Origin: Candidatus Bathyarchaeota archaeon
GTDB lineage: Archaea > Thermoproteota > Bathyarchaeia > Bathyarchaeales > Bathycorpusculaceae
Assembly: GCA_963775465.1 (NCBI GenBank)
Contig: CAVZIW010000006.1
Location: 192,001-256,000, forward strand
Length of the DNA: 64,000 nucleotides
Reading direction: 5' to 3'
Each line of letters begins with the position of its first letter. Position 1 is the stretch's first letter. This document shows positions 1 through 64,000 of this stretch, in pieces. Both the position numbers and the translations under genes were made by a program. Below the pieces are notes generated by a model that was given only the letters and a program-made list of their open reading frames with translations, did not search any database and had not been told where the DNA came from.

Positions 1-187
1 TTTTGAGACTGGGCTGCATATTCGCTGCTTCAGCTACAACAATTTTGAATCTACCCACATCGTTGCCTGCTCTTTTGAGGATTGCAAAGTATTCTCCAGC
101 TTCGCTGAATCGATGCGCCACAGAAGTTAAAACGGTCAATAAGCCGCTGTCCACGTTAATTTGAGATAGAATATGTCGATTAATCAT
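1..187 (-). CDS. Hypothetical protein, N-terminal part only (runs off window); second gene of left-edge operon
   Basis: Read by hand: ATG at 187 preceded by GAGGTGA RBS overlapping the stop of the 619-aa gene; frame open to window edge (MINRHILSQINVDSGLLTVLTSVAHRFSEAGEYFAILKRAGNDVGRFKIVV...). Confidence 0.75.
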   Translation of the reverse strand, partial: MINRHILSQINVDSGLLTVLTSVAHRFSEAGEYFAILKRAGNDVGRFKIVVAEAANMQPSLK

Positions 188-198
188 TTCATTCACCT

Positions 199-2058
199 CT
201 AATTACCTAAATCTCCTTCAATTATCATTTCATCGCCGGTGATTCGCACACCTATGAATTCTATTGGAAGCTTCACGGGGATTAAGCTGCCATCAGCGGG
301 CAAAATCGGAAGCGGGTCCTCTATTTCGAGGGGCGGCACTATACTTGTGAGGAAGCCATTGAGTGCGGCGAGCAAACCGTTAAACAGACCCAAATCTGTT
401 AGGGCGTCAAGAAGCCATTCGCCTACATCGTCGGGGATGTCTAGCGCTGTACGGATGAAATCTTCGATAGGTCCGAAGAGGAATTTAAAGACATCTCTTG
501 CCCAATCCGGCAAAGGAGCCAATAGCAAGTCGATGGCTGCGTTAACCGCGTTCGTCACCAAGTCAGCTACGGTGTCTGCGATGTCAATAATATCTAAGTC
601 AAAGGGCAACGTGGGTACGATCACGATTTGCCACCGATTCGGTAACCCGGGACTGGTTCCATAGAAAACTTGAATTCCAGCAGTAAAACTGATTTCTGAA
701 GTTATTAATCCGCTTAAGTTGATAGGAAGGCAAAAGTCTGGGCTTGCACTAAAGAAGCAGAAAGAGGGTACATCAAGAAGGCAACCGTCAAACGGTATGG
801 GAATGATGCAGCCTCCTGGAGTGCAGACTTCAGGGATGTCGACGCATAGGTTCAGGCTAAGAGTATCCCATTTCACATCTAACTCTGAGACGTGAATGGT
901 TCCGTTACTCCTCAAATCCACTGAGCCGCCCTGGAGATGTGCACCCGCAGCATAGTTCGCCGAAAAAGGTCCAAAACTGCCGCTATCGGCGCACAAAACC
1001 TTGAAGCCTTTCACTACGGCCGCAAAGATTTTTTCGAACGCTTTCTGCGAGATTGCAGCAGTCAAGTCAAAGGTTCCGCTTCGGGTTCGCGGGCGTGTCG
1101 TCCGAGTTATGGTTGGTCCTCCTCCGCCTCCAGAGGGCAGTTTGCAGTCAACCGGAGTAATGTTTATGTTAAGGTTTATTTGGTCAAGGTCAATGAAGGC
1201 TTTAAGCTGGTTTTGCTCAATCGCAGGGTTGTTGGGTACAGCAGTGGAGCCTGAAATCTGCAAACTCCCCATACTCTGCGGTAAATTGAATACTCCAAAC
1301 GCCAAGTTCGAAACAGACGAAGCCAAAGGCGGAATAATGCCCTGATTTAACGCGAGCATAGCGTAGCATTCTATGGCGTTTTCTAGTCCCTCCGGTTTAA
1401 GGTCCACGATTTCTATGCCGTCAACTGTGGGAAGAATAGTCTGAGAACCGACGGGTCCAGTTATTTTTGCCCCAGCAATTGCGTAGAGGTCTAGACAGAA
1501 ACACTCCAGTTTTGATGTGGGCAAAACCACAACCTCTTTGGTTGGAGGAGGAAAATCGACTTTTATGGGGGGTCTATTGCTGATTGCTGCGTCTGAAATC
1601 GCGGCAGCTCTTTTGTTTGCCAATCTGCTTGCAGTTAAAACTTGGTCTGTAAGTTTTCCTGGAAGGGGCATTCTGCCTTTTGGGCACCCGATGCCTGCGC
1701 AGACTTGGAAGTGGACTGCTAGACGTTGGTTGGGCAATGGGGCTAATTCTGGTGGAAGACTAAATGTGTTTCCTGGGTGGAAGTCTATTTGTCCTTTGGT
1801 TAATTGAACGCAGTAGTTTAAGCCCAAGTTTGTTCCCAATACGGGTAAAGGGTCTAGTACAGTGATGAGGGGGTTACCTGCTTCGATGACTTGGGGTGCG
1901 ACATCGATTTGTCTACAAAGCAATTCGGGGTCACGCAGAACCTGCAAGGTGCCATAGTTGAAAAGTGACGGTCGCTGCATCATTACATGCTTTACGACGC
2001 GGTTTATGCCTGCATCTTGGATTGCAACGTAGAAATCCGAGTTGGCTGTTAATGCCAT
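199..2058 (-). CDS. Hypothetical 619-aa protein, two modules joined by a Gly/Thr/Arg linker
   Basis: Long ORF with GGAGGAGTGA RBS; no signal peptide; PSGGGGGPTITRTTRPRTRSG linker mid-protein. Confidence 0.85.
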   Translation of the reverse strand: MALTANSDFYVAIQDAGINRVVKHVMMQRPSLFNYGTLQVLRDPELLCRQIDVAPQVIEAGNPLITVLDPLPVLGTNLGLNYCVQLTKGQIDFHPGNTFSLPPELAPLPNQRLAVHFQVCAGIGCPKGRMPLPGKLTDQVLTASRLANKRAAAISDAAISNRPPIKVDFPPPTKEVVVLPTSKLECFCLDLYAIAGAKITGPVGSQTILPTVDGIEIVDLKPEGLENAIECYAMLALNQGIIPPLASSVSNLAFGVFNLPQSMGSLQISGSTAVPNNPAIEQNQLKAFIDLDQINLNINITPVDCKLPSGGGGGPTITRTTRPRTRSGTFDLTAAISQKAFEKIFAAVVKGFKVLCADSGSFGPFSANYAAGAHLQGGSVDLRSNGTIHVSELDVKWDTLSLNLCVDIPEVCTPGGCIIPIPFDGCLLDVPSFCFFSASPDFCLPINLSGLITSEISFTAGIQVFYGTSPGLPNRWQIVIVPTLPFDLDIIDIADTVADLVTNAVNAAIDLLLAPLPDWARDVFKFLFGPIEDFIRTALDIPDDVGEWLLDALTDLGLFNGLLAALNGFLTSIVPPLEIEDPLPILPADGSLIPVKLPIEFIGVRITGDEMIIEGDLGN

Positions 2059-2500
2059 AGCTTAGTCACTCCTCCAAAAGTTTAGGTCGTCATTGTAAGA
2101 GATTGATGGTTTTTCACAAATTAAGAATTTGATAAACACATTATGGTCTCCTTAAACTCGCTAAAAATAACTGAATATAGTATAGTGTTACTTAATATTA
2201 ACTTATCTTAAAACAAACCCCGAGGAAACTACGTTTTCTTAACGGACAATAGGTATAGTTGGCATTAATCGATCAAAACGGGCATAATATGGAATCACCC
2301 CCAAACTGAGAATATCTAAGATATTAACATGAAGAAAACATTTGCAGCTCTAGCCTTATTTTTAGCATTTTTTATCGCAGGAACTGGATTTTTCTCTATT
2401 AATTTAGCTCAACGCGCTTCTTTATTAAACGAGTCTCTTGATTTCAAATATGAGGCTATCTTTAGAACCAATTTCACACGCATGTTTTACTATTTTCTTG

Positions 2501-3091
2501 CTAAATGGTTTGTTTCCACTCGTCTAAGACCACCGAACCTGCCATGAGGGTAACAACACATACTGAACCCGTCAGATTAACCTGGGAAGCCCCCAGCACA
2601 GTGTAAAAATTCACGCCAAATGACTGGCTCATTCCTGCATCTATTCTGTCGATGCGAATGTTATCTTCTCGTCCAACATCAATCCGAGTTATTGAGTTCT
2701 TATCATACAATTTAGCCCACAAGGTCAGACCACATAATGGGATAACATCATTATTCTGAACAGTAACATTGACAGGGTTGGCGAGGGTTAATCCGCCTAT
2801 TGGATTGAAACCTCCAACAAAGCTGACTGCTGTTATCTTCACAAGCAGAGGGCGTGCTAAGGAGAGTTGATAAGTATAGTCTCTTAAACGGTCTTGTTGT
2901 TCCTTATTCTGATTTTGTTTATCTATTATTTGGCTCTGTAAGGAAGTATTGTTTAGTTGCAATTCACCGTTTTGAGTCCTCAGATAATCAGTCTGACTCT
3001 GCAAATCACTGAATTGACTGTAGACAAGCCAGGAAGCGCTGGATAGAAGAATAATTGTCATAAAAACAATGGCTAATAGTCGTATCTTCAT
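2501..3091 (-). CDS. Membrane-anchored protein: N-terminal TM, coiled coil, C-terminal Ig-like beta domain
   Basis: Hydrophobic N-terminus, Gln-rich heptads, VNVTVQNND beta-strand motif; ATGA overlap with upstream gene. Confidence 0.8.
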   Translation of the reverse strand: MKIRLLAIVFMTIILLSSASWLVYSQFSDLQSQTDYLRTQNGELQLNNTSLQSQIIDKQNQNKEQQDRLRDYTYQLSLARPLLVKITAVSFVGGFNPIGGLTLANPVNVTVQNNDVIPLCGLTLWAKLYDKNSITRIDVGREDNIRIDRIDAGMSQSFGVNFYTVLGASQVNLTGSVCVVTLMAGSVVLDEWKQTI

Positions 3092-4359
3092 GAAGCCGCC
3101 CCTCCACGTTTCTTGAGGTACATCAACAAACCAACAGCCATTATAACCACCAATACAACAAAAACAGAAGCCATTACGGTGACAGTTGGGAAAACTTTTA
3201 CGTTAAAATAAATCGTGCTTGGAGCACTAACAATTCCATATTCATCTACGGCAAAAATAGTGACATTATGCTCTCCACTGGACAAGTTATTCAAAATGAG
3301 CGATGCATTTACGTTGGCGGTCACATTTTTGCCATTATCTAAAGAGTACAGAATTTCTGAGACAGGTTTGTTTGCGGCAAAATCCAGCACCACCTTAACA
3401 GCATCATAGGTCTTGTTTTGAGCATTTGCAAATGATACCGTTGGAATAATGCTGTCTACCGTAAAATTAACCGATGAAGAGCTGCCAATGTCATAAACAT
3501 AAAAAGTGTTTTCAGACACAAAACTTCCTGTCCCAGAAGCAAAAACTGTTATGGTGTGATTTCCATCGGGCATTCCAGTCAAAGTATAATTAAACAGATT
3601 GGATGAAGAGGTATTGTTCAAGTGATATTCAGATGTATTGTTTTTATGCCAAGCGACTTTATACCAAACGTCAGTAAGGACAGATACATCTTTTGAGTTG
3701 GTAGCTTTGAAAGATAAAGAAACATTGTTGGAAGTAACGACTACGCTGTTTGGAGAGTAAATTGTTATCTTAGGCGGTATAGCGTCTTCTGGTGGAGATA
3801 CAGAACCACCCCAAACATACTGGTCAGTGTTTACGTAGAATAATATCTTTGAAGAATTACCCATAACCGTATTGTATGTATAGTCGTAGTCAGGACTGGC
3901 AGTCCAATAATTGTATTGACCTTCTGCACTGACAGATATTGTATGTAAACCTTGAGAAAGCCCTTTCAACGGTAATTTATAGCTAAAAGATGCAGGAATT
4001 GGTTTTACGGATAATCCTGTATAGTTGTCGTTTGCAGGAAATGTAACAGCTGGTTTTCCATCTATGCTGTATCGAATATAGTTTACTTTGCCTTGGCAAT
4101 CATAGTTGTAGACAATTGCTCCTGAAGTAAACCATGATGCTGGTTTGACTATTGTTAACTCCAACTCAAAGTCTGGACTGTAAACGTGGTTTTTGACTGG
4201 ATTTATGACTCTTATTGAGAGTGGAGTGTAGTCTGGACCGGGATTCATAACTGGCCCCATTTGAGCAAAAGCACTGTTCAAAAACAACATCTGAGCAATA
4301 ACAGATAGAATGAGTACCCAGAAGAAGGTTGTCGTTACAGCTTTTCTACTCATGCACAT
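3088..4359 (-). CDS. Cell-surface protein with tandem Ig-like repeats and C-terminal TM anchor
   Basis: Signal peptide; repeated YSIDG/YSLDNG and L..G.H.I.V.A motifs; FPT + TM + KKR tail. Confidence 0.85.
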   Translation of the reverse strand: MCMSRKAVTTTFFWVLILSVIAQMLFLNSAFAQMGPVMNPGPDYTPLSIRVINPVKNHVYSPDFELELTIVKPASWFTSGAIVYNYDCQGKVNYIRYSIDGKPAVTFPANDNYTGLSVKPIPASFSYKLPLKGLSQGLHTISVSAEGQYNYWTASPDYDYTYNTVMGNSSKILFYVNTDQYVWGGSVSPPEDAIPPKITIYSPNSVVVTSNNVSLSFKATNSKDVSVLTDVWYKVAWHKNNTSEYHLNNTSSSNLFNYTLTGMPDGNHTITVFASGTGSFVSENTFYVYDIGSSSSVNFTVDSIIPTVSFANAQNKTYDAVKVVLDFAANKPVSEILYSLDNGKNVTANVNASLILNNLSSGEHNVTIFAVDEYGIVSAPSTIYFNVKVFPTVTVMASVFVVLVVIMAVGLLMYLKKRGGAAS

Positions 4360-4637
4360 CTAACTTAGTTTTGAATTAACTTATGATAAAAGACTTCTTG
4401 TCTACGTTTCTGAACAAAACCTGTTTTTCTAAGTCAAGGGTTCTGAACTAAAAAAAAACAAATGTTGTGGGAAACATGCATTTCCACATGCTCAATCAAT
4501 GTTCCGAGTCTGTGAGGTGCCAACTACAGCTCCCTACACTTTCACTCGCCAGTCCCCAGCACACAAAATACTCTTTGCCACTCGATTAATTAGACCCCTC
4601 AATAAAGAAGCCCCTTGAAGTTGAGTTTATTTGTGCA

Positions 4638-4802
4638 ATGATTGCGGCCTTTAAAACATGTGATTCCTGCGGCAAGCATCCTGCAACATTCTGTTGCCAA
4701 AGATGCAAAATTCGGCTATGCTACAAATGCAACCTCAACATGGTAGTTACAGGGCTAAAGCAAGGTGGGGAATGCCCCATGTGCAGAGAAAAACTCCACT
4801 GA
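4638..4802 (+). CDS. Small Cys-rich zinc-finger protein (54 aa, B-box/RING-like spacing)
   Basis: Read by hand: MIAAFKTCDSCGKHPATFCCQRCKIRLCYKCNLNMVVTGLKQGGECPMCREKLH; four CxxC pairs. Confidence 0.7.
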   Translation: MIAAFKTCDSCGKHPATFCCQRCKIRLCYKCNLNMVVTGLKQGGECPMCREKLH

Positions 4803-5189
4803 GCTTATCCAATAGAACAAGAACATAGACGGGTTAGCTGAGGCTCCGTCAATTAAATGGAGAAAAGAGAAAATGATGCGGGAGACATCGCCATTTGGTA
4901 CATTCATTGGTACACTGGTATCGCTGCTCATGGTATTTTTGCCCTAAATAGAAAAAAAGAATTTTTCCTTATTCTTTTGCTTCTTTGAAAAATGCGGTTG
5001 CAAGGACAACTAACACAAAGACGACAAATAGGCTGACAACTTCTTGCGATAAGATTTGACTGCTTTGTTGAAAACAACCAATATATGGAATTTTGATCTG
5101 TGACTGTAGACATACACCTACAAAGCCTAAAATAAACAAAAGTCAACAACATTTCATCGAGTTTTTGTCGAAAAAGAGGTTGATGAACT

Positions 5190-5696
5190 GTGCAAAAAAT
5201 TATTCCGTGTTTATGGTTTGATAAACAAGCTGAGGAAGCTATAGAATTCTATATAACGATTTTTAATTCCGCGCCTAAGAGTCTTAAAAACTCAATGATA
5301 GTAAGTATTCAACGTTACCCAGAAGAACCAACTAACATTCCAGTAAAAGGGATGGAAGGAAAAATTCTTACAGCTATTTTTGAGCTTAACGGGCAGCGTT
5401 TTATGGCACTTGATGGAGGTCCAATATTCAAATTCACTGAGGCGACATCTTTCTATGTGGAGTGTGCGGATCAAGAAGAGGTTGATTATTTTTGGGGAAA
5501 GCTATCCGCGGTTCCGGAGTCTGAGGTGTGTGGTTGGCTGAAAGATAAGTATGGTCTGTCATGGCAGATTATTCCGAAGCGAATGGGCGAACTGTTGGCT
5601 GACAAAGATAAAATTAAAGCAAAAAGAGTCATGGATGCTATGCTTAAGATGAAAAAGATCGTCATCAAAGACCTGGAAAAAGCGTACAAAGGATAG
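5190..5696 (+). CDS. VOC/glyoxalase-fold protein, PhnB / 3-demethylubiquinone-9 3-methyltransferase family
   Basis: MQKIIPCLWFD start, F.ALDGGP.FKF.EA.SF and CGWLKDKYGLSWQI motifs. Confidence 0.9.
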   Translation: MQKIIPCLWFDKQAEEAIEFYITIFNSAPKSLKNSMIVSIQRYPEEPTNIPVKGMEGKILTAIFELNGQRFMALDGGPIFKFTEATSFYVECADQEEVDYFWGKLSAVPESEVCGWLKDKYGLSWQIIPKRMGELLADKDKIKAKRVMDAMLKMKKIVIKDLEKAYKG

Positions 5697-6225
5697 GTTC
5701 AAAAAAATTTCCTTTTTCCTTTATTGAGGAAACAAAAGAACAGAATAATGCAAAAGGGTAGGAATGAAAATAGTGTTAAATTGTATTCCGTTTCTTTTGT
5801 TCGATGGAAATCGTGTTGAAGCAATGACTTTTTATCAAAAGTGTCTTGGAGGGGCTTAACTCTTACTATGCTGTGAGCCCTAGCGCTCACTGAAACACAT
5901 CAATCTCAGTACCGTTATTCTTGCTTTTCCTCTTATTCACCAAAGTTTTCTGCTTCCCTCAAACTTTGGAAGATAGAAAGCGTGTAAGGCAACTTATCGC
6001 GCTATTGAGCTGGTTTTTTGGCTGTCTGACTGCTCGCAAAAATTTTTTAGGCTGTAAATGCCTTGGGCAAAATTTAGATTTGACCCTTAAATACCGCAGT
6101 TGCTAGCTTTATTCAAAAAAATGGTTATGGTAACTGAGTTTGGGTTGTTTTTGATCGTGTTTTTTGGGATTGCTTTTTGGGCAAGAAAAATTTTGCCCAG
6201 CGATTTTAGCTAAACAAAAGCTATT

Positions 6226-9047
6226 TTAGTATTTTTGGGGCGCTTGGGGTGGGCGATTCTTGAAGAAAGCAACAACCGCAAACGCCATAACCAAAACTAT
6301 AACAAAAGCGACTATAACCAGCGTCCACGGAAATGGAGGGTCCAAAGCCAACGGGACCGCTTTTCTGGGTTCGGTGTTTGTTGTTTGATCTTGTGTTTGG
6401 GCTGGCTGGGGGGTTTCAGTGAGGTTTATGGTGCCTGTTGATGTTTGCGTTGCTTCAGATGGCGATAGATCCTCTGATGCTGGTTGAACTGTGTTTATTG
6501 CGTGAACAATTGGGTATCGGTCTAGTAATCTTCGACCACAGGGTAGGGTGTGTCGCCAAAGCCGTCTCCATTTCCGTCTTTGCCTGTGTAGTCGCTCCAG
6601 TAATTTCCTCCCACCGGCGGAGTTTGATACCAGCTGTTGTTAGTTGAAGTGTAGTAGACGTCTATTGGCCAGCGTGAAGGGTCGGAGTGTTGCTCTTCGG
6701 CTTGTTTAGCGTTGGAGATAAAGTTGTTATTGTAGACTTGGTTGTAGCCACCTTCGAAGACGTGGAAGCTAAGTTGGTTGTTTTGAAAGTTGTTGTTTCG
6801 AATTGTGCAGTTATAGCCGTTCATGTTGATTGCGATCTCGCAATCTGTGAAGTTGTTGTATGCAACTGTTACGTATGAGCCCAGCATTATTCCTTTACCG
6901 ATGAAGGTGTTAGAGGCGACGGTTGTGTTTCTGCCAGACCACATGCCTGTGGTTAGGTAGTTTCTAAGTACAGAGACGTTTGAGCCGTTGATGTGGTTTT
7001 CCTGAATTCTTATTCCATTACCAGCGGTCATAAAGTTATCTGAGATTATCGAGTTTGTTGTGTCGACAAGATAGATGCTATAGCTGTTGTATGTTCCGGC
7101 TTTGTCGATGTGGATGCGCATACTGTAATGTAGCTGCAGTTAATCAGCAACACAACACCTGCGTCCGAAGGGACTGCTTTGTTGTGTTGGTTTATCCAGA
7201 AGTATGTTGGTTTGCCATCGACCAGGTTGGAGCTGTCTATGTCCTGTATGGGAGCCATTCCATGAGGCTGTCGGTGAAGTAGTATGCTCCGCTTCTGTTG
7301 TGTTGAGTCGGTTGCCGTACTGTGGCTTGACCGTATTGAAGCTTATTGCGTACATGCAATTATTTTCAATTAGGTTATTCAAAATTTGGTGGTTAGTGCC
7401 TCTCTCAAGCGCTATACCCATGCCGTCGTTGCCGTAGATGTGAGTGTTTGTGATCGTGTTGTTGGTGCCTTCGACCCAGATTGAGAAGCAATAGTATGGG
7501 GCTCCGCCTGATATTGTATTGTTTGTAATGATGCAGTTACTGCTACCCAAATGTTAAGTGTGTCAGTTATGTCCATTGAGCCCATGTGGATGGCTGTTCC
7601 GAAGAATCCGGAGAAAATGGCATTCATGACGGTGACGTTGTCTCTGTTGTTTAGTTCGATATCGCCTCCAGTCATGATTTTGCCGTTTCCAAATAATGTG
7701 TGACCTGCCCCGTTGATTATTATGTTGTCTTTCTGAACCCTTATTGAGCCGCCGATGTCTCCTGTTAGCGTGTAGCGGTTTCCATCACGAGTTATTGGGG
7801 CATTGGGGTTTGAGATGGAGCCGTCTGGGTAGATTGTGATATACTGCTTGCCGCCTCCGCCAGGAGATGATCCACCCGCAACGTTAAGCTGAAAGTATGG
7901 TGATACGCTTTCTGAGTTGATGCAATATAGATTGCCGTCGTCGGATCCTATTAAGACCTGTCCGTCCTTTGTCACGGTGGGTGAACTGTAGACTGAACCG
8001 CCGGTTGTATAACTCCAAAGTTGATACCCACTCGAAGCGTTGACTGCGTAGATATTGTTGTCAGTAGACCCCACATATACCACTCCATCAAGGACTGCGG
8101 GACTTGAAATGATGCAGTTATACGCAGCAAAGCTCCAGATTTTAGCGCCTGACGCGGCATCTAGGGCATATAGGTTGCCATTGTTGGCGCCGATGTATAC
8201 GATGTCGTTGACTACAGCTGGGGAGGACTCGGTAAGAGCACCAGTGTAGAAGCTCCAAATCTTCTCTCCAGTAGAAGCGTTTAAGGCGTACACATTGCGG
8301 TCGTCTGCTCCGAAATAAACTACACTGTTAACTATGGCGGGCGAAGAATAAACCATGTTATTTGGAATTCCCGTTGAGAAATTCCATAGCTTAACACCCG
8401 TAGCTGCGTTTAATTGCATACATCTGCCCCGAGTTAGTGTCAATTGCTCCGACGTAGACTATTCCGTTAACTACAGCTGGGCAAGAGAACGGGTTACAGT
8501 TGACTCTAAAACTCCAAATCGCCGACCCATCCGATGCGCTAAGTGCAATGATAGTGCCGTTGCCGCTGCCAAAGTAAACCACTCCATCCGCAACCGCCGC
8601 CGTAGAGGTATGGTAGCCGTTAATGAAAAACTTGCTCCAGATCTCTGCGCCTGTTGTGCTGTTGAGTGCGTAGAGTTTTCCGTCCTGTGATCCCACAAAA
8701 ACCGCGCCATCTGAGACAACCGGGGAAGCATAGATGTCGCCGCCCATCTTGAAACTCCACAACTTCGCTCCCGTGTCTTCGTCAAGAGCGTAGACGTAAT
8801 TATCGTAGGATGTGATATAGACGATACCGTTAGAGAGGGCTGGAGAGGATTTTATGCTGCCGTCGGTAGAGAAGTTCCATGTAACCTGAATAGGCGTCCA
8901 GTCACCGCTTGCTACTCCAGTGCGGTTGAGGTCGCCGCGAAACATTGACCAATCGGCGCTGGCAGGTGATGCCAACAGTGATAGGATAATAGACAAAACG
9001 CCGATGATGAGCAGAGTCTTGATTACTATACCAGCCATACGTTTCAC
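6226..9047 (-). pseudogene. Frameshifted surface protein: signal peptide + PQQ-type beta-propeller + NosD/right-handed beta-helix + C-terminal TM
   Basis: ORF pieces 8391-9047, 7412-8443, 7140-7550, 7046-7258 and 6522-7121 are consecutive parts of one protein (SSPAV..G.VYVGS.D..YALNA..G..W repeats; GNYWSDYTGKDGNGDGFGDTPY). In-frame TAG at 6522-6524 is followed by DRYP; PFP-TM-KNR tail ends at TAA 6226. Confidence 0.8.
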
Positions 9048-9296
9048 AGCTACATGAAGCCTCAGGCGTTTTTTGATTTAAAGATTTTTGTCAAGGTTTG
9101 TGGACCAAGCTTAGTCCAGAAATATCGACAAAAATTGGTCAGCGCCTTTTTGTCTTAATCAAGTTTTAGCTAGCGGAGAGTTATGAAGCGAAAATGAAAA
9201 AATAGGCTGCTCTCAGAAATATTATATTCAATGTTGATGATTCTGGATAATTGTTAAATAGCAAGCTGGCGCAGATTGTCTGAGAGGGGTTTAGGT

Positions 9297-9514
9297 TTGG
9301 AACGTGATGAGGCATTAGCTTGCTTAGGGAACTGGGAAGTTTAGGGTTAGTTGTTCCTTCGATGGTATCTTTAGAGAAAAACCGCTCTGGCAGATTTAGT
9401 TTGGTTTTTAAGGATCATTGCGATTCACAAGCCATGGAACAATTTGTAGCCAAAAAGCACTTAGCTATAATTATGGATAGTCTAAGTGGATTGTGCAAAA
9501 TCTACAAGCCCTAA
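9297..9514 (+). pseudogene. Small hypothetical protein (paralog of 22442-22654) with a 1-nt frameshift near 9320
   Basis: TTG 9297 gives MERDEALA; continuation LLRELGSLG...KIYKP is in another frame; joined product aligns end to end with the 22.5-kb paralog. Confidence 0.65.
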
Positions 9515-9554
9515 GAGCTTTCGTGTATTTAAGACAAAAGAGAAGTCGGAACCC

Positions 9555-10408
9555 ATGAATAGAACGGCGCTAGCATTAGTACTTATCTTGGACTGCTAAT
9601 TTCAACGTTAGGGGGAACCTCGTTTGTTAAGGCAGCATGTGCAAATTCTGAGGGGTCATTTCCAATTCTTGCCATGCCCATAGAATACGTCAACTATACT
9701 ATTACAGCCATTAATGGGTCCTTGTGGGCGATGGTTGAAGGAGACTACCCAATTTTCATTTCAAACCAGCCTGATTACGGTTTTGTAGAAGAATTGCCTA
9801 TGGTTTACCCGATGCCTCCTAACACAACAAACATCCACGTTTACTTAGCGGATAAGGAGTTAAGCTGGACCAACTACACCCAAACCTACCCCGACAAACT
9901 GCATCACACTGCCCTCGGAGATTGGTGGATGATACACAGCATTCTTGGCAACGTTTCAGGTTTTTTTGAGCTTAAAATCCACTATGAACATCCACTTCAA
10001 ACTGTCAATGGAAACTACATGTTCCTCTATGACTTAAACATCAATCCATATTTGTCACCGCAAAATACCAACTCAACATGCATCTATACGATACATGTCG
10101 ATGCAAACATTACAGGCTTTCAAGCCTACACATCGGAAACGGATGTTAAATGGAATCCTATAGACTATACAACCATAAGAGAAGATACTAAACAGACGGT
10201 CTTCATCCGTGAGTATTCAGAGTACGACAAGCCTTTGTTGGGCGATTTGGTGATTGAATTTTCATCTGGGTCATCTTCAAAAACGCCTCTGTCAAATCAA
10301 GAGACCTTTCATACTGCGACTATTGCTCTTGTTTTAGGAGTCTCAGCAATGGTTTCAGGTGTGGGTCTACTACTCTTCTTAAAGAAAAGCAAACACACAG
10401 TTGCTTAA
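9555..10408 (+). CDS. Secreted/surface protein with C-terminal TM anchor; signal peptide separated by a 1-nt frameshift at about 9590
   Basis: ATG 9555 MNRTALALVLIL, then shift into GLLISTLGGTSFVKAACAN... in frame with ORF 9674-10408; GLLLFLKK tail. Confidence 0.7.
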
Positions 10409-10493
10409 TCAAGAATGCATAACTAAATAGCAATTGGCAGATACTGCAAAAACTATTATTACCAAAATATCAAATTAACTATCGAATGCTAAA

Positions 10494-11309
10494 ATGAAGA
10501 AAACAATCTTAGCACTCACGATAGTTGCTATGCTCTTTATTTCATTAGCTCTTGAAGTGCATTTAATCAACACAGCGAAAGCAAATCCCATAAGTGTACC
10601 TCAAGTGCCTACCATTCAGATCAGTTACCCACTGACATCGATGGGCGGGTATGTCAATAGCACTGTTGAATTCAGTATTTACGTCAACATGTTCATTGAA
10701 TCTCCAACTCTAACCAGTATATCTTATAGCTTAGATGGAGTGGCACCTGTAAATCTTGAAGACCTGAAAGTCACCAATACCCATGATTATGGACCAGACA
10801 AAATTGACTTCAAAACATACAAAGCCAACATCATTTTAAAAGACCTATCTGAAGGCAACCACACAATAGTCGCCAACGCTGGCGACATGTCTGCTTTAAA
10901 AAGTTTCATAGTAAACTCATATTATCATTTAACCGAACTAAATGTTCTCTCTCCAAATAACCAAATTTATTCCAGCAATATAGTACCTTTGACGTTTGGT
11001 TTTACTGGAGAAATAGAGAATGCACATTACTACTTGTATAGAGGTCATGAAACAGTTGCTGAAAAATCCCTTACTGGAAACATGACTTTAGACAACCTCC
11101 CAGATGGAAGCTACGATTTGTATCTTTTTGTTACAACACAGTATGGACAGGATTCAAAAGCCATACATTTCTACGTAATTGGATTACCCATCATTGTCGG
11201 TGCAACTGGTCTATCGGCATTTTTCATTGCCATTGGATTATTGGTCTACCTTAAAAGACGAAGAAAGCAAGCACCTTTAGATTCTACGCTGCAACCGGCA
11301 AGAGAATGA
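10494..11309 (+). CDS. Cell-surface Ig-like repeat protein with C-terminal TM anchor
   Basis: Signal peptide ending AKANP; YSLDG, LSEGNHTI, LPDGSY motifs; GLLVYLKRRRK tail. Confidence 0.85.
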   Translation: MKKTILALTIVAMLFISLALEVHLINTAKANPISVPQVPTIQISYPLTSMGGYVNSTVEFSIYVNMFIESPTLTSISYSLDGVAPVNLEDLKVTNTHDYGPDKIDFKTYKANIILKDLSEGNHTIVANAGDMSALKSFIVNSYYHLTELNVLSPNNQIYSSNIVPLTFGFTGEIENAHYYLYRGHETVAEKSLTGNMTLDNLPDGSYDLYLFVTTQYGQDSKAIHFYVIGLPIIVGATGLSAFFIAIGLLVYLKRRRKQAPLDSTLQPARE

Positions 11310-11442
11310 CAGACTGCTTTTCTTCACATTACCAAACCTTATGTTTTGTTCTTTTTAGAGTTAAATTCTATTTGGAAGATTTACGCAGCGTAGCTTTTTA
11401 TAGGCAAACGCAAATAGAACAGCCAAGCAAGGTGCAAAAAAA

Positions 11443-12495
11443 GTGCCCAAAGTTAAAGTTGCATTAATCGGCGTTGGAAACTGCGCCTCATCATTCATAC
11501 AAGGCATCCAATACTACAATAAATTCCAAAAACCAGAAGACTGCATTGGACTACGTAACCCCACACTGGCGGGACTAAACCCCAAAGACATCCAGATTGT
11601 TGCAGCCTTCGACGTTGACGAACGCAAAGTTGGATTAGATCTATCCGAAGCCATTTTTGCCCAACCCAACAATGCTCCAAAAGTGTGCGATGTACCAACA
11701 ATGGGGGTTACAGTCAGCAAGGGACCGCTCCTTGACGGGGTTGGAGATTCAACTAAAGCCATAGTCCAAATAAGCAAAGAATCTGATGCAAACACAGCTA
11801 ATGTGCTAAAAGAATCAGGTACAGAAATCCTGATTAATTTGCTTCCCAGCGGAGCAGCAAAAGCTACTCAATGGTACGCAGAACAAGCCCTTCTGGCTGG
11901 ATGCGCTTTTGTAAACGCTACCCCGAACTTTATTGCCAGTGACCCTGCATGGGCCAAAAAATTCGAAGCTTCAAATCTTCCACTTGTCGGAGACGATTTA
12001 GTTGACCAAGTCGGCTCAACCGCGCTTCACAAGACCCTTCTTAAACTCCTATCAGATAACGGCGTAAAAATTAACGAAACCTACCAGCTTGACGTGGGGG
12101 GAGGAACCGAATCAGTAGACACAATGGACCGGACACGCGACGCTAAACGCACAATCAAAACAGAATCAGTTGCCTCAGCAATACCCTATAAAACCGAAAT
12201 CGTCGCAGGCTCAACCGACTATGTGGATTTTCTGCAGAACAAACGTGATAGCTATTTCTGGATAAGCGGCGTTTACTTCTGCAACACACCTATGAAAATC
12301 GACCTAAAATTCCAAACGACCGATGCTCCAAATGCCGGCAGCGTACTCTTTGATGTTGTCAGAGCAGTAAAAGTTGCCTTAAACAAGAAACTTTCTGGGG
12401 CAGTTGAACCAGTTTGTGCTTATGGGTTTAAGCGCCCACCCAAAATGATGACGCTTGAAGCAGCCGAAGAGCAATTCAAAAAATTTGTAGGTTAA
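11443..12495 (+). CDS. ino1: myo-inositol-1-phosphate synthase
   Basis: KVALIGVGNCASS, VAAFDVD..KVG.DLSEAIF, GDD, DAPNAG motifs. Confidence 0.9.
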   Translation: MPKVKVALIGVGNCASSFIQGIQYYNKFQKPEDCIGLRNPTLAGLNPKDIQIVAAFDVDERKVGLDLSEAIFAQPNNAPKVCDVPTMGVTVSKGPLLDGVGDSTKAIVQISKESDANTANVLKESGTEILINLLPSGAAKATQWYAEQALLAGCAFVNATPNFIASDPAWAKKFEASNLPLVGDDLVDQVGSTALHKTLLKLLSDNGVKINETYQLDVGGGTESVDTMDRTRDAKRTIKTESVASAIPYKTEIVAGSTDYVDFLQNKRDSYFWISGVYFCNTPMKIDLKFQTTDAPNAGSVLFDVVRAVKVALNKKLSGAVEPVCAYGFKRPPKMMTLEAAEEQFKKFVG

Positions 12496-13598
12496 GCTAG
12501 ATTTTCTAGCTCTTCTATTATTTTATCTCTTACCCCGTTTTCTTGCAGGGCACCTTTTAACAGGTTGATGGTTTTTACTGGTGTTGGGTCTGCTCCTCGC
12601 AGTACTGCCAAGTAAACGCTGGTAAAGTCACCTACAAGGATGGTGGATAACATTTTTGCTAAGGTGCTTTTACCCTGAACTTTTAACTCAAACATGATTA
12701 GTCCCTTTTGTTCCATAATCTGTTCGGTTATTTCTATTCGACTGCTGATTTCGATGGGTTCGTTTTCGAAGTCACGGATGAAAATTACCGAGAAATATTT
12801 GCATTGTTCACCTCTGCCTTCCCAACCAACAACCTCGTTATGGTCTAATTCGGGGAAAAATTCCCATTTTGACGCAGATTTACTATTCTCATTGAATTGC
12901 TGCTTAAACCGTTGGGCAACACTGCGATAAAACCCAAACCCATAGATTGTAGGAGCTGTGTCACCGATGTGTGTAGCTACTGTTTTAGCAAAATTGTCTC
13001 TAGTTGGAGTTTCAGGACTATTTTCTTGGCTGATTTTCTCCAACAAAGGTATTGATTCATCAAGCTCTTTAAATACTCCTTTAACTAAGCCAACTTTCTC
13101 CAGTAAAAACAACAGCGGAACAAGCATATAGGGCAACGCTGCACGCGGAGGCATACCTCCAGGAACCTGAAGATATGGAACTTTGTGCTTTTTGGCGTAT
13201 TTTATTAGCGCACCGCCGCTGCTTATGCAGAAAATCATGCATTTCCGTTTTAAAGCATCAAGAAAACTGCTCAGTGTTTCTTCGGTGTCGCCTGAATAAC
13301 TGTTTATAATGGCGAGAGTTTTTTTGTCAGCATATTTTGGCAGGCTGTATTCACGGCTAACTTCAATGGGGATGGTCAGCTGGTTTTTTGCCCAGTCTGT
13401 TAGCAAATCACCACCGATGGCTGAACCACCCATCCCAGCAACAACAATGTTAGTAGGCTTCTGATAGTTTACTGTGATTTTCTGGGCAACTTTGAATGCC
13501 TCTCGATAATGGTTAGCAGCATTAATAGCGAAGTTTAGCATGCCGCTTTTGTCTATAAGTTTTATTTTTTCAAAATCGTCTAAAATGGGCGTTACCAC
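12492..13598 (-). CDS. Bifunctional phosphoglucose/phosphomannose isomerase
   Basis: GMGGSAIGG, SYSGDTEET, PRAALP, QFNENSK, PELDHNEVVG motifs. Confidence 0.92.
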   Translation of the reverse strand: MVTPILDDFEKIKLIDKSGMLNFAINAANHYREAFKVAQKITVNYQKPTNIVVAGMGGSAIGGDLLTDWAKNQLTIPIEVSREYSLPKYADKKTLAIINSYSGDTEETLSSFLDALKRKCMIFCISSGGALIKYAKKHKVPYLQVPGGMPPRAALPYMLVPLLFLLEKVGLVKGVFKELDESIPLLEKISQENSPETPTRDNFAKTVATHIGDTAPTIYGFGFYRSVAQRFKQQFNENSKSASKWEFFPELDHNEVVGWEGRGEQCKYFSVIFIRDFENEPIEISSRIEITEQIMEQKGLIMFELKVQGKSTLAKMLSTILVGDFTSVYLAVLRGADPTPVKTINLLKGALQENGVRDKIIEELENLA

Positions 13599-13688
13599 GT
13601 CTTGAATCCTCCGAATAACACGCAGTTTTATATCTTAATTCTGCCTTTTAAGCACCACGTAAACGATACCTCGTCATGGTTGAATTGT

Positions 13689-14543
13689 ATGGGTAAAAAG
13701 CGACTTTCAATTGCGATTCCTGCATCAATAATTTCTGATACCCCGCACCTGCGTGAAAAAACCTCAAAAATCGGTTTAATAGGTAGATCCGCCGCAATTT
13801 TTCGAGTGGAACAAATAATAATCTACGCGGACGTCGTCAAATTAGACCAACGGCAAGACATGGCTCTTATCGCGCTGCTACTCAACTATTTGGAAACTCC
13901 TCAATACTTAAGAAAAGCACTTTTCAAAATCGAGCCCGACCTCCAATACGCCGGAATCTTACCGCCCCTACGTTCCCCTCATCATCCTACAAGCGGTAAA
14001 ACTAAACACCTAAAAGTAGGTGAATACCGTGAAGGCCTAATTCTATCCGAAATTAAAACAGGGTTACTTGTTGATATTGGAGTTCAGCAACCAGCACTTT
14101 TAAGACAAAAACAATTCAGTGTCGGCGACCGTTTAACTACCCAAGTCGTTAATCTAGACAAAAAAGTGGAAGTTCAAGCCGTAAACCGAGAGAAAGTCCC
14201 ACTTTACTGGGGGTATAGGGTTTGCGTCGAAAAACAACCGTTTGGCAAAATAATCAAAAATTCAGGTTTTGACTTAAAAATTGCCACCGCCAGAATAGGC
14301 GACAACTTTGTTGACGTTTCCAAAGCACTGGCGAACAAATGGGCTGGTGCTCAAAATATATTAGTTGCTTTTGGAGCTCCAGCACGTGGGTTACATGAGA
14401 TTGCTGAAGATGAAGGCTTAAAGTTGCAAGATGTCGTGGATTTCACAGTAAACACTATTCCGAGGCAGGGAACCGCCACAGTCCGAGCCGAAGAAGCACT
14501 CTTAGCCTCATTGGCCATTCTTAACATCTTTTTCAACTACTAA
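13689..14543 (+). CDS. SPOUT-family RNA methyltransferase (MTH1/C9orf114-like)
   Basis: YLETPQYLRK, GILPPL..PHH, FGAPARGL, NTIPRQGTATVRAEEA; ATG 13689 is the likelier start than TTG 13602. Confidence 0.88.
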   Translation: MGKKRLSIAIPASIISDTPHLREKTSKIGLIGRSAAIFRVEQIIIYADVVKLDQRQDMALIALLLNYLETPQYLRKALFKIEPDLQYAGILPPLRSPHHPTSGKTKHLKVGEYREGLILSEIKTGLLVDIGVQQPALLRQKQFSVGDRLTTQVVNLDKKVEVQAVNREKVPLYWGYRVCVEKQPFGKIIKNSGFDLKIATARIGDNFVDVSKALANKWAGAQNILVAFGAPARGLHEIAEDEGLKLQDVVDFTVNTIPRQGTATVRAEEALLASLAILNIFFNY

Positions 14544-14609
14544 TTTTGTTGCTTTTTTGGTAAAGTTTTGGCTAAAAAGATAAATGCTTCTTTAAATATT
14601 GTGAAGTCT

Positions 14610-15770
14610 ATGCCGTCTCCTACACTAGACCTTGCAATGCCTATAGCATTGTTCCTTGTAGTCACAATAGCACTCCTACTCGACAAGCGAGTTAAGGGAA
14701 AATTAATGGCGACGGTTGAACAGAAAGAGTTCAAGACAAAAGACATTGTTCTACTCATAATCTTCATGACGATCGTCATTACCGTAATCGCATATACCTC
14801 GGTTATCGCGCCAGAACAAATTTTCCAAAGACTATTCCTACTCATATTCTTAGGATCATATACAACGCTGCTCTTCACCTTCTCCTACATATTCTCCAAA
14901 GTTGCTAAGAAAAGAGCAGAACTAATCTCAGCAGGCTTTGGCTCGATAGGAGTAATCGCTGGGCTAACAAGTCTTTTGGGTTCTCTATCTGACAGCTTTA
15001 CTATTTACAGGGCAATCGCGTTCTTTGGTTTAGCAATCTTTTGCTTCGGAACAATAATCTTCGAACACAGAAACCAAATCTCCAAATCACGCTGGTACCT
15101 GGCAGTACAGCCCGCTGCAATGTTTCTGCTTCTAATGATTTTCTTTAACGTGGTCTACGGTGGTGCAGTCCAAGTTTGGTATCCACTCCTAATGGATGTC
15201 TTTGGATTCACGTTTGCGATTCTAATAATTCTCTATCTTAGCTCTCTTTTCAGTTGGAAAACCGTCGGTCTCTTCGCCGTGCTCCTAACCGTAATGGACA
15301 TTATATTAGTCATAGGCACAGGTACGATGGTTCAAGCTGCAACACAATTCACCGGATTGGGGCTGCCTGTTCTTGTATACTTGCCGAATGTTCCGCTCAT
15401 ACCTGCAGTCCCAGGATACATAAATTTCTTCGGATTTGCGCCTCGAGGGTTAGGTCTTGGCGACTTCTTTTTTGCAGGAGTCCTCGCTGTTCAAACATTC
15501 AACAAATTCGGCAAAAAATCTGCGTTTATATCCTTAGCGGCTATGGCTGTTGCCTTTGGAATCTGGGAAGCTTTCCTGCCGAACATTTTAGCTTGGCTTT
15601 CACCCATTGTTGGACGCGATATCGGAGGTTTTCCGGGAACCCTTATGATAATCAGCGGTTGGGCGCCTATCGTTATCTGGAAAGTACTGAGCGAACGAAA
15701 CAAAACTAAAACTCCCGTAGTCAACAACTCTGTTGAGGTTCCAAAAGAACAAAACTTGCCAATACAATAA
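14610..15770 (+). CDS. Presenilin/signal-peptide-peptidase-like intramembrane aspartyl protease (GxGD family)
   Basis: Multi-TM; first Asp in VMDIILV, second in GLGLGDFFF, PAL-equivalent FPGTL; start could be 14568. Confidence 0.8.
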   Translation: MPSPTLDLAMPIALFLVVTIALLLDKRVKGKLMATVEQKEFKTKDIVLLIIFMTIVITVIAYTSVIAPEQIFQRLFLLIFLGSYTTLLFTFSYIFSKVAKKRAELISAGFGSIGVIAGLTSLLGSLSDSFTIYRAIAFFGLAIFCFGTIIFEHRNQISKSRWYLAVQPAAMFLLLMIFFNVVYGGAVQVWYPLLMDVFGFTFAILIILYLSSLFSWKTVGLFAVLLTVMDIILVIGTGTMVQAATQFTGLGLPVLVYLPNVPLIPAVPGYINFFGFAPRGLGLGDFFFAGVLAVQTFNKFGKKSAFISLAAMAVAFGIWEAFLPNILAWLSPIVGRDIGGFPGTLMIISGWAPIVIWKVLSERNKTKTPVVNNSVEVPKEQNLPIQ

Positions 15771-15857
15771 TGTATTTTTGCTATTTACTGTTATTTCTGA
15801 AAATTTGAATTAAAATAAGTATGGAAAAAATTGGTTAAAAATAAGAAAAGAGGCTTT

Positions 15858-16172
15858 TTACCCGAAGAGGGCGCCTAATCCTTCTAGTGCTGCTTCTTCC
15901 TTGGCTTTTTCTTCTTCAACTTTCTTCTTCTTGTCTTCTGGAGCTGCTGCTGGTTTTGTTTCTGCTGGAGCTGCGGCTGGAGCTGCGGCCATCATGGTTG
16001 GTGCTGCCTTGATTGCTTCATCAATGTTTACTTCACTAAGTGACGCAACTAGAGCTTTAACTTGAACAGCGTCGACTGTGAGGCCTGCTGCTTCAAGAAC
16101 TTTTGTTACTGATTCTTCGTTGATTTCTTTATCTGCCTTGTGAAGGAGCATTGCTGCGTATATATTTTCCAT
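15858..16172 (-). CDS. rpl12p: 50S ribosomal stalk protein P1/L12 (archaeal)
   Basis: MENIYAAMLLH...Ala-rich hinge...EEAALEGLGALFG. Confidence 0.97.
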   Translation of the reverse strand: MENIYAAMLLHKADKEINEESVTKVLEAAGLTVDAVQVKALVASLSEVNIDEAIKAAPTMMAAAPAAAPAETKPAAAPEDKKKKVEEEKAKEEAALEGLGALFG

Positions 16173-16209
16173 ACCTTTTCACCTCTTCGTTCGAGTATTT
16201 TAACCTTTT

Positions 16210-16255
16210 CAGTTCACACAACTCAGCTTTTTAAGCTGATGTTCATGTTTTACTG
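16210..16255 (-). promoter_or_regulatory. Imperfect hairpin in the probable 5' leader of rpl12p
   Basis: Minus strand CAGT-AAA-ACATGAACATCAGC/loop/GCTGAGTTGTGT-GA-ACTG pairs over about 16 bp; lies between a TATA-like CTTAAG (about 16300) and the GAGGTGA RBS. Confidence 0.45.
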
Positions 16256-16437
16256 TGAGCTTAATTGCTATGACCGTTAGGAGAAATGCCCAATTGCTTA
16301 AGAACTTTTCGCACATGGTTTTAGCAAGTGATAATAATACATTTTCATTTCGATATATCAAATAAAAATGAAAAGGGTTCAACAAGACTTATCTTTTGGG
16401 GCACTTACAATGAGAAGGTTTCAAAGGTCATGATGGT

Positions 16438-17397
16438 ATGGGCAATATAACAGTAGCAATCCTTGGGGCTCTCAATTACGGAGATAGCCTTGCAAAAAAA
16501 GGAACATCTACAGACATAACTCTATATAACCTAAAAAAAGGGGAAGACACCGTTACCCTAATTGAACCCACTCGTTATCCTGAACGTTTAGCTCCCCTAT
16601 TCTATGCATGCGCTCTATCAAAAATGGCAATAGTTGTGGTAGATGAGTTAAACGCAGCATTCGGCGAGCAACTGGTTATGCTTCAATGCTCCAACATTAA
16701 TAGCGGCTACATAATACTGCGCAACTACGTACCTAAAGAAAAAATCCAACAGCTAATAAAGGGTACGAATCTGGAAAACTTTGAATTCTTAGCCGACGAC
16801 CCAAATTTGGTTCGAGAAAAACTATTGTCAGAGGTCTCAAAGCAAAAACCTGTTGAAATGCAAAAATCTGTTGGCTCAGTGCCCGTTGACCATAGCTTCA
16901 ACGTTAAAGGCGTAGGAGTTGTGGTCTTAGGCATCGTTGCAGATGGCGTAATCCAAAAACATGCTTCCCTTAAAGTCTTGCCCACCGACAAAACAACTCA
17001 AGTGCGTTCGATACAAAAACATGATGACGAATTCGATGTTGCAAGCGAAGGCGACAGAGTTGGTCTAGCACTCAAAAACATAGAAGTCGAAAATCTAGAC
17101 CGCGGAACCGTCTTAACAAATGATCCATCAATTAAAACTTCCAACAAAATAGAAACTCAAGCCACTCTGGTTAAGTATTGGCAAACACCAATAAAGCAAG
17201 GAATGGTCATGCACATTGGGCATTGGACACAATTCATAACAGCGAAAGTTGAAGCTTCTATCGACACCCCAGACCCAAAAAAACCATCCCTTGCCTTATC
17301 ACTCGATAAACCTGTTGTTTACTTACCCAATGACAAAGCAGTACTCATGTACCTCGAAGGCGCAAAACTGCGAATTGCAGGAACAATTTCATTGTAG
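16438..17397 (+). CDS. Archaeal SelB-like (SelBL) EF-Tu-domain protein with degenerate G domain
   Basis: KKGTSTDITLYN, VDHSFNVKGVGVVVLG, VRSIQKHD...GDRVGLALK, LDRG; no intact P-loop. Confidence 0.8.
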   Translation: MGNITVAILGALNYGDSLAKKGTSTDITLYNLKKGEDTVTLIEPTRYPERLAPLFYACALSKMAIVVVDELNAAFGEQLVMLQCSNINSGYIILRNYVPKEKIQQLIKGTNLENFEFLADDPNLVREKLLSEVSKQKPVEMQKSVGSVPVDHSFNVKGVGVVVLGIVADGVIQKHASLKVLPTDKTTQVRSIQKHDDEFDVASEGDRVGLALKNIEVENLDRGTVLTNDPSIKTSNKIETQATLVKYWQTPIKQGMVMHIGHWTQFITAKVEASIDTPDPKKPSLALSLDKPVVYLPNDKAVLMYLEGAKLRIAGTISL

Positions 17398-17452
17398 ACC
17401 AATTTGGGAAAAATAATAAGTGCCTGCTCAACGAATAATTATCGATTGCTGA

Positions 17453-18544
17453 ATGAATAAAACAGCGGTATCCATTGTACCAATTTTGGTTCTTCTACTC
17501 TTAGCGACATTCATGTTTGGCGCTGCAAATTCAGCGTTAACATATCCAGTGCCAACAGGTCCTTTAACACCTCCCACCATAACCGTTGAGTCGCCAACTA
17601 GAACCACCTATGTGTCATGGTTTGTTCCGCTTCAATTTTCAGTGAACGGAAGCTGGGATGGTTATGTGAACCATCTTTCCGTCGAAGTAACTGTAGACCA
17701 AGAATCACGGTACGTACTTTTTGCTCCCCCCTTCCCAATTAAATGGATATCAAAGGACTTTTCAATGACTTTAGGTCCTCTTTCAGAAGGACCGCATACA
17801 ATAGACATCATCGCAACCGTCGGCGGCACATATCAAACAGGGACAAACACCACCGTTCTTGGAGTAGGTGACTTTACTTCAAAAGTTTCAATCGACTTTA
17901 CAGTTAACACATTGGGTCAAGCCAACATTACAATTCTTTCACCAAAAAACCAGACCTACAACTTCAACAAAGATATCCCTGTTACTTTTACCATAAACCA
18001 TAACCAATCAATCGTAAAGATGGGCTTCACTCTAGATCAACAATCAAACGTCACAATACCTAGAAACACAACACTTTATGGACCTATACCCGACGGGCTT
18101 CACAGCTTGAAGGTTTACTCGATATTTTCAGACATTCTTCCAGTTTATTCAACAATTGATTTCATAGTTGACACCACACCCCCAAATGTTTCGCTTCTTT
18201 CAATGCAAGAAGAAAAATACAACGAATCCAACATTCCCTTAATCTTCACCGTTAACGAAACAACATCCATAATCACCTATCTACTTGATGGAAAAGTTCA
18301 CACAATCGACGGAAACACAACAATGACTGTTCTCCAAAACGGAGACCACGAATTAAAACTGTACGCAACAGATGAAGCAGGAAACGCTGGATCCACAGAA
18401 ACAATTGATTTTAACGTGAAAGTGACAGTTCCACTCAATGTAGCGTTAGGCTTCTTGCCGCCCCTGGTAATTGTCCTCGCTGGTGGTTTCGGAATTCTAA
18501 TCTACTTAAGAATACGTAAACGTTCAAAACCACAAAATCATTGA
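17453..18544 (+). CDS. Cell-surface Ig-like repeat protein with C-terminal TM anchor
   Basis: Signal peptide; ILSPKNQTY, VDTTPP, GDHELKLYATDEAGN; GILIYLRIRKR tail. Confidence 0.85.
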   Translation: MNKTAVSIVPILVLLLLATFMFGAANSALTYPVPTGPLTPPTITVESPTRTTYVSWFVPLQFSVNGSWDGYVNHLSVEVTVDQESRYVLFAPPFPIKWISKDFSMTLGPLSEGPHTIDIIATVGGTYQTGTNTTVLGVGDFTSKVSIDFTVNTLGQANITILSPKNQTYNFNKDIPVTFTINHNQSIVKMGFTLDQQSNVTIPRNTTLYGPIPDGLHSLKVYSIFSDILPVYSTIDFIVDTTPPNVSLLSMQEEKYNESNIPLIFTVNETTSIITYLLDGKVHTIDGNTTMTVLQNGDHELKLYATDEAGNAGSTETIDFNVKVTVPLNVALGFLPPLVIVLAGGFGILIYLRIRKRSKPQNH

Positions 18545-18614
18545 TCAACCCAAACAATTGCTTTTTAAAATTGTAACTACGTTAGCCTATTAAGGGTGAC
18601 CTGAACTCTTAGTT

Positions 18615-19613
18615 TTGAAACAAAAAATGCCTTTACCGTCAGCCGAACAAATTTGGAACATGCAAGACAAACAAATCCAAACTCTACTCGAATCAGGTAC
18701 CTTACAGCCAAAAAGTAAAGAGATCCGTTTTTACGCTCCCAGCTTCACCTACTACAAAACCAAACACTACTGCTCTTCAACAGCAGATTTTCCAACAATA
18801 TCCATCACAGGCAATGCTTGTTCCCTAAGCTGCAAACATTGCGGCGGCAAAGTCCTAGAAACTATGCACCCAGCAATAACCCCACAAACCCTCTTTGAGT
18901 TAGGTGTAAAACTAAAACAGAATGGCGCCAAAGGCGTTCTAGTTAGCGGTGGATGCCTATCTGATGGTTCAGTACCAATTGACAAATTTATACCCATTAT
19001 AGGGCGGTTCAAGCGGGAGTTAGGTTTAACAGTTTTTGTTCACACAGGGATAATAAAATCCGAAACGGCATCTGCACTCAAAGAAGCAAGGATCGATGCC
19101 GCACTGATTGATGTTATAGGTTCAACAAATACAGTCAAGAAAGTCTATAATCTATCAGTAACAGGTCAGGATTACTGTGATTCACTTAAGGAATTGCACA
19201 AAGCCAAGTTGCCTCTTGTTCCACATGTAATCGTTGGATTAAATGATGGCAAAATGGATGGCGAATTTGCAGCTCTACAAATGATAGCGCAAGTTAAACC
19301 TTCAGCCATAGTGATAATCGCTTTTATGCCAATTCACGGAACCCCAATGGCAAAGACACCACCTCCCAAACCTCTTAAAATAGCGAAAGTTATCGCAGTT
19401 GCACGAACAATGTTCCCTAAAACCCCCATTGTTTTAGGATGTATGCGGCCAAAAGGAGAGTTGCGAAATTCAACAGATCTATTGGCTCTGAAAGCTGGAG
19501 TTGATGGTATTGCATTTCCAAGTGAGTCAGCCGTGGAATATGCAAAGAGCAAGGGGTTTAATGCTGTTTTTTCTTCCTATTGCTGTGCTCAGATGTACTT
19601 TGACTTAAAATAA
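18615..19613 (+). CDS. Radical SAM protein, archaeal lipoyl synthase subunit LipS1-like
   Basis: CSLSCKHC radical SAM motif plus LGCMRP and C-terminal CC, the motifs described for Thermococcus LipS1. Confidence 0.75.
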   Translation: MKQKMPLPSAEQIWNMQDKQIQTLLESGTLQPKSKEIRFYAPSFTYYKTKHYCSSTADFPTISITGNACSLSCKHCGGKVLETMHPAITPQTLFELGVKLKQNGAKGVLVSGGCLSDGSVPIDKFIPIIGRFKRELGLTVFVHTGIIKSETASALKEARIDAALIDVIGSTNTVKKVYNLSVTGQDYCDSLKELHKAKLPLVPHVIVGLNDGKMDGEFAALQMIAQVKPSAIVIIAFMPIHGTPMAKTPPPKPLKIAKVIAVARTMFPKTPIVLGCMRPKGELRNSTDLLALKAGVDGIAFPSESAVEYAKSKGFNAVFSSYCCAQMYFDLK

Positions 19614-19622
19614 TGGCGAGGC

Positions 19623-20219
19623 TTAAGCTTTTAGGAATTTTTTGCCGACCACGATTGTCCATACAGAGAGAGCAAGACCTGAGGCTGCTTCGGGAATAGC
19701 AACGTTAGGAACATAGTTAAAGGCAAATAGCATAAGCCAAGGCAACGCCGCCAAAATTGCTACTGCAATGGTGAAAGCAGCCATTTTTCTTTGTCTATTA
19801 AGCCCAAATGCACCTGTTAATATGAACAATGCAATAGGCGCTAAAGTGAAGAATGCAACCGAAACCAGATAGTGAGTTGGTGAAAAACTTTCGTTAAAAA
19901 CGCCTATCGCCATAAGTGCAACGGTTGTCGCTGCAAAAAACCCAGAACCAACTTTGCCAACTAAGCTCTTTCTGAAATAGATGACAAGTCCAAAAACTGC
20001 AAATAACAAGCCCAAAAAACCGCTTGCAACCAACCCAAAATTAAAAACCGGTCCAGTTACACCGGATATTACACCAAGGTCGCTTAACGCATTGTTGGTC
20101 CAGCTAAAGGCAGGATACGATAAAATAGCGATTATAATACAACTAAAGGCAACTATGGGAGTAGCTATACCCAATGCTGATCCAATCTTCAGATATTTAG
20201 TAAGAGTCGGATTTGACAT
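19623..20219 (-). CDS. DUF998 family membrane protein
   Basis: FSWTNNALSDLG, FNFGL, GVFNE...H motifs; five TM segments. Confidence 0.85.
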   Translation of the reverse strand: MSNPTLTKYLKIGSALGIATPIVAFSCIIIAILSYPAFSWTNNALSDLGVISGVTGPVFNFGLVASGFLGLLFAVFGLVIYFRKSLVGKVGSGFFAATTVALMAIGVFNESFSPTHYLVSVAFFTLAPIALFILTGAFGLNRQRKMAAFTIAVAILAALPWLMLFAFNYVPNVAIPEAASGLALSVWTIVVGKKFLKA

Positions 20220-20250
20220 AATATCAATTTAGTTATTGGCTATTGATGTT

Positions 20251-21402
20251 TTAAGAATTTGCGTTCGCTGGAACAAACCGCCTCAACCGTTGAAGAGAAT
20301 TCATCTTTTCTTTATCGCCTATTTTAGCTTCCTGAACCGATTCTCTAAGTATTTCGATGGATTGATCCATGGCTTTTCGGTCCACAGGATAAGGAACACC
20401 GTCTTTACCGCCATATGCAAAACTAAATTTAACGGGGTCTTCCCAACTAGGTTCTTCACCATAAACCAGTTCAGCGACAAGCGCAAGTCCCCGTACAGTT
20501 GCGGGTCCAACACCTTGAATGCTGAGAAGTTCTTCATAGTTTCGAGGTTGAAACTCGTATACACGCGATAGAGTATCCCAATTGATGTTTCGGGGCATAT
20601 TAAGCGCAGTTTGGGTTTGCATCCAAGGATCTGTAGTTTCAGGCAACCAAGTCTGCAGAGAAGCTTGATTTTGGGGTTTAGCGGTAGATCGTATGAGACT
20701 GAAAAGTTTCTTGGTCGGTTCTTTGGATAAGTCAACAGATGCCCTGCGGGCGGTTTCGCTTTGTTTTGACACCATATTCAGGGCTCTTACGCGTTTAATA
20801 TTGCAAGCAATGGCGTTGTGTGGTTCAACCACAAAGTCCTTTGTGTTTTCGCTAAGCCAATGGTAACGTCGAGCTGACCGATCTTGGTTACTCATACCTT
20901 GCTGTATAACCGCCCACTTCTCATCTTTAGTTACCAGAAAGGCGTGATGGTAGAGTTGGTAGCCAGCTTGGATCGCAGTGTTGTCCACTTTGGCGGTTAT
21001 ACGGCTAGTGTAGATAAGGTTGTCTATGGTTTGTTGCGAAAAACCGAATTTTTCTCCAACTACCACAATGTCGCCAGGAGTCTTCCTTGACGTTTTTCCT
21101 TTGCCACCACACAAAGCAACTCCATGATCCTCGGGAGACAAAGCTCCTTTAAGAATTCCAGTAACAACCGTAGTCACACCTGAACTATGCCAGTCATAAG
21201 CCAAAACGCAGCCAAAAGCTTGAAACCAATATGGATCGGAGAGGCGCTGAATAAATTTATCTGCACCATACTCTTCAATCATGATATTAGCGATTTCCCT
21301 TGCAAGCTTACGCATTCGCACAGTAAGCCATGAAGGCGCTTTGCCACCGTGAAGGGGCAAGTTTGCAGTACCAGTCCGACCTCCTAACGAACAATGCTGC
21401 AA
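20251..21402 (-). CDS. DUF763 family protein
   Basis: LPLHGGKAP.WL, DWHSSGVTT, HhH GVGPATVRGL, DP.KFSFAYGGKDGVPYPVD. Confidence 0.92.
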   Translation of the reverse strand: MQHCSLGGRTGTANLPLHGGKAPSWLTVRMRKLAREIANIMIEEYGADKFIQRLSDPYWFQAFGCVLAYDWHSSGVTTVVTGILKGALSPEDHGVALCGGKGKTSRKTPGDIVVVGEKFGFSQQTIDNLIYTSRITAKVDNTAIQAGYQLYHHAFLVTKDEKWAVIQQGMSNQDRSARRYHWLSENTKDFVVEPHNAIACNIKRVRALNMVSKQSETARRASVDLSKEPTKKLFSLIRSTAKPQNQASLQTWLPETTDPWMQTQTALNMPRNINWDTLSRVYEFQPRNYEELLSIQGVGPATVRGLALVAELVYGEEPSWEDPVKFSFAYGGKDGVPYPVDRKAMDQSIEILRESVQEAKIGDKEKMNSLQRLRRFVPANANS

Positions 21403-21694
21403 GATTCCAAGCGCTCCTTACTCTCAACACAAAAAGGAAACAAGCCAATTTAAAAATAGCTACAACTTTTCTCCAAAAAATACCCTAAATACTGGACCGA
21501 TTTAGCACTAAACATGTAGAATAAAAAAATCTCCCAATATATCTCGATAAAGAGCCAATAACAAATTCAAATCGTAACATATCACAAAACTCCACTGTAC
21601 CAAAAAACGAAATAACACGTCAATGAACCAAACATATCTGTAATACACAAGTCTTTTATGACCTGAATTTCATCTCGCGTTAGGTACAAATACA

Positions 21695-22324
21695 ATGAGA
21701 AAAATGCAGGTTCAATCCTCCTCTACTAAACCGAAGAGCAAAATCAAATTAAGCCAAATAATTCCAGTAATCATAATCGTTGCATCATTTGCTGGAGCGC
21801 TGTACTTTTCCGGTTTTTTTGACAATTTTACCTCCGACCCGAACCCTGCAGACTTCACAGACAATGTCATCTCTGACGGAGGAAAACTTACCCCTACAAG
21901 AAACATAGAAGGAACATGGAAAACAACATTTTCCACACAATTCACAATTGCAACAGACTACGAAAACTTTGGGCAACTCGCCAATGTGGGCACAGAAGAC
22001 CGAACAATGACTTGGACTATAACAGGAACAAGCGACGAAAACGTTGTATTAGTAAACGTAGAGTTTGACTATTCCAACAGACAATTAACCTCTGAGTCAG
22101 GTTACACTCCAGACACTTCATTTATGCAATTAACAGGAATAATCAATGGAACGCAACTGACATTAACTAAGGGAAATGCTGGACCCATTAAACAAATTGG
22201 CACAATTGGCGAATTTACTTTCACCTCGACCCAGATGGAAGGAACATGGCATGACCACTGGACTGGCGTCTGGGAACAAAACGTTTACACTCCGACCAAC
22301 GGTTTGAAACTAACAAAACAATAA
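21695..22324 (+). CDS. Membrane-anchored beta-rich hypothetical protein
   Basis: Single N-terminal TM then Thr-rich beta domain with two EGTW motifs. Confidence 0.75.
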   Translation: MRKMQVQSSSTKPKSKIKLSQIIPVIIIVASFAGALYFSGFFDNFTSDPNPADFTDNVISDGGKLTPTRNIEGTWKTTFSTQFTIATDYENFGQLANVGTEDRTMTWTITGTSDENVVLVNVEFDYSNRQLTSESGYTPDTSFMQLTGIINGTQLTLTKGNAGPIKQIGTIGEFTFTSTQMEGTWHDHWTGVWEQNVYTPTNGLKLTKQ

Positions 22325-22441
22325 AGATACAAAATCAATATCAATAAGAAATTAAAAATAATCTGACAATAATTAACCATTTATCCTTTTTAAACTCATT
22401 AAGAAATAGCGGGAAATAGCGGGAAAACCAAACATTTACTG

Positions 22442-22654
22442 CTATGGTTTGTAAATAATTAAGTAATCCTTGTTCTGTTCACAAGAGAGCCCTCTATCAT
22501 TTAGGAGACTCCCTATTTTTTGGCTGTCATAATCTCCTTTAATTTTCAATATACATTTTTCTGGAGCCCCTTGTTCAATCGAAACCAAATTGGGAAGAAC
22601 AAAACCATTAGCAACTAGTTCAGTAAACAGAGCAACAGCCTCTTTCCTATTCAC
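22442..22654 (-). CDS. Small hypothetical protein (NRKEA...IYKP family)
   Basis: GTG start with GGGAG RBS; paralog at 9297-9514. Confidence 0.7.
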   Translation of the reverse strand: MNRKEAVALFTELVANGFVLPNLVSIEQGAPEKCILKIKGDYDSQKIGSLLNDRGLSCEQNKDYLIIYKP

Positions 22655-22853
22655 AGTGTTCTCCCACACAGCCTCTTTAAAGTATATTCTTAATAACGTT
22701 TTGCATAAACAAGCAAATCAAATATTGAAACAAAGAATACCTGAAAAGAAGAAATAAAGCTAAAACCACTTGTTGTTCTTGGATGTGACAACATTGCTTC
22801 TTATACTGTAATGATATTTTAATGTTGAATAAAACTCTGAAAGTGTCTCTTGC

Positions 22854-22979
22854 ATGGCTGTCTGCCCGAATTGCGGAAATGAGGTCGCTATACCCGATAG
22901 AAAATTAGAAAATTCAGTGTTCTGTTTGTCACTTTTCATTTGCCCAAATTGCAAAATTAGCTTTAAAACCACTTATTAG
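22854..22979 (+). CDS. Small CPxCG-type zinc-ribbon protein (41 aa)
   Basis: Read by hand: MAVCPNCGNEVAIPDRKLENSVFCLSLFICPNCKISFKTTY; paralog at 33693. Confidence 0.75.
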   Translation: MAVCPNCGNEVAIPDRKLENSVFCLSLFICPNCKISFKTTY

Positions 22980-23079
22980 CTTTCTTACGCGAAACCAGCC
23001 TGTATTAGCTATATATTTCCCTAATTGTTTTTGAAGTTTCCGGGGTTCGTTGCATTCAGATTTATCATTGGTTATTATT

Positions 23080-25851
23080 CTAAACGTGATCATGTTTACT
23101 TAAGTCCTCTGATGTTTTGGCAAATTTTCTGCTAAAGAGCTTGCGGAGTTCTTCAGCAAAAATAACAACAATTGCAAGTAATAATAGATAAAGCCAGTCA
23201 GTGAACCCGAGAGCGGTCGTTCCGAAAACTTCCTGCATTAACGGGACGTAAACCAATAATGCGAGGATCGACAGTTGTGATACGATTCCGAAGATTATCC
23301 ATTTGTTTTTAGCCAAACTGGTTTTGAAGATTGATTGCTTACTAGTTCGGCAGGCTAAAACGTTCCCTGCTTGAGCAACAACGATACCTGCAAACGTCAT
23401 TGTTACTCCTTTTATGTACACTTGACTATCTGCAGCTAGACTCTGACCAAACTGCCAACCTCCAGCTGTCCAAGCGCTAAAACATCCGATCATGGCACCT
23501 ACTGCAATGATCATTCCTATGAAGAATGACCTGCCAAAGACTCTGCGTGTGAAAAGTTTCTCTCTTGAGCTTCTCGGTGGCTCTTGCATGATTCCTGCTT
23601 CTGGAGGTTCCCGACTAAGCGCCAAACTTGGAATAACATCAATAGCCAAGTCAATAGCTAATACCTGAACTACAAGTAACGGAAGTGGAATTGCTAAAAT
23701 CGCATAAAGTACGTAAGGAATGAGTTCTGCCCAGTTGTGGCTGAAAACGTAAACGATAAACTTGCGGATGTTCTCGTAGATTGCCCTGCCAGATTCAACA
23801 GCTTTTACTATTGAAGCAAAACTGTCGTTAAGCAAAACTATGTCTGCGGCTTCGCGCGCCACATCAGTTCCAGATGCACCCATGGCAACACCGATATCAG
23901 CTTCTTTAAGTGATGGCGCATCATTAGCTCCGTCACCAGTAACCGCAACTACCTCTCCACTTTCCTTTAGAACCGTCACGATTCGCAGTTTCTGTTCTGG
24001 AGAAACGCGTGCAAAAATAACATTACCCTTTTTGACTTCATCAACTATTGCTTGGTCGCCTAAATCTTCTAGGTCCACTCCGCGGATAACTTGGCTAAAT
24101 TCTTTTTCAACGATACCTACTTCTTGAGCGATAAATTGCGCGGTTGGACCATAGTCACCGGTGATTATGACTGTTTTAATTCCTGCTTGTTTGGCTTCTG
24201 AAACTGCGTCTTTTACCTCTTTTCTGGGGGGATCCCGCATTGCAGCTAAACCGACAAAAATAAGGTCTTTTTCTAATTCTTCATCTTTTTTGTACTCAGA
24301 TTTGGGGATTTCTCTATAGGCCGCAGCTATTACACGTAAGCCTTCGACAGCGAACTCGTGAATTCTTCCTTCAATCCACATCAAATTATCAGAAGTCAAC
24401 GTTTCAATTTTGCCGTCAACAAACACTTTTGTACATATGTCCAAAACATTTCTTGGTGCACCCTTCGTGTAGACAACGATGTTATCATCTTTGATTTGAT
24501 GAATCGTGCTCATGCGTTTGCTTTCAAAATTAAAAGGTAAAATGTCAATGTTTGGCTTTTCATTAATAAGTTCTTCAATATTTTGACCATATTTTAATGC
24601 CGCAACTAGCAATGCACCATCGGTGGGGTCGCCGATTACGCTCCAGTTACGATTTCGGTCAGAAGGTGGTTCAATTTTGGCTACGTTACAAAGAGCGGCA
24701 ATCTCAAGAAGCTTGTCGAGTGATTCTGTTTCGTCTTCTTTAAGTGGTTCTCCGTTAGTGGTGAAATCTCCAACTGGCATGTAGCCTAAACCAGAAACCT
24801 CAACCACTTTATCTTTAACCCAGAGCTTATTAACAGTCATCTCGCCCTTAGTGATAGTGCCTGTTTTGTCAGTACAAATCACCGTAACGCTACCTAAAGT
24901 TTGAACCGCGGATAATCTTTTAACTACAACATTTTGTTTGACCATCTTGAGCACGTTAATAGCTAAAGCGCTCGAAACAGTAACCTGCAAACCTTCAGGG
25001 ACACAACACACCATAACACCGATCATGAAAAATATGCTTGTAGCAAGAGAATTCGTAATAAGATAACTTACAAACAGAAAAATGACGCCCACACATATAG
25101 CTATTATGAAATCATACTTTGCCATGGACGCTATTTCTTTCTGAAGAGGGCTCTCTTCTTCACGAATCGTCTGCGTTAGACTTGCAATTCTGCCAAACTG
25201 CGTCGCCATTCCGGATGCATAAACGACCGCTTTGCCACGACCTTTGGCAACACTGGTGCTCATAAAGACGAGGTTGGGTGAATACAAATACGCTTTCTCA
25301 ACAACCTTAACAGTTGCAGCATCTCGCGGCTGAGGTTCCGATTCACCTGTCAAAGGAACATTATTAGTCCACAAATCGAATGTCTCTATCAAGCGGGCAT
25401 CTGCAGGAACCCGGTCTCCTTCCTCGAGAAAAATTACGTCTCCTGGCACGATTTCTCGAACAAGAATTTTCTTTACTTCGCCATCACGGAAAACTTTAGC
25501 GTATTCTGGCATCCAACTTTTGAGGGTTTCCATAGCTTTTTCAGCGCGAGATTCTTGGAAGATGCTTACAAAAATGTTGACGAAAACCACTGCAAGGATT
25601 ATTAAAGCCAATTCTGGATTTGTAGGGTTTGAAATGTAAGAAAGGACTGCCGCCACAAGCAACAGAATTCCGAACAAATCTTTGAGGTGCTCAATGAATT
25701 TGTGGATTAAGGGGATTTGTCTTTTTTCTGTTAACTTGTTGTAACCGTATTTTTTGAGTCGAAGTTTAGCTTCTTCACTGCTTAAACCATTCTCAGATGT
25801 TTTTAGGTCATTGAAAACCTTGTCAATAGACATGGAGGCAGCTTTTTCCAA
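23080..25851 (-). CDS. Cation-transporting P-type ATPase, type II
   Basis: LTGES, PEGL, DKTGT phosphorylation site, KGAP, TGDGANDAPSLK. Confidence 0.95.
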   Translation of the reverse strand: MEKAASMSIDKVFNDLKTSENGLSSEEAKLRLKKYGYNKLTEKRQIPLIHKFIEHLKDLFGILLLVAAVLSYISNPTNPELALIILAVVFVNIFVSIFQESRAEKAMETLKSWMPEYAKVFRDGEVKKILVREIVPGDVIFLEEGDRVPADARLIETFDLWTNNVPLTGESEPQPRDAATVKVVEKAYLYSPNLVFMSTSVAKGRGKAVVYASGMATQFGRIASLTQTIREEESPLQKEIASMAKYDFIIAICVGVIFLFVSYLITNSLATSIFFMIGVMVCCVPEGLQVTVSSALAINVLKMVKQNVVVKRLSAVQTLGSVTVICTDKTGTITKGEMTVNKLWVKDKVVEVSGLGYMPVGDFTTNGEPLKEDETESLDKLLEIAALCNVAKIEPPSDRNRNWSVIGDPTDGALLVAALKYGQNIEELINEKPNIDILPFNFESKRMSTIHQIKDDNIVVYTKGAPRNVLDICTKVFVDGKIETLTSDNLMWIEGRIHEFAVEGLRVIAAAYREIPKSEYKKDEELEKDLIFVGLAAMRDPPRKEVKDAVSEAKQAGIKTVIITGDYGPTAQFIAQEVGIVEKEFSQVIRGVDLEDLGDQAIVDEVKKGNVIFARVSPEQKLRIVTVLKESGEVVAVTGDGANDAPSLKEADIGVAMGASGTDVAREAADIVLLNDSFASIVKAVESGRAIYENIRKFIVYVFSHNWAELIPYVLYAILAIPLPLLVVQVLAIDLAIDVIPSLALSREPPEAGIMQEPPRSSREKLFTRRVFGRSFFIGMIIAVGAMIGCFSAWTAGGWQFGQSLAADSQVYIKGVTMTFAGIVVAQAGNVLACRTSKQSIFKTSLAKNKWIIFGIVSQLSILALLVYVPLMQEVFGTTALGFTDWLYLLLLAIVVIFAEELRKLFSRKFAKTSEDLSKHDHV

Positions 25852-26493
25852 AATTAATCAATCCAGCGTAAAGAAACAATTAGTTATTTTATGAGCGAGC
25901 CCAACAAAAGATGAATGTTATTGGTGTGGAAGCGAGTTTATTTCGTAAATCACTATTTATTGTCGCCGTAATTGTTTGAGGATCCATTATATCATCAGCG
26001 TTAAACCTTTCTTATACTACGGTGTTTATTTTTTTGGTTAATGTTTATAGTTCCATTTAAACTAATCGGGTGGTAAGCTGTTTTTAGCCACAAAATACTG
26101 CACATTAAACATGCATTATATTCAAATAAAAACGGGGCTATTTAACATTATATTATTTTTTGAATATAAATTTTTTAGTAATAAAACAAAGCTAATTTAT
26201 CTACTTCAGAAAAAATTTTTTCACAACCTCAAAATCCAGTCAACCAACTTAACCTTGGGCTGAAAACAGGGGTTAGCTTATAACGGATTTTAAGGAAAGA
26301 AATCGCGGCAAAGCTTTTTTTCGAGGTAATTTTTGTCAATTTGTTTTAATGATTCATGCCATAAACTTAATAGGCGACAAATTCACTTTCCATGTAGCTT
26401 ACCAAATTTCACGAGAGACTTAGCAATGCTTCAAATAATTAAGAAACAGCCCTTTAAAGTAAAAAATACAACTAATAAGGAGATTGAATAACT

Positions 26494-28710
26494 ATGGCGC
26501 GTTATAGGCAAACTGAAGAAATTGTAAAATTAATGAATAATCCACAAATTATACGCAACTGCAGCATCATTGCTCACGTTGACCACGGAAAAACCACTCT
26601 ATCCGACAGCCTTTTGGCACACGCTGGAATCATCAGTACACAAACAGCTGGACAAAAACTATTCTTGGACAGCTGGGACCTAGAGCAGAAACGTCAAATG
26701 ACCGTTTTCGCCTCAAACGTCAGCTTAGTCCACACCTTCAACAATCAAGATTACCTCATAAACCTAATTGACACACCCGGACACATTGACTTCTCAGGTG
26801 CAGTCACAAGAAGCCTTCGCGCAGTCGACGGAGCACTCGTCGTCGTGGACGCAGTTGAAGGCCCAATGACCCAAACCGAAACCGTTCTCATGCAAGCTCT
26901 CCGAGAACGCGTTAAACCAATCCTATTTATCAATAAAGTGGATCGCCTTATCAAAGAAATCAAACTAACACCTGCAGAAATCCAAAAGAAATTTGCAAAG
27001 ATTCTACTCCGTGTTAATAACTTGATCGAGAAATACGCTCCGCCAGAACACAAACAAGACTGGCAAGTGAAGATCGAGGACAGTCGTGTCGCTTTCGGCT
27101 CTGCCCTTCACAAATGGGGTCTAAACCTTGATCACATGAAGCTAAAGAAAGTCAGCTTCCAAGATATCATCGATGCTTATACGGGTGACCCAGCAGATGT
27201 TGGCAAAAAAGTAGATGAACTAAGCAAGAGAGCGCCTCTACCCGAACCAATCCTCGACATGTTCTGCAAACATTTGCCAAACCCATTAGTCGCACAACCA
27301 TATAGGCAACCACAGATTTGGCCCGGTGACCCAGAAAGCGCAGTTGGTAAAGGTATGGCAACAGTCGACCCTAACGCACCTCTACTTATGTGCATATCCA
27401 CAATCGAAGTTGACCCCCACAGCGGAACAGTCGCTATCGGCAGAATCTTTAGTGGCGCCATTACAAAAGGCAAACAAGTCCAACTTGTCAGCGCCAACCA
27501 AAAAGGTACAATTCAACAAGTTTTTATGAGTATGGCAACTGACCGAGTATTCATAGACCGAGTACCAGCAGGCAACATCGGTGCAATATCTGGTTTACCG
27601 GCATTGCACGTAGGCGAAACCATCGGGGAAGAAGGAGTAGAGATTCACTCTTTTGAAGGATTACAATACGTTTCAGACCCAGTTGTAACCGTCGCAGTAG
27701 AACCCGAAGACGTCAAAGACCTGCCATTGTTTGACAAAGTAATGCATAAACTCACAACTGAAGACCCAAACCTGCACTTTAAAATGAACAAAGAAAGTGG
27801 CGAATTCCTCCTTTCAGGTATGGGTGAACTCCACCTTGAAATTACAGCTTACCGAATGCAAGAAGCAGGCCTAAAAGTCAAACTCAGCAAACCCATCGTA
27901 ATCTACCGAGAAACCATCAGCCACGACTACAAAGGTCCAGCAATCATGGGAAAAAGCCCAAACAAACATAACAAACTCTGGATAACCATAGAAAAACTCG
28001 CGCCTGAAATCATCGAAGCCATAAAATCAGAGAAAATCAATGACATGCAAAACAAAGACGAACGCACAAAGATTCTCCGCGGCTTAGGCTGGGCACCAGA
28101 CGACGCCAAAGGAGCAGTCGCCGTCGAAGAAAACAACATTCTCTGCAACCGCATCCGCGGACGACAATACGTAGAAGAAATCATTGACCACATCAAAACA
28201 GGTTTCCGCGAAGCAGTACACACCTCACCACTAGCCAAAGAACCAGCTTATGGCCTAAAGATTAACCTCGAAGACATAACCTTACACGAAGATCCCGTTC
28301 ACCGCGGACCTGCACAAGCTATCCCAATGACTTGGAGACCAATCTATTGTGCAATCCTACTCAGCAACCCGAAACTGCTCGAACCAATGATGAGTTTCGA
28401 ATGCAAAGTCCCAAGCGAATTCGTCAGTTCAGTCATTACACTACTCAACAAGCGACGAGGAAAAATCATAGACATGCCCTCTGAAGAAGACATGATCACC
28501 GTTAAAGCTGAAATGCCAGTTTCCGAATCCTTCGGCATTGCCGACGAACTGCGAAGCAGCACGCAAGGACGAGCCTTCTGGGCAACACAGTTCAGCCGTT
28601 GGGCAACAGTTCCCGAACAGATGCAGGCTGAAATAGTCAAGAAGATTCGAGAACGCAGAGGCTTATCACCAATTCCGCCAAAGCCAGAAGAATACTTCGA
28701 AAACGAATAA
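26494..28710 (+). CDS. fusA: Elongation factor 2 (archaeal)
   Basis: AHVDHGKTT, DTPGH, NKVD, GMGELHLE, diphthamide loop HEDPVHRGPAQ. Confidence 0.97.
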   Translation: MARYRQTEEIVKLMNNPQIIRNCSIIAHVDHGKTTLSDSLLAHAGIISTQTAGQKLFLDSWDLEQKRQMTVFASNVSLVHTFNNQDYLINLIDTPGHIDFSGAVTRSLRAVDGALVVVDAVEGPMTQTETVLMQALRERVKPILFINKVDRLIKEIKLTPAEIQKKFAKILLRVNNLIEKYAPPEHKQDWQVKIEDSRVAFGSALHKWGLNLDHMKLKKVSFQDIIDAYTGDPADVGKKVDELSKRAPLPEPILDMFCKHLPNPLVAQPYRQPQIWPGDPESAVGKGMATVDPNAPLLMCISTIEVDPHSGTVAIGRIFSGAITKGKQVQLVSANQKGTIQQVFMSMATDRVFIDRVPAGNIGAISGLPALHVGETIGEEGVEIHSFEGLQYVSDPVVTVAVEPEDVKDLPLFDKVMHKLTTEDPNLHFKMNKESGEFLLSGMGELHLEITAYRMQEAGLKVKLSKPIVIYRETISHDYKGPAIMGKSPNKHNKLWITIEKLAPEIIEAIKSEKINDMQNKDERTKILRGLGWAPDDAKGAVAVEENNILCNRIRGRQYVEEIIDHIKTGFREAVHTSPLAKEPAYGLKINLEDITLHEDPVHRGPAQAIPMTWRPIYCAILLSNPKLLEPMMSFECKVPSEFVSSVITLLNKRRGKIIDMPSEEDMITVKAEMPVSESFGIADELRSSTQGRAFWATQFSRWATVPEQMQAEIVKKIRERRGLSPIPPKPEEYFENE

Positions 28711-28737
28711 GCGGAAATCCGCTTCTATTTCTTTTTT
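28709..28737 (+). terminator. Hairpin + T-tract terminator after EF-2
   Basis: AAGCGG-AAAT-CCGCTT followed by CTATTTCTTTTTT. Confidence 0.6.
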
Positions 28738-28834
28738 CGTTCAATTTCTAATCTGTAAAAACATCTATAATGCAATTAATCAAATTCGGTAGTCATTATG
28801 GTAATGCTTTAATTCGAAGTATTGATTAATTTCA

Positions 28835-29431
28835 TTGAGTAATATGATAGTCGGCATTTGTGGCAGCCCAAGAAAGCAAGCTACAGAATACGTTCTTGAA
28901 GAAGCCCTAAAAATGTTGGAAGAAAAAGGCTTTAAGACTAAGCTTTGGACTGTTCGAGGAAAATGGGTAGACTATTGTGCACACTGCGATTACTGCCTCA
29001 GAGAAAAAGAGTGTGTAGTGCAAGATGATTTACAAGAACTCTACGCATTGCTCGCGGAAGCAGAAGGGATCATTTTTGCATCTCCTGTATACAATGGGGG
29101 AGTAAGTGCTCAAATTAAAGCAGTGATGGATAGAATGCGAGCGCCCGTAGCTTCAGACAAGAATTTTTTCAAAGGAAAAATAGGTATGGGCATTGTAGTT
29201 GGAGGAGACAGGCAAGGGGGACAAGAATTTGCTTTAATGCAGATACACACCTTCTACATCATTAACGGCATGATTCCTGCAAGCGGCGGCTTTTTTGGAG
29301 CAAACTTAGGCGCAACTTTTTGGTCAAAGGACACATTAGACGGCGTCAAGTTGGATGAGGAAGGATTTAGAAGCTTAAAAAAAACCACGAAACGATTTGC
29401 TGAATATCTTCAGCTTTACACTAAAAAATAA
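28835..29431 (+). CDS. Iron-sulfur flavoprotein / NADPH-dependent FMN reductase family
   Basis: GSPRK, CAHCDYC....C, ASPVYNGGVSAQIKAVMDR, GGQE. Confidence 0.9.
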   Translation: MSNMIVGICGSPRKQATEYVLEEALKMLEEKGFKTKLWTVRGKWVDYCAHCDYCLREKECVVQDDLQELYALLAEAEGIIFASPVYNGGVSAQIKAVMDRMRAPVASDKNFFKGKIGMGIVVGGDRQGGQEFALMQIHTFYIINGMIPASGGFFGANLGATFWSKDTLDGVKLDEEGFRSLKKTTKRFAEYLQLYTKK

Positions 29432-29443
29432 TTGTGAACGAAA

Positions 29444-30028
29444 ATGACTGAAGCAAAAATTAAAAAAACCAAAGTCGCTTGGGGAATTACAGGCGCAGGC
29501 GACAAAATAGCTGAAATTATTGAAACCATGAAAGACCTGAAGAAACAGTCAGAAGGAATCGTTGAAATCCACGTCTTCCTTTCCAAAGCAGCCGAAATTA
29601 TGCTTAAATTTTACCGTCTAGAAGATGATTTGCGCCAAAACTTTGCCAAAGTCACGGTTGAATCAAATTCTAATTCACCGTTTTTGGCAGGCATGATGCA
29701 GAGTCACAAATACGAGTTTCTTCTGATTTTTCCGGCATCATCAAACACAGTTGCAAAAATAGTCAACAGCATCAGCGACACGCTGCTCACGAATTCAGCG
29801 CTTATGAGCCTCAAAGCTTTTGTTCCAGTGTGGATTATGCCAGTGGATTTTAAAGAAAACGTAATCTACACTAAACTGCCCAATGGCAAGGAAATGAAAT
29901 TACGGGTACGCAAAGAGGAAGCAGATCAGGTCCGTAAACTTGAAGCAACGGAAGATGTTCATGTTTTTGAAAATCCTCAAAAAGTACGTGAGGCCTTTTT
30001 GAACTGGCTAAAAACCGTTAACGGATAG
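29444..30028 (+). CDS. afpA: Archaeal flavoprotein (AfpA-like, HFCD family)
   Basis: VAWGITGAG, PASSNTVAKIV..ISDTLLTN, MPVD, TKLP.G..MKLRVR. Confidence 0.75.
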   Translation: MTEAKIKKTKVAWGITGAGDKIAEIIETMKDLKKQSEGIVEIHVFLSKAAEIMLKFYRLEDDLRQNFAKVTVESNSNSPFLAGMMQSHKYEFLLIFPASSNTVAKIVNSISDTLLTNSALMSLKAFVPVWIMPVDFKENVIYTKLPNGKEMKLRVRKEEADQVRKLEATEDVHVFENPQKVREAFLNWLKTVNG

Positions 30029-30051
30029 CGCCAAAAAGCCTCTATTTTTCT

Positions 30052-33000
30052 CTAACCTTTTGTTTCTGAAGCTGTATTTGTTCGTTCGCTCAATGATGCT
30101 GGCAAGATTATATTGAATTTTGTTCCCTTTCCCATTTCACTGTTGAATTCCACTTTTCCATTTAATGCTTCAGTTAAGCGTTTGATGACAGCTAACCCGA
30201 AACCTTGACCCTTAGATTTAGTCGTGAAAAGAGGAATGAAGAGCTTTGACTTAACATCTTCAGGTATTCCCATTCCAGTATCTTGAACCGAAATTATTAG
30301 ATCTGAACCTTCTCTATAAGCTAAAATTGTTAAGGCTCCTCCTTCAGGCATAGCTTGAACCGCATTATTCACCAAGTTAAACAAAATACGCTTAACCCAG
30401 TTTTCATCAGCCACAAGTTCGCTGGCATTCTCATTTATGGTGCATGAAAGTATGATGTTTTCAGGGATATTTGCTTTGGACAAGATATCACTACATACTG
30501 CTCGCAAATCCATTTTTTGGATAGAAGGATTGAGGGGTCTTGCGAAATCCTGCAAATCAGCAACGATTTTATTAATGTAATCTGCGTTCTTTTCAATTTC
30601 AGCTAAGCTTTCTTTTACTGCAGTTTTATTCTCACTGTCCGGAAAGAAGACAAGTTCTTCTTTTGCCAAGTAGAGGTCGCTTATTATGGCTTGAAGCGGG
30701 TTGCGAATATCGTGACCGACCATGCCTGCGGTTGCCCCAATGGTTGCAAGTCTTTCCGAATCTCTTAGCTGCTTGGTTTTTTCTTCAACCATTTGTTCAA
30801 GGTTTTCCGAGTGGGTTTTGAGCAGCTTCTCATTTTCAGCTAGTCTTTCAAGTGTCTGACTATTGATGAGGGCAATAGATGCTATTTCACCAAATGCCGC
30901 TGCCATTTGCGCGTCACGTTCGTTGAAGGGAATTGGCTTATTTGCCAATCCCATTATGCCAACAGTTTTCCTATCAATTACTAGCGGCGCAAACATAACG
31001 TTATTTAAAACTACGTGCCCCTTAGGCATTAGCTCAACCCATTGGCTATTAACAAAATCGTTATCGTAAGCTACCTTTCCTGTTAAGTATGAACTCGCCC
31101 GTAATCCACGGATTGGCATAGGCAAAGCTGGATCTACTGTGCAAGGTCGTCCACCCGCATCCAAAAACAAAACCTGGTTCTCTTTTTCGTCCTCACTCAA
31201 AAGAGCCACATAACCCGCCGATGCACCCAGCAGATTCTTACAGCAATCGAAAATCACTTTAGAAGCATTGCTAAATTCGCGGTGAACTAAGACTGCCTTT
31301 GATGCTTCCAAAAGGGCGGCAACCTCGGATTGCCTAGATTGAGAAGCTTTGAGAGTTTCCAGCAATTCATTCTCCATTGCTTTGCGTTTCGTAATGTCGA
31401 TGCAGGTGCCAACCCAATCGATAACATCTCCTGATTCATCAAAAAGGGGAACTCCCCTTGCAAGAAAATGTCGGAAAACGCCATCTCTGCGCCTTAATCG
31501 ATATTCAATTTCATAATTACTTTTGTCTTCTACGGCTTTTTTCCAAACTCTAGTTGTTCTCTCAAGATCTTCAGGATGAATTGCTCTAAGCCAACCCCAT
31601 CCCTTTACTTCGTTAAAAGATTGCCCAGTGAAATTTCTAAACGTTGGAATATCTTCAACCACTTCTCCTTTGGCATTTGTTGTCCAACCGAGTTCACCTG
31701 TAACTTCTATGTATGAACGATATTTTTCTTCACTTTTTCTTCGAGCATCATCAGCTCTTTTGCGTTCAGTTATATCTCTTGCAACGTGAACTGAACCAAC
31801 CATGCGTCCAAATTCATCTTTGAGCGGTGTAGTGCTGACTAAAAAGTCTCCTCCGAGTCTGTCTTCATGTACTTCCGCTGTATGTTCTTGCTCATCTAAT
31901 AGTGACTTTGCATGGGGACAGAACTCTGGGGGTTCACCAGTTCCATGAACGCATGTATAACAGTTTAATCCAATGGCTTGTTCTGGTGTTGTCTTTAAAG
32001 CTTGGGCCATAGCTTTGTTGGCTCGAACAATTCTGTGATTGTTATCTAAAATCGCAATCAAGTCTGGGACGCTATCAAAAGTGCGTTCCCAATCAACCTT
32101 GGCTTTCTTTAAAGCATCTTCAGCTTTAATTCGTTCTGTTATATCTACGTTAGATTCCATTATTTCTGTAATTTTTCCTTTCTGGTTCAGTTTAGGTTGC
32201 CAACAACTTTGAACTGTTAATTCTCTTCCATTCTTGGCGGTGTGCAAAAGGTCTCCTGACCATGTGTTGTTCTTTTTAAGATTCAAAACTATTTTTTTGT
32301 AAGGCTCGGGAAATTTTGTTTTCAACAATTCACTGGCATTTTGCCCCAAGGCTTCTTTTTTTGACCAACCGTACAATTTTTCTGCGCCTTTGCTCCAGAA
32401 AATTATTGCTCCCCCTAAGTCCCGCACAAAAATGCCGTCTAGACTTAAATCGATTAAGGCAGCTTGGTTGAACACCTCAGCTTGGGCTCGATCCTTATCT
32501 GCTTTAAGCCGAAGCATCATTATTCCACGCGCAAAATCACTTGCCAGTTCCGTCAATAATTTAACTTCATCGTCTGAACAAAAATCTTTTTCAGCAGAAT
32601 AAAGAGTTAAAGCGCCTAAGACTGTTTCTCCTAATTTTAATGGGAGCGCAATCGATGATGCGTAGCCTCTTTTGAGTGCTTCCTTTCTCCAAGGTTTGAG
32701 CGTTGGATCCGTTAGTATGTTTACGCATAGCTGGGGTTGTCCTGTACGAATTGCTCTCCCGGTTGGACCGCGACCCCTAGCTGTATCCGCCCACGTAATC
32801 TTCAACGAATCAAGATATCCTTCCTCAAAACCTGCATATGCCACTGGCAGGACAGATTTTGCAACGTCTTTTTGGGCCAATCCAACCCAGACCATCTTAT
32901 AGCCACAATCTATGCTAATTATTCTGCAGATTTCCTGCAAGAATGATTCTTCATCAACGGCGCGTGTGAGGGCTTGGCTGCTATTGCTCATTGCTCTCAA

Positions 33001-33543
33001 AGTACGGTTAGCTTTCTTAAGTTCGGTTTCTACACGTTTTTGCTTCAAAATCTTGCTTAGTTCATTACCGACTAATTCAAGTTTAGCAATATCCTCTTTG
33101 TTATAGCGCTTTTTTTTATTGCCAACTCCGAAGATAGCATAGACTTTCCCTTTTTCCAAAATAGGATAACTCACTAATCTTTCTAATGGAACATGTCCTT
33201 TTGGAAGCCCTTTTTGGTTGGGGCTCACTTTAAAGTCGTTATATATAATTGGATGTTTTTTACGAATACTGTCTGCCAAGTTACCTGCTTGCTCTATTGG
33301 GTAATGTTTATCATAATATGTGCTGCAATTTTGAAGTGTTCTTTTATTCCATAAGGTCAACTTTATTGTCTTTTGATCGTTGTTCACAAAATGGAAAAAC
33401 CCTATCTTGCTTTCGGTTACTTCTATCGCGTGATCTAAGAAGTACTCGTAGAGTTTACTTTCATCTATGTCTAACGCTTTCTTGTAGAGTTCTAGTAGAA
33501 AGCTGGTTTTTTCCTTTGTTTTTTGGCCTGAATCGTGGGTCAT
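30052..33543 (-). CDS. Soluble multi-sensor histidine kinase (GAF-GAF-PAS-PAS-PAS-GAF-HisKA-HATPase)
   Basis: Three PAS/PAC ends (DITER/DITKR), GHDIRNPL H-box, NAVQAM, DTGMGI, FTTK..GQGFGL. Confidence 0.93.
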   Translation of the reverse strand: MTHDSGQKTKEKTSFLLELYKKALDIDESKLYEYFLDHAIEVTESKIGFFHFVNNDQKTIKLTLWNKRTLQNCSTYYDKHYPIEQAGNLADSIRKKHPIIYNDFKVSPNQKGLPKGHVPLERLVSYPILEKGKVYAIFGVGNKKKRYNKEDIAKLELVGNELSKILKQKRVETELKKANRTLRAMSNSSQALTRAVDEESFLQEICRIISIDCGYKMVWVGLAQKDVAKSVLPVAYAGFEEGYLDSLKITWADTARGRGPTGRAIRTGQPQLCVNILTDPTLKPWRKEALKRGYASSIALPLKLGETVLGALTLYSAEKDFCSDDEVKLLTELASDFARGIMMLRLKADKDRAQAEVFNQAALIDLSLDGIFVRDLGGAIIFWSKGAEKLYGWSKKEALGQNASELLKTKFPEPYKKIVLNLKKNNTWSGDLLHTAKNGRELTVQSCWQPKLNQKGKITEIMESNVDITERIKAEDALKKAKVDWERTFDSVPDLIAILDNNHRIVRANKAMAQALKTTPEQAIGLNCYTCVHGTGEPPEFCPHAKSLLDEQEHTAEVHEDRLGGDFLVSTTPLKDEFGRMVGSVHVARDITERKRADDARRKSEEKYRSYIEVTGELGWTTNAKGEVVEDIPTFRNFTGQSFNEVKGWGWLRAIHPEDLERTTRVWKKAVEDKSNYEIEYRLRRRDGVFRHFLARGVPLFDESGDVIDWVGTCIDITKRKAMENELLETLKASQSRQSEVAALLEASKAVLVHREFSNASKVIFDCCKNLLGASAGYVALLSEDEKENQVLFLDAGGRPCTVDPALPMPIRGLRASSYLTGKVAYDNDFVNSQWVELMPKGHVVLNNVMFAPLVIDRKTVGIMGLANKPIPFNERDAQMAAAFGEIASIALINSQTLERLAENEKLLKTHSENLEQMVEEKTKQLRDSERLATIGATAGMVGHDIRNPLQAIISDLYLAKEELVFFPDSENKTAVKESLAEIEKNADYINKIVADLQDFARPLNPSIQKMDLRAVCSDILSKANIPENIILSCTINENASELVADENWVKRILFNLVNNAVQAMPEGGALTILAYREGSDLIISVQDTGMGIPEDVKSKLFIPLFTTKSKGQGFGLAVIKRLTEALNGKVEFNSEMGKGTKFNIILPASLSERTNTASETKG

Positions 33544-33692
33544 GATGTGCCATTCTTCGGTTTGCTAAAAAGAAGATGAGAGAGTTCAAAAAGTTTTCGA
33601 TAACTGATTGCTTCAGAATTCTGTTGTTGCCAGGTGAACCAACATTCATTTTTATATTATTTTGCAGTCTTGTTCAAGAAAGTGAGTATTTC

Positions 33693-33821
33693 ATGGCTAT
33701 TTGCCCCAACTGCAGAAAAGAAGTGGCGACTTCAGTGCGGAAGATAGAGAACTCGTTCTTTTGCATAGAACTCTATTCTTGTATTGATTGTGGATGCTCT
33801 TTTAAGTCTTTTAGTGGTTAA
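33693..33821 (+). CDS. Small zinc-ribbon protein (42 aa), paralog of 22854-22979
   Basis: MAICPNCRKEVATSVRKIENSFFCIELYSCIDCGCSFKSFSG; ATG 33693 inside ORF 33576-33821. Confidence 0.75.
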   Translation: MAICPNCRKEVATSVRKIENSFFCIELYSCIDCGCSFKSFSG

Positions 33822-34050
33822 GCTTGGTTTACCTTAACAGTGAAGGTTTTATTTTTAGGCTCCACGGTTTTTTCATATGGATATTTTTAGGGTATTTCAT
33901 TCAATTTGCGATGTTTTTTACTATTTTATGCCTAAAAGTTGGTGTTTTGATATCAGGTTGTCTATTTGAAACTTTTAAGTTGTTGTTGCAGGATGTAATC
34001 ACATTGTTTTATATCCTTCCGAAAAGTTATGAGTAGTTAGGAATGCAAGG

Positions 34051-34176
34051 GATAGCCAACAAAGTTAAGCGGGTCCGGCTGCTACCGAAGGGGAAGGCGC
34101 TGCCCACATGAATTCTATGCCTTATCCCAAACTAGCACAAGGCTAGGTCCGCTTAACCCAACATTTTTGGCTAATC
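34051..34176 (+). ncRNA. Candidate structured intergenic RNA (multi-stem junction); family not recognised, strand uncertain
   Basis: Nested complementary segments TAGCCAA/TTGGCTA and GTTAAGCGG/CCGCTTAAC enclose three inner stems; TTTTATAT box at 34007-34014. Confidence 0.45.
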
Positions 34177-34532
34177 AGACACTGTAGCTGCAATTGATAA
34201 GACGTTACTCTATTAAGCTTATTATGATCATTTTTTTGCATTAACTTATCTAACTTTTTTAAAATCCTCCAATTTTTATCCACATTCAGCAGTGCTGTGA
34301 AATGCGATTTGTCTGAACCTGCCAGCAGCCTATTAGTATTTTGCGAGATTTAAGGAGAAATAAATACTGACATTTTAATAGAACCATTAAAACTTGACCT
34401 TTTCTGCTTTAAACAAGGCCAAAAATAGACCCGTAGTTTTAAGATGGAATTAGGAACAAAAATATTGTTCATTCTGCGGACAAAAGAGATATAGGACTTG
34501 CACCTTTTTGATTCCAACGCAAGTGAAATCCA

Positions 34533-35678
34533 ATGTCCATTCCAAATGCTGAAGAGAACAACAATGAAATGGTGATTACCCCTTGGGAAGTTAAAGGTAA
34601 AGTAGATTATCAACGGCTAATCAAAGAGTTTGGCACTCAACCCCTCACTTCTAAACTCCTCCAGCGTATGGAGAAGCATACCGACAGGCTCCATCTGCAG
34701 CTTGAGCGAGAAATTTTCTTCAGTCACCGCGACTTAGACACTGTATTGGATCTATGCGATAAAGGTACAAAATTCGTTTTGTATACGGGCAGAGGACCAT
34801 CTGGGCCTGTCCATATTGGTCACCTCGTTCCCTGGATATTTACTCTTCACATGCAAAAGACATTCAAAACGAGGCTCTATTTCCAACTAACCGACGACGA
34901 AAAATACCTAATTAGCGATAACGCTGACCTCAAAACCACAGCCAAATGGAGCTACGAAAACGCTTTGGACCTAATTGCATTGGGCTTCAAACCAGAGGAC
35001 ACTTTCATAATATACGATACTAAAGATATAGACTTGCTATATAGCATAACATTAGAAGTTGCTAAACGTATCACCTATAGTACAGCTCGAAGTAGCTTCG
35101 GATTTCAGGATAGCACCAACATCGGCTGGGTTTATTGGCCTGCCATCCAAGCTGCGCCATGCTTTATCCACAAAAAACTCACCGGCGAAAACGTTCCTGC
35201 ACTTATCCCTGCAGCTATAGACCAAGATCCCTATTGGCGGGTAACCCGCGACATCGCTCAAAAACTCGGCTACTACAAACCAGCACAAATTCATTGTCGT
35301 TTTCTACCAGGACTCGGTGCAGGCGGAAAAATGAGTGCTAGCATGCCAGAAACCAGCATTTTCACCACTGACAAGCCTGATGCTGTTAAAAAGAAAATCT
35401 GGAATGCTCTTACCGGAGGCAAAGGTACCGCAGCGGAACAACGCAAAACAGGCGCTGATCCCACGGTTTGCAGCATTTTCCAGTATTACTTTTTCCTCTT
35501 CGAAGAAGACAACAAGAAACTTTCCGAACGCGAGCGCAAATGCCGAGGTGGCGAAATGTTGTGCGGCGAATGCAAAAAAGACTTGGCAGAAAAACTCAAC
35601 GAGTTCCTAATGAAACATCAGGAATGTCGAGAAAAAGCAAAAGACAAGATCGAACAATACAACATAAAACGCAAATAA
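34533..35678 (+). CDS. trpS: Tryptophanyl-tRNA synthetase
   Basis: YTGRGPS, HIGH, AIDQDPY, KMSAS. Confidence 0.97.
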   Translation: MSIPNAEENNNEMVITPWEVKGKVDYQRLIKEFGTQPLTSKLLQRMEKHTDRLHLQLEREIFFSHRDLDTVLDLCDKGTKFVLYTGRGPSGPVHIGHLVPWIFTLHMQKTFKTRLYFQLTDDEKYLISDNADLKTTAKWSYENALDLIALGFKPEDTFIIYDTKDIDLLYSITLEVAKRITYSTARSSFGFQDSTNIGWVYWPAIQAAPCFIHKKLTGENVPALIPAAIDQDPYWRVTRDIAQKLGYYKPAQIHCRFLPGLGAGGKMSASMPETSIFTTDKPDAVKKKIWNALTGGKGTAAEQRKTGADPTVCSIFQYYFFLFEEDNKKLSERERKCRGGEMLCGECKKDLAEKLNEFLMKHQECREKAKDKIEQYNIKRK

Positions 35679-35875
35679 ATTTAAAAACCGCTCCCAATTT
35701 CGATTATCTGAAACTAATTTTTTATTCAATATTCATTAATTTCGAAATCTTTGAACTATCAGATATACACCAAACGAATTGCAACGAAGATTCACTAACT
35801 TACTTAATTTCCTTCATTCAAGCGATTTTTCTTAAAAAATCAAGTTTTCTAAATTGATTTTTAATTTTATATAGA

Positions 35876-36163
35876 TCAATGTTTCTCTATTTTTTCTTCT
35901 TTTTTATTTAGTTCAATTTTCATTTTGGACTGTACTTTTTTTCTTTGCTTAAATATTAGATATTCTAGCCAGATGCCTATTATCCCACTGCTGAAAAAGA
36001 CTAGTCCACTGACAGCGGCGGGTAATGCTAGGGGGCGATATGGATAAATAACATTTGAGGCGCTCGTTTGCGTCTTTGAAAAAATAAAGAAAACCGTCAT
36101 TGCAAGGAACATTATGCCTATAATTGAAAAACTGTATCCTAAAAAAGCACGCAGATTTGCCAT
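35876..36163 (-). CDS. Small two-TM membrane protein
   Basis: Two hydrophobic helices around YPYR, basic tail. Confidence 0.6.
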   Translation of the reverse strand: MANLRAFLGYSFSIIGIMFLAMTVFFIFSKTQTSASNVIYPYRPLALPAAVSGLVFFSSGIIGIWLEYLIFKQRKKVQSKMKIELNKKEEKIEKH

Positions 36164-36494
36164 TTTTTTTCAGTGCTAGTTTTAAGCAAATCTTACCATA
36201 TAAGGTCTTTTTATTGCTGGTCAGGAAAAGCAATTGTTGTACAGACATCCAAGAAGCAAAAGATAAAATCTGAAATCATATTTATTTTTTCGAAATACTT
36301 ACAGTGTTCGGCTCGCTCCATTTGTCTACGTTGAAGGCACCAATTTTTAGGAGCTTTCTATGTAAAAAAACTCTGAATTATGTCTTATTTTGCTTGCTCA
36401 AAAAATCGAAAAATTGCGACCAATTTTTTCAAGCATTTTGGAAAATTTAGTCAAAAAGAGTGGAGAAATTATTTTGCTACATTTCATGGCAAAT

Positions 36495-36716
36495 CTATTG
36501 ATGGCTGAAAGTGTGGTCGTTTATTTGATCGGATAGAGGTGTTGATTTTGCGTGCATTTGCTTTTCTTCGAGGTCTGGGTGAGGGTTTAAAGCGGCTATA
36601 CATTTAATGTTGTCGAGTTTATTCTGCAATTTTTTGTAGGCTACAAAATAATTTAGAAGTTTTACGGCTTCTTCTTTTTCGAACACTTGCTTTTTTTGAG
36701 GCATTTTATTCACCAT
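36495..36716 (-). CDS. Small hypothetical protein
   Basis: 73-aa ORF with protein-like composition in an otherwise empty gap. Confidence 0.4.
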   Translation of the reverse strand: MVNKMPQKKQVFEKEEAVKLLNYFVAYKKLQNKLDNIKCIAALNPHPDLEEKQMHAKSTPLSDQINDHTFSHQ

Positions 36717-36941
36717 TCGATTGTTTATTAAATGTTACGACATAATTCATTTGTTAATATGCACATGTATATGGCAATAGCAGTTTAGGTTGAGAAAGAG
36801 CTTTCACAATTAAGCCAAGAAGGCAAACGCTCAAGAAAAGACAGAGCAATTTTAATTAAATCTGTAAAATATTACGACTCAATACAGTGAAAAGAAAAAT
36901 AAATAAACCCCATAACCCTTTCGCAATCTTATAAGATCAAG

Positions 36942-37502
36942 GTGAAAAAAATGTCCGCTAAAATTCCAATAAATAATACTTCAGCCTATAGACTTCTTCA
37001 CCCAATGCACACCGTTATAGTTTCATGCATTGGCAACAATAATAAACCAAACATCACAACCATAGCTTGGGCAATGCCAACTTCTATCAACCCCCCGCTA
37101 ATAGCTATCAGCATAGCTCCAGGCAGACATAGTCACAAACTCATTGTAGAGTCAGGTGAATTCATAGTTAACATCCCAACACTTGAGCTTTTGCAAGCAG
37201 TATACGCATGTGGCTCACTCACAGGTAGAAGCTTTGACAAATTCAAAAAAACTAATCTAACACAGATGCCCGGTAAAAAAGTTAAAGTTCCCGCCATCCG
37301 AGAATGCATAGCTCATTTAGAATGCAAAGTTGATGATCAACTCGTTACTGGTGACCACACAATCTTTGTAGGAAAAATCTTAGAAGCCTACGCAGACATG
37401 GGGATCTTCGCTGAAACCTACGACCTCAAAAAAGCACGAATGCTCTATCACGCAGGTGGAAACAACTTCTCGTTGCTAGACCCTAAAAATTATAAACCTT
37501 AA
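36942..37502 (+). CDS. Flavin reductase-like (flavoredoxin) protein
   Basis: YRLLHP, PNI.TIAW, SGEFIVNIP, LECKV, GDHTIFVG. Confidence 0.9.
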   Translation: MKKMSAKIPINNTSAYRLLHPMHTVIVSCIGNNNKPNITTIAWAMPTSINPPLIAISIAPGRHSHKLIVESGEFIVNIPTLELLQAVYACGSLTGRSFDKFKKTNLTQMPGKKVKVPAIRECIAHLECKVDDQLVTGDHTIFVGKILEAYADMGIFAETYDLKKARMLYHAGGNNFSLLDPKNYKP

Positions 37503-37742
37503 ATCAACTCGGAAATCCAAGTTTACAATCAAATGTCCAAGAGGTTCATAAATGATTGAAAAAGTTTGAATGATTGAGGATTCTTGGTTATTGATTTTTC
37601 GTACAACGAAAATAAACGTTAATCTTAGATTGGGTTTTTCTTACTCATGTTTATAAACTATTCTGGTTGATGCTGGCACTTGTTGGTGGGTTATGGATTT
37701 AAGTCCCCGAAGCATTAACCAATTTTACAGATGTGAATTGCC

Positions 37743-38645
37743 GTGCCATATGACAAAGAGGAATTAGAAAAGTTTCGTCAATCAGGAAAAATCCTGCAAA
37801 AAACCCGCGAAGAAATGCGAAGCTACGTAAAAGAAAACATGCCAATTATTGATGTATGCGAAAAAGCGGAATCGCTAATCTATGCCAAAGGAGGCAAACC
37901 AGCGTTTCCCTGCAACGTAAGCATTAACGAGATTGCAGCACACTACACTTCACCACCCGAAGATATTCTTCGAATTCCAAAAGGTTCAACGGTAAAAGTT
38001 GATTTAGGTGTCCATGTTGACGGCTACGTTACGGATACTGCATTCACAGCTGCTTTCAGCACCGAAGGCAAAAGCATGACTGCAGCAGCTGAACTAGCGC
38101 TAAAAACAGCTGTAGACAATATTCGAGGCGATATGGCATTGGGCAAAATCGGTGGCTTAATCGAAACCACTATAAAAAATCGTGGGTACAAACCTATCAG
38201 CAACCTTACAGGACATAGCGTTGGACGCTATCTGATTCATGCAGGTACATCTATTCCTAATGTTTCCCAGATTTCCCTAAATAAAGTGCATTCCGGCGAA
38301 GTATATGCCATCGAGCCATTCGTAACCTTTCCTGAAGCGATTGCCCGCGTGGAGGACTCCCCCCAAATTACAATTTTCCGTCTACTTAAAGCAAAATCCA
38401 CAAAAACCCAAGCCGCCAAAAAACTCTTAAAACATATTGAAACAAACTTCCACACATTACCATTTGCTGAACGCTGGTTAACTGGAGTTGTTCCACCAGA
38501 GCAACATAAAATTGCCTTCAACGAACTCTTGGCTTCAAAGTCAATAATGGGTTACCCTGTATTTGTTGAAGCAAGCAAAAAACCCGTGGCTCAAGCCGAG
38601 CACACATTGCTTATAAAAGATGAGGGATGTGAGGTTTTAACCTAA
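37743..38645 (+). CDS. map: Methionine aminopeptidase type II
   Basis: AFPCNVSINEIAAHYT, DLGVHVDGY..DTA, NLTGH, IEPF, AQAEHT. Confidence 0.96.
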   Translation: MPYDKEELEKFRQSGKILQKTREEMRSYVKENMPIIDVCEKAESLIYAKGGKPAFPCNVSINEIAAHYTSPPEDILRIPKGSTVKVDLGVHVDGYVTDTAFTAAFSTEGKSMTAAAELALKTAVDNIRGDMALGKIGGLIETTIKNRGYKPISNLTGHSVGRYLIHAGTSIPNVSQISLNKVHSGEVYAIEPFVTFPEAIARVEDSPQITIFRLLKAKSTKTQAAKKLLKHIETNFHTLPFAERWLTGVVPPEQHKIAFNELLASKSIMGYPVFVEASKKPVAQAEHTLLIKDEGCEVLT

Positions 38646-38648
38646 CGT

Positions 38649-39089
38649 TTAAACGTTGTAGGTTTTTTCTTTTTCTTTAACTTCTTTATAGATGGCAACT
38701 ATCATTTGTTTGCCACCGCATTTTTCACAATTGGCATCGAGTTCTTTAAAGACATAATCTCCACGTTGAAATTCCCGAGACGTTTTGCTGTCACAGTTTT
38801 TGACGCACCCGACAGTTGTCATGACTTTAGGAATCTCGATCTTTGCATGAGCTATAGCTTGTCTGGATTGGAATAGCAGAAACACTGACATAACCATGGC
38901 GATTACACCAATCGCTGCCAGGACGCCTGCTGCAACTTGATCGCCGAGGAAGTAAGTATCCACCGCAATGAAAAGCGCTGCAATTGACAGAGCCATCACT
39001 ACAAATACTATTAGCGTGAGATATGACGAGATTTTATTGCTTTGCGGGGTAGTTTGAGTTTGATTTTGGGTCATGCGTTTGAACCTCAT
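38649..39089 (-). CDS. Two-TM protein with C-terminal zinc ribbon (DUF1512-associated)
   Basis: Two TMs; CVKNC...REFQRGDYVFK...CEKCGG; start overlaps the DUF1512 stop. Confidence 0.8.
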   Translation of the reverse strand: MRFKRMTQNQTQTTPQSNKISSYLTLIVFVVMALSIAALFIAVDTYFLGDQVAAGVLAAIGVIAMVMSVFLLFQSRQAIAHAKIEIPKVMTTVGCVKNCDSKTSREFQRGDYVFKELDANCEKCGGKQMIVAIYKEVKEKEKTYNV

Positions 39090-40222
39090 TATTGTCCAAC
39101 TCCTATAGAGTTTCCGACGCCAACAATTATGACTTTGTCGCCTTCTTTGGTGCGTTCCCTTATCATCAATTTAACTTGTTCTATGGCTTTATCGATTGAA
39201 TCATTGATTTCTTTTCGCATGGGTGACACAGCATCGCCAATATCTTGTTTAATGATTATTGCATAATTGCGAATCTTGTATTTAGTTAGTTTTTCTTCAA
39301 TCTTGAATGCGTCCACGCCAGGTCCACCTATGGCTGCACCGATTCCTTCGGCAACTTCACCAACTCCCTCACCTTCAAGCTTTAAGCCTGCGTCAATCAT
39401 TATTAAGCAGGCTATTTTGCCTTCATTTTCTTCAATAGCTGCTTCAACAGCGTCGCCTGGTTTGCCAACGTTTCCGCCAGGACCTTCAGCCTTAATGATT
39501 ATTGCTGTACGTCCTTCTATTGGAACACTTGCCATGACGCAGTCTTTGGCCAGTTTGCGGGTTTCATAACCATGCATGAGTTTTCCTGCAACAAGTGGTC
39601 CTGCTCCATCGCCTATTGGTTGACCATACGCGAAGGCTTTAAGAGCTGATGCATACGCTTCAGCTTCTTTCATTACCATTGGAAGAATCATCTGAAGTTG
39701 CATTATGACATACAAACTCAGAGTTTTTTTACCTTGGATGTAGTAGTGGCGTACAACTTTGTAAATGAAGTTTAACGCCATTGCTGCCTCAAGGGTGTTT
39801 TCTAAGTTGTTAATTTGGACTTCGTCATTTTGGAGTTCGGGCGCCATGAGCTTAACTTCTTCTTTTAGACGCTCGTCTCTAGTATCTAATATATGATCTA
39901 GTTTAGCAACGATTCCAGCGGGATCCATGCTTTGAGGTGCTATAGTGAAGTATTCTAGATAGCGATCAACACGTGTCGAAGGGTCAGTGGTTGGTTTGCC
40001 CAGTTCCTTGATGACATCGATAGCTGTCTTTTTTCCTTCTTCTTTAATATGTCTAAGTTTATGCAGAGAGTTTTCAACTTCACGAATCATTATGTACATT
40101 TGAATGCGTTGACCATAGAAGATGAATCCTATGAAGAATACGTACATAACCAAGCTCAAAACTTGAGTTATTGAATCGGTTCCTGGAATTAAGCTCACTT
40201 TAGTTGCACCACTTTCTTTCAA
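39089..40222 (-). CDS. DUF1512 family protein
   Basis: PIGDGAGPL, KAEGPGGNVGKPG, IDAGLKLEGE, GVGNSIGVGQ. Confidence 0.88.
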   Translation of the reverse strand: MKESGATKVSLIPGTDSITQVLSLVMYVFFIGFIFYGQRIQMYIMIREVENSLHKLRHIKEEGKKTAIDVIKELGKPTTDPSTRVDRYLEYFTIAPQSMDPAGIVAKLDHILDTRDERLKEEVKLMAPELQNDEVQINNLENTLEAAMALNFIYKVVRHYYIQGKKTLSLYVIMQLQMILPMVMKEAEAYASALKAFAYGQPIGDGAGPLVAGKLMHGYETRKLAKDCVMASVPIEGRTAIIIKAEGPGGNVGKPGDAVEAAIEENEGKIACLIMIDAGLKLEGEGVGEVAEGIGAAIGGPGVDAFKIEEKLTKYKIRNYAIIIKQDIGDAVSPMRKEINDSIDKAIEQVKLMIRERTKEGDKVIIVGVGNSIGVGQ

Positions 40223-40294
40223 AAACTATTATAGGACAGTTATAAAGGTATGCCAAATCTCTCAAGGTTTTTCTGCCTTAAAAATAGTTTAAAT

Positions 40295-40413
40295 GCTGCC
40301 AGCTTTCCCAGGTTCACGTGGCCTAAGACCACACTACAGCTGGGAACGGAACACGGTTTAACTTCTGAGTTCGGAATGGGATCAGGTGGAACCCGCGTCC
40401 TATGACCGGCAAA
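40295..40413 (-). rRNA. rrf: 5S rRNA (stand-alone)
   Basis: Minus strand TGCCGGTCATAG...CACCTGATCCCATTCCGAACTCAGAAGTTAA...GCTGGCA; ends pair; conserved loop C sequence. Confidence 0.95.
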
Positions 40414-40570
40414 CATCCTCTACTGCCCTCCATTCCTTAATATACTTTTAGTTTTTAAGCGGCATTTTTGTTGGAAACGCCAAATTTTGAGCTGATTTAT
40501 GTTTACGCAATTTTCGAATAACTCGTTGACCGCTTAGAACTTACCTAATTTTATAAAATAAAGAGCAGAG

Positions 40571-41842
40571 CTACTTTTTCTTGTTTAGGTCCTCTAAGAA
40601 CTCTTTGGCGCGATCTACTCGGACTTTGCCTTCTTTAACCATTAGATCAGCAACCAAATCGATTTGACCTTCCTTTGCTCCAGCATTAATTGCTATGTTA
40701 CGGGCATGCAAAGACATGTGACCCCTCTGAATGCCTTCACTTGCAAGCGCACGAAGAGCACCCAAATTTTGGGCTAAGCCAACAGAAGCCAAGATTTCAC
40801 CAAACTCATTTGCAGATTTAACATTTAATATTTTCATAGCGATTCGGGCAATGGGATGAGTTTTTACAGCCCCCCCGATTAATCCAACTGCCATAGGCAT
40901 TTCGATCGTGCCTTCCAAGTCGCCATTAACGTTCTTAGACCATTTAGAAATTGAAGTGTATGGTCCGTTCAGAGCTGCGTAAGCATGTGCTCCTGCCTCT
41001 ATTGCTCGATGATCGTTGCCTGTGGCTAAAACCACAGCAACTATCCCATTCATGACACCTTTGTTGTGTGTGGCTGCACGGTATGGATCTGCTGCCGCGA
41101 AAGCTGAAGCATAGGCAATTCCGTCTACAACTGCCTCGCCACCTAGAGCTTCTTTAGGTACAGTACACCAAGCTTTAACTAAACGTTTTGTGGCTAAATT
41201 AGAAATTATTCTAAGGTAAACGTGTCCATTAGTTAATTGTTCAATCATTGGCGCTATGGCTTCTGTCATCGTATTAACCGCATTTGCACCCATTGCATCG
41301 CGACAGTCAACATATAAATGAACAATCAACATTTCCTCCATGGTCGTATCGATAACTCGAGCATCCAAATCCTTCGCTCCACCACCAAACGAGTTGAGGA
41401 CGGGATCTTGATCATTAGCCTTCTTTAGGAGTTCTGATTTTGCGTCTATGACCTGTTCTTTGGCTTGGTTTGCATTTCTAAGTTTGACAACTTGGATTTG
41501 TCCAATCATTACAGGTGTTGTGCTGCTAGTGTGGAATCCTCCACCGTCGCGTACCATTTTTGCAGCGTAGCTTGCCGCTGCTATGACGCTTGGTTCTTCA
41601 GTTGCCATAGGTATTAAGTAATCTTTTCCGTTGATCTGGAAGTTCACACCGATGCCCATTGGTTCTGGAAAAACACCGATGACATTTTCAACCATATGAT
41701 CAGCCAAATCCATCGGGAGTGAACATGATTCTTGCAGTAAATTTGCTTCTTCATCGGTCAAGCCAGCAAAATCTTTCACAATTGCTAAGCGTTCTTTAGG
41801 GGAGAGCTTGTAGAATCCTGAGATTAAAGATGACTTAGCCAT
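40571..41842 (-). CDS. mvaA: HMG-CoA reductase, class II
   Basis: ENVIG, ATEEPSVIAA, DAMGAN, RAATHNKG, GIQRGHMSLHA. Confidence 0.93.
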   Translation of the reverse strand: MAKSSLISGFYKLSPKERLAIVKDFAGLTDEEANLLQESCSLPMDLADHMVENVIGVFPEPMGIGVNFQINGKDYLIPMATEEPSVIAAASYAAKMVRDGGGFHTSSTTPVMIGQIQVVKLRNANQAKEQVIDAKSELLKKANDQDPVLNSFGGGAKDLDARVIDTTMEEMLIVHLYVDCRDAMGANAVNTMTEAIAPMIEQLTNGHVYLRIISNLATKRLVKAWCTVPKEALGGEAVVDGIAYASAFAAADPYRAATHNKGVMNGIVAVVLATGNDHRAIEAGAHAYAALNGPYTSISKWSKNVNGDLEGTIEMPMAVGLIGGAVKTHPIARIAMKILNVKSANEFGEILASVGLAQNLGALRALASEGIQRGHMSLHARNIAINAGAKEGQIDLVADLMVKEGKVRVDRAKEFLEDLNKKK

Positions 41843-41919
41843 ATTTAGATCACTTCGCAAGTGATTGTTTGATTTTCTACATTTAAACTTTGACTAAACC
41901 CCAACTCAAAACGCTTCAC

Positions 41920-42939
41920 TTATAATGTTGTTTGGCCAAAACACCTGGGCATAGAAACTGCAGAAACACCCAAACGCTTCCTGATCTCCATCGCTAAGGC
42001 ATCACCATTACTCCGGTAGTTATCGGTAATTACCTGCTTAGCCTTGGAACGCTTAACGTATTCAATTAAACCATCAAAATCCGAATGATCACTGAGCGCT
42101 ACTAAATGTTCGCGATCCCCAATTTGTCTACAAGGCGAATGGAATTCCCAGCCGCTAACACAGATTCGCGCATTGCGCAGACCAACATATTGACGCTGAT
42201 TCATATGATAGAAGGCAACACAAGGCAAGTTACCGTCTAAAAGCTCATGCCCTTCACTATCTGTAGAAAGCGACAAACAACCCATCCGCATACCATGCTT
42301 CTCACACACTTTGGTTACTTCAAAAACACGCTCCGGCATCACAAACGGGACTTCGACATCCGCATTGCGGAGAATTTGCATGATTTCCTGCAGTTTCCCA
42401 TGATACCCAAAAACGTAAACTGTTCCCCCCCTCAAACGCTTTTCGACCATCGAAACTAAAAGTTCTCGCACATCGACTTTGAAGTTGCGACGACACGATG
42501 GGCTACCATATGTAGCTTCAACCACCAACACATCACAATCAACAACAGGCGTTCCTTCAAGTCTAAAATCACCAGTCCACGCAATTCGAATTCCGCCTGC
42601 ATCCTCCACCAAAACTTGACAGGCTCCTAAAATGTGATCAGCTTTGAGAAGACTGATTTTTTCGTCACCGAACTCGAGGACTTTTCCGTATTCTAAGGTT
42701 TTAACGGTTTGGGTCATTTTCAATTTCAATGATCCATTGAGTGTATCGGCAAGGTCACGGGTGGCTTTGGTCATCAAAACCTTTTCGCAACTCTTCAAAC
42801 TGCTACGGAGACCGTAGAGGTGGTCAGCATGTGCATGGGTTACCACTCGCAAGGGTCTAGAAGAATCATGGGCATCACAGGAGACACTGTCACCTAACAA
42901 AACAGCGCCTTTCTTAGTTACTACAGCCCTTTCAGCCAA
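41920..42939 (-). CDS. Metallo-beta-lactamase (beta-CASP-like) nuclease
   Basis: THAHADH, HILG, TGDFR, EATYG, LSDHSDF; TTG 42939 with GAGG RBS. Confidence 0.85.
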   Translation of the reverse strand: MAERAVVTKKGAVLLGDSVSCDAHDSSRPLRVVTHAHADHLYGLRSSLKSCEKVLMTKATRDLADTLNGSLKLKMTQTVKTLEYGKVLEFGDEKISLLKADHILGACQVLVEDAGGIRIAWTGDFRLEGTPVVDCDVLVVEATYGSPSCRRNFKVDVRELLVSMVEKRLRGGTVYVFGYHGKLQEIMQILRNADVEVPFVMPERVFEVTKVCEKHGMRMGCLSLSTDSEGHELLDGNLPCVAFYHMNQRQYVGLRNARICVSGWEFHSPCRQIGDREHLVALSDHSDFDGLIEYVKRSKAKQVITDNYRSNGDALAMEIRKRLGVSAVSMPRCFGQTTL

Positions 42940-42950
42940 GTTTCTTCCTC

Positions 42951-43352
42951 TTAAACGGTTTTCTCTGCAAGCCACTCTACTAGCCGCTGCGGTTGGTCAG
43001 TTTCAATAGTGAATATAATAGGTCCAAGTGGGGATTCAGCGTTTTCTTCACAAAAAGAAACATGCCCCGCAAATGCAACTTGCTTGTTTAAACAAAACAA
43101 GATTTTGTTGCCTCGGGCGGACCTAAAAAGTACTTTTCTTGCAGCATCGCGGATGCGATCATTTCTTAATAAAGTTCGCAATTTAATCAATGCATCATGT
43201 CCTTCCGCCTTAGCAACTAACTTGTTGCTTTTCTGAGCAGGTTCAATGCTTATAGTTGAGTTACCCAAAACATTGTTTACAGCAAATTTAACTTTAGATT
43301 CATCTTCCGTTGGGTTTATCTCCGTTTCAACATAGACAATTACTTGTTCCAT
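42951..43352 (-). CDS. DUF54/UPF0201 putative RNA-binding protein
   Basis: INPTEDESKV, IRDAAR, LNKQVAFAG, SPLGPI. Confidence 0.88.
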   Translation of the reverse strand: MEQVIVYVETEINPTEDESKVKFAVNNVLGNSTISIEPAQKSNKLVAKAEGHDALIKLRTLLRNDRIRDAARKVLFRSARGNKILFCLNKQVAFAGHVSFCEENAESPLGPIIFTIETDQPQRLVEWLAEKTV

Positions 43353-43906
43353 TTTTTTTCAATCCTTCCAAGTGACTCTCTAATCTTGACCTTAGCTTGC
43401 TCGACACTACGATCGTTAATTACCATTTGCTCCGCCAATGCTATGACATTTCCTAAACCTACGCCCAGTTCTCGCATATCCCGATCATTAAAGATTTGCC
43501 ATTTAGATGTATCGTCGCTTCGACCCCTTCTGGCAAGTCGTAGAAACCGCGTCTCTGGCGAAGAGTGAATCGCGATCAAACTAAATTTTTGGAAATTCTG
43601 ATTGAAAATATCTGCTTCATTGAGACTACGCAATCCATCAACTAGAACTTTAGGGTTTGACATTTCTTGTATTTTAGGGACACAACGGTGAGCAATCACG
43701 TAATTGCCACTTTCTTGCCGCAATTCAAGCATGACCTTTCCTACGTTTTCCGGAGTCAACTCTAAGTCACGTTTTATTGTTTCTTCCCTAATAACATCGC
43801 CCATTACAACTATGCCGTAACCGAGTTCTCGCGCAATATCAACAACTAATGATTTTCCAGAACCAGGCATCCCAGCTAAACCAGCCACTAGTTTTTCAGC
43901 GTTCAC
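43340..43906 (-). CDS. UPF0200 nucleotide kinase (dephospho-CoA kinase-like)
   Basis: GMPGSGKS P-loop, MGDVIR, DGLRS..E, RGRSDD, RD.REL..G. Confidence 0.88.
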   Translation of the reverse strand: MNAEKLVAGLAGMPGSGKSLVVDIARELGYGIVVMGDVIREETIKRDLELTPENVGKVMLELRQESGNYVIAHRCVPKIQEMSNPKVLVDGLRSLNEADIFNQNFQKFSLIAIHSSPETRFLRLARRGRSDDTSKWQIFNDRDMRELGVGLGNVIALAEQMVINDRSVEQAKVKIRESLGRIEKKWNK

Positions 43907-43999
43907 GTTAACTTACCCTTTTTAGGTTCATATTAGCAGCCCCCTCCATTAAAAAAGATTTATGAGACGTAGGTGTTAAAAATACTTTGAAGGAGCAAT

Positions 44000-44572
44000 A
44001 TGTCCGAACAAATAAGGAGTTTCATCGCATTTGACATAGAAAACGACATAGTTCTGAGCAGATTCTCTGCAATTCAAAAGCTCCTGACCGAATTGAATGC
44101 AGAACTGAAAATTGTTGAACCGCAAAACATCCATGTTACAGTCAGATTCCTTGGAAACATCAGCCCAACTATGGTGGATAAAATTCATGATGCAATGAAA
44201 TCTGCAAAGTTTTCACCTTTTCAGATCAAACTCCAAGGTTTGGGGGTTTTTCCCAGCTTAAATTATCCAAGGGTGGTTTGGGTGGGAATTACGCAAGGTG
44301 GGGACCAGTTAAAGAGTCTTTTCAATCAACTAGAACCACAAATTCAAGCCTTAGGTTTTCCACACGACGCACATGGGTTTAGTCCACATTTAACGATTGC
44401 GAGGGTAAAGACAGGGAAGAATAAACAACGTCTCTCAGAGTTCGTGACGAAAAAATCAGAATACGATTTAGGCACAATAAATGCTGATTGCCTGCGACTT
44501 AAGAGAAGTCGTATTTCACCAAAAGGGCCAACTTATTCAACTCTTAAAGAATACTGCCCACAAAAAGGATAA
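44000..44572 (+). CDS. thpR: RNA 2',3'-cyclic phosphodiesterase (2H family)
   Basis: Two HxT motifs (HVT, HLT), PRVVWVG, GPTY. Confidence 0.93.
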   Translation: MSEQIRSFIAFDIENDIVLSRFSAIQKLLTELNAELKIVEPQNIHVTVRFLGNISPTMVDKIHDAMKSAKFSPFQIKLQGLGVFPSLNYPRVVWVGITQGGDQLKSLFNQLEPQIQALGFPHDAHGFSPHLTIARVKTGKNKQRLSEFVTKKSEYDLGTINADCLRLKRSRISPKGPTYSTLKEYCPQKG

Positions 44573-44575
44573 CAA

Positions 44576-46000
44576 ATGCAAGAAATTCAAGCTGTAACAA
44601 AGCAGGTCTTAAAGAAAATTACACCTAAAAAAGCTGAACGAGTTAGGGTTGAGGCTTTAAGCCGCAATTTAGAGCAACAAATACTCAAAGCAAGCCAAAG
44701 CGAAGGTATTCAAGCCAAAATCAGAGTGGAAGGATCCGTTGCTAAGGATACCTGGCTAAGCGAAAACCCCGATATTGACGTTTTCATCCGTTTGCCTACC
44801 TCTATTCCACGCAAAAATTTAGGTGAAATAGGTCTAAAGATTGCACGGAAAGCAGCTGCAAATGCACGACAAGTGGAGCGATTTGCTGAACACCCATATC
44901 TTGAAGCCTTCATGGATGGGTACCGAGTCGATATTGTTCCATGCTACGACGCCAAGAAAGGTGAATGGCAAAGTGCAACTGACCGAACTCCCTATCACAC
45001 AGACTACATCAGAAAGCGCTTAGAGATCAATCTGCTTGGAGAAGTAAGACTGCTTAAGAGGTTTATGCAGGGCATAGGTGTTTATGGTGCAGAACTAAAA
45101 ATTGGTGGTTTTAGCGGGTATTTGTGCGAACTTTTAGTTATTAAGTTCGGCTCCTTTTCCGAAGTAGTGCGGTTTTTTGCAGCCTACAATCGACGTATCG
45201 TAATCGACCTTGAAGATTTCTATGTGAATAGAGAACATGAACTTGCACTTCTTTTCCCTGAGCCATTGACAATCATAGATCCTGTGGATAAAGGAAGAAA
45301 CGTCGCTTCTGCTGTACTTCCTGAAAAACTCCACAAATTTGTTGCTGCTTCCAGAGCCTTCCTTGAAAAGCCATCTATAGACTTTTTCTATCCTCCAAAA
45401 CTCAAAGCTTTCTCAACTAAAACCTTAAAAAACAATTTACAGACGCGCGGTTCAGCAATCGTGTTCTTAGTGGTGAAGCAGATTGCCGCGGTGCCTGATA
45501 TTTTATGGGGGCAGCTCTATAAGTCAAAGCGTTCGTTGACAAGACTCTTTGAACTAAATGATTACAAGGTGTTAAGAGACGCGGTTTGGAGTAACGAAAA
45601 AAATATTAGTGTTTTCGTTTTTGCGATTGAATCGCTAAAATTGGCAAATATCAAAAAACATTTTGGTCCACCACTTGAGCGAGAACTTGAATGTAACAAG
45701 TTTTTGAAAAAATACGCCAACAATAACTGCGTTATTTCCGGACCATACATTGAAGATGGACGCTGGTTGGTTGAGTTATCACGGAATAACATAGATGCCG
45801 CAACTATGTTAAAAGAAAAAGTCACAGATGGTGGAAAAAATTCGGGAGTTGCAGATTTGATTGCATTGTCAATTAAGAAAGAGTTTAGAATATTGGTTAA
45901 TGCTGATGTGGTTGAGGTGTGCAAAGAAAATGCAGAATTTGCTAAGTTCTTAACAGACTTCCTTGTCTGTAAACCGTTTTGGCTAAACTTAAAAAGTTAA
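44576..46000 (+). CDS. cca: CCA tRNA nucleotidyltransferase (class I)
   Basis: GSVAKDTWL..DIDVF, AEHPY, DRTPYH, GFSGYLCEL, DPVD..RNVA. Confidence 0.95.
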   Translation: MQEIQAVTKQVLKKITPKKAERVRVEALSRNLEQQILKASQSEGIQAKIRVEGSVAKDTWLSENPDIDVFIRLPTSIPRKNLGEIGLKIARKAAANARQVERFAEHPYLEAFMDGYRVDIVPCYDAKKGEWQSATDRTPYHTDYIRKRLEINLLGEVRLLKRFMQGIGVYGAELKIGGFSGYLCELLVIKFGSFSEVVRFFAAYNRRIVIDLEDFYVNREHELALLFPEPLTIIDPVDKGRNVASAVLPEKLHKFVAASRAFLEKPSIDFFYPPKLKAFSTKTLKNNLQTRGSAIVFLVVKQIAAVPDILWGQLYKSKRSLTRLFELNDYKVLRDAVWSNEKNISVFVFAIESLKLANIKKHFGPPLERELECNKFLKKYANNNCVISGPYIEDGRWLVELSRNNIDAATMLKEKVTDGGKNSGVADLIALSIKKEFRILVNADVVEVCKENAEFAKFLTDFLVCKPFWLNLKS

Positions 46001-46003
46001 ATG

Positions 46004-47188
46004 TTATTGGGTTACTGAATGATACCAGCTGATGATATATTCAGGCAGATTCAAACCCCGTTCGCCAAGACGCTCCGCTAGTTTCACTGGTAATGGACTT
46101 AGTACGTAAGCTGCACGCGTATAGAAGCGTCTTGGAGTGCTGGGTTTAACTTCTTCTGGCAAAATGATTTTTAAATCCGCTTTGTTAGCAAGAGTGGAGT
46201 CTTTATTGCCTGTTATTGCGAAGACGGTTCCGCCGAATTTCTTGAGTACATCAGCCCAAATGATGACGGGGCGGGTTTCGCCTGAGAAAGACAATAGAAT
46301 TTCCAGGTCTCCAGCTCGAGGGTGCGGAGTGTTGACTCCTCTTGTGATGTAAACGTTATCGCCGAGAAAACTCTTAATGTGGAAAAGGCGAACACCAGTC
46401 ATTTTAGCAATTTCATTTCCTGTTCCTTTTCCGCCCAAAAAAACGTTTGTTCTTTTCTCCATTATGTCGACGAGTTGATTATACGTTTCTGATGTAACAT
46501 TGGAGTCTATCATATCTCCAACTTTTTCAAATTCTTCTTCACATAGACGGAAGACATCATTGACTTCAAGATTGCGGAATATTGCTTCAATCATGCTGTT
46601 CAGGAGTTCCAATGTGCCAAGCTCAAAAATGTCGCCCATCATTCCGGTTTCCGCATATTCGGTTCCTGGCTTGGATTTGCCGCGTCCCTTAATTTGAACT
46701 ACATGACCAAATTTGTTCGTAATGTCCGCTAATGGTGATTTTACTGCGGAAGTCAAAAGACCCATGGAGAAATGATTGGACTTTTTTTCTTTAATGTATC
46801 TCGCTAGATCCTGAGCCATAACCAAAGGATCGTCGCTGTAACCGCTCCCCGAATTCATCAGAAGCAAAGTTTTTTTGTATCTACGTTGAAGGTCTGGCGC
46901 TGCATCATACATACTTTTGCCAGGAAAACCGGGATCATCAGGTGTTAAAATAACTTTGTTTCGCCAGCCTACTTGACTTAACGCGATTTGGCTCATAGCA
47001 GCGTTAAGTGAATAAAGAGAACGTCCGGATCCTCCGCAAATGACGCAGTCGGCTGCTTTTAGTTCTTCATATAGAGGTGCGAGTTCTCGTTTCTTTATGC
47101 ACATAATGTTTTCTTGAATTTTATTGACGTATCCTATACTGCTGATTTTGCTTTTAATGGAAACGGCACCTTCTAGTTCAAACATCAT
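46004..47188 (-). CDS. Tandem SIS-domain sugar-phosphate isomerase-like protein (PHI/HxlB-related)
   Basis: GSGRS...SGSG...MGDIFE in domain 1; GKG...SFSGET...ITG..DSTLA..AD in domain 2. Confidence 0.75.
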   Translation of the reverse strand: MMFELEGAVSIKSKISSIGYVNKIQENIMCIKKRELAPLYEELKAADCVICGGSGRSLYSLNAAMSQIALSQVGWRNKVILTPDDPGFPGKSMYDAAPDLQRRYKKTLLLMNSGSGYSDDPLVMAQDLARYIKEKKSNHFSMGLLTSAVKSPLADITNKFGHVVQIKGRGKSKPGTEYAETGMMGDIFELGTLELLNSMIEAIFRNLEVNDVFRLCEEEFEKVGDMIDSNVTSETYNQLVDIMEKRTNVFLGGKGTGNEIAKMTGVRLFHIKSFLGDNVYITRGVNTPHPRAGDLEILLSFSGETRPVIIWADVLKKFGGTVFAITGNKDSTLANKADLKIILPEEVKPSTPRRFYTRAAYVLSPLPVKLAERLGERGLNLPEYIISWYHSVTQ

Positions 47189-47396
47189 CTACTACTATAT
47201 ATTATTCTTGTGCTTGCTGGAGAAAAAATGGGCTATACCGACCCAATATTTGTTGGATTCAAAAAGTGAAGTTCCACATCTCTTGATATTTGTTTGAAAA
47301 TTTTTATGATTTTTTGGAAGCCCGAAACTTTTAGGATATTAGAATGTGAATTATAAAAAGTGTTATTTAGCAGTTGGGCATTTCTTCTATTTTTAG

Positions 47397-48326
47397 GTGC
47401 TGCATTTGGGGTTCAAAGACCGAGATATTGTATCAATCGAAGACTTCTCCCAAGCCGAAATCAACCATATTCTCGACATGGCTAAAAAAATGGAACCCAT
47501 CGCTAAAACAGGCTCAGACATGCTTAAGGGTAAAATCCTAGCCACATTATTCTTTGAACCTAGCACTCGTACTCGTCTTAGTTTTGAAACTGCCATGTTA
47601 AAACTCGGAGGCAACTACATCGGATTTGCTGAACCAGATATAACATCTGCTCGCAAAGGCGAAAACTTGGCAGATACCGTGCGTACAGTTGAAAATTACG
47701 CGGACGTAATAACACTTAGGCACAGTTTAGAAGGTTCAGCCAAGTTGGCGGCAGAATTCTCCAAAGTTCCAATTATCAATGCAGGTACAGGCGCCGAGGA
47801 GCATCCAACCCAAGCTTTTATTGACTTGTACACGATGCGCAAGGACAAAGGCGAAATCAATGGATTAAAAGTTGCCCTAGTGGGCGACTTGCGCTACGGC
47901 AGAACCGTACATTCGCTAGCCTATGCGTTAGCGCTCTACAACGTAGAACTCCACCTTGTTTCGCCTGAAGCGTTACGAATGAGAAAAGAAGTACTCCAAA
48001 CCATAAAAAATAAAATCTCCGTAACGGAACACATCAATCTCGATGCTTTGATCTCTCAAATCGATGTTCTCTACATCACTCGTATCCAAAAAGAACGCTT
48101 CCCTGACGCTGCCGAGTATGCTAAGGTCAAAGGCGCTTACAAAGTCGACCTAAAAACGCTGAAAAACGCTAAGAAAAATATGATTATTCTGCACCCGCTG
48201 CCCCGGGTCGACGAAATCGCTGCCGAAGTAGATAGCACACCCCAAGCGCGCTACTTTCAGCAGGTCTGGAATGGCATCGTAGTCCGCATGGCGCTACTTT
48301 CATTGGTTTTGGGCGCGATTAAATAA
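47397..48326 (+). CDS. pyrB: Aspartate carbamoyltransferase catalytic subunit
   Basis: FFEPSTRTRLSF, HPTQ, GDLRYGRTVHS, RIQKER, HPLPR. Confidence 0.97.
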   Translation: MLHLGFKDRDIVSIEDFSQAEINHILDMAKKMEPIAKTGSDMLKGKILATLFFEPSTRTRLSFETAMLKLGGNYIGFAEPDITSARKGENLADTVRTVENYADVITLRHSLEGSAKLAAEFSKVPIINAGTGAEEHPTQAFIDLYTMRKDKGEINGLKVALVGDLRYGRTVHSLAYALALYNVELHLVSPEALRMRKEVLQTIKNKISVTEHINLDALISQIDVLYITRIQKERFPDAAEYAKVKGAYKVDLKTLKNAKKNMIILHPLPRVDEIAAEVDSTPQARYFQQVWNGIVVRMALLSLVLGAIK

Positions 48327-48397
48327 ACCACTTTGAAAATATCTTGTCCAATAAGACAAATCCTATGGAGAGACTAAATCAAGAAGAAAACCAAGTT

Positions 48398-50611
48398 CTA
48401 TGTTGAAGAGAAACGGTCAAAGGTTGTCAGGTTACTCATGGAACCGCATGAGGGACATTTATGTAACATTCTATACCAGTTCTTCTTGCAGTTATCGCAA
48501 GAGCTGATCAAGCGACTGTACGTAAAAAATTCTACAATTTGGTTTTCGATCAATCGAAGGGTTAGATCCATGAGGGCTTCGGTCTTATACTCTGCGTTTT
48601 CAAGTTCGATAATGCTTAAGTTTCCGCCGGCATTTAATCCTCTAAATCTCTGTGCTGTCTCCAATACATCTGTCTGAAGCGACAAAAGTTCAGCAGATTT
48701 AAGATGGAATCGTATGGAAGTTGAATAATAGGGTTTCTCTCGAGTTCCAGAGAACTTCACTTTAGCTACTCCGAATCTCTCTATGTCAAGTTGTGCCAAT
48801 CGTTCAGAGGCTTCAGTAGAACCCAAGATCACAGGATAGAGTCGCTTAACATATCTTCTGCCAATTTTTTGTTTGAAAGAGGTAACATTAGCTACAATCT
48901 CTTCAGCAAAAACCCGACTCTCCTCTGAGTTTATGCTTTTTCCTGTAAAGTCTTCAACTGACTCCCGAAATCCAGCTAAATTAACTATTCTAGAGCAGTT
49001 TTCGAGTCTGAAGTAGGTATCACCACCTGTTTTCTGCAAGAGAAACGGCAACGCGTTCTTTCCAAACTGCTTTAACGCATTATTCTTAATTTGCAAAGCT
49101 CTGGCGGAAAGTTCAAACCGCTCCTTGAGTAAATCTTGGAATTTATGCTTATCCTTGTCACATTCAAGAGTAATTCTGGGTAAGTTTATAGTTACTTCGC
49201 CTAAGCATCCCGTTCTAAGCGTATCGGTTTCCCAGTCACCCGTTAAATCAGCAGCCAATTTGACCCCAGAAGCCGAAAACGCCACGTTTTCGCTATTTTT
49301 TAGGTCTAAATTGGCAAAAAAGGGTGTTCCGCTTTGCAGTGCCAACTTGTGAGCTTTCAAAAGAACAGATTTTGCTTCTTTGTTTGAGAGTGCTTCCCCA
49401 TTGATTTTTATGATTAGTTTAGGACTAAGCAACGGCTTGATTGTACTCTCTTCAATGAAAACATCAATAATAAGCGAAGCGAGAAGCAAGCTTTCTTGAG
49501 CAAAATCGTTGTATATTCCGATAGCTTTGCCCTGCGGTCCAACAGCTTCTTTTTCAGCGGTTTGTTTTGGAATTAACAAGTCAAGTCCCAACGTGGTTTC
49601 CGTATGTTGGTTGAGACTTAAAATGAAAAGCCGAAGGGTTTCCTTGATTTTTGACTGCTCATTTCCCCTTATGAAAGGCGCTAAGAACACATTGAAGTAG
49701 TTGAATGTCTGCATTCTATTGGTCTCACTTGCGGTGTGGAGCAGGACATTAAACGCTATGGATAGGGCAGATTTGAGATTGCTAGGTGGACTCATTGATT
49801 GCTGTGTTGGCTTAACAAGAGCTATACCATGCTGGAAAAAAAAGCGAAGGTCGTGAACAACTTCATTGGGCTTTAGAATCCAAGTGCCTAACTCGTCGAT
49901 GTGGATCACTCCTGAAAGATGAGCGTCGGCTATGTCTCGGGGGAAAATATTTAGCAATGTATATTCACCCAGAACCGTTTGCCCCGCTTTGCTAATCGTG
50001 GTAGCGCAGTCTTGATTGGTGTCTTTTGCCTCAATTAATACTGTGACTTCATGAATCGGCATACCAACACGGGTAAGTTTATGGCGATATTCTTCATAAC
50101 CCTTTTCAACCAAAATCGAATTCACAACCTCTCGGATAAGGGAAGCTGTGAGATACTTTGTTTTTGATTTAATAAGACGTTTTTCAGCCTCTTTTGCAGC
50201 TTTCTGCGCCAGTTCTGCAGGAACTTTAGCCTCTTTAATTAAAGCGTTGGCGATCTTGTTTACGTCAAATTCTTCCATCGTTAAATGTGAAGTCCGAACT
50301 AGCATACCCCGCGGTTTAACTGCTTTCTTTTCCACGCGGTCAGCCACATCGAGAACCATCTTGCCTAGGTCAGTTAAACAATACTTTTTTGCTTCAACAT
50401 CTGCTTCAACCAAATCTGCTTTCAACATAAATTTCAAGTGATAAGCAAATCTCCCTGCGTCACGGCTCGGGTTCATTTTCAGCTGGTTCATAAGTTCCGA
50501 GTAAGATAGGGCGCTTTTATCAAAAAGAAGGTTGAGAATTTGCAGTCGTAGGGGTGAAGAAACCGCTTTGAGTACATTAACACCACGCGAACGAGGCTGC
50601 TGCTTAACCAT
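48398..50611 (-). CDS. ArsR-type wHTH + ATP-cone + class III ribonucleotide reductase (NrdD)-like protein, apparently catalytically degenerate
   Basis: N-terminal LKAVSSPLRLQIL..LSYSEL..FAYHLK; ATP cone; ADAHLSGVIHI, TINLPRI, CxxC/CPSCG; no terminal RxxGY. Confidence 0.82.
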   Translation of the reverse strand: MVKQQPRSRGVNVLKAVSSPLRLQILNLLFDKSALSYSELMNQLKMNPSRDAGRFAYHLKFMLKADLVEADVEAKKYCLTDLGKMVLDVADRVEKKAVKPRGMLVRTSHLTMEEFDVNKIANALIKEAKVPAELAQKAAKEAEKRLIKSKTKYLTASLIREVVNSILVEKGYEEYRHKLTRVGMPIHEVTVLIEAKDTNQDCATTISKAGQTVLGEYTLLNIFPRDIADAHLSGVIHIDELGTWILKPNEVVHDLRFFFQHGIALVKPTQQSMSPPSNLKSALSIAFNVLLHTASETNRMQTFNYFNVFLAPFIRGNEQSKIKETLRLFILSLNQHTETTLGLDLLIPKQTAEKEAVGPQGKAIGIYNDFAQESLLLASLIIDVFIEESTIKPLLSPKLIIKINGEALSNKEAKSVLLKAHKLALQSGTPFFANLDLKNSENVAFSASGVKLAADLTGDWETDTLRTGCLGEVTINLPRITLECDKDKHKFQDLLKERFELSARALQIKNNALKQFGKNALPFLLQKTGGDTYFRLENCSRIVNLAGFRESVEDFTGKSINSEESRVFAEEIVANVTSFKQKIGRRYVKRLYPVILGSTEASERLAQLDIERFGVAKVKFSGTREKPYYSTSIRFHLKSAELLSLQTDVLETAQRFRGLNAGGNLSIIELENAEYKTEALMDLTLRLIENQIVEFFTYSRLISSCDNCKKNWYRMLHKCPSCGSMSNLTTFDRFSST

Positions 50612-50712
50612 TGCCTTTTTTCTCTCCCTAACTCACAAATTTGATAGCGCCTACCTATTATTCCACTCGAGAGTTTAAACTTAACTAAAAAATTCTTACA
50701 TGAATTAGATAA

Positions 50713-51774
50713 TCAATCAATGCAAGGTTGCTGTTGACTGATGCAGTGGATAGTACCAAACCCATAAACCAAATCGCTGCATCTGATTCCAACAACTTTA
50801 CGTGAGGGAAAAAGTTCCTGCAATATTGATAACGCTTTTTCATCATTCTCATGGTCAAAAACTGGTACAAGCACTTTGGTGTTTCCAATGTAAAAATTAG
50901 TATAACTTGCCGGCAAACGTTCTTCTTCGTTGATAACAACTTTGGGCATAGGCAACTTAACAATTCGGATTTTTTCGCCATCTTGATCGACCGCTTGACA
51001 AAGGATATCGTAGTTTTCTTTTAGAGTATCATAGTTTATGTCATTTTGATTTTCTTCAAAAGCGCAAACAATTGTTTTTTCGTTTACAAATCTTGCTATG
51101 TCATCGATATGCCCATCTGTGTCATCACCGAAAATACCGCTTTTGAGCCATATGAAGTTGTTAACGCCAAAGTATTCACTTAGAATCTTTTCAATCTGTT
51201 TCTTGTCTAAATTTGGATTGCGATTTTTATTTAGCAGACACTGCTCAGTCGTTAACAGTGTTCCCCTGCCATTTACATCAATTGAGCCACCTTCGAGAAC
51301 CATACCTGGTTTAAAGCATTTTAACGCCAGTTTCTGGTTAATAACTTCCGGTATTTGCTTGTCTTTTAACAGAGTTTCATATTTTTCGCCCCAAGAGTTG
51401 AACTCCCACTGCACCATTGCAAGCTCATGCTTGCTGTTCCTTACGAAGATTGGGCCGTAATCCCTAAACCAAACATCAGCGTAGTCGAAAATATAGAATT
51501 CGACTCTACTCAAATCAATGTTTTCTTCTTTGAAGAGTCTTTCCGCTTTGTCTTTAGCTTTCAGACCAGTAACAAAAAGATTCACCCTTTCACTCAAGTG
51601 GATTTCTTTAACAATCTGTACATAGATTGTTTCAACAAGTTCAACTTTCTCAGGGAAAGTCGTAGGGTCATGGGGCCAAGCGAGCCAGATGGCATCGTGC
51701 TTTTCCCATTCTGCAGGCATGTAAAAACCTTGTTCAAAGCAAGATATTTCGTTATTACTCATCCAGAGCGCCAC
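50713..51774 (-). CDS. aguA: Agmatine deiminase
   Basis: MPAEWE.H, WFRDYGP, LEGGSI, DTDGHIDD, ASYTNF, GTIHCISQQQP. Confidence 0.93.
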   Translation of the reverse strand: MALWMSNNEISCFEQGFYMPAEWEKHDAIWLAWPHDPTTFPEKVELVETIYVQIVKEIHLSERVNLFVTGLKAKDKAERLFKEENIDLSRVEFYIFDYADVWFRDYGPIFVRNSKHELAMVQWEFNSWGEKYETLLKDKQIPEVINQKLALKCFKPGMVLEGGSIDVNGRGTLLTTEQCLLNKNRNPNLDKKQIEKILSEYFGVNNFIWLKSGIFGDDTDGHIDDIARFVNEKTIVCAFEENQNDINYDTLKENYDILCQAVDQDGEKIRIVKLPMPKVVINEEERLPASYTNFYIGNTKVLVPVFDHENDEKALSILQELFPSRKVVGIRCSDLVYGFGTIHCISQQQPCID

Positions 51775-52675
51775 TGTTGGTTTCTAAAAGCTGTTTGTAT
51801 GTGTCGGGGCGTCGATTGCGGAGAAATCCCCATCCTTCTTGAATTCTTTTATTATGCGTTAAGTCAACCGTTACTACCAATACCTCCTCATTTTTAGATC
51901 CGGCTTCCGCGAGGACTTTGCCAAAAGCGTTGCAGATAAAAGAGCCACCCCAAAACTCCAAAATCCCTTCCGAACCAACACGGTTAACTGCGGCGACATG
52001 GACACCGTTTGCTATTGCATGTGCGCGTTGCACCGTTTTCCAAGCATCATGCCAATCCCCATCTTGAGATGTCTGGTCAAAAATATACCCTATGGCAGTG
52101 GGGTAAAACAGGATTTCTGCGCCTTTTAACACGTTAATTCGAGCTGCTTCAGGGAACCATTGGTCATAACAAATAAGAACTCCAATTTTCGCGTATTTTG
52201 TATTGAAAACTCGGTACTTTGACTCGCCTTCCGTGAAGTATTCTTTTTCGTAAAAGTAGGGATCCTGTGGAATGTGAATTTTGCGATAAACACCCAAGAC
52301 TTCGCCGTCAGCATCAATTACAGCGGCTGAATTATGAAACTTGCCGTTTTGGTCTTTTTCAAAGATGGGAACAATTATGACAACGTGATGCTTTTTTGAT
52401 AGCTCTGAGAAAAGTCTTGTAGATTCCCCTGGGATGGTCTCTGCCAACGAAGATACCTTTTGGTTTTCTTTCTGAGGAAAATACCTCGAACGGTAAAGCT
52501 CCTGAAGGCATATTATCTGTGCGCCTCTGCCCGCAGCTTCCTCAATTTTCTTTGCAGTTTTTTGCATATTTTCTGTTATGTTTTCTGAAACGGCGGTTTG
52601 GATAAGTGCAACGGAAACTATCTGGTTGCTTTTTCTGGTATTCTTGAGACTTTGAGTAGGTATGTTCTTGTCCAT
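51755..52675 (-). CDS. aguB: N-carbamoylputrescine amidase (carbon-nitrogen hydrolase)
   Basis: QEL, YRKIHIP, ICYDQWFPEAAR, YPTAIG, RRPDTY; adjacent to aguA. Confidence 0.88.
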   Translation of the reverse strand: MDKNIPTQSLKNTRKSNQIVSVALIQTAVSENITENMQKTAKKIEEAAGRGAQIICLQELYRSRYFPQKENQKVSSLAETIPGESTRLFSELSKKHHVVIIVPIFEKDQNGKFHNSAAVIDADGEVLGVYRKIHIPQDPYFYEKEYFTEGESKYRVFNTKYAKIGVLICYDQWFPEAARINVLKGAEILFYPTAIGYIFDQTSQDGDWHDAWKTVQRAHAIANGVHVAAVNRVGSEGILEFWGGSFICNAFGKVLAEAGSKNEEVLVVTVDLTHNKRIQEGWGFLRNRRPDTYKQLLETNSGALDE

Positions 52676-52971
52676 CCTTGTCGGTTCAACTATTCTATGT
52701 GCTGTTGATATTAACTTTTTTGAAAAAAAGAAAAACAAGCAAGGTAAAAACCAGCAACTATTTTCAGCAGCAAGAAGTAAAACAGCCACTTAAAAAAAGC
52801 CTTGTTCTTAAGTAACTTTTTTCAAGGAATACCGACAACATTAAAAAGATTTTATTCACCTGCTTAAGAAAATAACATCTTGGTTAAATGCGGTCTTTTC
52901 GTTTTGCACAAAGAAACTATTTATTAAGTTAGACTGTGGTCAATAGTTAGTTTACTAAGGGGCTATTTAGA

Positions 52972-54306
52972 ATGAAAGCGTTCATTATCCAATTTCCGTT
53001 TGGCGTAGGCGCCTTCGACGACAAGAACAGTTTAATAGACAAAGCCTTGTTTCCAAAAAAAGCGCAAGCTGCAGCAAAAAGCTTGCTAAAGACCGAATCA
53101 GGCAAACTATCTGACCAAGTTACGTCGCTTATTACTCTACTAAAAAACGTTGATTACGATATGTTTGTTTTTGAAAACGCAACTCTCGCACAAGAAGCTC
53201 AGCGTAGACTCAAAGTTGACGTTGAAGTAGCAAAACCCGCTGAAATAGCCGTATTTCATTCTCGTATGGGCGAAATCGCAGTTGAATCAGGATTTGTCGA
53301 AAATGATTCGGAACTAATCACCTGGACCCGAAATGTCAGCATGGAACTCGCAAAGTTGCGAATCAAGGGTGCCGTAGAGAAACGCGACTTAATCGTCGCT
53401 CAAGGAATCCAAACTCTTGATAGCCTTGATCAAACAGTAAACATGTTCATTGGTCGGCTCCGCGAATGGTACGGTATATACTTCCCGGAGCTTGACCGAC
53501 TAATTGAAAAACATGAAACATACTCACGTCTTGTTATGAACATTGGAAACCGAGAAAAATACACAGTTGAAGGATTAGAAGCTGAAAACATCCCCAAAGA
53601 GCGTACCCAGCTAGTTGCGAAAGCAGCCGAGTCATCTATGGGCGCAGACATATCCGAATCAGACCTTGAGCAAATCCAAGTATTAGCAAAAGATATCCTT
53701 ACATTCTATGCGTTACGCAAAAGTATGGAAGACTATGTTGACAAAACAATGGAGGAGCTGGCGCCAAACGTTCGCGCCGTCGCAGGAGCCCTTCTAGGTG
53801 CACGAATGATTGCCATAGCAGGTAGTCTTCAGAACTTGGCTATGCGTCCAGCAAGCACAATTCAAGTTTTAGGAGCAGAGAAAGCTCTTTTCCGCTCTCT
53901 AAAAACAGGCGCAAGACCGCCAAAACACGGCTTAATTTTCCAGCACACTTTGCTTCATGATGCAAAACGGTGGCAACGCGGAAAAATCGCCCGTGTCATC
54001 GCGGGAAAACTTGCAATCGCAGCTCGAGCAGATGTTTTCGGGCAGGGTCATTTCATCGGAGACGAACTGAAAGCAGACATAAACAAACGCGTAGAAGAAA
54101 TCCGTGAGAAATACAAAGAACCTCCACCACCAAAAGAACCCAAAACTCGACCACAAGGATCCGAAACAGGCAGAGAGCAACGTTTCGACAGGGGTGATCG
54201 AAGACCGCAGGGACGGGTAGGCAGCGGAGGCTTTAGAGGACGCGATAGAGGTCCAAAACGCCATGGCGGCGGTAACAAGTGGAGAAAAGACCGACGTGGG
54301 CCTTAG
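52972..54306 (+). CDS. nop5: C/D box sRNP core protein Nop5 (Nop56/58)
   Basis: REWYG.YFPEL, PASTIQVLGAEKALFR, PPKHGLIFQ, RGKIAR. Confidence 0.95.
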   Translation: MKAFIIQFPFGVGAFDDKNSLIDKALFPKKAQAAAKSLLKTESGKLSDQVTSLITLLKNVDYDMFVFENATLAQEAQRRLKVDVEVAKPAEIAVFHSRMGEIAVESGFVENDSELITWTRNVSMELAKLRIKGAVEKRDLIVAQGIQTLDSLDQTVNMFIGRLREWYGIYFPELDRLIEKHETYSRLVMNIGNREKYTVEGLEAENIPKERTQLVAKAAESSMGADISESDLEQIQVLAKDILTFYALRKSMEDYVDKTMEELAPNVRAVAGALLGARMIAIAGSLQNLAMRPASTIQVLGAEKALFRSLKTGARPPKHGLIFQHTLLHDAKRWQRGKIARVIAGKLAIAARADVFGQGHFIGDELKADINKRVEEIREKYKEPPPPKEPKTRPQGSETGREQRFDRGDRRPQGRVGSGGFRGRDRGPKRHGGGNKWRKDRRGP

Positions 54307-54994
54307 AGTAAAACCGCACGAAAAATTCAAAGAAATCTATAAAGTTACTCTCGAAGACGGCGCCAAACGGCTTGGGACTCGAAACCTGACGCCCGGCTTG
54401 AACGTTTATGGTGAACGTCTTGTCAAATTCAAAAGCGTGGAATACCGTGTTTGGGATGCTTTTCGCAGTAAACTTGCCGGTGCAATAATCAAAGGTTTAA
54501 ATAACGTTCCTATAGTGCCTGCTTCTAAGGTTCTATATCTAGGCGCTGCTTCGGGAACCACGCCGAGCCATGTTTCTGACATCGTTGGTGAAGCAGGTTA
54601 TGTTTACTGCGTAGAATTTGCGCAGCGCTCTCTTAGAGATTTAGTTAACAACGTGGCAGCTTTTCGAACCAATATTTCGCCCATGCTCGAAGACGCTCGA
54701 ATGCCCGAGCGGTATGCAATGTTTATTCCTGGCAAAGTCGACACAATTTACTGCGATGTTGCGCAACCTGAACAAGCAAGACTGTTGGCGGACAATGCTG
54801 CTGTCTTCCTCAAACCTTACGGTTGGGTTATGTTGGCCTGTAAATCACAAAGCATTGATGTGACTATGTCTCCTAATGAGGTTTACCAGCAGGAAGCTCG
54901 TATTCTAAAGAAAAGAGGGTTTAGCGTTACAGAAATCGTTGAACTTGAGCCCTATGATAAAGCACATGCAATGATATTGGCCCAAAGCCAATAA
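54296..54994 (+). CDS. flpA: Fibrillarin-like rRNA/tRNA 2'-O-methyltransferase
   Basis: VYGERL, YRVWDAFRSKLA, LYLGAASGTT.SHVSD, DVAQPEQ; GTG 54296 with GGAG RBS. Confidence 0.96.
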   Translation: MGLRVKPHEKFKEIYKVTLEDGAKRLGTRNLTPGLNVYGERLVKFKSVEYRVWDAFRSKLAGAIIKGLNNVPIVPASKVLYLGAASGTTPSHVSDIVGEAGYVYCVEFAQRSLRDLVNNVAAFRTNISPMLEDARMPERYAMFIPGKVDTIYCDVAQPEQARLLADNAAVFLKPYGWVMLACKSQSIDVTMSPNEVYQQEARILKKRGFSVTEIVELEPYDKAHAMILAQSQ

Positions 54995-55155
54995 TTCACC
55001 CAGCCGAAGAACCAGTTATGCCCAAAAGAATAATCAGAGGCAGCCTTGATCATCGTAATTTTCTGCTAACTGACTTTTTTGTTTTCGATTTTACCGTTAA
55101 TGGAAAAGTGTTATAGCTTGGAATTCTGTCAATTCAATACTCCAGGTAAATATAT

Positions 55156-55818
55156 ATGCTAATTGCAGGCGTTGATGAAGCAGGACGTGGATGCGTTATT
55201 GGACCATTGGTTATAGCGGGTGTCGCAGTCACAACTCAAAACATGCAGTCTTTAATTGATTTGGGTGTAAAAGATTCAAAACTTCTCACAGCCAAAAAAA
55301 GAGAGCAATTGCATTCAGAAATCCTCAAGCTAACTCAAAATCACCACATCATAAAAGTGCCCCCAAGCCAAATTGATATAGTTGTTCAAAACGCTAGAAA
55401 ACTCCATAAACTAAATCGCCTTGAAGCTGAAACCATGGCAAAAATAATTGAAGAGTTAAAACCAGATGAAGCTTACGTTGACGCAGCAGACGTTCTAGAG
55501 AAACGCTTTGGAAACCACATTAAAGAGCGCCTTACAATCGACACCACAATTATTTCTGAACATAAAGCTGATAGAACATTCCCAATTGTTTCTGCTGCAT
55601 CCATTATCGCTAAAGTAGAGCGTGACCGTGAGATCGCAAATCTGAGACTTATTTATGGCGATTTTGGAAGCGGTTATTTAACTGATAACAAGACAATGGC
55701 TTTCCTTAAGCAGTTGCTCTATAAGAATGGAGATTATCCTAGTTTTGTTAGGCAATCTTGGAAACCAGCCAAGAAAGCGAAAAGTGAATTTGGTGCTAAA
55801 CAGCAAACTTTACTATAG
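55156..55818 (+). CDS. rnhB: Ribonuclease HII
   Basis: GVDEAGRG, DSK.L, EHKAD, VSAASIIAKV.RD, GSGY; PIP-box-like QQTLL end. Confidence 0.96.
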   Translation: MLIAGVDEAGRGCVIGPLVIAGVAVTTQNMQSLIDLGVKDSKLLTAKKREQLHSEILKLTQNHHIIKVPPSQIDIVVQNARKLHKLNRLEAETMAKIIEELKPDEAYVDAADVLEKRFGNHIKERLTIDTTIISEHKADRTFPIVSAASIIAKVERDREIANLRLIYGDFGSGYLTDNKTMAFLKQLLYKNGDYPSFVRQSWKPAKKAKSEFGAKQQTLL

Positions 55819-55910
55819 TTATTGTGTTTCGTTGCGTACAAAAGATACAAATTTATTAGCGTGAACATGCTCCTTTATATTAATACGCGGGCTTTATTGG
55901 TGAAAATAGT

Positions 55911-57572
55911 TTGAGTGAAAAAGACGTAACACGCTTTCTGCAAATACTCGGCTTATCCAAAAGAGAAATACAAGTATATATGTTCCTCGCCAAGAGTGGC
56001 GTCCAATCCACCAGTTTTGTGGCAAAACGCCTCAAAATGGAACGTGTTCAAGCTTACCGAACTTTTAAGAAATTGCAAGAGAAAGGCTATATAGAAGCCA
56101 CCTTAGAGCGGCCCACTCGCTTTACTATTGTTCCTTTCGAAGCTTTAGTTGACAGTTTTATCAACGCCAAAAAGAATGAAGTCGCTAACCTTAACGACCA
56201 AAAACAAGATCTCATAACAGCATGGCAATCCATCAGTGCACCCGAATCAGAATACCCTGTTGCCAAATTTTCAATTATCACCGGCAAGAAAAAGATTCAC
56301 TCAAAAATGCTAAACATGATTGAAGAATCAAAAGCCCAAATTACCATTCTAACCACTGCTTTGGGTTTTGTTCAAGAAGACATTGCAGGAATCTTCGATT
56401 CAGCAGTTACTCCAACAAATGAACGCAATGTAAAATTCCAAATCATTACCGATATCACTCCAGAAAACCTAAAAATAGTTGAGAAAATGGAACGCAACAT
56501 TCGGAAAGACAAACTAAACTTTAAGCTACGTCATGTAAACATGAACTCCAAATTTTTCCCCCGCTTCCTAATCAAAGATGAAGAAGAAGCAATCTTGTAT
56601 GCGCCATTCGGAAATGAAGCATCAGTTTTGAACCTCGAGGACGAAGGTTTATGGATAAATGACAAAATGTTCATTTCGGTTCTCAAAGCATTTTTTGTTC
56701 AAATGTGGCACACTGGGGTAGATGCTTCACGAAGAATTGAAGAATTAAAAACTGGAATACCCATAGGCGAAACTCTGATAATCAAAGATAGCGAAGAAGC
56801 CTGGAACAAAGTAACAAAGATTCTTGATTCAGCCAAAAAAGACATTGTAGTGATTACTTCTTCACAAAGCATAAACATGCTTGCTGAAAATGACCCCGTT
56901 GTAAAATACTTCAAGAAAGACTTGAAAATACGGATAATGGCGTCAATAGACCTAGATAATCTTGAACCAGCACAGAAGCTAGCCAAGAAATACGAAGTAA
57001 AGCATGTGCCCATCAACTACCTCACTATGATGTTGGTTGATAACAAGCACCTTTACATGTTCAAAATACCCCCCATTAGTGATTTCGGAAATGAATCGGC
57101 TTTCTATTTGCCAGATACATTTTACTCAAGTGACCCTGGACAAATTGAACGAGTAAGCGAAATGTTAGACGACATCTGGAAACGCGGAATTGACATTTCG
57201 GAAATCAGCAGCCAAGCTGGAACAAAACTTCCAAACATTGAAGTTACATCCACAGAATCACTCTCTATGGCAGTTGACAAGATGCTAATCAATAACGTCA
57301 CTTCTTTGTTAATAACCGAAAATCAAAAACCAATTGGTGTCATCAACGACAGAGAGTTGCTAAAAGAAATAGTCAATGAACACAAAGACCCTCTAAAAAC
57401 ACTCGCAAAAGAAGTCAAATATACACCCCTCATCACTCTAAAAGAAAACGAATCTATGATTACAGCTATGGATTATATGAGTAAAAAAGGTTTCAAACGC
57501 GCAGCCTTGGTCAAAAGTGGGCAATTAATAGGTATGTTGACTGAAAAGCCGAAAGAAAAGAAGCCGAAATAA
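55911..57572 (+). CDS. TrmB-family transcriptional regulator with duplicated effector domain and C-terminal CBS pair
   Basis: LGLSKRE..VY.FL, KLQEKGYIEATLERPTRF HTH; two effector modules; PIGVINDREL and LIGMLTE CBS motifs. Confidence 0.85.
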   Translation: MSEKDVTRFLQILGLSKREIQVYMFLAKSGVQSTSFVAKRLKMERVQAYRTFKKLQEKGYIEATLERPTRFTIVPFEALVDSFINAKKNEVANLNDQKQDLITAWQSISAPESEYPVAKFSIITGKKKIHSKMLNMIEESKAQITILTTALGFVQEDIAGIFDSAVTPTNERNVKFQIITDITPENLKIVEKMERNIRKDKLNFKLRHVNMNSKFFPRFLIKDEEEAILYAPFGNEASVLNLEDEGLWINDKMFISVLKAFFVQMWHTGVDASRRIEELKTGIPIGETLIIKDSEEAWNKVTKILDSAKKDIVVITSSQSINMLAENDPVVKYFKKDLKIRIMASIDLDNLEPAQKLAKKYEVKHVPINYLTMMLVDNKHLYMFKIPPISDFGNESAFYLPDTFYSSDPGQIERVSEMLDDIWKRGIDISEISSQAGTKLPNIEVTSTESLSMAVDKMLINNVTSLLITENQKPIGVINDRELLKEIVNEHKDPLKTLAKEVKYTPLITLKENESMITAMDYMSKKGFKRAALVKSGQLIGMLTEKPKEKKPK

Positions 57573-57621
57573 ATACTTAACCTTACATCTCAAAAAGTAA
57601 CCATTTTTTATGTTCATTTAA

Positions 57622-58365
<744 letters not shown>

Positions 58366-58366
58366 C

Positions 58367-59257
58367 GTGAATATATTGAAAGTTGAACCTGAATGCGAAT
58401 CGTGCTTGCTTTCCAGAGCCCAAATACAAACATACCAAGCAACAACTAACCCGGCTTTACGTTTTAGGTGCCTTGCAGAAATCGTTAAACTACTAAACCG
58501 AGAATTCAAACATACATCGGTTGCTGCAGAAATTGGCACCAAACGAGACCGCATAATCCGAAAATTAACCAGCAACAACGATCCCTACAAGCACAACAAA
58601 AAACAGGCAAATGAGAAAGCCCTGAAAATGCGTCCACACGCCAAAAAATACGTTGAATCAGGATACAATCAACAAGAACGCTTTAAGAAAGCATGTCTGT
58701 GCGCAATAGTGGGCAACATTATGGAGTTTGACATTCCAGGACACAAGTTCACTTTGAAGAGTATGACTGGGGTGCTTCGTGAAGCAGCTAAGGACCTAGT
58801 GATAGACGATATCGACAAAGCATACAAGTTGGCAAAGAAAGCAACTTCCGTTTTGTATTTGGCCGACAACGCGGGTGAAATCGTTTTCGACACGTTATTG
58901 GTAGAACAACTTAAAAATATGGGTCTAAAAGTCACCTACGTCGTAAAAGGTGACCCAGTCATAAATGATGCTACCATGGAAGATGTTGAAATCTCCAACA
59001 TCGACAAACTTGCAGACGAAGTCATTACCACAGGTTGCGATGCTGTTGGATTGCAGAAAAAGGAAGCCTCACCCGAATTCCTAAAAGTTTACGATGATGC
59101 CGAACTGGTTTTTGCTAAAGGTATGGGCTACGCTGAAACTCTCACCGAATACAAACTAACCAAACCGCATTTGCTCATGTTCCGCACAAAATGTGCCCCT
59201 GTCGCAAACTATTTCTGTGTACCGCGTGATAAGAATGTAGCAAAGCTGATGCCATAA
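58367..59257 (+). CDS. DUF89/ARMT1-like damage-control phosphatase
   Basis: ECESC, DPYK, GN..EF, DNAGEIVFD, INDAT, AKGMGY.E. Confidence 0.9.
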   Translation: MNILKVEPECESCLLSRAQIQTYQATTNPALRFRCLAEIVKLLNREFKHTSVAAEIGTKRDRIIRKLTSNNDPYKHNKKQANEKALKMRPHAKKYVESGYNQQERFKKACLCAIVGNIMEFDIPGHKFTLKSMTGVLREAAKDLVIDDIDKAYKLAKKATSVLYLADNAGEIVFDTLLVEQLKNMGLKVTYVVKGDPVINDATMEDVEISNIDKLADEVITTGCDAVGLQKKEASPEFLKVYDDAELVFAKGMGYAETLTEYKLTKPHLLMFRTKCAPVANYFCVPRDKNVAKLMP

Positions 59258-59258
59258 C

Positions 59259-61340
59259 ATGAAGTTGCCGACCTTAACTTTCCAAAAAGAAGCGTTTGCA
59301 AGTTATAACAAACTTGTAGAGAAGGAGTGGCTAATAACCAATGGGTTGGGTGGTTACGCTTCCTCAACTGTCTTGGGGATTAACACTCGAAAATATCATG
59401 GATTGCTTGTTGCTGCTTTGGACCCTCCTGGAAACCGAACGGTTTGCCTCTCAAAACTTGACGAGGACGTTTTGGTGGGCAATGATGTTTATCGGTTAGG
59501 CTCAAATGAGTTTCACAAGACAATTTATCCCGAAGGTTACAAGCTAATTAGACAGTTTACGGTCGATCTGTTTCCAACTTACATCTATGAGTCGGGTAAC
59601 GTCCAGATTATAAAAACAGTGTTCATGCCCAAACACAAAAATGCCGTAGTAATAGCCTACAAACTTAGAAACAAAAATAACTCACAAGTCAAAATTAGAC
59701 TTTATCCGCTTCTAACATGCAGACATTATCACAACGTAATCTACCAATCAAGAGTGCCATTGAATTTTACCCTAAAAAGCACCAATGAACAATTAGAAGC
59801 AGTTTTTCAACGACCCCACGCCACAATAGTTTGCCGCGCAACTGAGGGGCAATTCAAAGAAGGTGTAAACTGGTTAGCCCATCTCCATTATCGCGATGAA
59901 TTGTTGCGCGGGGAAGCTGATGTTGACGACTGTTTCCAGCCAGGATATTTCGAATTGGAGGTGCAAGCTAACATTGAGAAAGAGTTTGCAGTTACATGTG
60001 TTGCCAGCAATGAAAGCCAAGAGACCGAAAGAATTTTGGATTCGATTGGCAACTCAATCAACGAGGTTCAGAACGCATTTCTTAAAGAAGTGAACCAAAA
60101 ATCTGAAATGCTTTTGACTTTTCAACGTGATCATCCAGAAGCGTCTATGAATGATTGGCTAAACTGGGCGTTGCTTGCTGCCAACTCTTTCCTTGTAGAG
60201 GGCGCAAATGCAAGAAAAGCCGTTATTGCAGGATACCATTGGTTTGAGGCTTGGGGTAGAGACACTTTCGTCTCGTTGCCTGGGTTGTTACTGGTTACAG
60301 GCAAATATGATGATGCCAAAAATGTACTGCGAAGCTTCATCAAGTACAGCAAGAGTGGGTTGATTCCCAATTTTGTTCCTGACAAATCAGCTATTCCCGT
60401 TTACGATACCGTTGACGCAACTTTGTGGTACATTAACGCTGTATTGCAGTACGTTAAATACACTGGCGATTTTGCTTTTGTTAAAGACGAGTTGTGGGAA
60501 AAACTGCAGGAATTAGTTGAGAATCACCAGAAGGGCACCCTATTTGGTATCCAAGTTGACCGTGACGGTTTGCTCAAGCATGGTCCAAGACTCACTTGGA
60601 TGGACGCTGCTGTTGGAAACGACGCAATTACTCCAAGAACAGGTAAAGCAGTGGAAATTCAAGCCCTATGGTATAATACCTTGAAAACCATGGAGTTGCT
60701 TGCGAACGTATTTGAAGGCCCCGAATTAGCTGAAAAGTACGGCTTCACGGCAAACCAAGCTAAGCAAAATTTCAGCGAGAAATTTTGGAACCCGCAGAAA
60801 AACTGCCTCTACGATGTAATCGATGAAGAGAGCTTAGATGCTTCTATTCGTCCAAACCAAATATTCGCAGTCTCCCTTGACTATACTATGCTTAACATCG
60901 AAAAGAGTCAAAGTGTTGTTGAACTCGTAAATCGTGAACTTGTAACACCCTACGGTTTAAGGACACTATCTCTGGGCGACCCCAAGTTCATTGGGAAATG
61001 TGCAGGAGACAGCCGAAGCAGAGATAGGGCTTACCACAATGGAACGATTTGGCCATGGCTACTAGGACCCTACGTTACGGCGTACCTAAAAGTCAATGAT
61101 TACACTGAAAAGGCACGTCAGCAAATGCTCGAAAACCTTGTGCTGCCTCTTTTCACTACAGCAATCCATCAAGGTTGTTTAGGAACCATAAATGAAATAT
61201 ACGACTCTGATCCCCCAAACGAACCCCGAGGCTGCATCTCGCAAGCATGGAGCGTTGCAGAACCCTTACGAGCCTATGTTGAAGATATAATGCAAGTTAA
61301 GCCCAAGAGATCTTCGGGGTTCTTAGTCCTTAAGCATTGA
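59259..61340 (+). CDS. Archaeal-type glycogen debranching enzyme (amylo-alpha-1,6-glucosidase)
   Basis: EWLITNGLGGYAS, AGYHWF..WGRDT, LTWMDA, IRPNQ, YHNGTIWPW, QAWSVAE. Confidence 0.93.
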   Translation: MKLPTLTFQKEAFASYNKLVEKEWLITNGLGGYASSTVLGINTRKYHGLLVAALDPPGNRTVCLSKLDEDVLVGNDVYRLGSNEFHKTIYPEGYKLIRQFTVDLFPTYIYESGNVQIIKTVFMPKHKNAVVIAYKLRNKNNSQVKIRLYPLLTCRHYHNVIYQSRVPLNFTLKSTNEQLEAVFQRPHATIVCRATEGQFKEGVNWLAHLHYRDELLRGEADVDDCFQPGYFELEVQANIEKEFAVTCVASNESQETERILDSIGNSINEVQNAFLKEVNQKSEMLLTFQRDHPEASMNDWLNWALLAANSFLVEGANARKAVIAGYHWFEAWGRDTFVSLPGLLLVTGKYDDAKNVLRSFIKYSKSGLIPNFVPDKSAIPVYDTVDATLWYINAVLQYVKYTGDFAFVKDELWEKLQELVENHQKGTLFGIQVDRDGLLKHGPRLTWMDAAVGNDAITPRTGKAVEIQALWYNTLKTMELLANVFEGPELAEKYGFTANQAKQNFSEKFWNPQKNCLYDVIDEESLDASIRPNQIFAVSLDYTMLNIEKSQSVVELVNRELVTPYGLRTLSLGDPKFIGKCAGDSRSRDRAYHNGTIWPWLLGPYVTAYLKVNDYTEKARQQMLENLVLPLFTTAIHQGCLGTINEIYDSDPPNEPRGCISQAWSVAEPLRAYVEDIMQVKPKRSSGFLVLKH

Positions 61341-62370
61341 TCGATTTTTTTAGGCTTTCAGCAGCGCTTTCTGGCGTGACTGTATTGATGTAGACGCCCG
61401 TGCTTTTCTCAAAACCTGCCCACGTCACCAGTTTGGGGTATACCTCCAAATGCCAATGATAATAATCTACTGCATTTGGGTCAATTGAGATGTGGAAGCC
61501 GAAATTGTAGGGAGGGTCATTGACAACATCTTTTAGGGCTCTGAGGCTTGTTTGAAGGGTTCTTGCAAACGATAAAGCCTCATTCCCAGATAAATTTAGG
61601 ATGTTCGGGGAGTGTTTTTTAGGAATTATCCAGAATTCCATCGGGTTGATGCTGGCGTAGGGAGCAAAAATCAAAAATTCACCGTTTTCTAATATATTTC
61701 TTGAACTTTGTGCTTCCTTCTTGATTATACCGCAGAAAACACATTTTTTATGTTCCTCAAAAAATGATTTGCTGGCTACTTGCTCTTTTTGTAGTAATGT
61801 GGGTATCATTGGGGTTGCTATTATTTGGCTGTGAGCATGGGATAATGATGCTCCAGCTTCTCTGCCATAGTTGCGGAAAATCGACACATACTTAACATAG
61901 GGTTTGTTACGTAGTTCGTTTAGTCGGTCAATATAGGCTTTTATTATAAGTTCAAGTTGATCCAGCTTCGCATCGGTCGGTTCTTCGTTATGGATTGGTG
62001 ATTCAACAATGACCTCATGATGTCCGATTGCGTAACCGAAGTCTTTATTTCTAAATATCTTTGTTGTTTCTTCTGGAACTTTGGGCGGAGTGAATGCAGG
62101 GAATAAGTTTGGTATAACTCTCACAAGCCAATCTTTAGATCGCTCTCCCAGGCTTGGGTCTTGAAGGCGTTTTATCTCGCCGTTTACCTTCTGGTAGAGC
62201 ATGATTGCGGGGGGTGTCATATTTTCGTTGCCAACGCACAGAGGACAAACAGATGTGTTTATTTGTGCGGGTTTGGGTTTCGCCAAGTCAGTGGGTCGGC
62301 GTGCTCGTTCCATGGCAATGACTACCCAGCGGTCGAGTAAGTAATCCTTTCTTAGTTCATTGTAAGGCAT
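61330..62370 (-). CDS. galT: Galactose-1-phosphate uridylyltransferase family (HIT)
   Basis: NELRKD, ERARRP, CPLC.GNE, GASLSHAHSQ, HWHLE. Confidence 0.9.
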   Translation of the reverse strand: MPYNELRKDYLLDRWVVIAMERARRPTDLAKPKPAQINTSVCPLCVGNENMTPPAIMLYQKVNGEIKRLQDPSLGERSKDWLVRVIPNLFPAFTPPKVPEETTKIFRNKDFGYAIGHHEVIVESPIHNEEPTDAKLDQLELIIKAYIDRLNELRNKPYVKYVSIFRNYGREAGASLSHAHSQIIATPMIPTLLQKEQVASKSFFEEHKKCVFCGIIKKEAQSSRNILENGEFLIFAPYASINPMEFWIIPKKHSPNILNLSGNEALSFARTLQTSLRALKDVVNDPPYNFGFHISIDPNAVDYYHWHLEVYPKLVTWAGFEKSTGVYINTVTPESAAESLKKSINA

Positions 62371-62888
62371 GCTTTCCACAGGCAAATGGGGGCACTGAGT
62401 CATTTTAGCATAACAATAGAATCAATATTGGTATTGTTTCCATTGCCAAGCTCACTCCCACTGTCTTTTTTCACCCCACAAGTTTTCAACTTTCAAAAGT
62501 TCAACGGCATTATTAAGGTTTAGTGGAAAAAAAGTGACCATTCCTTTCATTTAGAGTCAATCTTTTTACTACTTTCAGATATTTGATTGGAATATCACGG
62601 TCAATAATTCTTATGTAAATAAGGTGTTTTCTATCTATAACTAAAGGGTTCTTATTTTCATCTCTCTTGAATTTGAAAGGGTAATTCCAATCTAAATAAA
62701 TTGGACACCCCATCTGCCTCAACCGTCTACCTGTAATTTGCAGAATAATTCCGACTGTACTTTGGTCATTTTTATTTTTACAACTCTTTGAAAACTACCA
62801 ACTAAATTTGACTTTTTCAGTTTATTTTGAAATGCTGTGAACCATAGTTAAACTAAAAATGGGGGTAAAATGAAAAACAAACAAATGT

Positions 62889-63614
62889 TTATGAATATTT
62901 TTCTAGCAATTCTTTTACTGCTTTTAGCAACTCTGCGGGGTTATCCTTTAGCTGTTCGCTTAATCTGAAATGCGCTGGTTCCATCACTTCCGGTCGAACG
63001 ACGCGTATTTTGTCTCTAATGGTGCTTATCCGAGAAGCAAGGGTCAATTCAGGATATATTTCATCAATGACAGCAATAAGAACAGATTCTTCAGGTTGCA
63101 GGACCACTTGCGGATCAAACCAGTGAGCGGGCTCCATGACTTCGGGTCTTACGGCTATCGATGCACCGTGGGATGCAGTAGTTAATACTGGAGCAGTAAG
63201 GATTGGTTTTTTGAAGTGGGCGGGTTCCATCCAATCCGTCTTAAGTTTAAGTCTTAGTGCATCAAACCAAATTGCGTATAGACAGTATTTGCCTACAGAA
63301 GCTTTGATAGTGGTTTCTTTAATCTTGGAAAGCGCATTTTTTAGTTCACTTTCAAAGAGGGTTCCTCTAAGGTTATCGCCACCTATGATGAGGTTCGCGA
63401 CATTTCCTTTTTCACCGATTTCAACTACAATTGGAATTGTTGTCGTAACAACAAAACCAATTTTTCTTGAAACGCTATCGAAAGCATTATCGATCGCCTT
63501 TTGATATTTTTCCTTAATGACTCGATATATTGCAAGCAGATCTTCGTAATGTTTTATGATTCCAGGGTGTGCGGGTTCCATCCAATCGCGCAGTCGAAGG
63601 TTTTTCTCAGTCAA
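62889..63614 (-). CDS. Hypothetical protein with four MEPAH motif repeats
   Basis: 241-aa ORF; TTG start with AGGAGGTGA RBS overlapping the upstream stop; DWMEPAH x2 and RPEVMEPAH x2. Confidence 0.85.
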   Translation of the reverse strand: MTEKNLRLRDWMEPAHPGIIKHYEDLLAIYRVIKEKYQKAIDNAFDSVSRKIGFVVTTTIPIVVEIGEKGNVANLIIGGDNLRGTLFESELKNALSKIKETTIKASVGKYCLYAIWFDALRLKLKTDWMEPAHFKKPILTAPVLTTASHGASIAVRPEVMEPAHWFDPQVVLQPEESVLIAVIDEIYPELTLASRISTIRDKIRVVRPEVMEPAHFRLSEQLKDNPAELLKAVKELLEKYS

Positions 63615-63618
63615 TTTT

Positions 63619-64000
63619 TCACCTCCTTTGTTCTTCTTCTAGTTTCTTTTTGAAGAAGTTATAGGGAATCACATCTGGAGAAAGACCAATAAAATCAAGT
63701 ACACTGGCCTGAGGACCAAGTGCCTGATTTTGAAAGCTGTTTTTCATGTGATTGAATGATTGTTGTCCAGAGTTTTCTAAAATTGCATGAGCATAAATCG
63801 AGGGGACAGTTTTTTCCAGGTTATTCTTGTTTTTGTATGCCTCTTCGATCCAATCGATTATGGTTTGCCCTTGTAACCGTAGAATGCTACTTCTCATATC
63901 AATTTGCGCCCGCGTTTCTTGCGTAAAGTTGGCAATAGTTGCTTCGTCATGTTTTCCTTTAGATACGAAATCGTAGATTGTGCTTAGCCAGTGGTATGTA
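63619..64000 (-). CDS. Hypothetical protein, C-terminal part only (begins outside window)
   Basis: Frame of ORF 63619-63897 stays open to the window edge (TYHWLSTIYDFVSKGKHDEATIANFTQETRAQIDMRSS...). Confidence 0.8.
   Translation of the reverse strand, partial: TYHWLSTIYDFVSKGKHDEATIANFTQETRAQIDMRSSILRLQGQTIIDWIEEAYKNKNNLEKTVPSIYAHAILENSGQQSFNHMKNSFQNQALGPQASVLDFIGLSPDVIPYNFFKKKLEEEQRR

Follow-up and report, generated by a model that had tools for sequence, protein, structure and literature searches.

What does a protein built like an anaerobic ribonucleotide reductase (RNR) do when a winged helix stands in front of it and its radical residues are missing? A gene in a Candidatus Bathyarchaeota genome raises this question. 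It lies in the window, the whole 64,000-nucleotide stretch of DNA that was analysed, as an ATG-to-TAG open reading frame of 737 aa at 48398-50611 on the minus strand. An earlier note on this DNA had proposed that the product is a pseudoenzyme regulator that reads nucleotide pools, or else a regulatory partner of a true NrdD. Class III (glycyl-radical) NrdD structures have been solved from T4, T. maritima, P. copri and S. thermophilus, and NrdR, which occurs in bacteria and a few archaea, is a repressor specific to RNR. To our knowledge, transcriptional control of the dNTP supply in archaea is largely unknown. We consider it rather probable that the protein is a nucleotide-sensing pseudoenzyme transcription regulator, tuning RNR genes and probably also pyrimidine genes.

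Domain layout of the protein

The features discussed below are listed with their positions in the window.

48398..50611, minus strand: whole ORF (737 aa) with winged helix-turn-helix (wHTH), ATP-cone, NrdD-like body that appears catalytically dead, and Zn site
50321..50575, minus strand: ArsR-like wHTH, aa 13-97 (PF24038 and PF01022 above cut-offs)
50078..50302, minus strand: ATP-cone, aa 104-178, with V105-R106-T107-S108 hairpin (PF03477, 30.6 against a cut-off of 25.8)
48512..50008, minus strand: NrdD-like barrel body, aa 202-700, radical residues absent (PF13597, 202.5 bits)
49862..49864, minus strand: E250 at the conserved P-x-C cysteine position of true NrdDs (alignments)
49265..49273, minus strand: A447-S448-G449 at the position of the finger-loop C-C-R with the thiyl-radical Cys (alignments)
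48446..48499, minus strand: Zn site C705-x2-C708 ... C719-x2-C722 (invariant in 74/74 family members)
48398..48445, minus strand: 15-residue stub GSMSNLTTFDRFSST and stop codon replacing the glycyl-radical loop (alignments, homologue endings)
50648..50692, minus strand: conserved promoter block TTAGTTAAGTTTAAACTCT-N9-AATAATAGGTA (alignment of 77 upstream regions)
47397..48326, plus strand: pyrB (aspartate carbamoyltransferase), convergent conserved neighbour (TIGR00670, 394.6 against a cut-off of 237)

Pfam analysis placed the DUF7347 wHTH (PF24038) at aa 13-88 (32.7 bits, cut-off 27.6) and HTH_5/ArsR (PF01022) at aa 19-69 (28.6 bits, cut-off 22). The ATP-cone (PF03477) was matched at aa 104-175, immediately C-terminal of the wHTH, and NRDD (PF13597) at aa 202-732 with 202.5 bits, covering only profile positions 9-537 of 562. 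Pfam and alignment thereby agree with the layout described in the earlier note, namely an ArsR-like wHTH, an ATP-cone, an NrdD-like body and a four-Cys Zn site. The NCBIfam ArsR/SmtB subfamily NF033788 scored 30, under its cut-off of 55, and none of the 12 NCBIfam families listed for the protein (E up to 1) was the NrdR family TIGR00244. Some orthologues are named 'ArsR family transcriptional regulator' by NCBI.

The AlphaFold model of the protein had a pLDDT of 89.3 and a pTM of 0.80, with helices and strands in the wHTH region (aa 7-97). When the model was searched with Foldseek, ranks 1-36 were all class III RNRs (best E 1.7e-26). The complex prediction for two copies of the paired wHTH and cone head (aa 1-190) scored 0.01 and gives no verdict either way. 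In the family alignment the wHTH had invariant and near-invariant columns, and its putative recognition helix carried the family-wide motif G53-x-F55-x-Y57-H58-L59. The VRTS hairpin identifies the cone as the archaeal NrdD type that had been suggested for it, and is also found in the adjacent true archaeal NrdDs. A search of PDB sequences with the cone segment alone returned no solved ATP-cone, only chance-level matches to peptidases. One RNA-library run gave a single 235-nt contig equal to 49766-49999 with zero mismatches at a depth of about 2, which is too thin to claim transcription.

Loss of the residues for radical chemistry

To read the catalytic positions, we used an alignment with the focal genome's own true NrdD as anchor. 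The position of the P-Y-C cysteine is occupied by E250 (ILKPNEVVHD), the finger-loop C-C-R is replaced by A447-S448-G449 (AFSASG), and the R-V-V-G-Y of true NrdDs has become R733-F-S-S-T737, followed by the stop codon. The Zn cysteines C705, C708, C719 and C722 are all retained. Alignment with T4 NrdD was concordant, with NCCLVDL opposite NEVVHDL and MGCRSF opposite a gap and AADL; the P-x-C cysteine is the second active-site Cys, T4 Cys79. The absence of the radical Gly and of both catalytic Cys, as first read from the single sequence, was borne out by alignment.

The same was seen across the family. Among 78 wHTH representatives the P-x-C Cys was present in none, the finger-loop Cys in two and the glycyl-radical Gly in 13, and no representative had all three radical residues together. 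The residue at the P-x-C position is T, E or S across the family, and none of the lost positions has a family-wide replacement. We then audited the 119 columns whose conservation reaches 90% or more among 18 true NrdDs: the wHTH family keeps 31 and loses 41 of them and is intermediate at 47, while all 11 of the conserved cone and linker columns are kept. The NxN flap, which in PcNrdD connects the cone with the substrate (PMC11226230), is deleted in 73 of 74 family members. Near-invariant columns in the core are few (N476, P478, G547, E550, R604, D609, Y629 and G662-G663). The NrdD equivalog TIGR02487 scored 231.4 against a cut-off of 326.35, compared with 564.1 for the true NrdD of the focal genome, and seven other NrdD equivalog models were also under their cut-offs for the 737-aa protein. 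As far as the sequence can show, catalysis has been lost.

The convergent pyrB ends just 71 nt from the stop codon, which leaves no room for a hidden glycyl-radical domain. The stop falls exactly 15 residues past the last CxxC in 119 of 120 close homologues, a shared ending that rules out a local frameshift, truncation or sequencing error. An intact R-x-x-G-Y/F within the last 40 residues, which in orthologues would imply such a local error, was found in none of the 120.

Distribution and conservation of the family

The earlier note had left it to be checked whether the architecture is conserved across Bathyarchaeia. It is conserved there and beyond. Within the class 102 of 151 genomes gave a match scoring 349 bits or more, and within the phylum 188 of 301 genomes gave a match; there are also members labelled Asgard and Nitrososphaerales by NCBI. 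The gene was split in two genomes (G095 and G032). The wHTH proteins share one split with a support of 100 on all columns (106 rows) and 99 on core columns only (93 rows), and so form one clade with a single origin. Two proteins, P0178 and P0229, have no detectable wHTH yet are nested inside this clade.

Among 66 distant members the cone was the most conserved domain (mean identity 57%, 32% of columns at least 90% conserved), followed by the wHTH (40% and 13%), and the core was the least conserved (27% and 3%). Against eight close orthologues dN was lowest in the wHTH (0.02-0.04), somewhat higher in the cone (0.04-0.07) and highest in the core (0.16-0.20); as dS was at or near saturation against the closest loci, these values serve as ranks and for an upper-bound argument only. 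In every domain dN was far under dS. The wHTH, whose conservation had been in question, is the slowest-evolving part among close relatives. Judged from these comparisons, the selection pattern is opposite to that of an enzyme.

Gene neighbourhood

An intact nrdD elsewhere in the genome had been raised as a possibility, and contig 10 of the focal genome, a different contig, indeed carries a canonical nrdR-nrdD-nrdG operon. Its true NrdR scored 150.5 against a cut-off of 124.65. Its single NrdG adjoins the true NrdD on that contig; beside the 737-aa gene there is none, as the earlier note had stated.

In other lineages the gene is linked to RNR genes. Among loci picked because a second match lay nearby, all 12 have a true nrdD on the same strand directly downstream. 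All five closed genomes of one family (f32) have class II nrdJ directly downstream (TIGR02504, 735 bits against a cut-off of 400). The wHTH protein is the sole PF13597 match in these genomes, and neither NrdG nor a true NrdD was found above cut-off in any of the five. In an unbiased sample of 31 further families, with one genome taken from each, four were also RNR-adjacent. Altogether, at least 13 of 41 families have an RNR gene of one or the other class immediately downstream. Within the close clade RNR adjacency was seen at 1 of 79 loci, and true NrdD is unlinked in the other 78.

The convergent position of pyrB, noticed earlier at this locus, recurs in 74 of 79 close-clade loci. pyrB is also nearby in 15 of 31 other families, and pyrB and pyrI are recurrent neighbours across families. 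The convergence in the close clade and the presence in other families rule out chance adjacency to pyrB. By our tally a nucleotide-metabolism gene was among the close neighbours in about 21 of the 31 sampled families. No replication genes were recurrent beside the gene in the sampled loci; an MCM-like gene and an integrase occurred at one locus. Genes for dCTP deaminase and UMP-kinase-like proteins were also seen as neighbours.

Promoter block and candidate operators

Inside the promoter block at 50648..50692 a TATA-like TTTAAA lies within the palindrome AGTTTAAACT, and the block may be an auto-operator. The 45-nt block was unique in the genome (PWM score 49.6, next best 16.3). The nrdD promoter motif of the deep lineages, ACTACAG-N4-5-TTTTATACAG-N6-TCTAAAA, had no credible match in the focal genome (best 19.5 against about 50 for the training sites). 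No 9-mer was common to the promoters of the gene and of pyrB in at least five of 66 loci, no exact 8-12-mer was common to all five f32 intergenic regions, and no operator common to the gene's own promoter and another focal-genome promoter was found. GATC-rich clusters flank the gene in the f32 loci (38 sites within 2,067 nt, compared with 181 within 42,938 nt). The nrdD and nrdJ intergenic regions contain TACAG/TTTATACAG and GATC-rich motifs as candidates.

Comparison with known systems

The closest functional parallel is NrdR. Both proteins pair an ATP-cone with a DNA-binding module, and the genes of both are linked to RNR genes of several classes, although for the wHTH protein this does not hold in the focal genome. 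The function of NrdR was reportedly first proposed from the same kind of gene linkage. NrdR has about 150 aa and an N-terminal Zn ribbon, whereas the protein described here, at 737 aa, carries a winged helix and an entire RNR body. The two are analogous and, outside the cone, not homologous. NrdR senses ATP/dATP via its cone and is described as rare in archaea (PMC9110341). We infer the DNA binding, the ligand and the targets of the wHTH protein, which would be an ATP/dATP-sensing regulator working like NrdR.

The fold, ATP-cone and Zn site match class III RNR, and the protein descends from archaeal NrdDs of the VRTS-hairpin type. It differs from NrdD in having neither the Gly, the thiyl Cys, the second Cys nor the NxN flap, in the loss of 41 of 119 conserved columns, in scoring under the equivalog cut-off, in its extra N-terminal wHTH and in its presence in NrdG-less genomes. 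The N-terminal 97 residues resemble ArsR/SmtB and DUF7347 proteins, matching PF01022 and PF24038 above their cut-offs. Classical ArsR/SmtB members are metal-sensing proteins of about 100 aa; the wHTH protein is under the NF033788 cut-off, and its sensor would be the cone and the RNR body. PutA, BirA and NadR are enzyme-derived regulators ('trigger enzymes') that also combine a metabolic-enzyme fold with a DNA-binding domain and thereby place transcription under metabolite control, but they are still catalysts and the wHTH protein is without the catalytic residues. A further group of NrdD-like proteins (P0194, P0197, P0210, P0244 and others) shares the VRTS-type cone, the NrdD-like body and the absence of Cys and Gly, but has a second ATP-cone in place of the wHTH. 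These double-cone dead proteins fall outside the wHTH clade, among true NrdDs, and so arose independently.

Alternative explanations

The protein could be a DNA-bound nucleotide sensor with another job, such as coupling dNTP/ATP levels to replication initiation or chromatin, and we give this a modest chance. The wHTH and cone are conserved and many loci have no RNR neighbour; the target search in the focal genome found none, and GATC-rich clusters of the kind flanking the gene in f32 can mark non-operators. The nucleotide-metabolism neighbours in most of the sampled families, the two RNR classes directly downstream and the lack of recurrent replication genes alongside speak against it.

It is unlikely that the protein serves a real RNR as non-catalytic partner or allosteric subunit, pairing with active NrdD or titrating activase or effectors with the wHTH secondary. 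Such a role would fit the tandem arrangement with true nrdD in several lineages, the descent of the dead copy from the same NrdD type with the VRTS cone in common, the retained Zn site and many structural columns, and the existence of HTH-less, double-cone 'dead' relatives. However, class II NrdJ has a quaternary structure unlike that of class III, and NrdJ is the neighbour in all five closed f32 genomes. The true NrdD is unlinked at nearly all focal-clade loci, and the slow evolution of the wHTH among close relatives is hard to square with a secondary role. Of the two options in the earlier note, the regulator is thus favoured over the partner of a true NrdD, because in the closed f32 genomes the gene stands upstream of nrdJ with no NrdD or NrdG.

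It is very improbable that the NrdD-like barrel is a cryptic enzyme for a different, non-radical nucleotide reaction: the intact fold in a confident model and the few near-invariant core columns would allow for one, but the core is the least conserved part, the active-site and substrate-flap motifs are lost or variable, and the lost positions have no family-wide substitutes. A decaying pseudogene or assembly error, to which the missing catalytic residues, the short C-terminus and the split copies in two genomes might point, can practically be discounted given an open frame of equal length in 119 of 120 close homologues, retention throughout a phylum and dN far under dS in all domains.

Proposed mechanism

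For the nucleotide-sensing regulator we suggest the following course. Its ancestor is an archaeal class III RNR (NrdD), and in some deep-branching lineages the gene still stands in tandem with a true nrdD. Radical chemistry has disappeared altogether from this copy, along with most of the motifs that contact the substrate. The NrdD fold, the Zn site and in particular the ATP-cone at the N-terminus remain, and an ArsR-like winged helix has been added ahead of the cone. The NrdD body is expected to form the usual dimer and to act as a chassis, with cones that would take up either ATP or dATP. In class III enzymes of solved structure the two cones pair in the presence of dATP, and ATP undoes the pairing (PMC12662201). 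The same motion in this protein would shift the two winged helices joined to its cones, and this could switch operator binding on and off. The switch would tune transcription of the RNR genes of the host's class, and probably also of pyrB/pyrI. The focal genome has lost the ancestral tandem nrdD and has an nrdR-nrdD-nrdG operon elsewhere.

Some observations run counter to this scheme. RNR adjacency is not a general trait of the family, and the promoter comparisons in the focal genome gave no operator common to this gene and another. The cone segment by itself matched no solved ATP-cone in sequence. The cone hairpin has V105-R106 where PcNrdD has Lys7-Arg8 (PMC11226230), and because Val stands at the Lys7 position the ligand could differ from ATP/dATP. 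The focal genome already has an NrdR beside nrdDG. Since the wHTH-less P0178 and P0229 and the HTH-less double-cone dead proteins exist, the dead body and cone may have a DNA-independent role.

In its full form the proposal is that a whole RNR has turned into an allosteric transcription factor and is the archaeal counterpart of NrdR across Thermoproteota and Asgard, with dATP/ATP-driven cone pairing on the dead NrdD dimer moving the winged helices on or off DNA and so setting the expression of RNR, of any class, and of pyrBI. We put this forward tentatively.

Significance

Our literature search found no description of a wHTH-cone-dead NrdD fusion, nor of an RNR used as a regulator. The term 'helix-turn-helix' is absent from the available part of an RNR phylogeny preprint (10.1101/2022.04.23.489257), the supplements of which could list such sequences. 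The protein is probably a previously undescribed regulator that senses nucleotides and controls genes for DNA precursors. Sources call these proteins 'anaerobic ribonucleoside-triphosphate reductase', often labelled as the active enzyme, and in genomes with class II as the sole real RNR such a label wrongly implies an anaerobic RNR. A candidate conserved throughout a phylum, with some carriers that have closed genomes, makes the question of archaeal dNTP control testable. If the proposal is true, the protein is a clear example of an essential enzyme that lost its catalysis and whose allosteric machinery now serves as a gene switch.

Domain architecture and catalytic residues

The focal gene and the domains predicted in its product were as follows:

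48398-50611, minus strand: focal ORF, ATG to TAG, 737 aa
aa 13-88: DUF7347 winged helix, Pfam 32.7 bits (cut-off 27.6)
aa 19-69: HTH_5/ArsR, Pfam 28.6 (cut-off 22)
aa 104-175: ATP-cone, Pfam 30.6 (cut-off 25.8)
aa 202-732: NRDD, Pfam 202.5 bits (above cut-off)

The NRDD profile match ended at position 537 of 562, short of the glycyl-radical loop. Among NCBIfam models, the protein scored 231.4 on the NrdD equivalog (cut-off 326.35) and remained under the cut-off in all seven remaining NrdD equivalog models; the NrdR model was absent from its matches. An AlphaFold2 model made with the family alignment of 74 sequences was confident (pLDDT 89.3, pTM 0.80), and in a Foldseek search of the PDB its ranks 1-36 were without exception class III ribonucleotide reductases (RNRs), led by S. 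thermophilus 9d3x (E 1.7e-26), followed by those of T. maritima, P. copri and T4.

Residues were called from alignments anchored on the true NrdD of the same genome (GPYC, MCCRLR, RVVGY). In the focal protein E250 takes the position of the P-x-C cysteine and A447-S448-G449 that of the finger-loop C-C-R, while the C-terminus reads R733-F-S-S-T737 and stops at the Gly-Tyr position; all four Zn cysteines are kept. A phmmer alignment with T4 NrdD was concordant, with both cysteines lost at the positions of T4 Cys79 and Cys290. Among 120 close homologues (72-99% identity), 119 had all four Pfam domains and 119 ended exactly 15 residues past the last CxxC, and R-x-x-G-Y/F was found in the last 40 residues of none. 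Because the homologues end alike, the short C-terminus is a conserved feature, and a sequencing or local error as its source was ruled out. The domains, the residue alignment and the homologue ends thus confirmed the fusion with an inactive NrdD body described in the earlier note.

A family of inactivated NrdDs

A complete scan of 1.84 billion cluster representatives gave 1,656 matches at E <= 1e-3 and 312 at E <= 1e-30. From the best 150 we aligned those of 560-820 aa (n = 97), and the winged helix (wHTH) was detected in 78 of them with an HMM of the N-terminal 100 residues in the focal protein and close homologues. The P-x-C Cys was present in none of these 78, the finger-loop Cys in two and the Gly in 13, in two of them followed by Tyr/Phe; none had the three radical residues together and 63 had none of the three. 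Five of the 19 rows lacking the wHTH had all three and were ordinary NrdDs.

We then took 119 columns with at least 90% conservation among 18 true NrdDs and compared the 74-member wHTH family at each, scoring a column as kept when at least 80% of members had the same residue and as lost below 20%. In total 31 columns were kept, 41 lost and 47 intermediate. The kept ones included 11/11 of the cone and linker, the four Zn cysteines and part of the scaffold (H231, G234, N476, P478, G547, E550, R604, D609, Y629, G662-G663). The N-A-N motif was lost, with a gap in 73/74 members, as were the second His of I-H-I-H, the finger C-R, and the motifs A-R-G-x-Q, P-A-E, N-S-x-H and T-G-Y. According to PMC11226230, it is through the N-x-N flap that the cone of P. 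copri NrdD is coupled to both substrate and glycyl-radical domain.

In a FastTree phylogeny of 106 rows, one split held all 74 wHTH rows (support 100). A core-only tree, made as a guard against bias from the wHTH columns (93 rows, 13 without a match to the linker pattern being left out), placed the 65 remaining wHTH rows in one split (support 99). P0178 and P0229, two representatives without a detected wHTH, nested within the wHTH split in both trees, which were made without bootstrap and had several long branches flagged. Judged by sequence, the wHTH proteins are inactivated NrdDs and make up one large monophyletic family. NrdD-like proteins with a double tandem ATP-cone and no wHTH were also found (P0194, P0197, P0199, P0210, P0238, P0244, P0249, P0250, P0255, P0258). 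These, too, are without the catalytic Cys and Gly, and in many the C-terminal Zn domain is absent as well; as they branch among true NrdDs, they represent independent lineages without radical residues.

Distribution

A search with the focal protein matched 102 of 151 sampled class genomes at 349 bits or more, as compared to at most 267 bits for adjacent true NrdDs. Nearly all matches began within query residues 1-30, and a few started later or were cut by contig ends (genomes G067, G111, G130). Families f18 (27 genomes) and f15 had matches at NrdD level only. When the distant member P0188 was the query, matches at E <= 1e-40 came from 188 of 301 sampled phylum genomes, including 43/43 in family f32; among the genomes searched, none matched in f33 (0/13), f41 (0/20), f47 (0/10) or f49 (0/10). 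The architecture is conserved across Bathyarchaeia and beyond. Searched with a signature peptide taken from the recognition helix, species-representative genomes gave at least 595 matching stretches. The best 79 of these loci (56-84% identity) were nearly all titled Bathyarchaeia or Bathyarchaeota, and a few were labelled Nitrososphaerota, 'uncultured archaeon' or, once, as a Methanocella MAG. NCBI labels on cluster members included Jordarchaeia/Freyarchaeota, Atabeyarchaeum and Nitrososphaerales.

Near-identical orthologues in a MAG labelled Methanocella (L068) and a record labelled Ignavibacteria (P0067) are probably mis-binned Bathyarchaeia contigs. In two genomes the orthologue consists of two overlapping ORFs (G095 C3 909623-911801; G032 C4 69465-71671), which may reflect a frameshift or a gene that is truly split.

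Selection on the domains

Conservation of domains in the 74-sequence family alignment; identity is that of 66 distant members to the focal protein
ATP-cone: mean identity 57%, columns at least 90% conserved 32%
wHTH: mean identity 40%, columns at least 90% conserved 13%
NrdD-like core: mean identity 27%, columns at least 90% conserved 3%

In comparisons with eight close orthologue loci, the wHTH had the lowest dN (0.02-0.04), followed by the cone (0.04-0.07) and the core (0.16-0.20); dS ranged from about 1 to saturated, therefore indicating purifying selection on all parts. Constraint is strongest on the two putative modules for binding DNA and nucleotides. Positions with no or almost no variation include, in the presumed recognition helix, G53, F55, Y57, H58 and L59 and, in the hairpin of the cone, V105, R106, S108, E113, F115 and I120.

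Ribonucleotide reductase genes and gene neighbourhood

A second and far stronger NrdD match (651.8 bits) lies on contig 10 of the focal genome (2.42 Mb, 15 contigs, 92% complete), in an nrdR-nrdD-nrdG operon, so that an intact nrdD exists elsewhere in the genome. NrdR scored 150.5 on TIGR00244 (cut-off 124.65), NrdD 1077.8 on NF006126 (cut-off 548) and NrdG 186.6 on TIGR02495 (cut-off 131.15). The focal protein is 23% identical to this NrdD over 684 aligned positions. The class I/II RNR barrel (PF02867) was not found in this 92%-complete genome. NrdR is called rare in archaea in a portion of PMC9110341.

L001 (contig 10 of the focal genome), 698-3961: nrdR-nrdD-nrdG operon of bacterial type, in an archaeon
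L001, 600-680, 5' of nrdR: inverted pair ATATATGCG...TAGTGT and ACACTACGCATATAT, which looks like two NrdR boxes, one with a 7-nt insert

The stop codon of the focal gene lies only 71 nt from the end of the convergent pyrB. In the focal clade, pyrB was convergent to the wHTH gene in 74 of 79 loci, and in the other five a contig end was close to the gene; nrdR-nrdD-nrdG was nearby in only 1/79. Twelve deeper-branching Bathyarchaeia loci, a biased sample chosen for a second nearby match, all had the wHTH gene immediately 5' of a canonical nrdD on the same strand, and six had a convergent pyrB just past nrdD. These NrdDs bear P-F-C and R-(I/V)-T-G-Y, one of them scored 520.5 on TIGR02487 (cut-off 326), and they share a VRTS cone hairpin with the adjacent inactive copy. 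The simplest history would be an ancestral order of inactive copy, nrdD and convergent pyrB, from which the focal clade lost the middle gene.

In 5/5 closed f32 genomes, PF13597 matched only the wHTH protein, NrdG at or above cut-off was found in none, and the sole RNR was a class II NrdJ (TIGR02504, 735 bits, cut-off 400), encoded about 200 nt 3' of the wHTH gene on the same strand. The earlier note had also suggested that the focal protein could be a regulatory partner of a true NrdD; this is disfavoured, since these nrdJ-only genomes carry an orthologue. A small Zn-ribbon-like ORF (CGxCG...CPxCG) ends just 5' of the wHTH gene in 5/5 loci L135-L139.

As a sample against selection bias, the best-scoring genome was taken from each of 31 further families. 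An RNR lay directly 3' of the wHTH gene in four (NrdD in L142 and L144, class I/II RNR in L146, NrdD and NrdG in L167), and RNR adjacency over all samples came to at least 13 of 41 families. pyrB was close by in 15/31, and annotating two genes per side with Pfam added pyrI in eight loci. Other neighbours so annotated were carbamoyltransferases (L159, L161), amino-acid-kinase-family proteins of UMP-kinase size (L158, L160) and a dCTP deaminase (L170); by our own tally, about 21 of the 31 loci had a nucleotide-metabolism neighbour.

A NAC-domain gene recurred next to the wHTH gene in several families (L157, L159, L161, L166, L168, L170, L148), in most of these seven loci with a small TGT_C2-PUA gene. 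This makes a second conserved neighbourhood, one that has no relation to nucleotide metabolism. The focal-clade pyrB has no adjacent pyrI, and pyrB and pyrI are divergently transcribed in several other families. On the L053 contig a Nop56/wHTH-gene/pyrB block occurs twice, inverted, either by inverted duplication or as an assembly artefact. The following pair, both proteins of which score under equivalog cut-offs, was found 5' of the wHTH gene at 15-16 of the 79 loci of the close clade:

50713-52789, minus strand: putrescine-synthesis pair, agmatine deiminase-like and N-carbamoylputrescine amidase-like, 20-nt overlap

Candidate DNA sites

In 77 upstream regions, the wHTH gene's own promoter had a conserved candidate block, TTAGTTAAGTTTAAACTCT-N9-AATAATAGGTA, unique in the focal genome (PWM 49.6, next best 16.3). 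Between this promoter and that of pyrB, no 9-mer was common in at least 5 of 66 focal-clade loci. The pyrB promoter (47189-47396; upstream regions of 69 loci) has a conserved AAGTGTTATTTAG...CAGTTG block of its own. The true-nrdD promoters of five deep-branching loci (L030, L032, L037, L038 and L039) share ACTACAG-N4-5-TTTTATACAG-N6-TCTAAAA, which spans at least two Bathyarchaeia families and reaches well past a TATA box; the focal genome lacks it. In the five f32 loci L135-L139, GATC was enriched 4.4-fold in the two regulatory gaps 5' of the wHTH gene and nrdJ (38 in 2,067 nt, as compared to 181 in 42,938 nt of flanks; repeat consensus aaAa.tGATCaaAAa), the loci being related and other causes of GATC clusters being possible.

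Proposed function

Full-text literature searches gave no account of an NrdD pseudoenzyme or of any fusion that joins wHTH, ATP-cone and NrdD. A pseudoenzyme regulator, as the earlier note had inferred, is the best-supported reading and a reasonably probable one, given the constraint on cone and wHTH and the way the gene is linked both to pyrBI and to RNR genes of two classes. Its proposed action would resemble that of NrdR, which senses nucleotides via a cone according to the abstract of PMC9110341. The focal protein is not itself an NrdR, because it has no Zn ribbon and no match to the NrdR model. Some observations caution against the mechanism: the focal cone has Val where P. copri NrdD has Lys7 in its hairpin, the cone segment alone matched no solved cone by sequence, HTH-less relatives exist, and an NrdR already lies beside nrdDG in the focal genome.

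In S. thermophilus NrdD, the cone conformation differs between ATP and dATP according to the abstract of PMC12662201, whose section headings also refer to cones dimerising upon dATP binding. By analogy, the NrdD-like body of the focal protein would dimerise as NrdD does and its cone would bind ATP or dATP; nucleotide-dependent movement of the cone may then reposition the two winged helices and so gate DNA binding.

Follow-up and report, generated by a model that had tools for sequence, protein, structure and literature searches.

The window, a stretch of 64,000 nucleotides (positions 192001-256000 of contig C6 in a 2.4-Mb, 15-contig assembly), carries on its minus strand a gene for a 241-amino-acid protein in which the pentapeptide MEPAH occurs four times. 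The gene lies directly downstream of a second gene that continues past the end of the window, and we followed this second gene in the sequence beyond (locus L002). Together, the two genes and their signals comprise:

62851..62888, minus strand: T-rich stretch just 3' of the stop codon of the EPAH gene, a possible archaeal terminator
62889..63614, minus strand: gene for the EPAH-repeat protein, 241 aa, with a TTG start and a TAA stop at 62889-62891
62970..62984, minus strand: MEPAH copy 4, residues 211-215; the unit that is multiplied in homologs
63123..63137, minus strand: MEPAH copy 3, residues 160-164, followed by an invariant W-F
63216..63230, minus strand: MEPAH copy 2, residues 129-133, opening a linker modeled with low confidence
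63567..63581, minus strand: MEPAH copy 1, residues 12-16, ahead of the folded core
63622..63626, minus strand: GGAGG ribosome-binding site, immediately next to the stop of the radical SAM gene and 7 nt ahead of the TTG start
63619..64000, minus strand: 3' end of the B12-binding radical SAM gene, its last 126 codons plus stop
L002 3619-5373 (584 aa) or to 5439 (606 aa), equivalent to 63619-65373 or 65439 in window numbering and so past the window's end: full enzyme gene

The four MEPAH copies reported in the original prediction are all present, with the flanks quoted there. In 20,000 shuffles of the protein, the highest copy number of any pentapeptide was two, reached in 480 shuffles, compared to the four observed. 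The spacers had been described as unrelated, which is partly true: copies 3 and 4 share the flank VRPEVMEPAH, and copies 1 and 2 share DWMEPAH. The codons do differ between copies in the way that was listed, and DNA identity among the other copies is 67-78%. With 95% identity between copies 1 and 2 over 21 nt, however, this synonymous divergence within a single gene is only modest evidence for selection on the peptide. It is the invariance of the motif across homologs, described below, that argues strongly for such selection.

The TGA stop codon of the upstream gene (63619-63621) and the TTG start codon of the EPAH gene (63612-63614) are separated by a gap of 4 nt. This spacing, together with a GGAGG that abuts the TGA, is consistent with translational coupling of the two genes, in agreement with the coupling originally proposed. 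The automatic gene call for the source genome (P0001, 230 aa) starts at M12; since an R-D-W sequence ahead of the first motif is conserved in homologs, the longer TTG-start form is supported over the M12 start. In three RNA-labeled salt-marsh runs we found contigs at least 99% identical to the locus that cover the whole EPAH open reading frame and parts of the enzyme gene; these runs carry three study codes and share one year and habitat, such that they may represent one campaign, and DNA carry-over is possible. Contigs from two RNA-labeled runs stop at positions equivalent to 62865 and 62881, while that of a DNA run goes on, a weak hint that the T-rich stretch acts as a terminator. Run X5 yielded a single 764-nt contig (L002 2881-3644; 0 differences) that spans the EPAH open reading frame; as it enters the enzyme gene by less than 31 nt, we did not count it as bridging both genes.

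Translation of the enzyme gene probably begins at an ATG at L002 5373 (584 codons), where homologs also begin and which is preceded by GGAG; the longest frame is 606 codons. The protein contains a B12-binding domain (PF02310; 57.4 bits against a cut-off of 32.1, residues 34-143) and a radical SAM core (PF04055; 68.3 bits against a cut-off of 29.5) with a CxxxCxxC motif, whose cysteines C205, C209, and C212 are invariant in 44 enzyme sequences. An AlphaFold2 model built with 44 homologs (pLDDT 83.1) finds its best PDB matches in OxsB, TsrM, CysS, MgmA (the MCR glutamine methylase), and TokK, with E-values of 7e-22 to 6e-16; these matches to solved class B enzymes have a probability of 1.00 at a sequence identity of 13-16%. 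By its domains and predicted fold, we class the upstream gene product as a class B (B12-binding) radical SAM enzyme. The guess of a radical SAM or B12-binding partner enzyme is thereby borne out by the full gene, which is not an unrelated housekeeping gene. Following the core is a helical C-terminal domain (residues ~417-539) that is conserved, confidently modeled, and specific to this family, and the protein ends in a variable, disordered tail.

Compared to NCBIfam, the enzyme falls below the curated cut-off of every family. We rejected three identities on this basis: the hopanoid C-3 methylase HpnR (93.1 bits; cut-off 650), the anaerobic Mg-protoporphyrin cyclase BchE (90.6 bits; cut-off 481.35), and the RiPP maturation radical SAM C-methyltransferase TIGR03975 (83.9 bits; cut-off 281.85). 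Many homologs of the enzyme carry BchE as an automatic label. Judged by these scores, the enzyme is equally far from small-molecule enzymes (HpnR, BchE) and from peptide-modifying ones (the RiPP C-methyltransferase), and its sequence therefore does not indicate a protein substrate. Among the anti-phage defense models of PADLOC, the enzyme gave only a generic 42.8-bit match to PDC-M51A, and the EPAH protein matched no family.

A word-indexed search returned 438 homologs of the EPAH protein at E ≤ 1e-3, none of them functionally named. A profile search of 1.84 billion cluster representatives returned 179 clusters (50% identity), of which 96 reach E ≤ 1e-30, and revealed no link from the EPAH protein to another family. 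No fusion of enzyme and EPAH protein was found among the best 150 of the 179 profile matches, considering all lengths. One 525-residue protein (P0207) joins a membrane-protein-like N-terminus to the C-terminal half of an EPAH protein; it matches no Pfam family and is probably a gene-calling artefact.

An alignment of 86 sequences shows a mean column identity of 41%, and the residues invariant across it are E13-P14-A15-H16, E130-P131-H133, E161-P162-H164, and E212. Among 808 motif instances in 194 full-length homologs, the glutamate, proline, and histidine are conserved in 100%, and the third position is alanine in 89% and valine in 9%; homologs thus keep the repeats on which the original prediction was built. 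The extended motif in these homologs reads [V/L]-R-[P/R/T]-[D/E]-[W/V]-x-E-P-A-H-[F/P/W/Y]. Strict invariance of E, P, and H combined with tolerance of alanine or valine suggests that it is the Glu, Pro, and His of the motif that hold the target atom or the determinants of recognition.

Copy number ranges from 0 to 12, with a mode of four (102 of the 194 homologs). Lower numbers are found as zero (3 proteins), one (4), two (11), or three (16), and higher numbers as five (38), six (13), seven (3), eight (3), or twelve (1). Extra copies arise in two ways: either a C-terminal unit is repeated, comprising the motif plus an amphipathic helix that ends in R-Y-G, or bare motifs follow one another in tandem with spacers of 3-6 residues. 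We speculate that the helix of the "motif plus helix" unit may aid docking. In one small subclade (L045 and L048), most EPAH motifs are lost or altered, a different C-terminal repeat has been gained, and the enzyme is kept.

We examined gene linkage from both sides. Anchoring on the EPAH gene, we collected 50 loci from one-genome-per-species collections and found an enzyme homolog (53-84% identity) in 46 of them: directly upstream in 44, downstream in one (L033), and separated by one open reading frame in one (L038). In two of the four misses (L028, L054), a contig end lies no more than about 250 nt from the EPAH gene; the loci of the other two (L021, L047) lack the enzyme and carry shortened EPAH genes, of 162 and 188 aa. 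Anchoring on the enzyme, and taking the best 80 of 303 metagenome loci, we found that in 77 an EPAH gene follows on the same strand, 8-270 nt downstream; the remaining three run off the contig with at most 180 nt of downstream sequence. Linkage of the two genes is thus near-obligate in both directions, and the consistent association with a candidate modifying enzyme that had been anticipated is found. Pairwise identities of the enzymes and of their partners are correlated (r = 0.87; reached by none of 2000 label permutations), showing co-inheritance as a unit, as expected of adjacent genes.

Beyond these two genes, the neighborhood is not conserved. When 692 open reading frames within 8 kb on either side of 51 loci were clustered, only the enzyme and EPAH families were widespread, and the next family was present in 8 of the 51 loci. 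No third family, whether of export or immunity genes or of any other kind, is conserved around the module in this set, and no protease, transporter/exporter, or recognition-element family recurs within 8 kb on either side of the ~50 loci.

We next considered the predicted structure of the EPAH protein, whose N-terminus by inspection does not resemble a signal peptide. The AlphaFold2 model (pLDDT 72.9) shows a confident core at residues 17-125, made up of a long helix, a small sheet, and short helices, with C-terminal helices after it. Three segments (residues 1-7, 128-160, and 209-223) have pLDDT values below 50, and motifs 2 and 4 lie inside such segments. Motif 1 is positioned at the N-terminal edge of the core, and motif 3 opens a short helix. 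Overall, the model predicts that the EPAH motifs are accessible rather than buried, and mostly located in flexible segments. We also predicted complexes of the EPAH protein with the enzyme bound to 4Fe-4S and SAM; these scored 0.33, 0.31, and 0.42, against 0.00, 0.15, and 0.00 for controls, a margin over the best control below the required 0.20.

No relative of the EPAH protein was found in Pfam (none above threshold), NCBIfam, or the PDB. A Foldseek search of the PDB with the model gave no match at E ≤ 0.001; the best were C-terminal domains of TonB and TolA at E-values of 0.19-0.5. A protein atlas likewise returned weak TonB_C-like leads (scores of 0.90, few shared features), and we treat this structural and language-model likeness of the core, which is the best found and is non-significant, as a lead only. 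A profile search of PDB sequences gave only chance-level matches to haemagglutinin (E 0.4-0.6). Membership in DUF1128, the sole source of a Pfam signal, was rejected, as the match scores 20 bits against a cut-off of 27 and covers only 28 residues (192-219). This weak likeness to the DUF1128/UPF0435 family of small, YfkK-like Bacillus proteins spans a helix and the fourth motif, and sub-threshold matches at E ≤ 0.01 occur in 11 of 86 EPAH family members. A JGI source labels three EPAH homologs "YfkK (UPF0435 family)". A search for DUF1128 in the window's own genome gave no match, while the Bacillus subtilis control was matched. We know of no function for DUF1128, and the likeness therefore gives no mechanistic help.

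By record titles, the 50 loci span both domains of prokaryotes. Archaeal records include Bathyarchaeota, Methanoperedens, ANME-2, and Methanosarcinales, and bacterial records include many Acidobacteriota along with Geobacterales/Desulfuromonadales, Syntrophobacterales, Brocadia, Anaerolinea, Nitrospinae, and Chlorobium. At least two of the strains that carry the pair are in culture: Geobacter hydrogenophilus DSM 13691 and Geomobilimonas luticola JCM 17780. Closer to the window's own genome, the distribution is patchy. Among 60 relatives, EPAH matches were found in 2 of 36 congeners, one at 46% identity and the other doubtful (E 4e-4, 23% identity), and in none of the 24 genomes that represent the order's other families. 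Congeners without the module keep the GalT-like and glycogen-debranching genes, which flank it here, in synteny. In one congener that has it (G029), the module and these two genes are on different contigs, and in the closest relative (L005, 88% identity) neither flanking gene lies within 8 kb. From these differing flanks, and from the synteny in genomes without the module, we conclude that the pair behaves as a mobile, self-sufficient accessory module.

Taken together, these data lead us to propose a self-contained, horizontally mobile two-gene module in which, in our judgement probably, the enzyme modifies its partner at each EPAH motif, with C-methylation the likeliest outcome. Gene 1 encodes a radical SAM enzyme of the cobalamin-dependent class B, which carries the helical C-terminal domain specific to the family. 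Gene 2, translationally coupled to it, would encode a cytoplasmic protein of ~240 aa whose folded core is accompanied by flexible segments, and the motif [D/E]-[W/V]-x-E-P-A-H-[aromatic/Pro] would be presented at least four times on these segments. The enzyme would then modify this partner post-translationally at every EPAH motif, most likely by transferring a methyl group to an unactivated carbon in Glu, Pro, or His. As no protease or exporter family is conserved, the end product would probably be the modified protein itself rather than an excised peptide.

In this proposal, we infer that the partner is the substrate, the motif the site, and methylation the chemistry, with the substrate role of the EPAH protein resting on gene linkage. 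Counting against a substrate role are the two loci with short EPAH genes and no enzyme (L021, L047) and the small subclade that is poor in motifs and keeps the enzyme (L045, L048). Methylation is proposed as likeliest by analogy with most characterized class B enzymes. By default, class B radical SAM enzymes transfer a methyl group to an unactivated carbon. Non-methylating chemistry also occurs in the class, and OxsB, the best fold match of the enzyme, is an example.

The strongest competing explanation, which we consider unlikely though a serious contender, is that the EPAH protein is an accessory subunit, binding metal or corrinoid through Glu and His ligands or serving in delivery or regulation, and that the enzyme acts elsewhere, possibly on a small molecule. 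Glutamate and histidine are classic metal ligands, and spaced at i and i+3, as here, they can bind metal; the variable copy number of a short His motif also resembles metal-binding repeat tails. Conservation extends over the whole protein with its folded core rather than the motifs alone, small-molecule enzymes are among the NCBIfam families on which the enzyme scores best, and no protease or exporter family is conserved nearby, all of which would fit a subunit. Against this explanation, a proline conserved in 100% and a third position restricted to Ala or Val are more typical of enzyme recognition than of a ligand pair. The EPAH protein of the window contains only six histidines and one cysteine in total, and no other pathway gene is conserved nearby that could supply or use a small-molecule substrate.

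Somewhat less probable still is a variant of our proposal, in which the enzyme turns each E-P-A-H not into a simply methylated peptide but into a new protein-derived structure, such as a cross-link centered on Glu-His or Pro, or a cofactor-like group. If this were true, the module would produce a multi-site redox-active or metal-binding protein of an undescribed kind in diverse anaerobic archaea and bacteria, and class B radical SAM enzymes would gain a new type of reaction with proteins as the substrate.

The "RiPP-like" label of the original prediction holds in one respect, namely that a precursor-type gene adjoins the enzyme. We think it improbable that the EPAH protein is a true multi-core RiPP or cofactor precursor, from which a protease encoded elsewhere would cut the modified EPAH units to release several copies of a small peptide or cofactor. 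Tandem expansion of the motif with short spacers, and copy numbers of 0-12, do look like those of multi-core precursors, and the invariant core suggests a conserved product. Of the features of a RiPP in the strict sense, adjacency is present; a leader- or follower-core layout with a protease is absent, as are export and immunity genes. Motif 1 lies before the folded core and the others after it, which is not a leader-core order, and the partner is a folded 241-aa protein. In addition, the segment between motifs at residues 165-205 is itself highly conserved in the 86-sequence alignment, no conserved cleavage motifs flank the cores, whose positions -1 and +2 are variable, and no protease, transporter, or recognition-element family is found within 8 kb of the 50 loci. 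Finally, chance or an annotation artefact as the source of the repeat and the gene adjacency is already refuted, and we give it next to no weight: none of the 20,000 shuffles reaches the observed repeat count, the 438 homologs have conserved motifs, and the two genes stay linked in 46 of 50 and 77 of 80 loci.

Two groups of known systems resemble the proposed enzyme-substrate pair. Like the enzyme described here, MgmA (PDB 9ccb) and TsrM have an N-terminal B12-binding domain and a radical SAM core with CxxxCxxC, and both match its fold at a probability of 1.00, but at only 13-16% sequence identity. Mmp10 and the proteusin enzymes PoyB and PoyC likewise belong to class B and modify peptides or proteins, and PoyB/C, as in our module, have a dedicated protein or peptide partner encoded alongside. 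The enzyme here differs in its own conserved helical C-terminal domain (~417-539) and in falling below every NCBIfam cut-off. The presumed target also differs, being an invariant short motif in at least four copies on a folded 240-aa protein, rather than a single site or a leader-core peptide.

The second group comprises radical SAM enzymes paired with repeat-containing targets that were identified by comparative genomics: HxsA/HxsB (His-Xaa-Ser), GrrA/GrrM (Gly-rich repeat), and the CXXX-repeat and Cys-every-fifth systems. These likewise show a short repeated motif, with a copy number that varies between species, encoded beside a radical SAM enzyme. In those systems, the maturases carry a SPASM domain and cross-link small peptides, whereas the enzyme here is of class B and lacks a SPASM domain. 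Its EPAH partner is a larger protein with a folded core, to which no NCBIfam model matches. In lacking protease and exporter families, the module appears nearer to dedicated protein maturation than to a secreted RiPP.

Our search of the published literature, which left subscription journals and supplementary files outside its scope, found no paper on the EPAH/MEPAH motif or on this gene pair. We therefore regard the pair as an unnamed new family that varies the known theme of a radical SAM enzyme with a repeat-motif target, departing from it in the class B enzyme, the folded protein partner, and the absence of processing and export genes. Class B radical SAM enzymes carry out some of the hardest reactions in biology, and to our knowledge most of their thousands of sequence families lack a known substrate. 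The module offers a genetically defined enzyme-substrate candidate, consisting of two genes and an invariant motif that can easily be followed by mass spectrometry. The family crosses both domains, from Bathyarchaeia, Methanoperedens, and ANME-2 to Acidobacteriota, Geobacterales, and Brocadia. Defining the modification would give a new protein family its name and might reveal a new type of post-translational modification in the anaerobes of soils, wetlands, and sediments.

The assembly's automatic gene call begins the EPAH protein at Met12, giving a product of 230 aa with MEPAH as its first residues. Because residues 8-11 are conserved among homologs, the sequence comparison supports the TTG upstream of Met12 (window 63579-63614 region) as the start. 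The EPAH module, comprising this gene and the B12-binding radical SAM gene directly upstream, is flanked on one side by a convergent pair whose 3' ends overlap by 11 nt, and which is syntenic in congeners (genomes of the same genus) without the module:

Window 59259-61340, plus strand: glycogen debranching enzyme gene (GDE_N and GDE_C).
Window 61330-62403, minus strand: GalT/HIT-like nucleotidyltransferase gene.

On the other side, in sequence reaching past the window end (L002, in which position 3619 is window-equivalent 63619), lies a gene upstream of the radical SAM gene:

L002 5772-7769, minus strand: gene for a 665-aa protein, with only sub-threshold Str_synth and HmuY matches.

The protein is possibly a beta-propeller. 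Its gene probably lies outside the module, since about 330-400 nt separate it from the B12-binding radical SAM gene and no homolog was found in the loci examined from the closest relatives (L005, L003 and five congener loci).

About 5-7 kb past the window end (window-equivalent 68999-71254), we identified a further radical SAM gene paired with a gene for a Cys-rich protein:

L002 8999-10483, plus strand: radical SAM enzyme gene.
L002 10673-11254, plus strand: gene for a 193-aa Cys-rich tandem-repeat protein.

The enzyme's best NCBIfam match is FibroRumin maturase, at 179 bits and thus below the cut-off of 400, and it also shows similarity to PapB-like SPASM maturases. The 193-aa protein carries CWSCGTGP twice in its tandem repeat, followed by another Cys-rich segment. 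By sequence, the two genes are a candidate second peptide-maturation pair near the EPAH module. Radical SAM ORFs related to this enzyme occur in five of the 50 EPAH loci, at no constant distance. Separately, L002 11982-15000, also past the window end, contains genes resembling contractile-injection or phage-tail components:

Tail sheath gene (PF04984 and PF17482).
gp19-type tube protein gene (PF06841).
AAA ATPase gene (weak CIS_tube match).

Among homologs, the metagenome protein P0207 (525 aa) joins 386 membrane-protein-like N-terminal residues to the C-terminal half of an EPAH protein, and P0207 matches no Pfam family. A frameshift or an error in gene calling probably explains this arrangement better than a genuine fusion does. 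A small subclade is seen in two loci from Acidobacteriota/Terriglobia MAGs:

L045 7974-8723: EPAH-family partner protein gene with most motifs lost or altered.
L048 7980-8876: EPAH-family partner protein gene with most motifs lost or altered.

Here the radical SAM gene is intact, most EPAH motifs in the partner protein are gone or changed (ESAH, EPAQ), and a different triple repeat with W-H-H-A-E-M-A-P-Y-P occupies the C-terminus. In this subclade, the target motif may have shifted.
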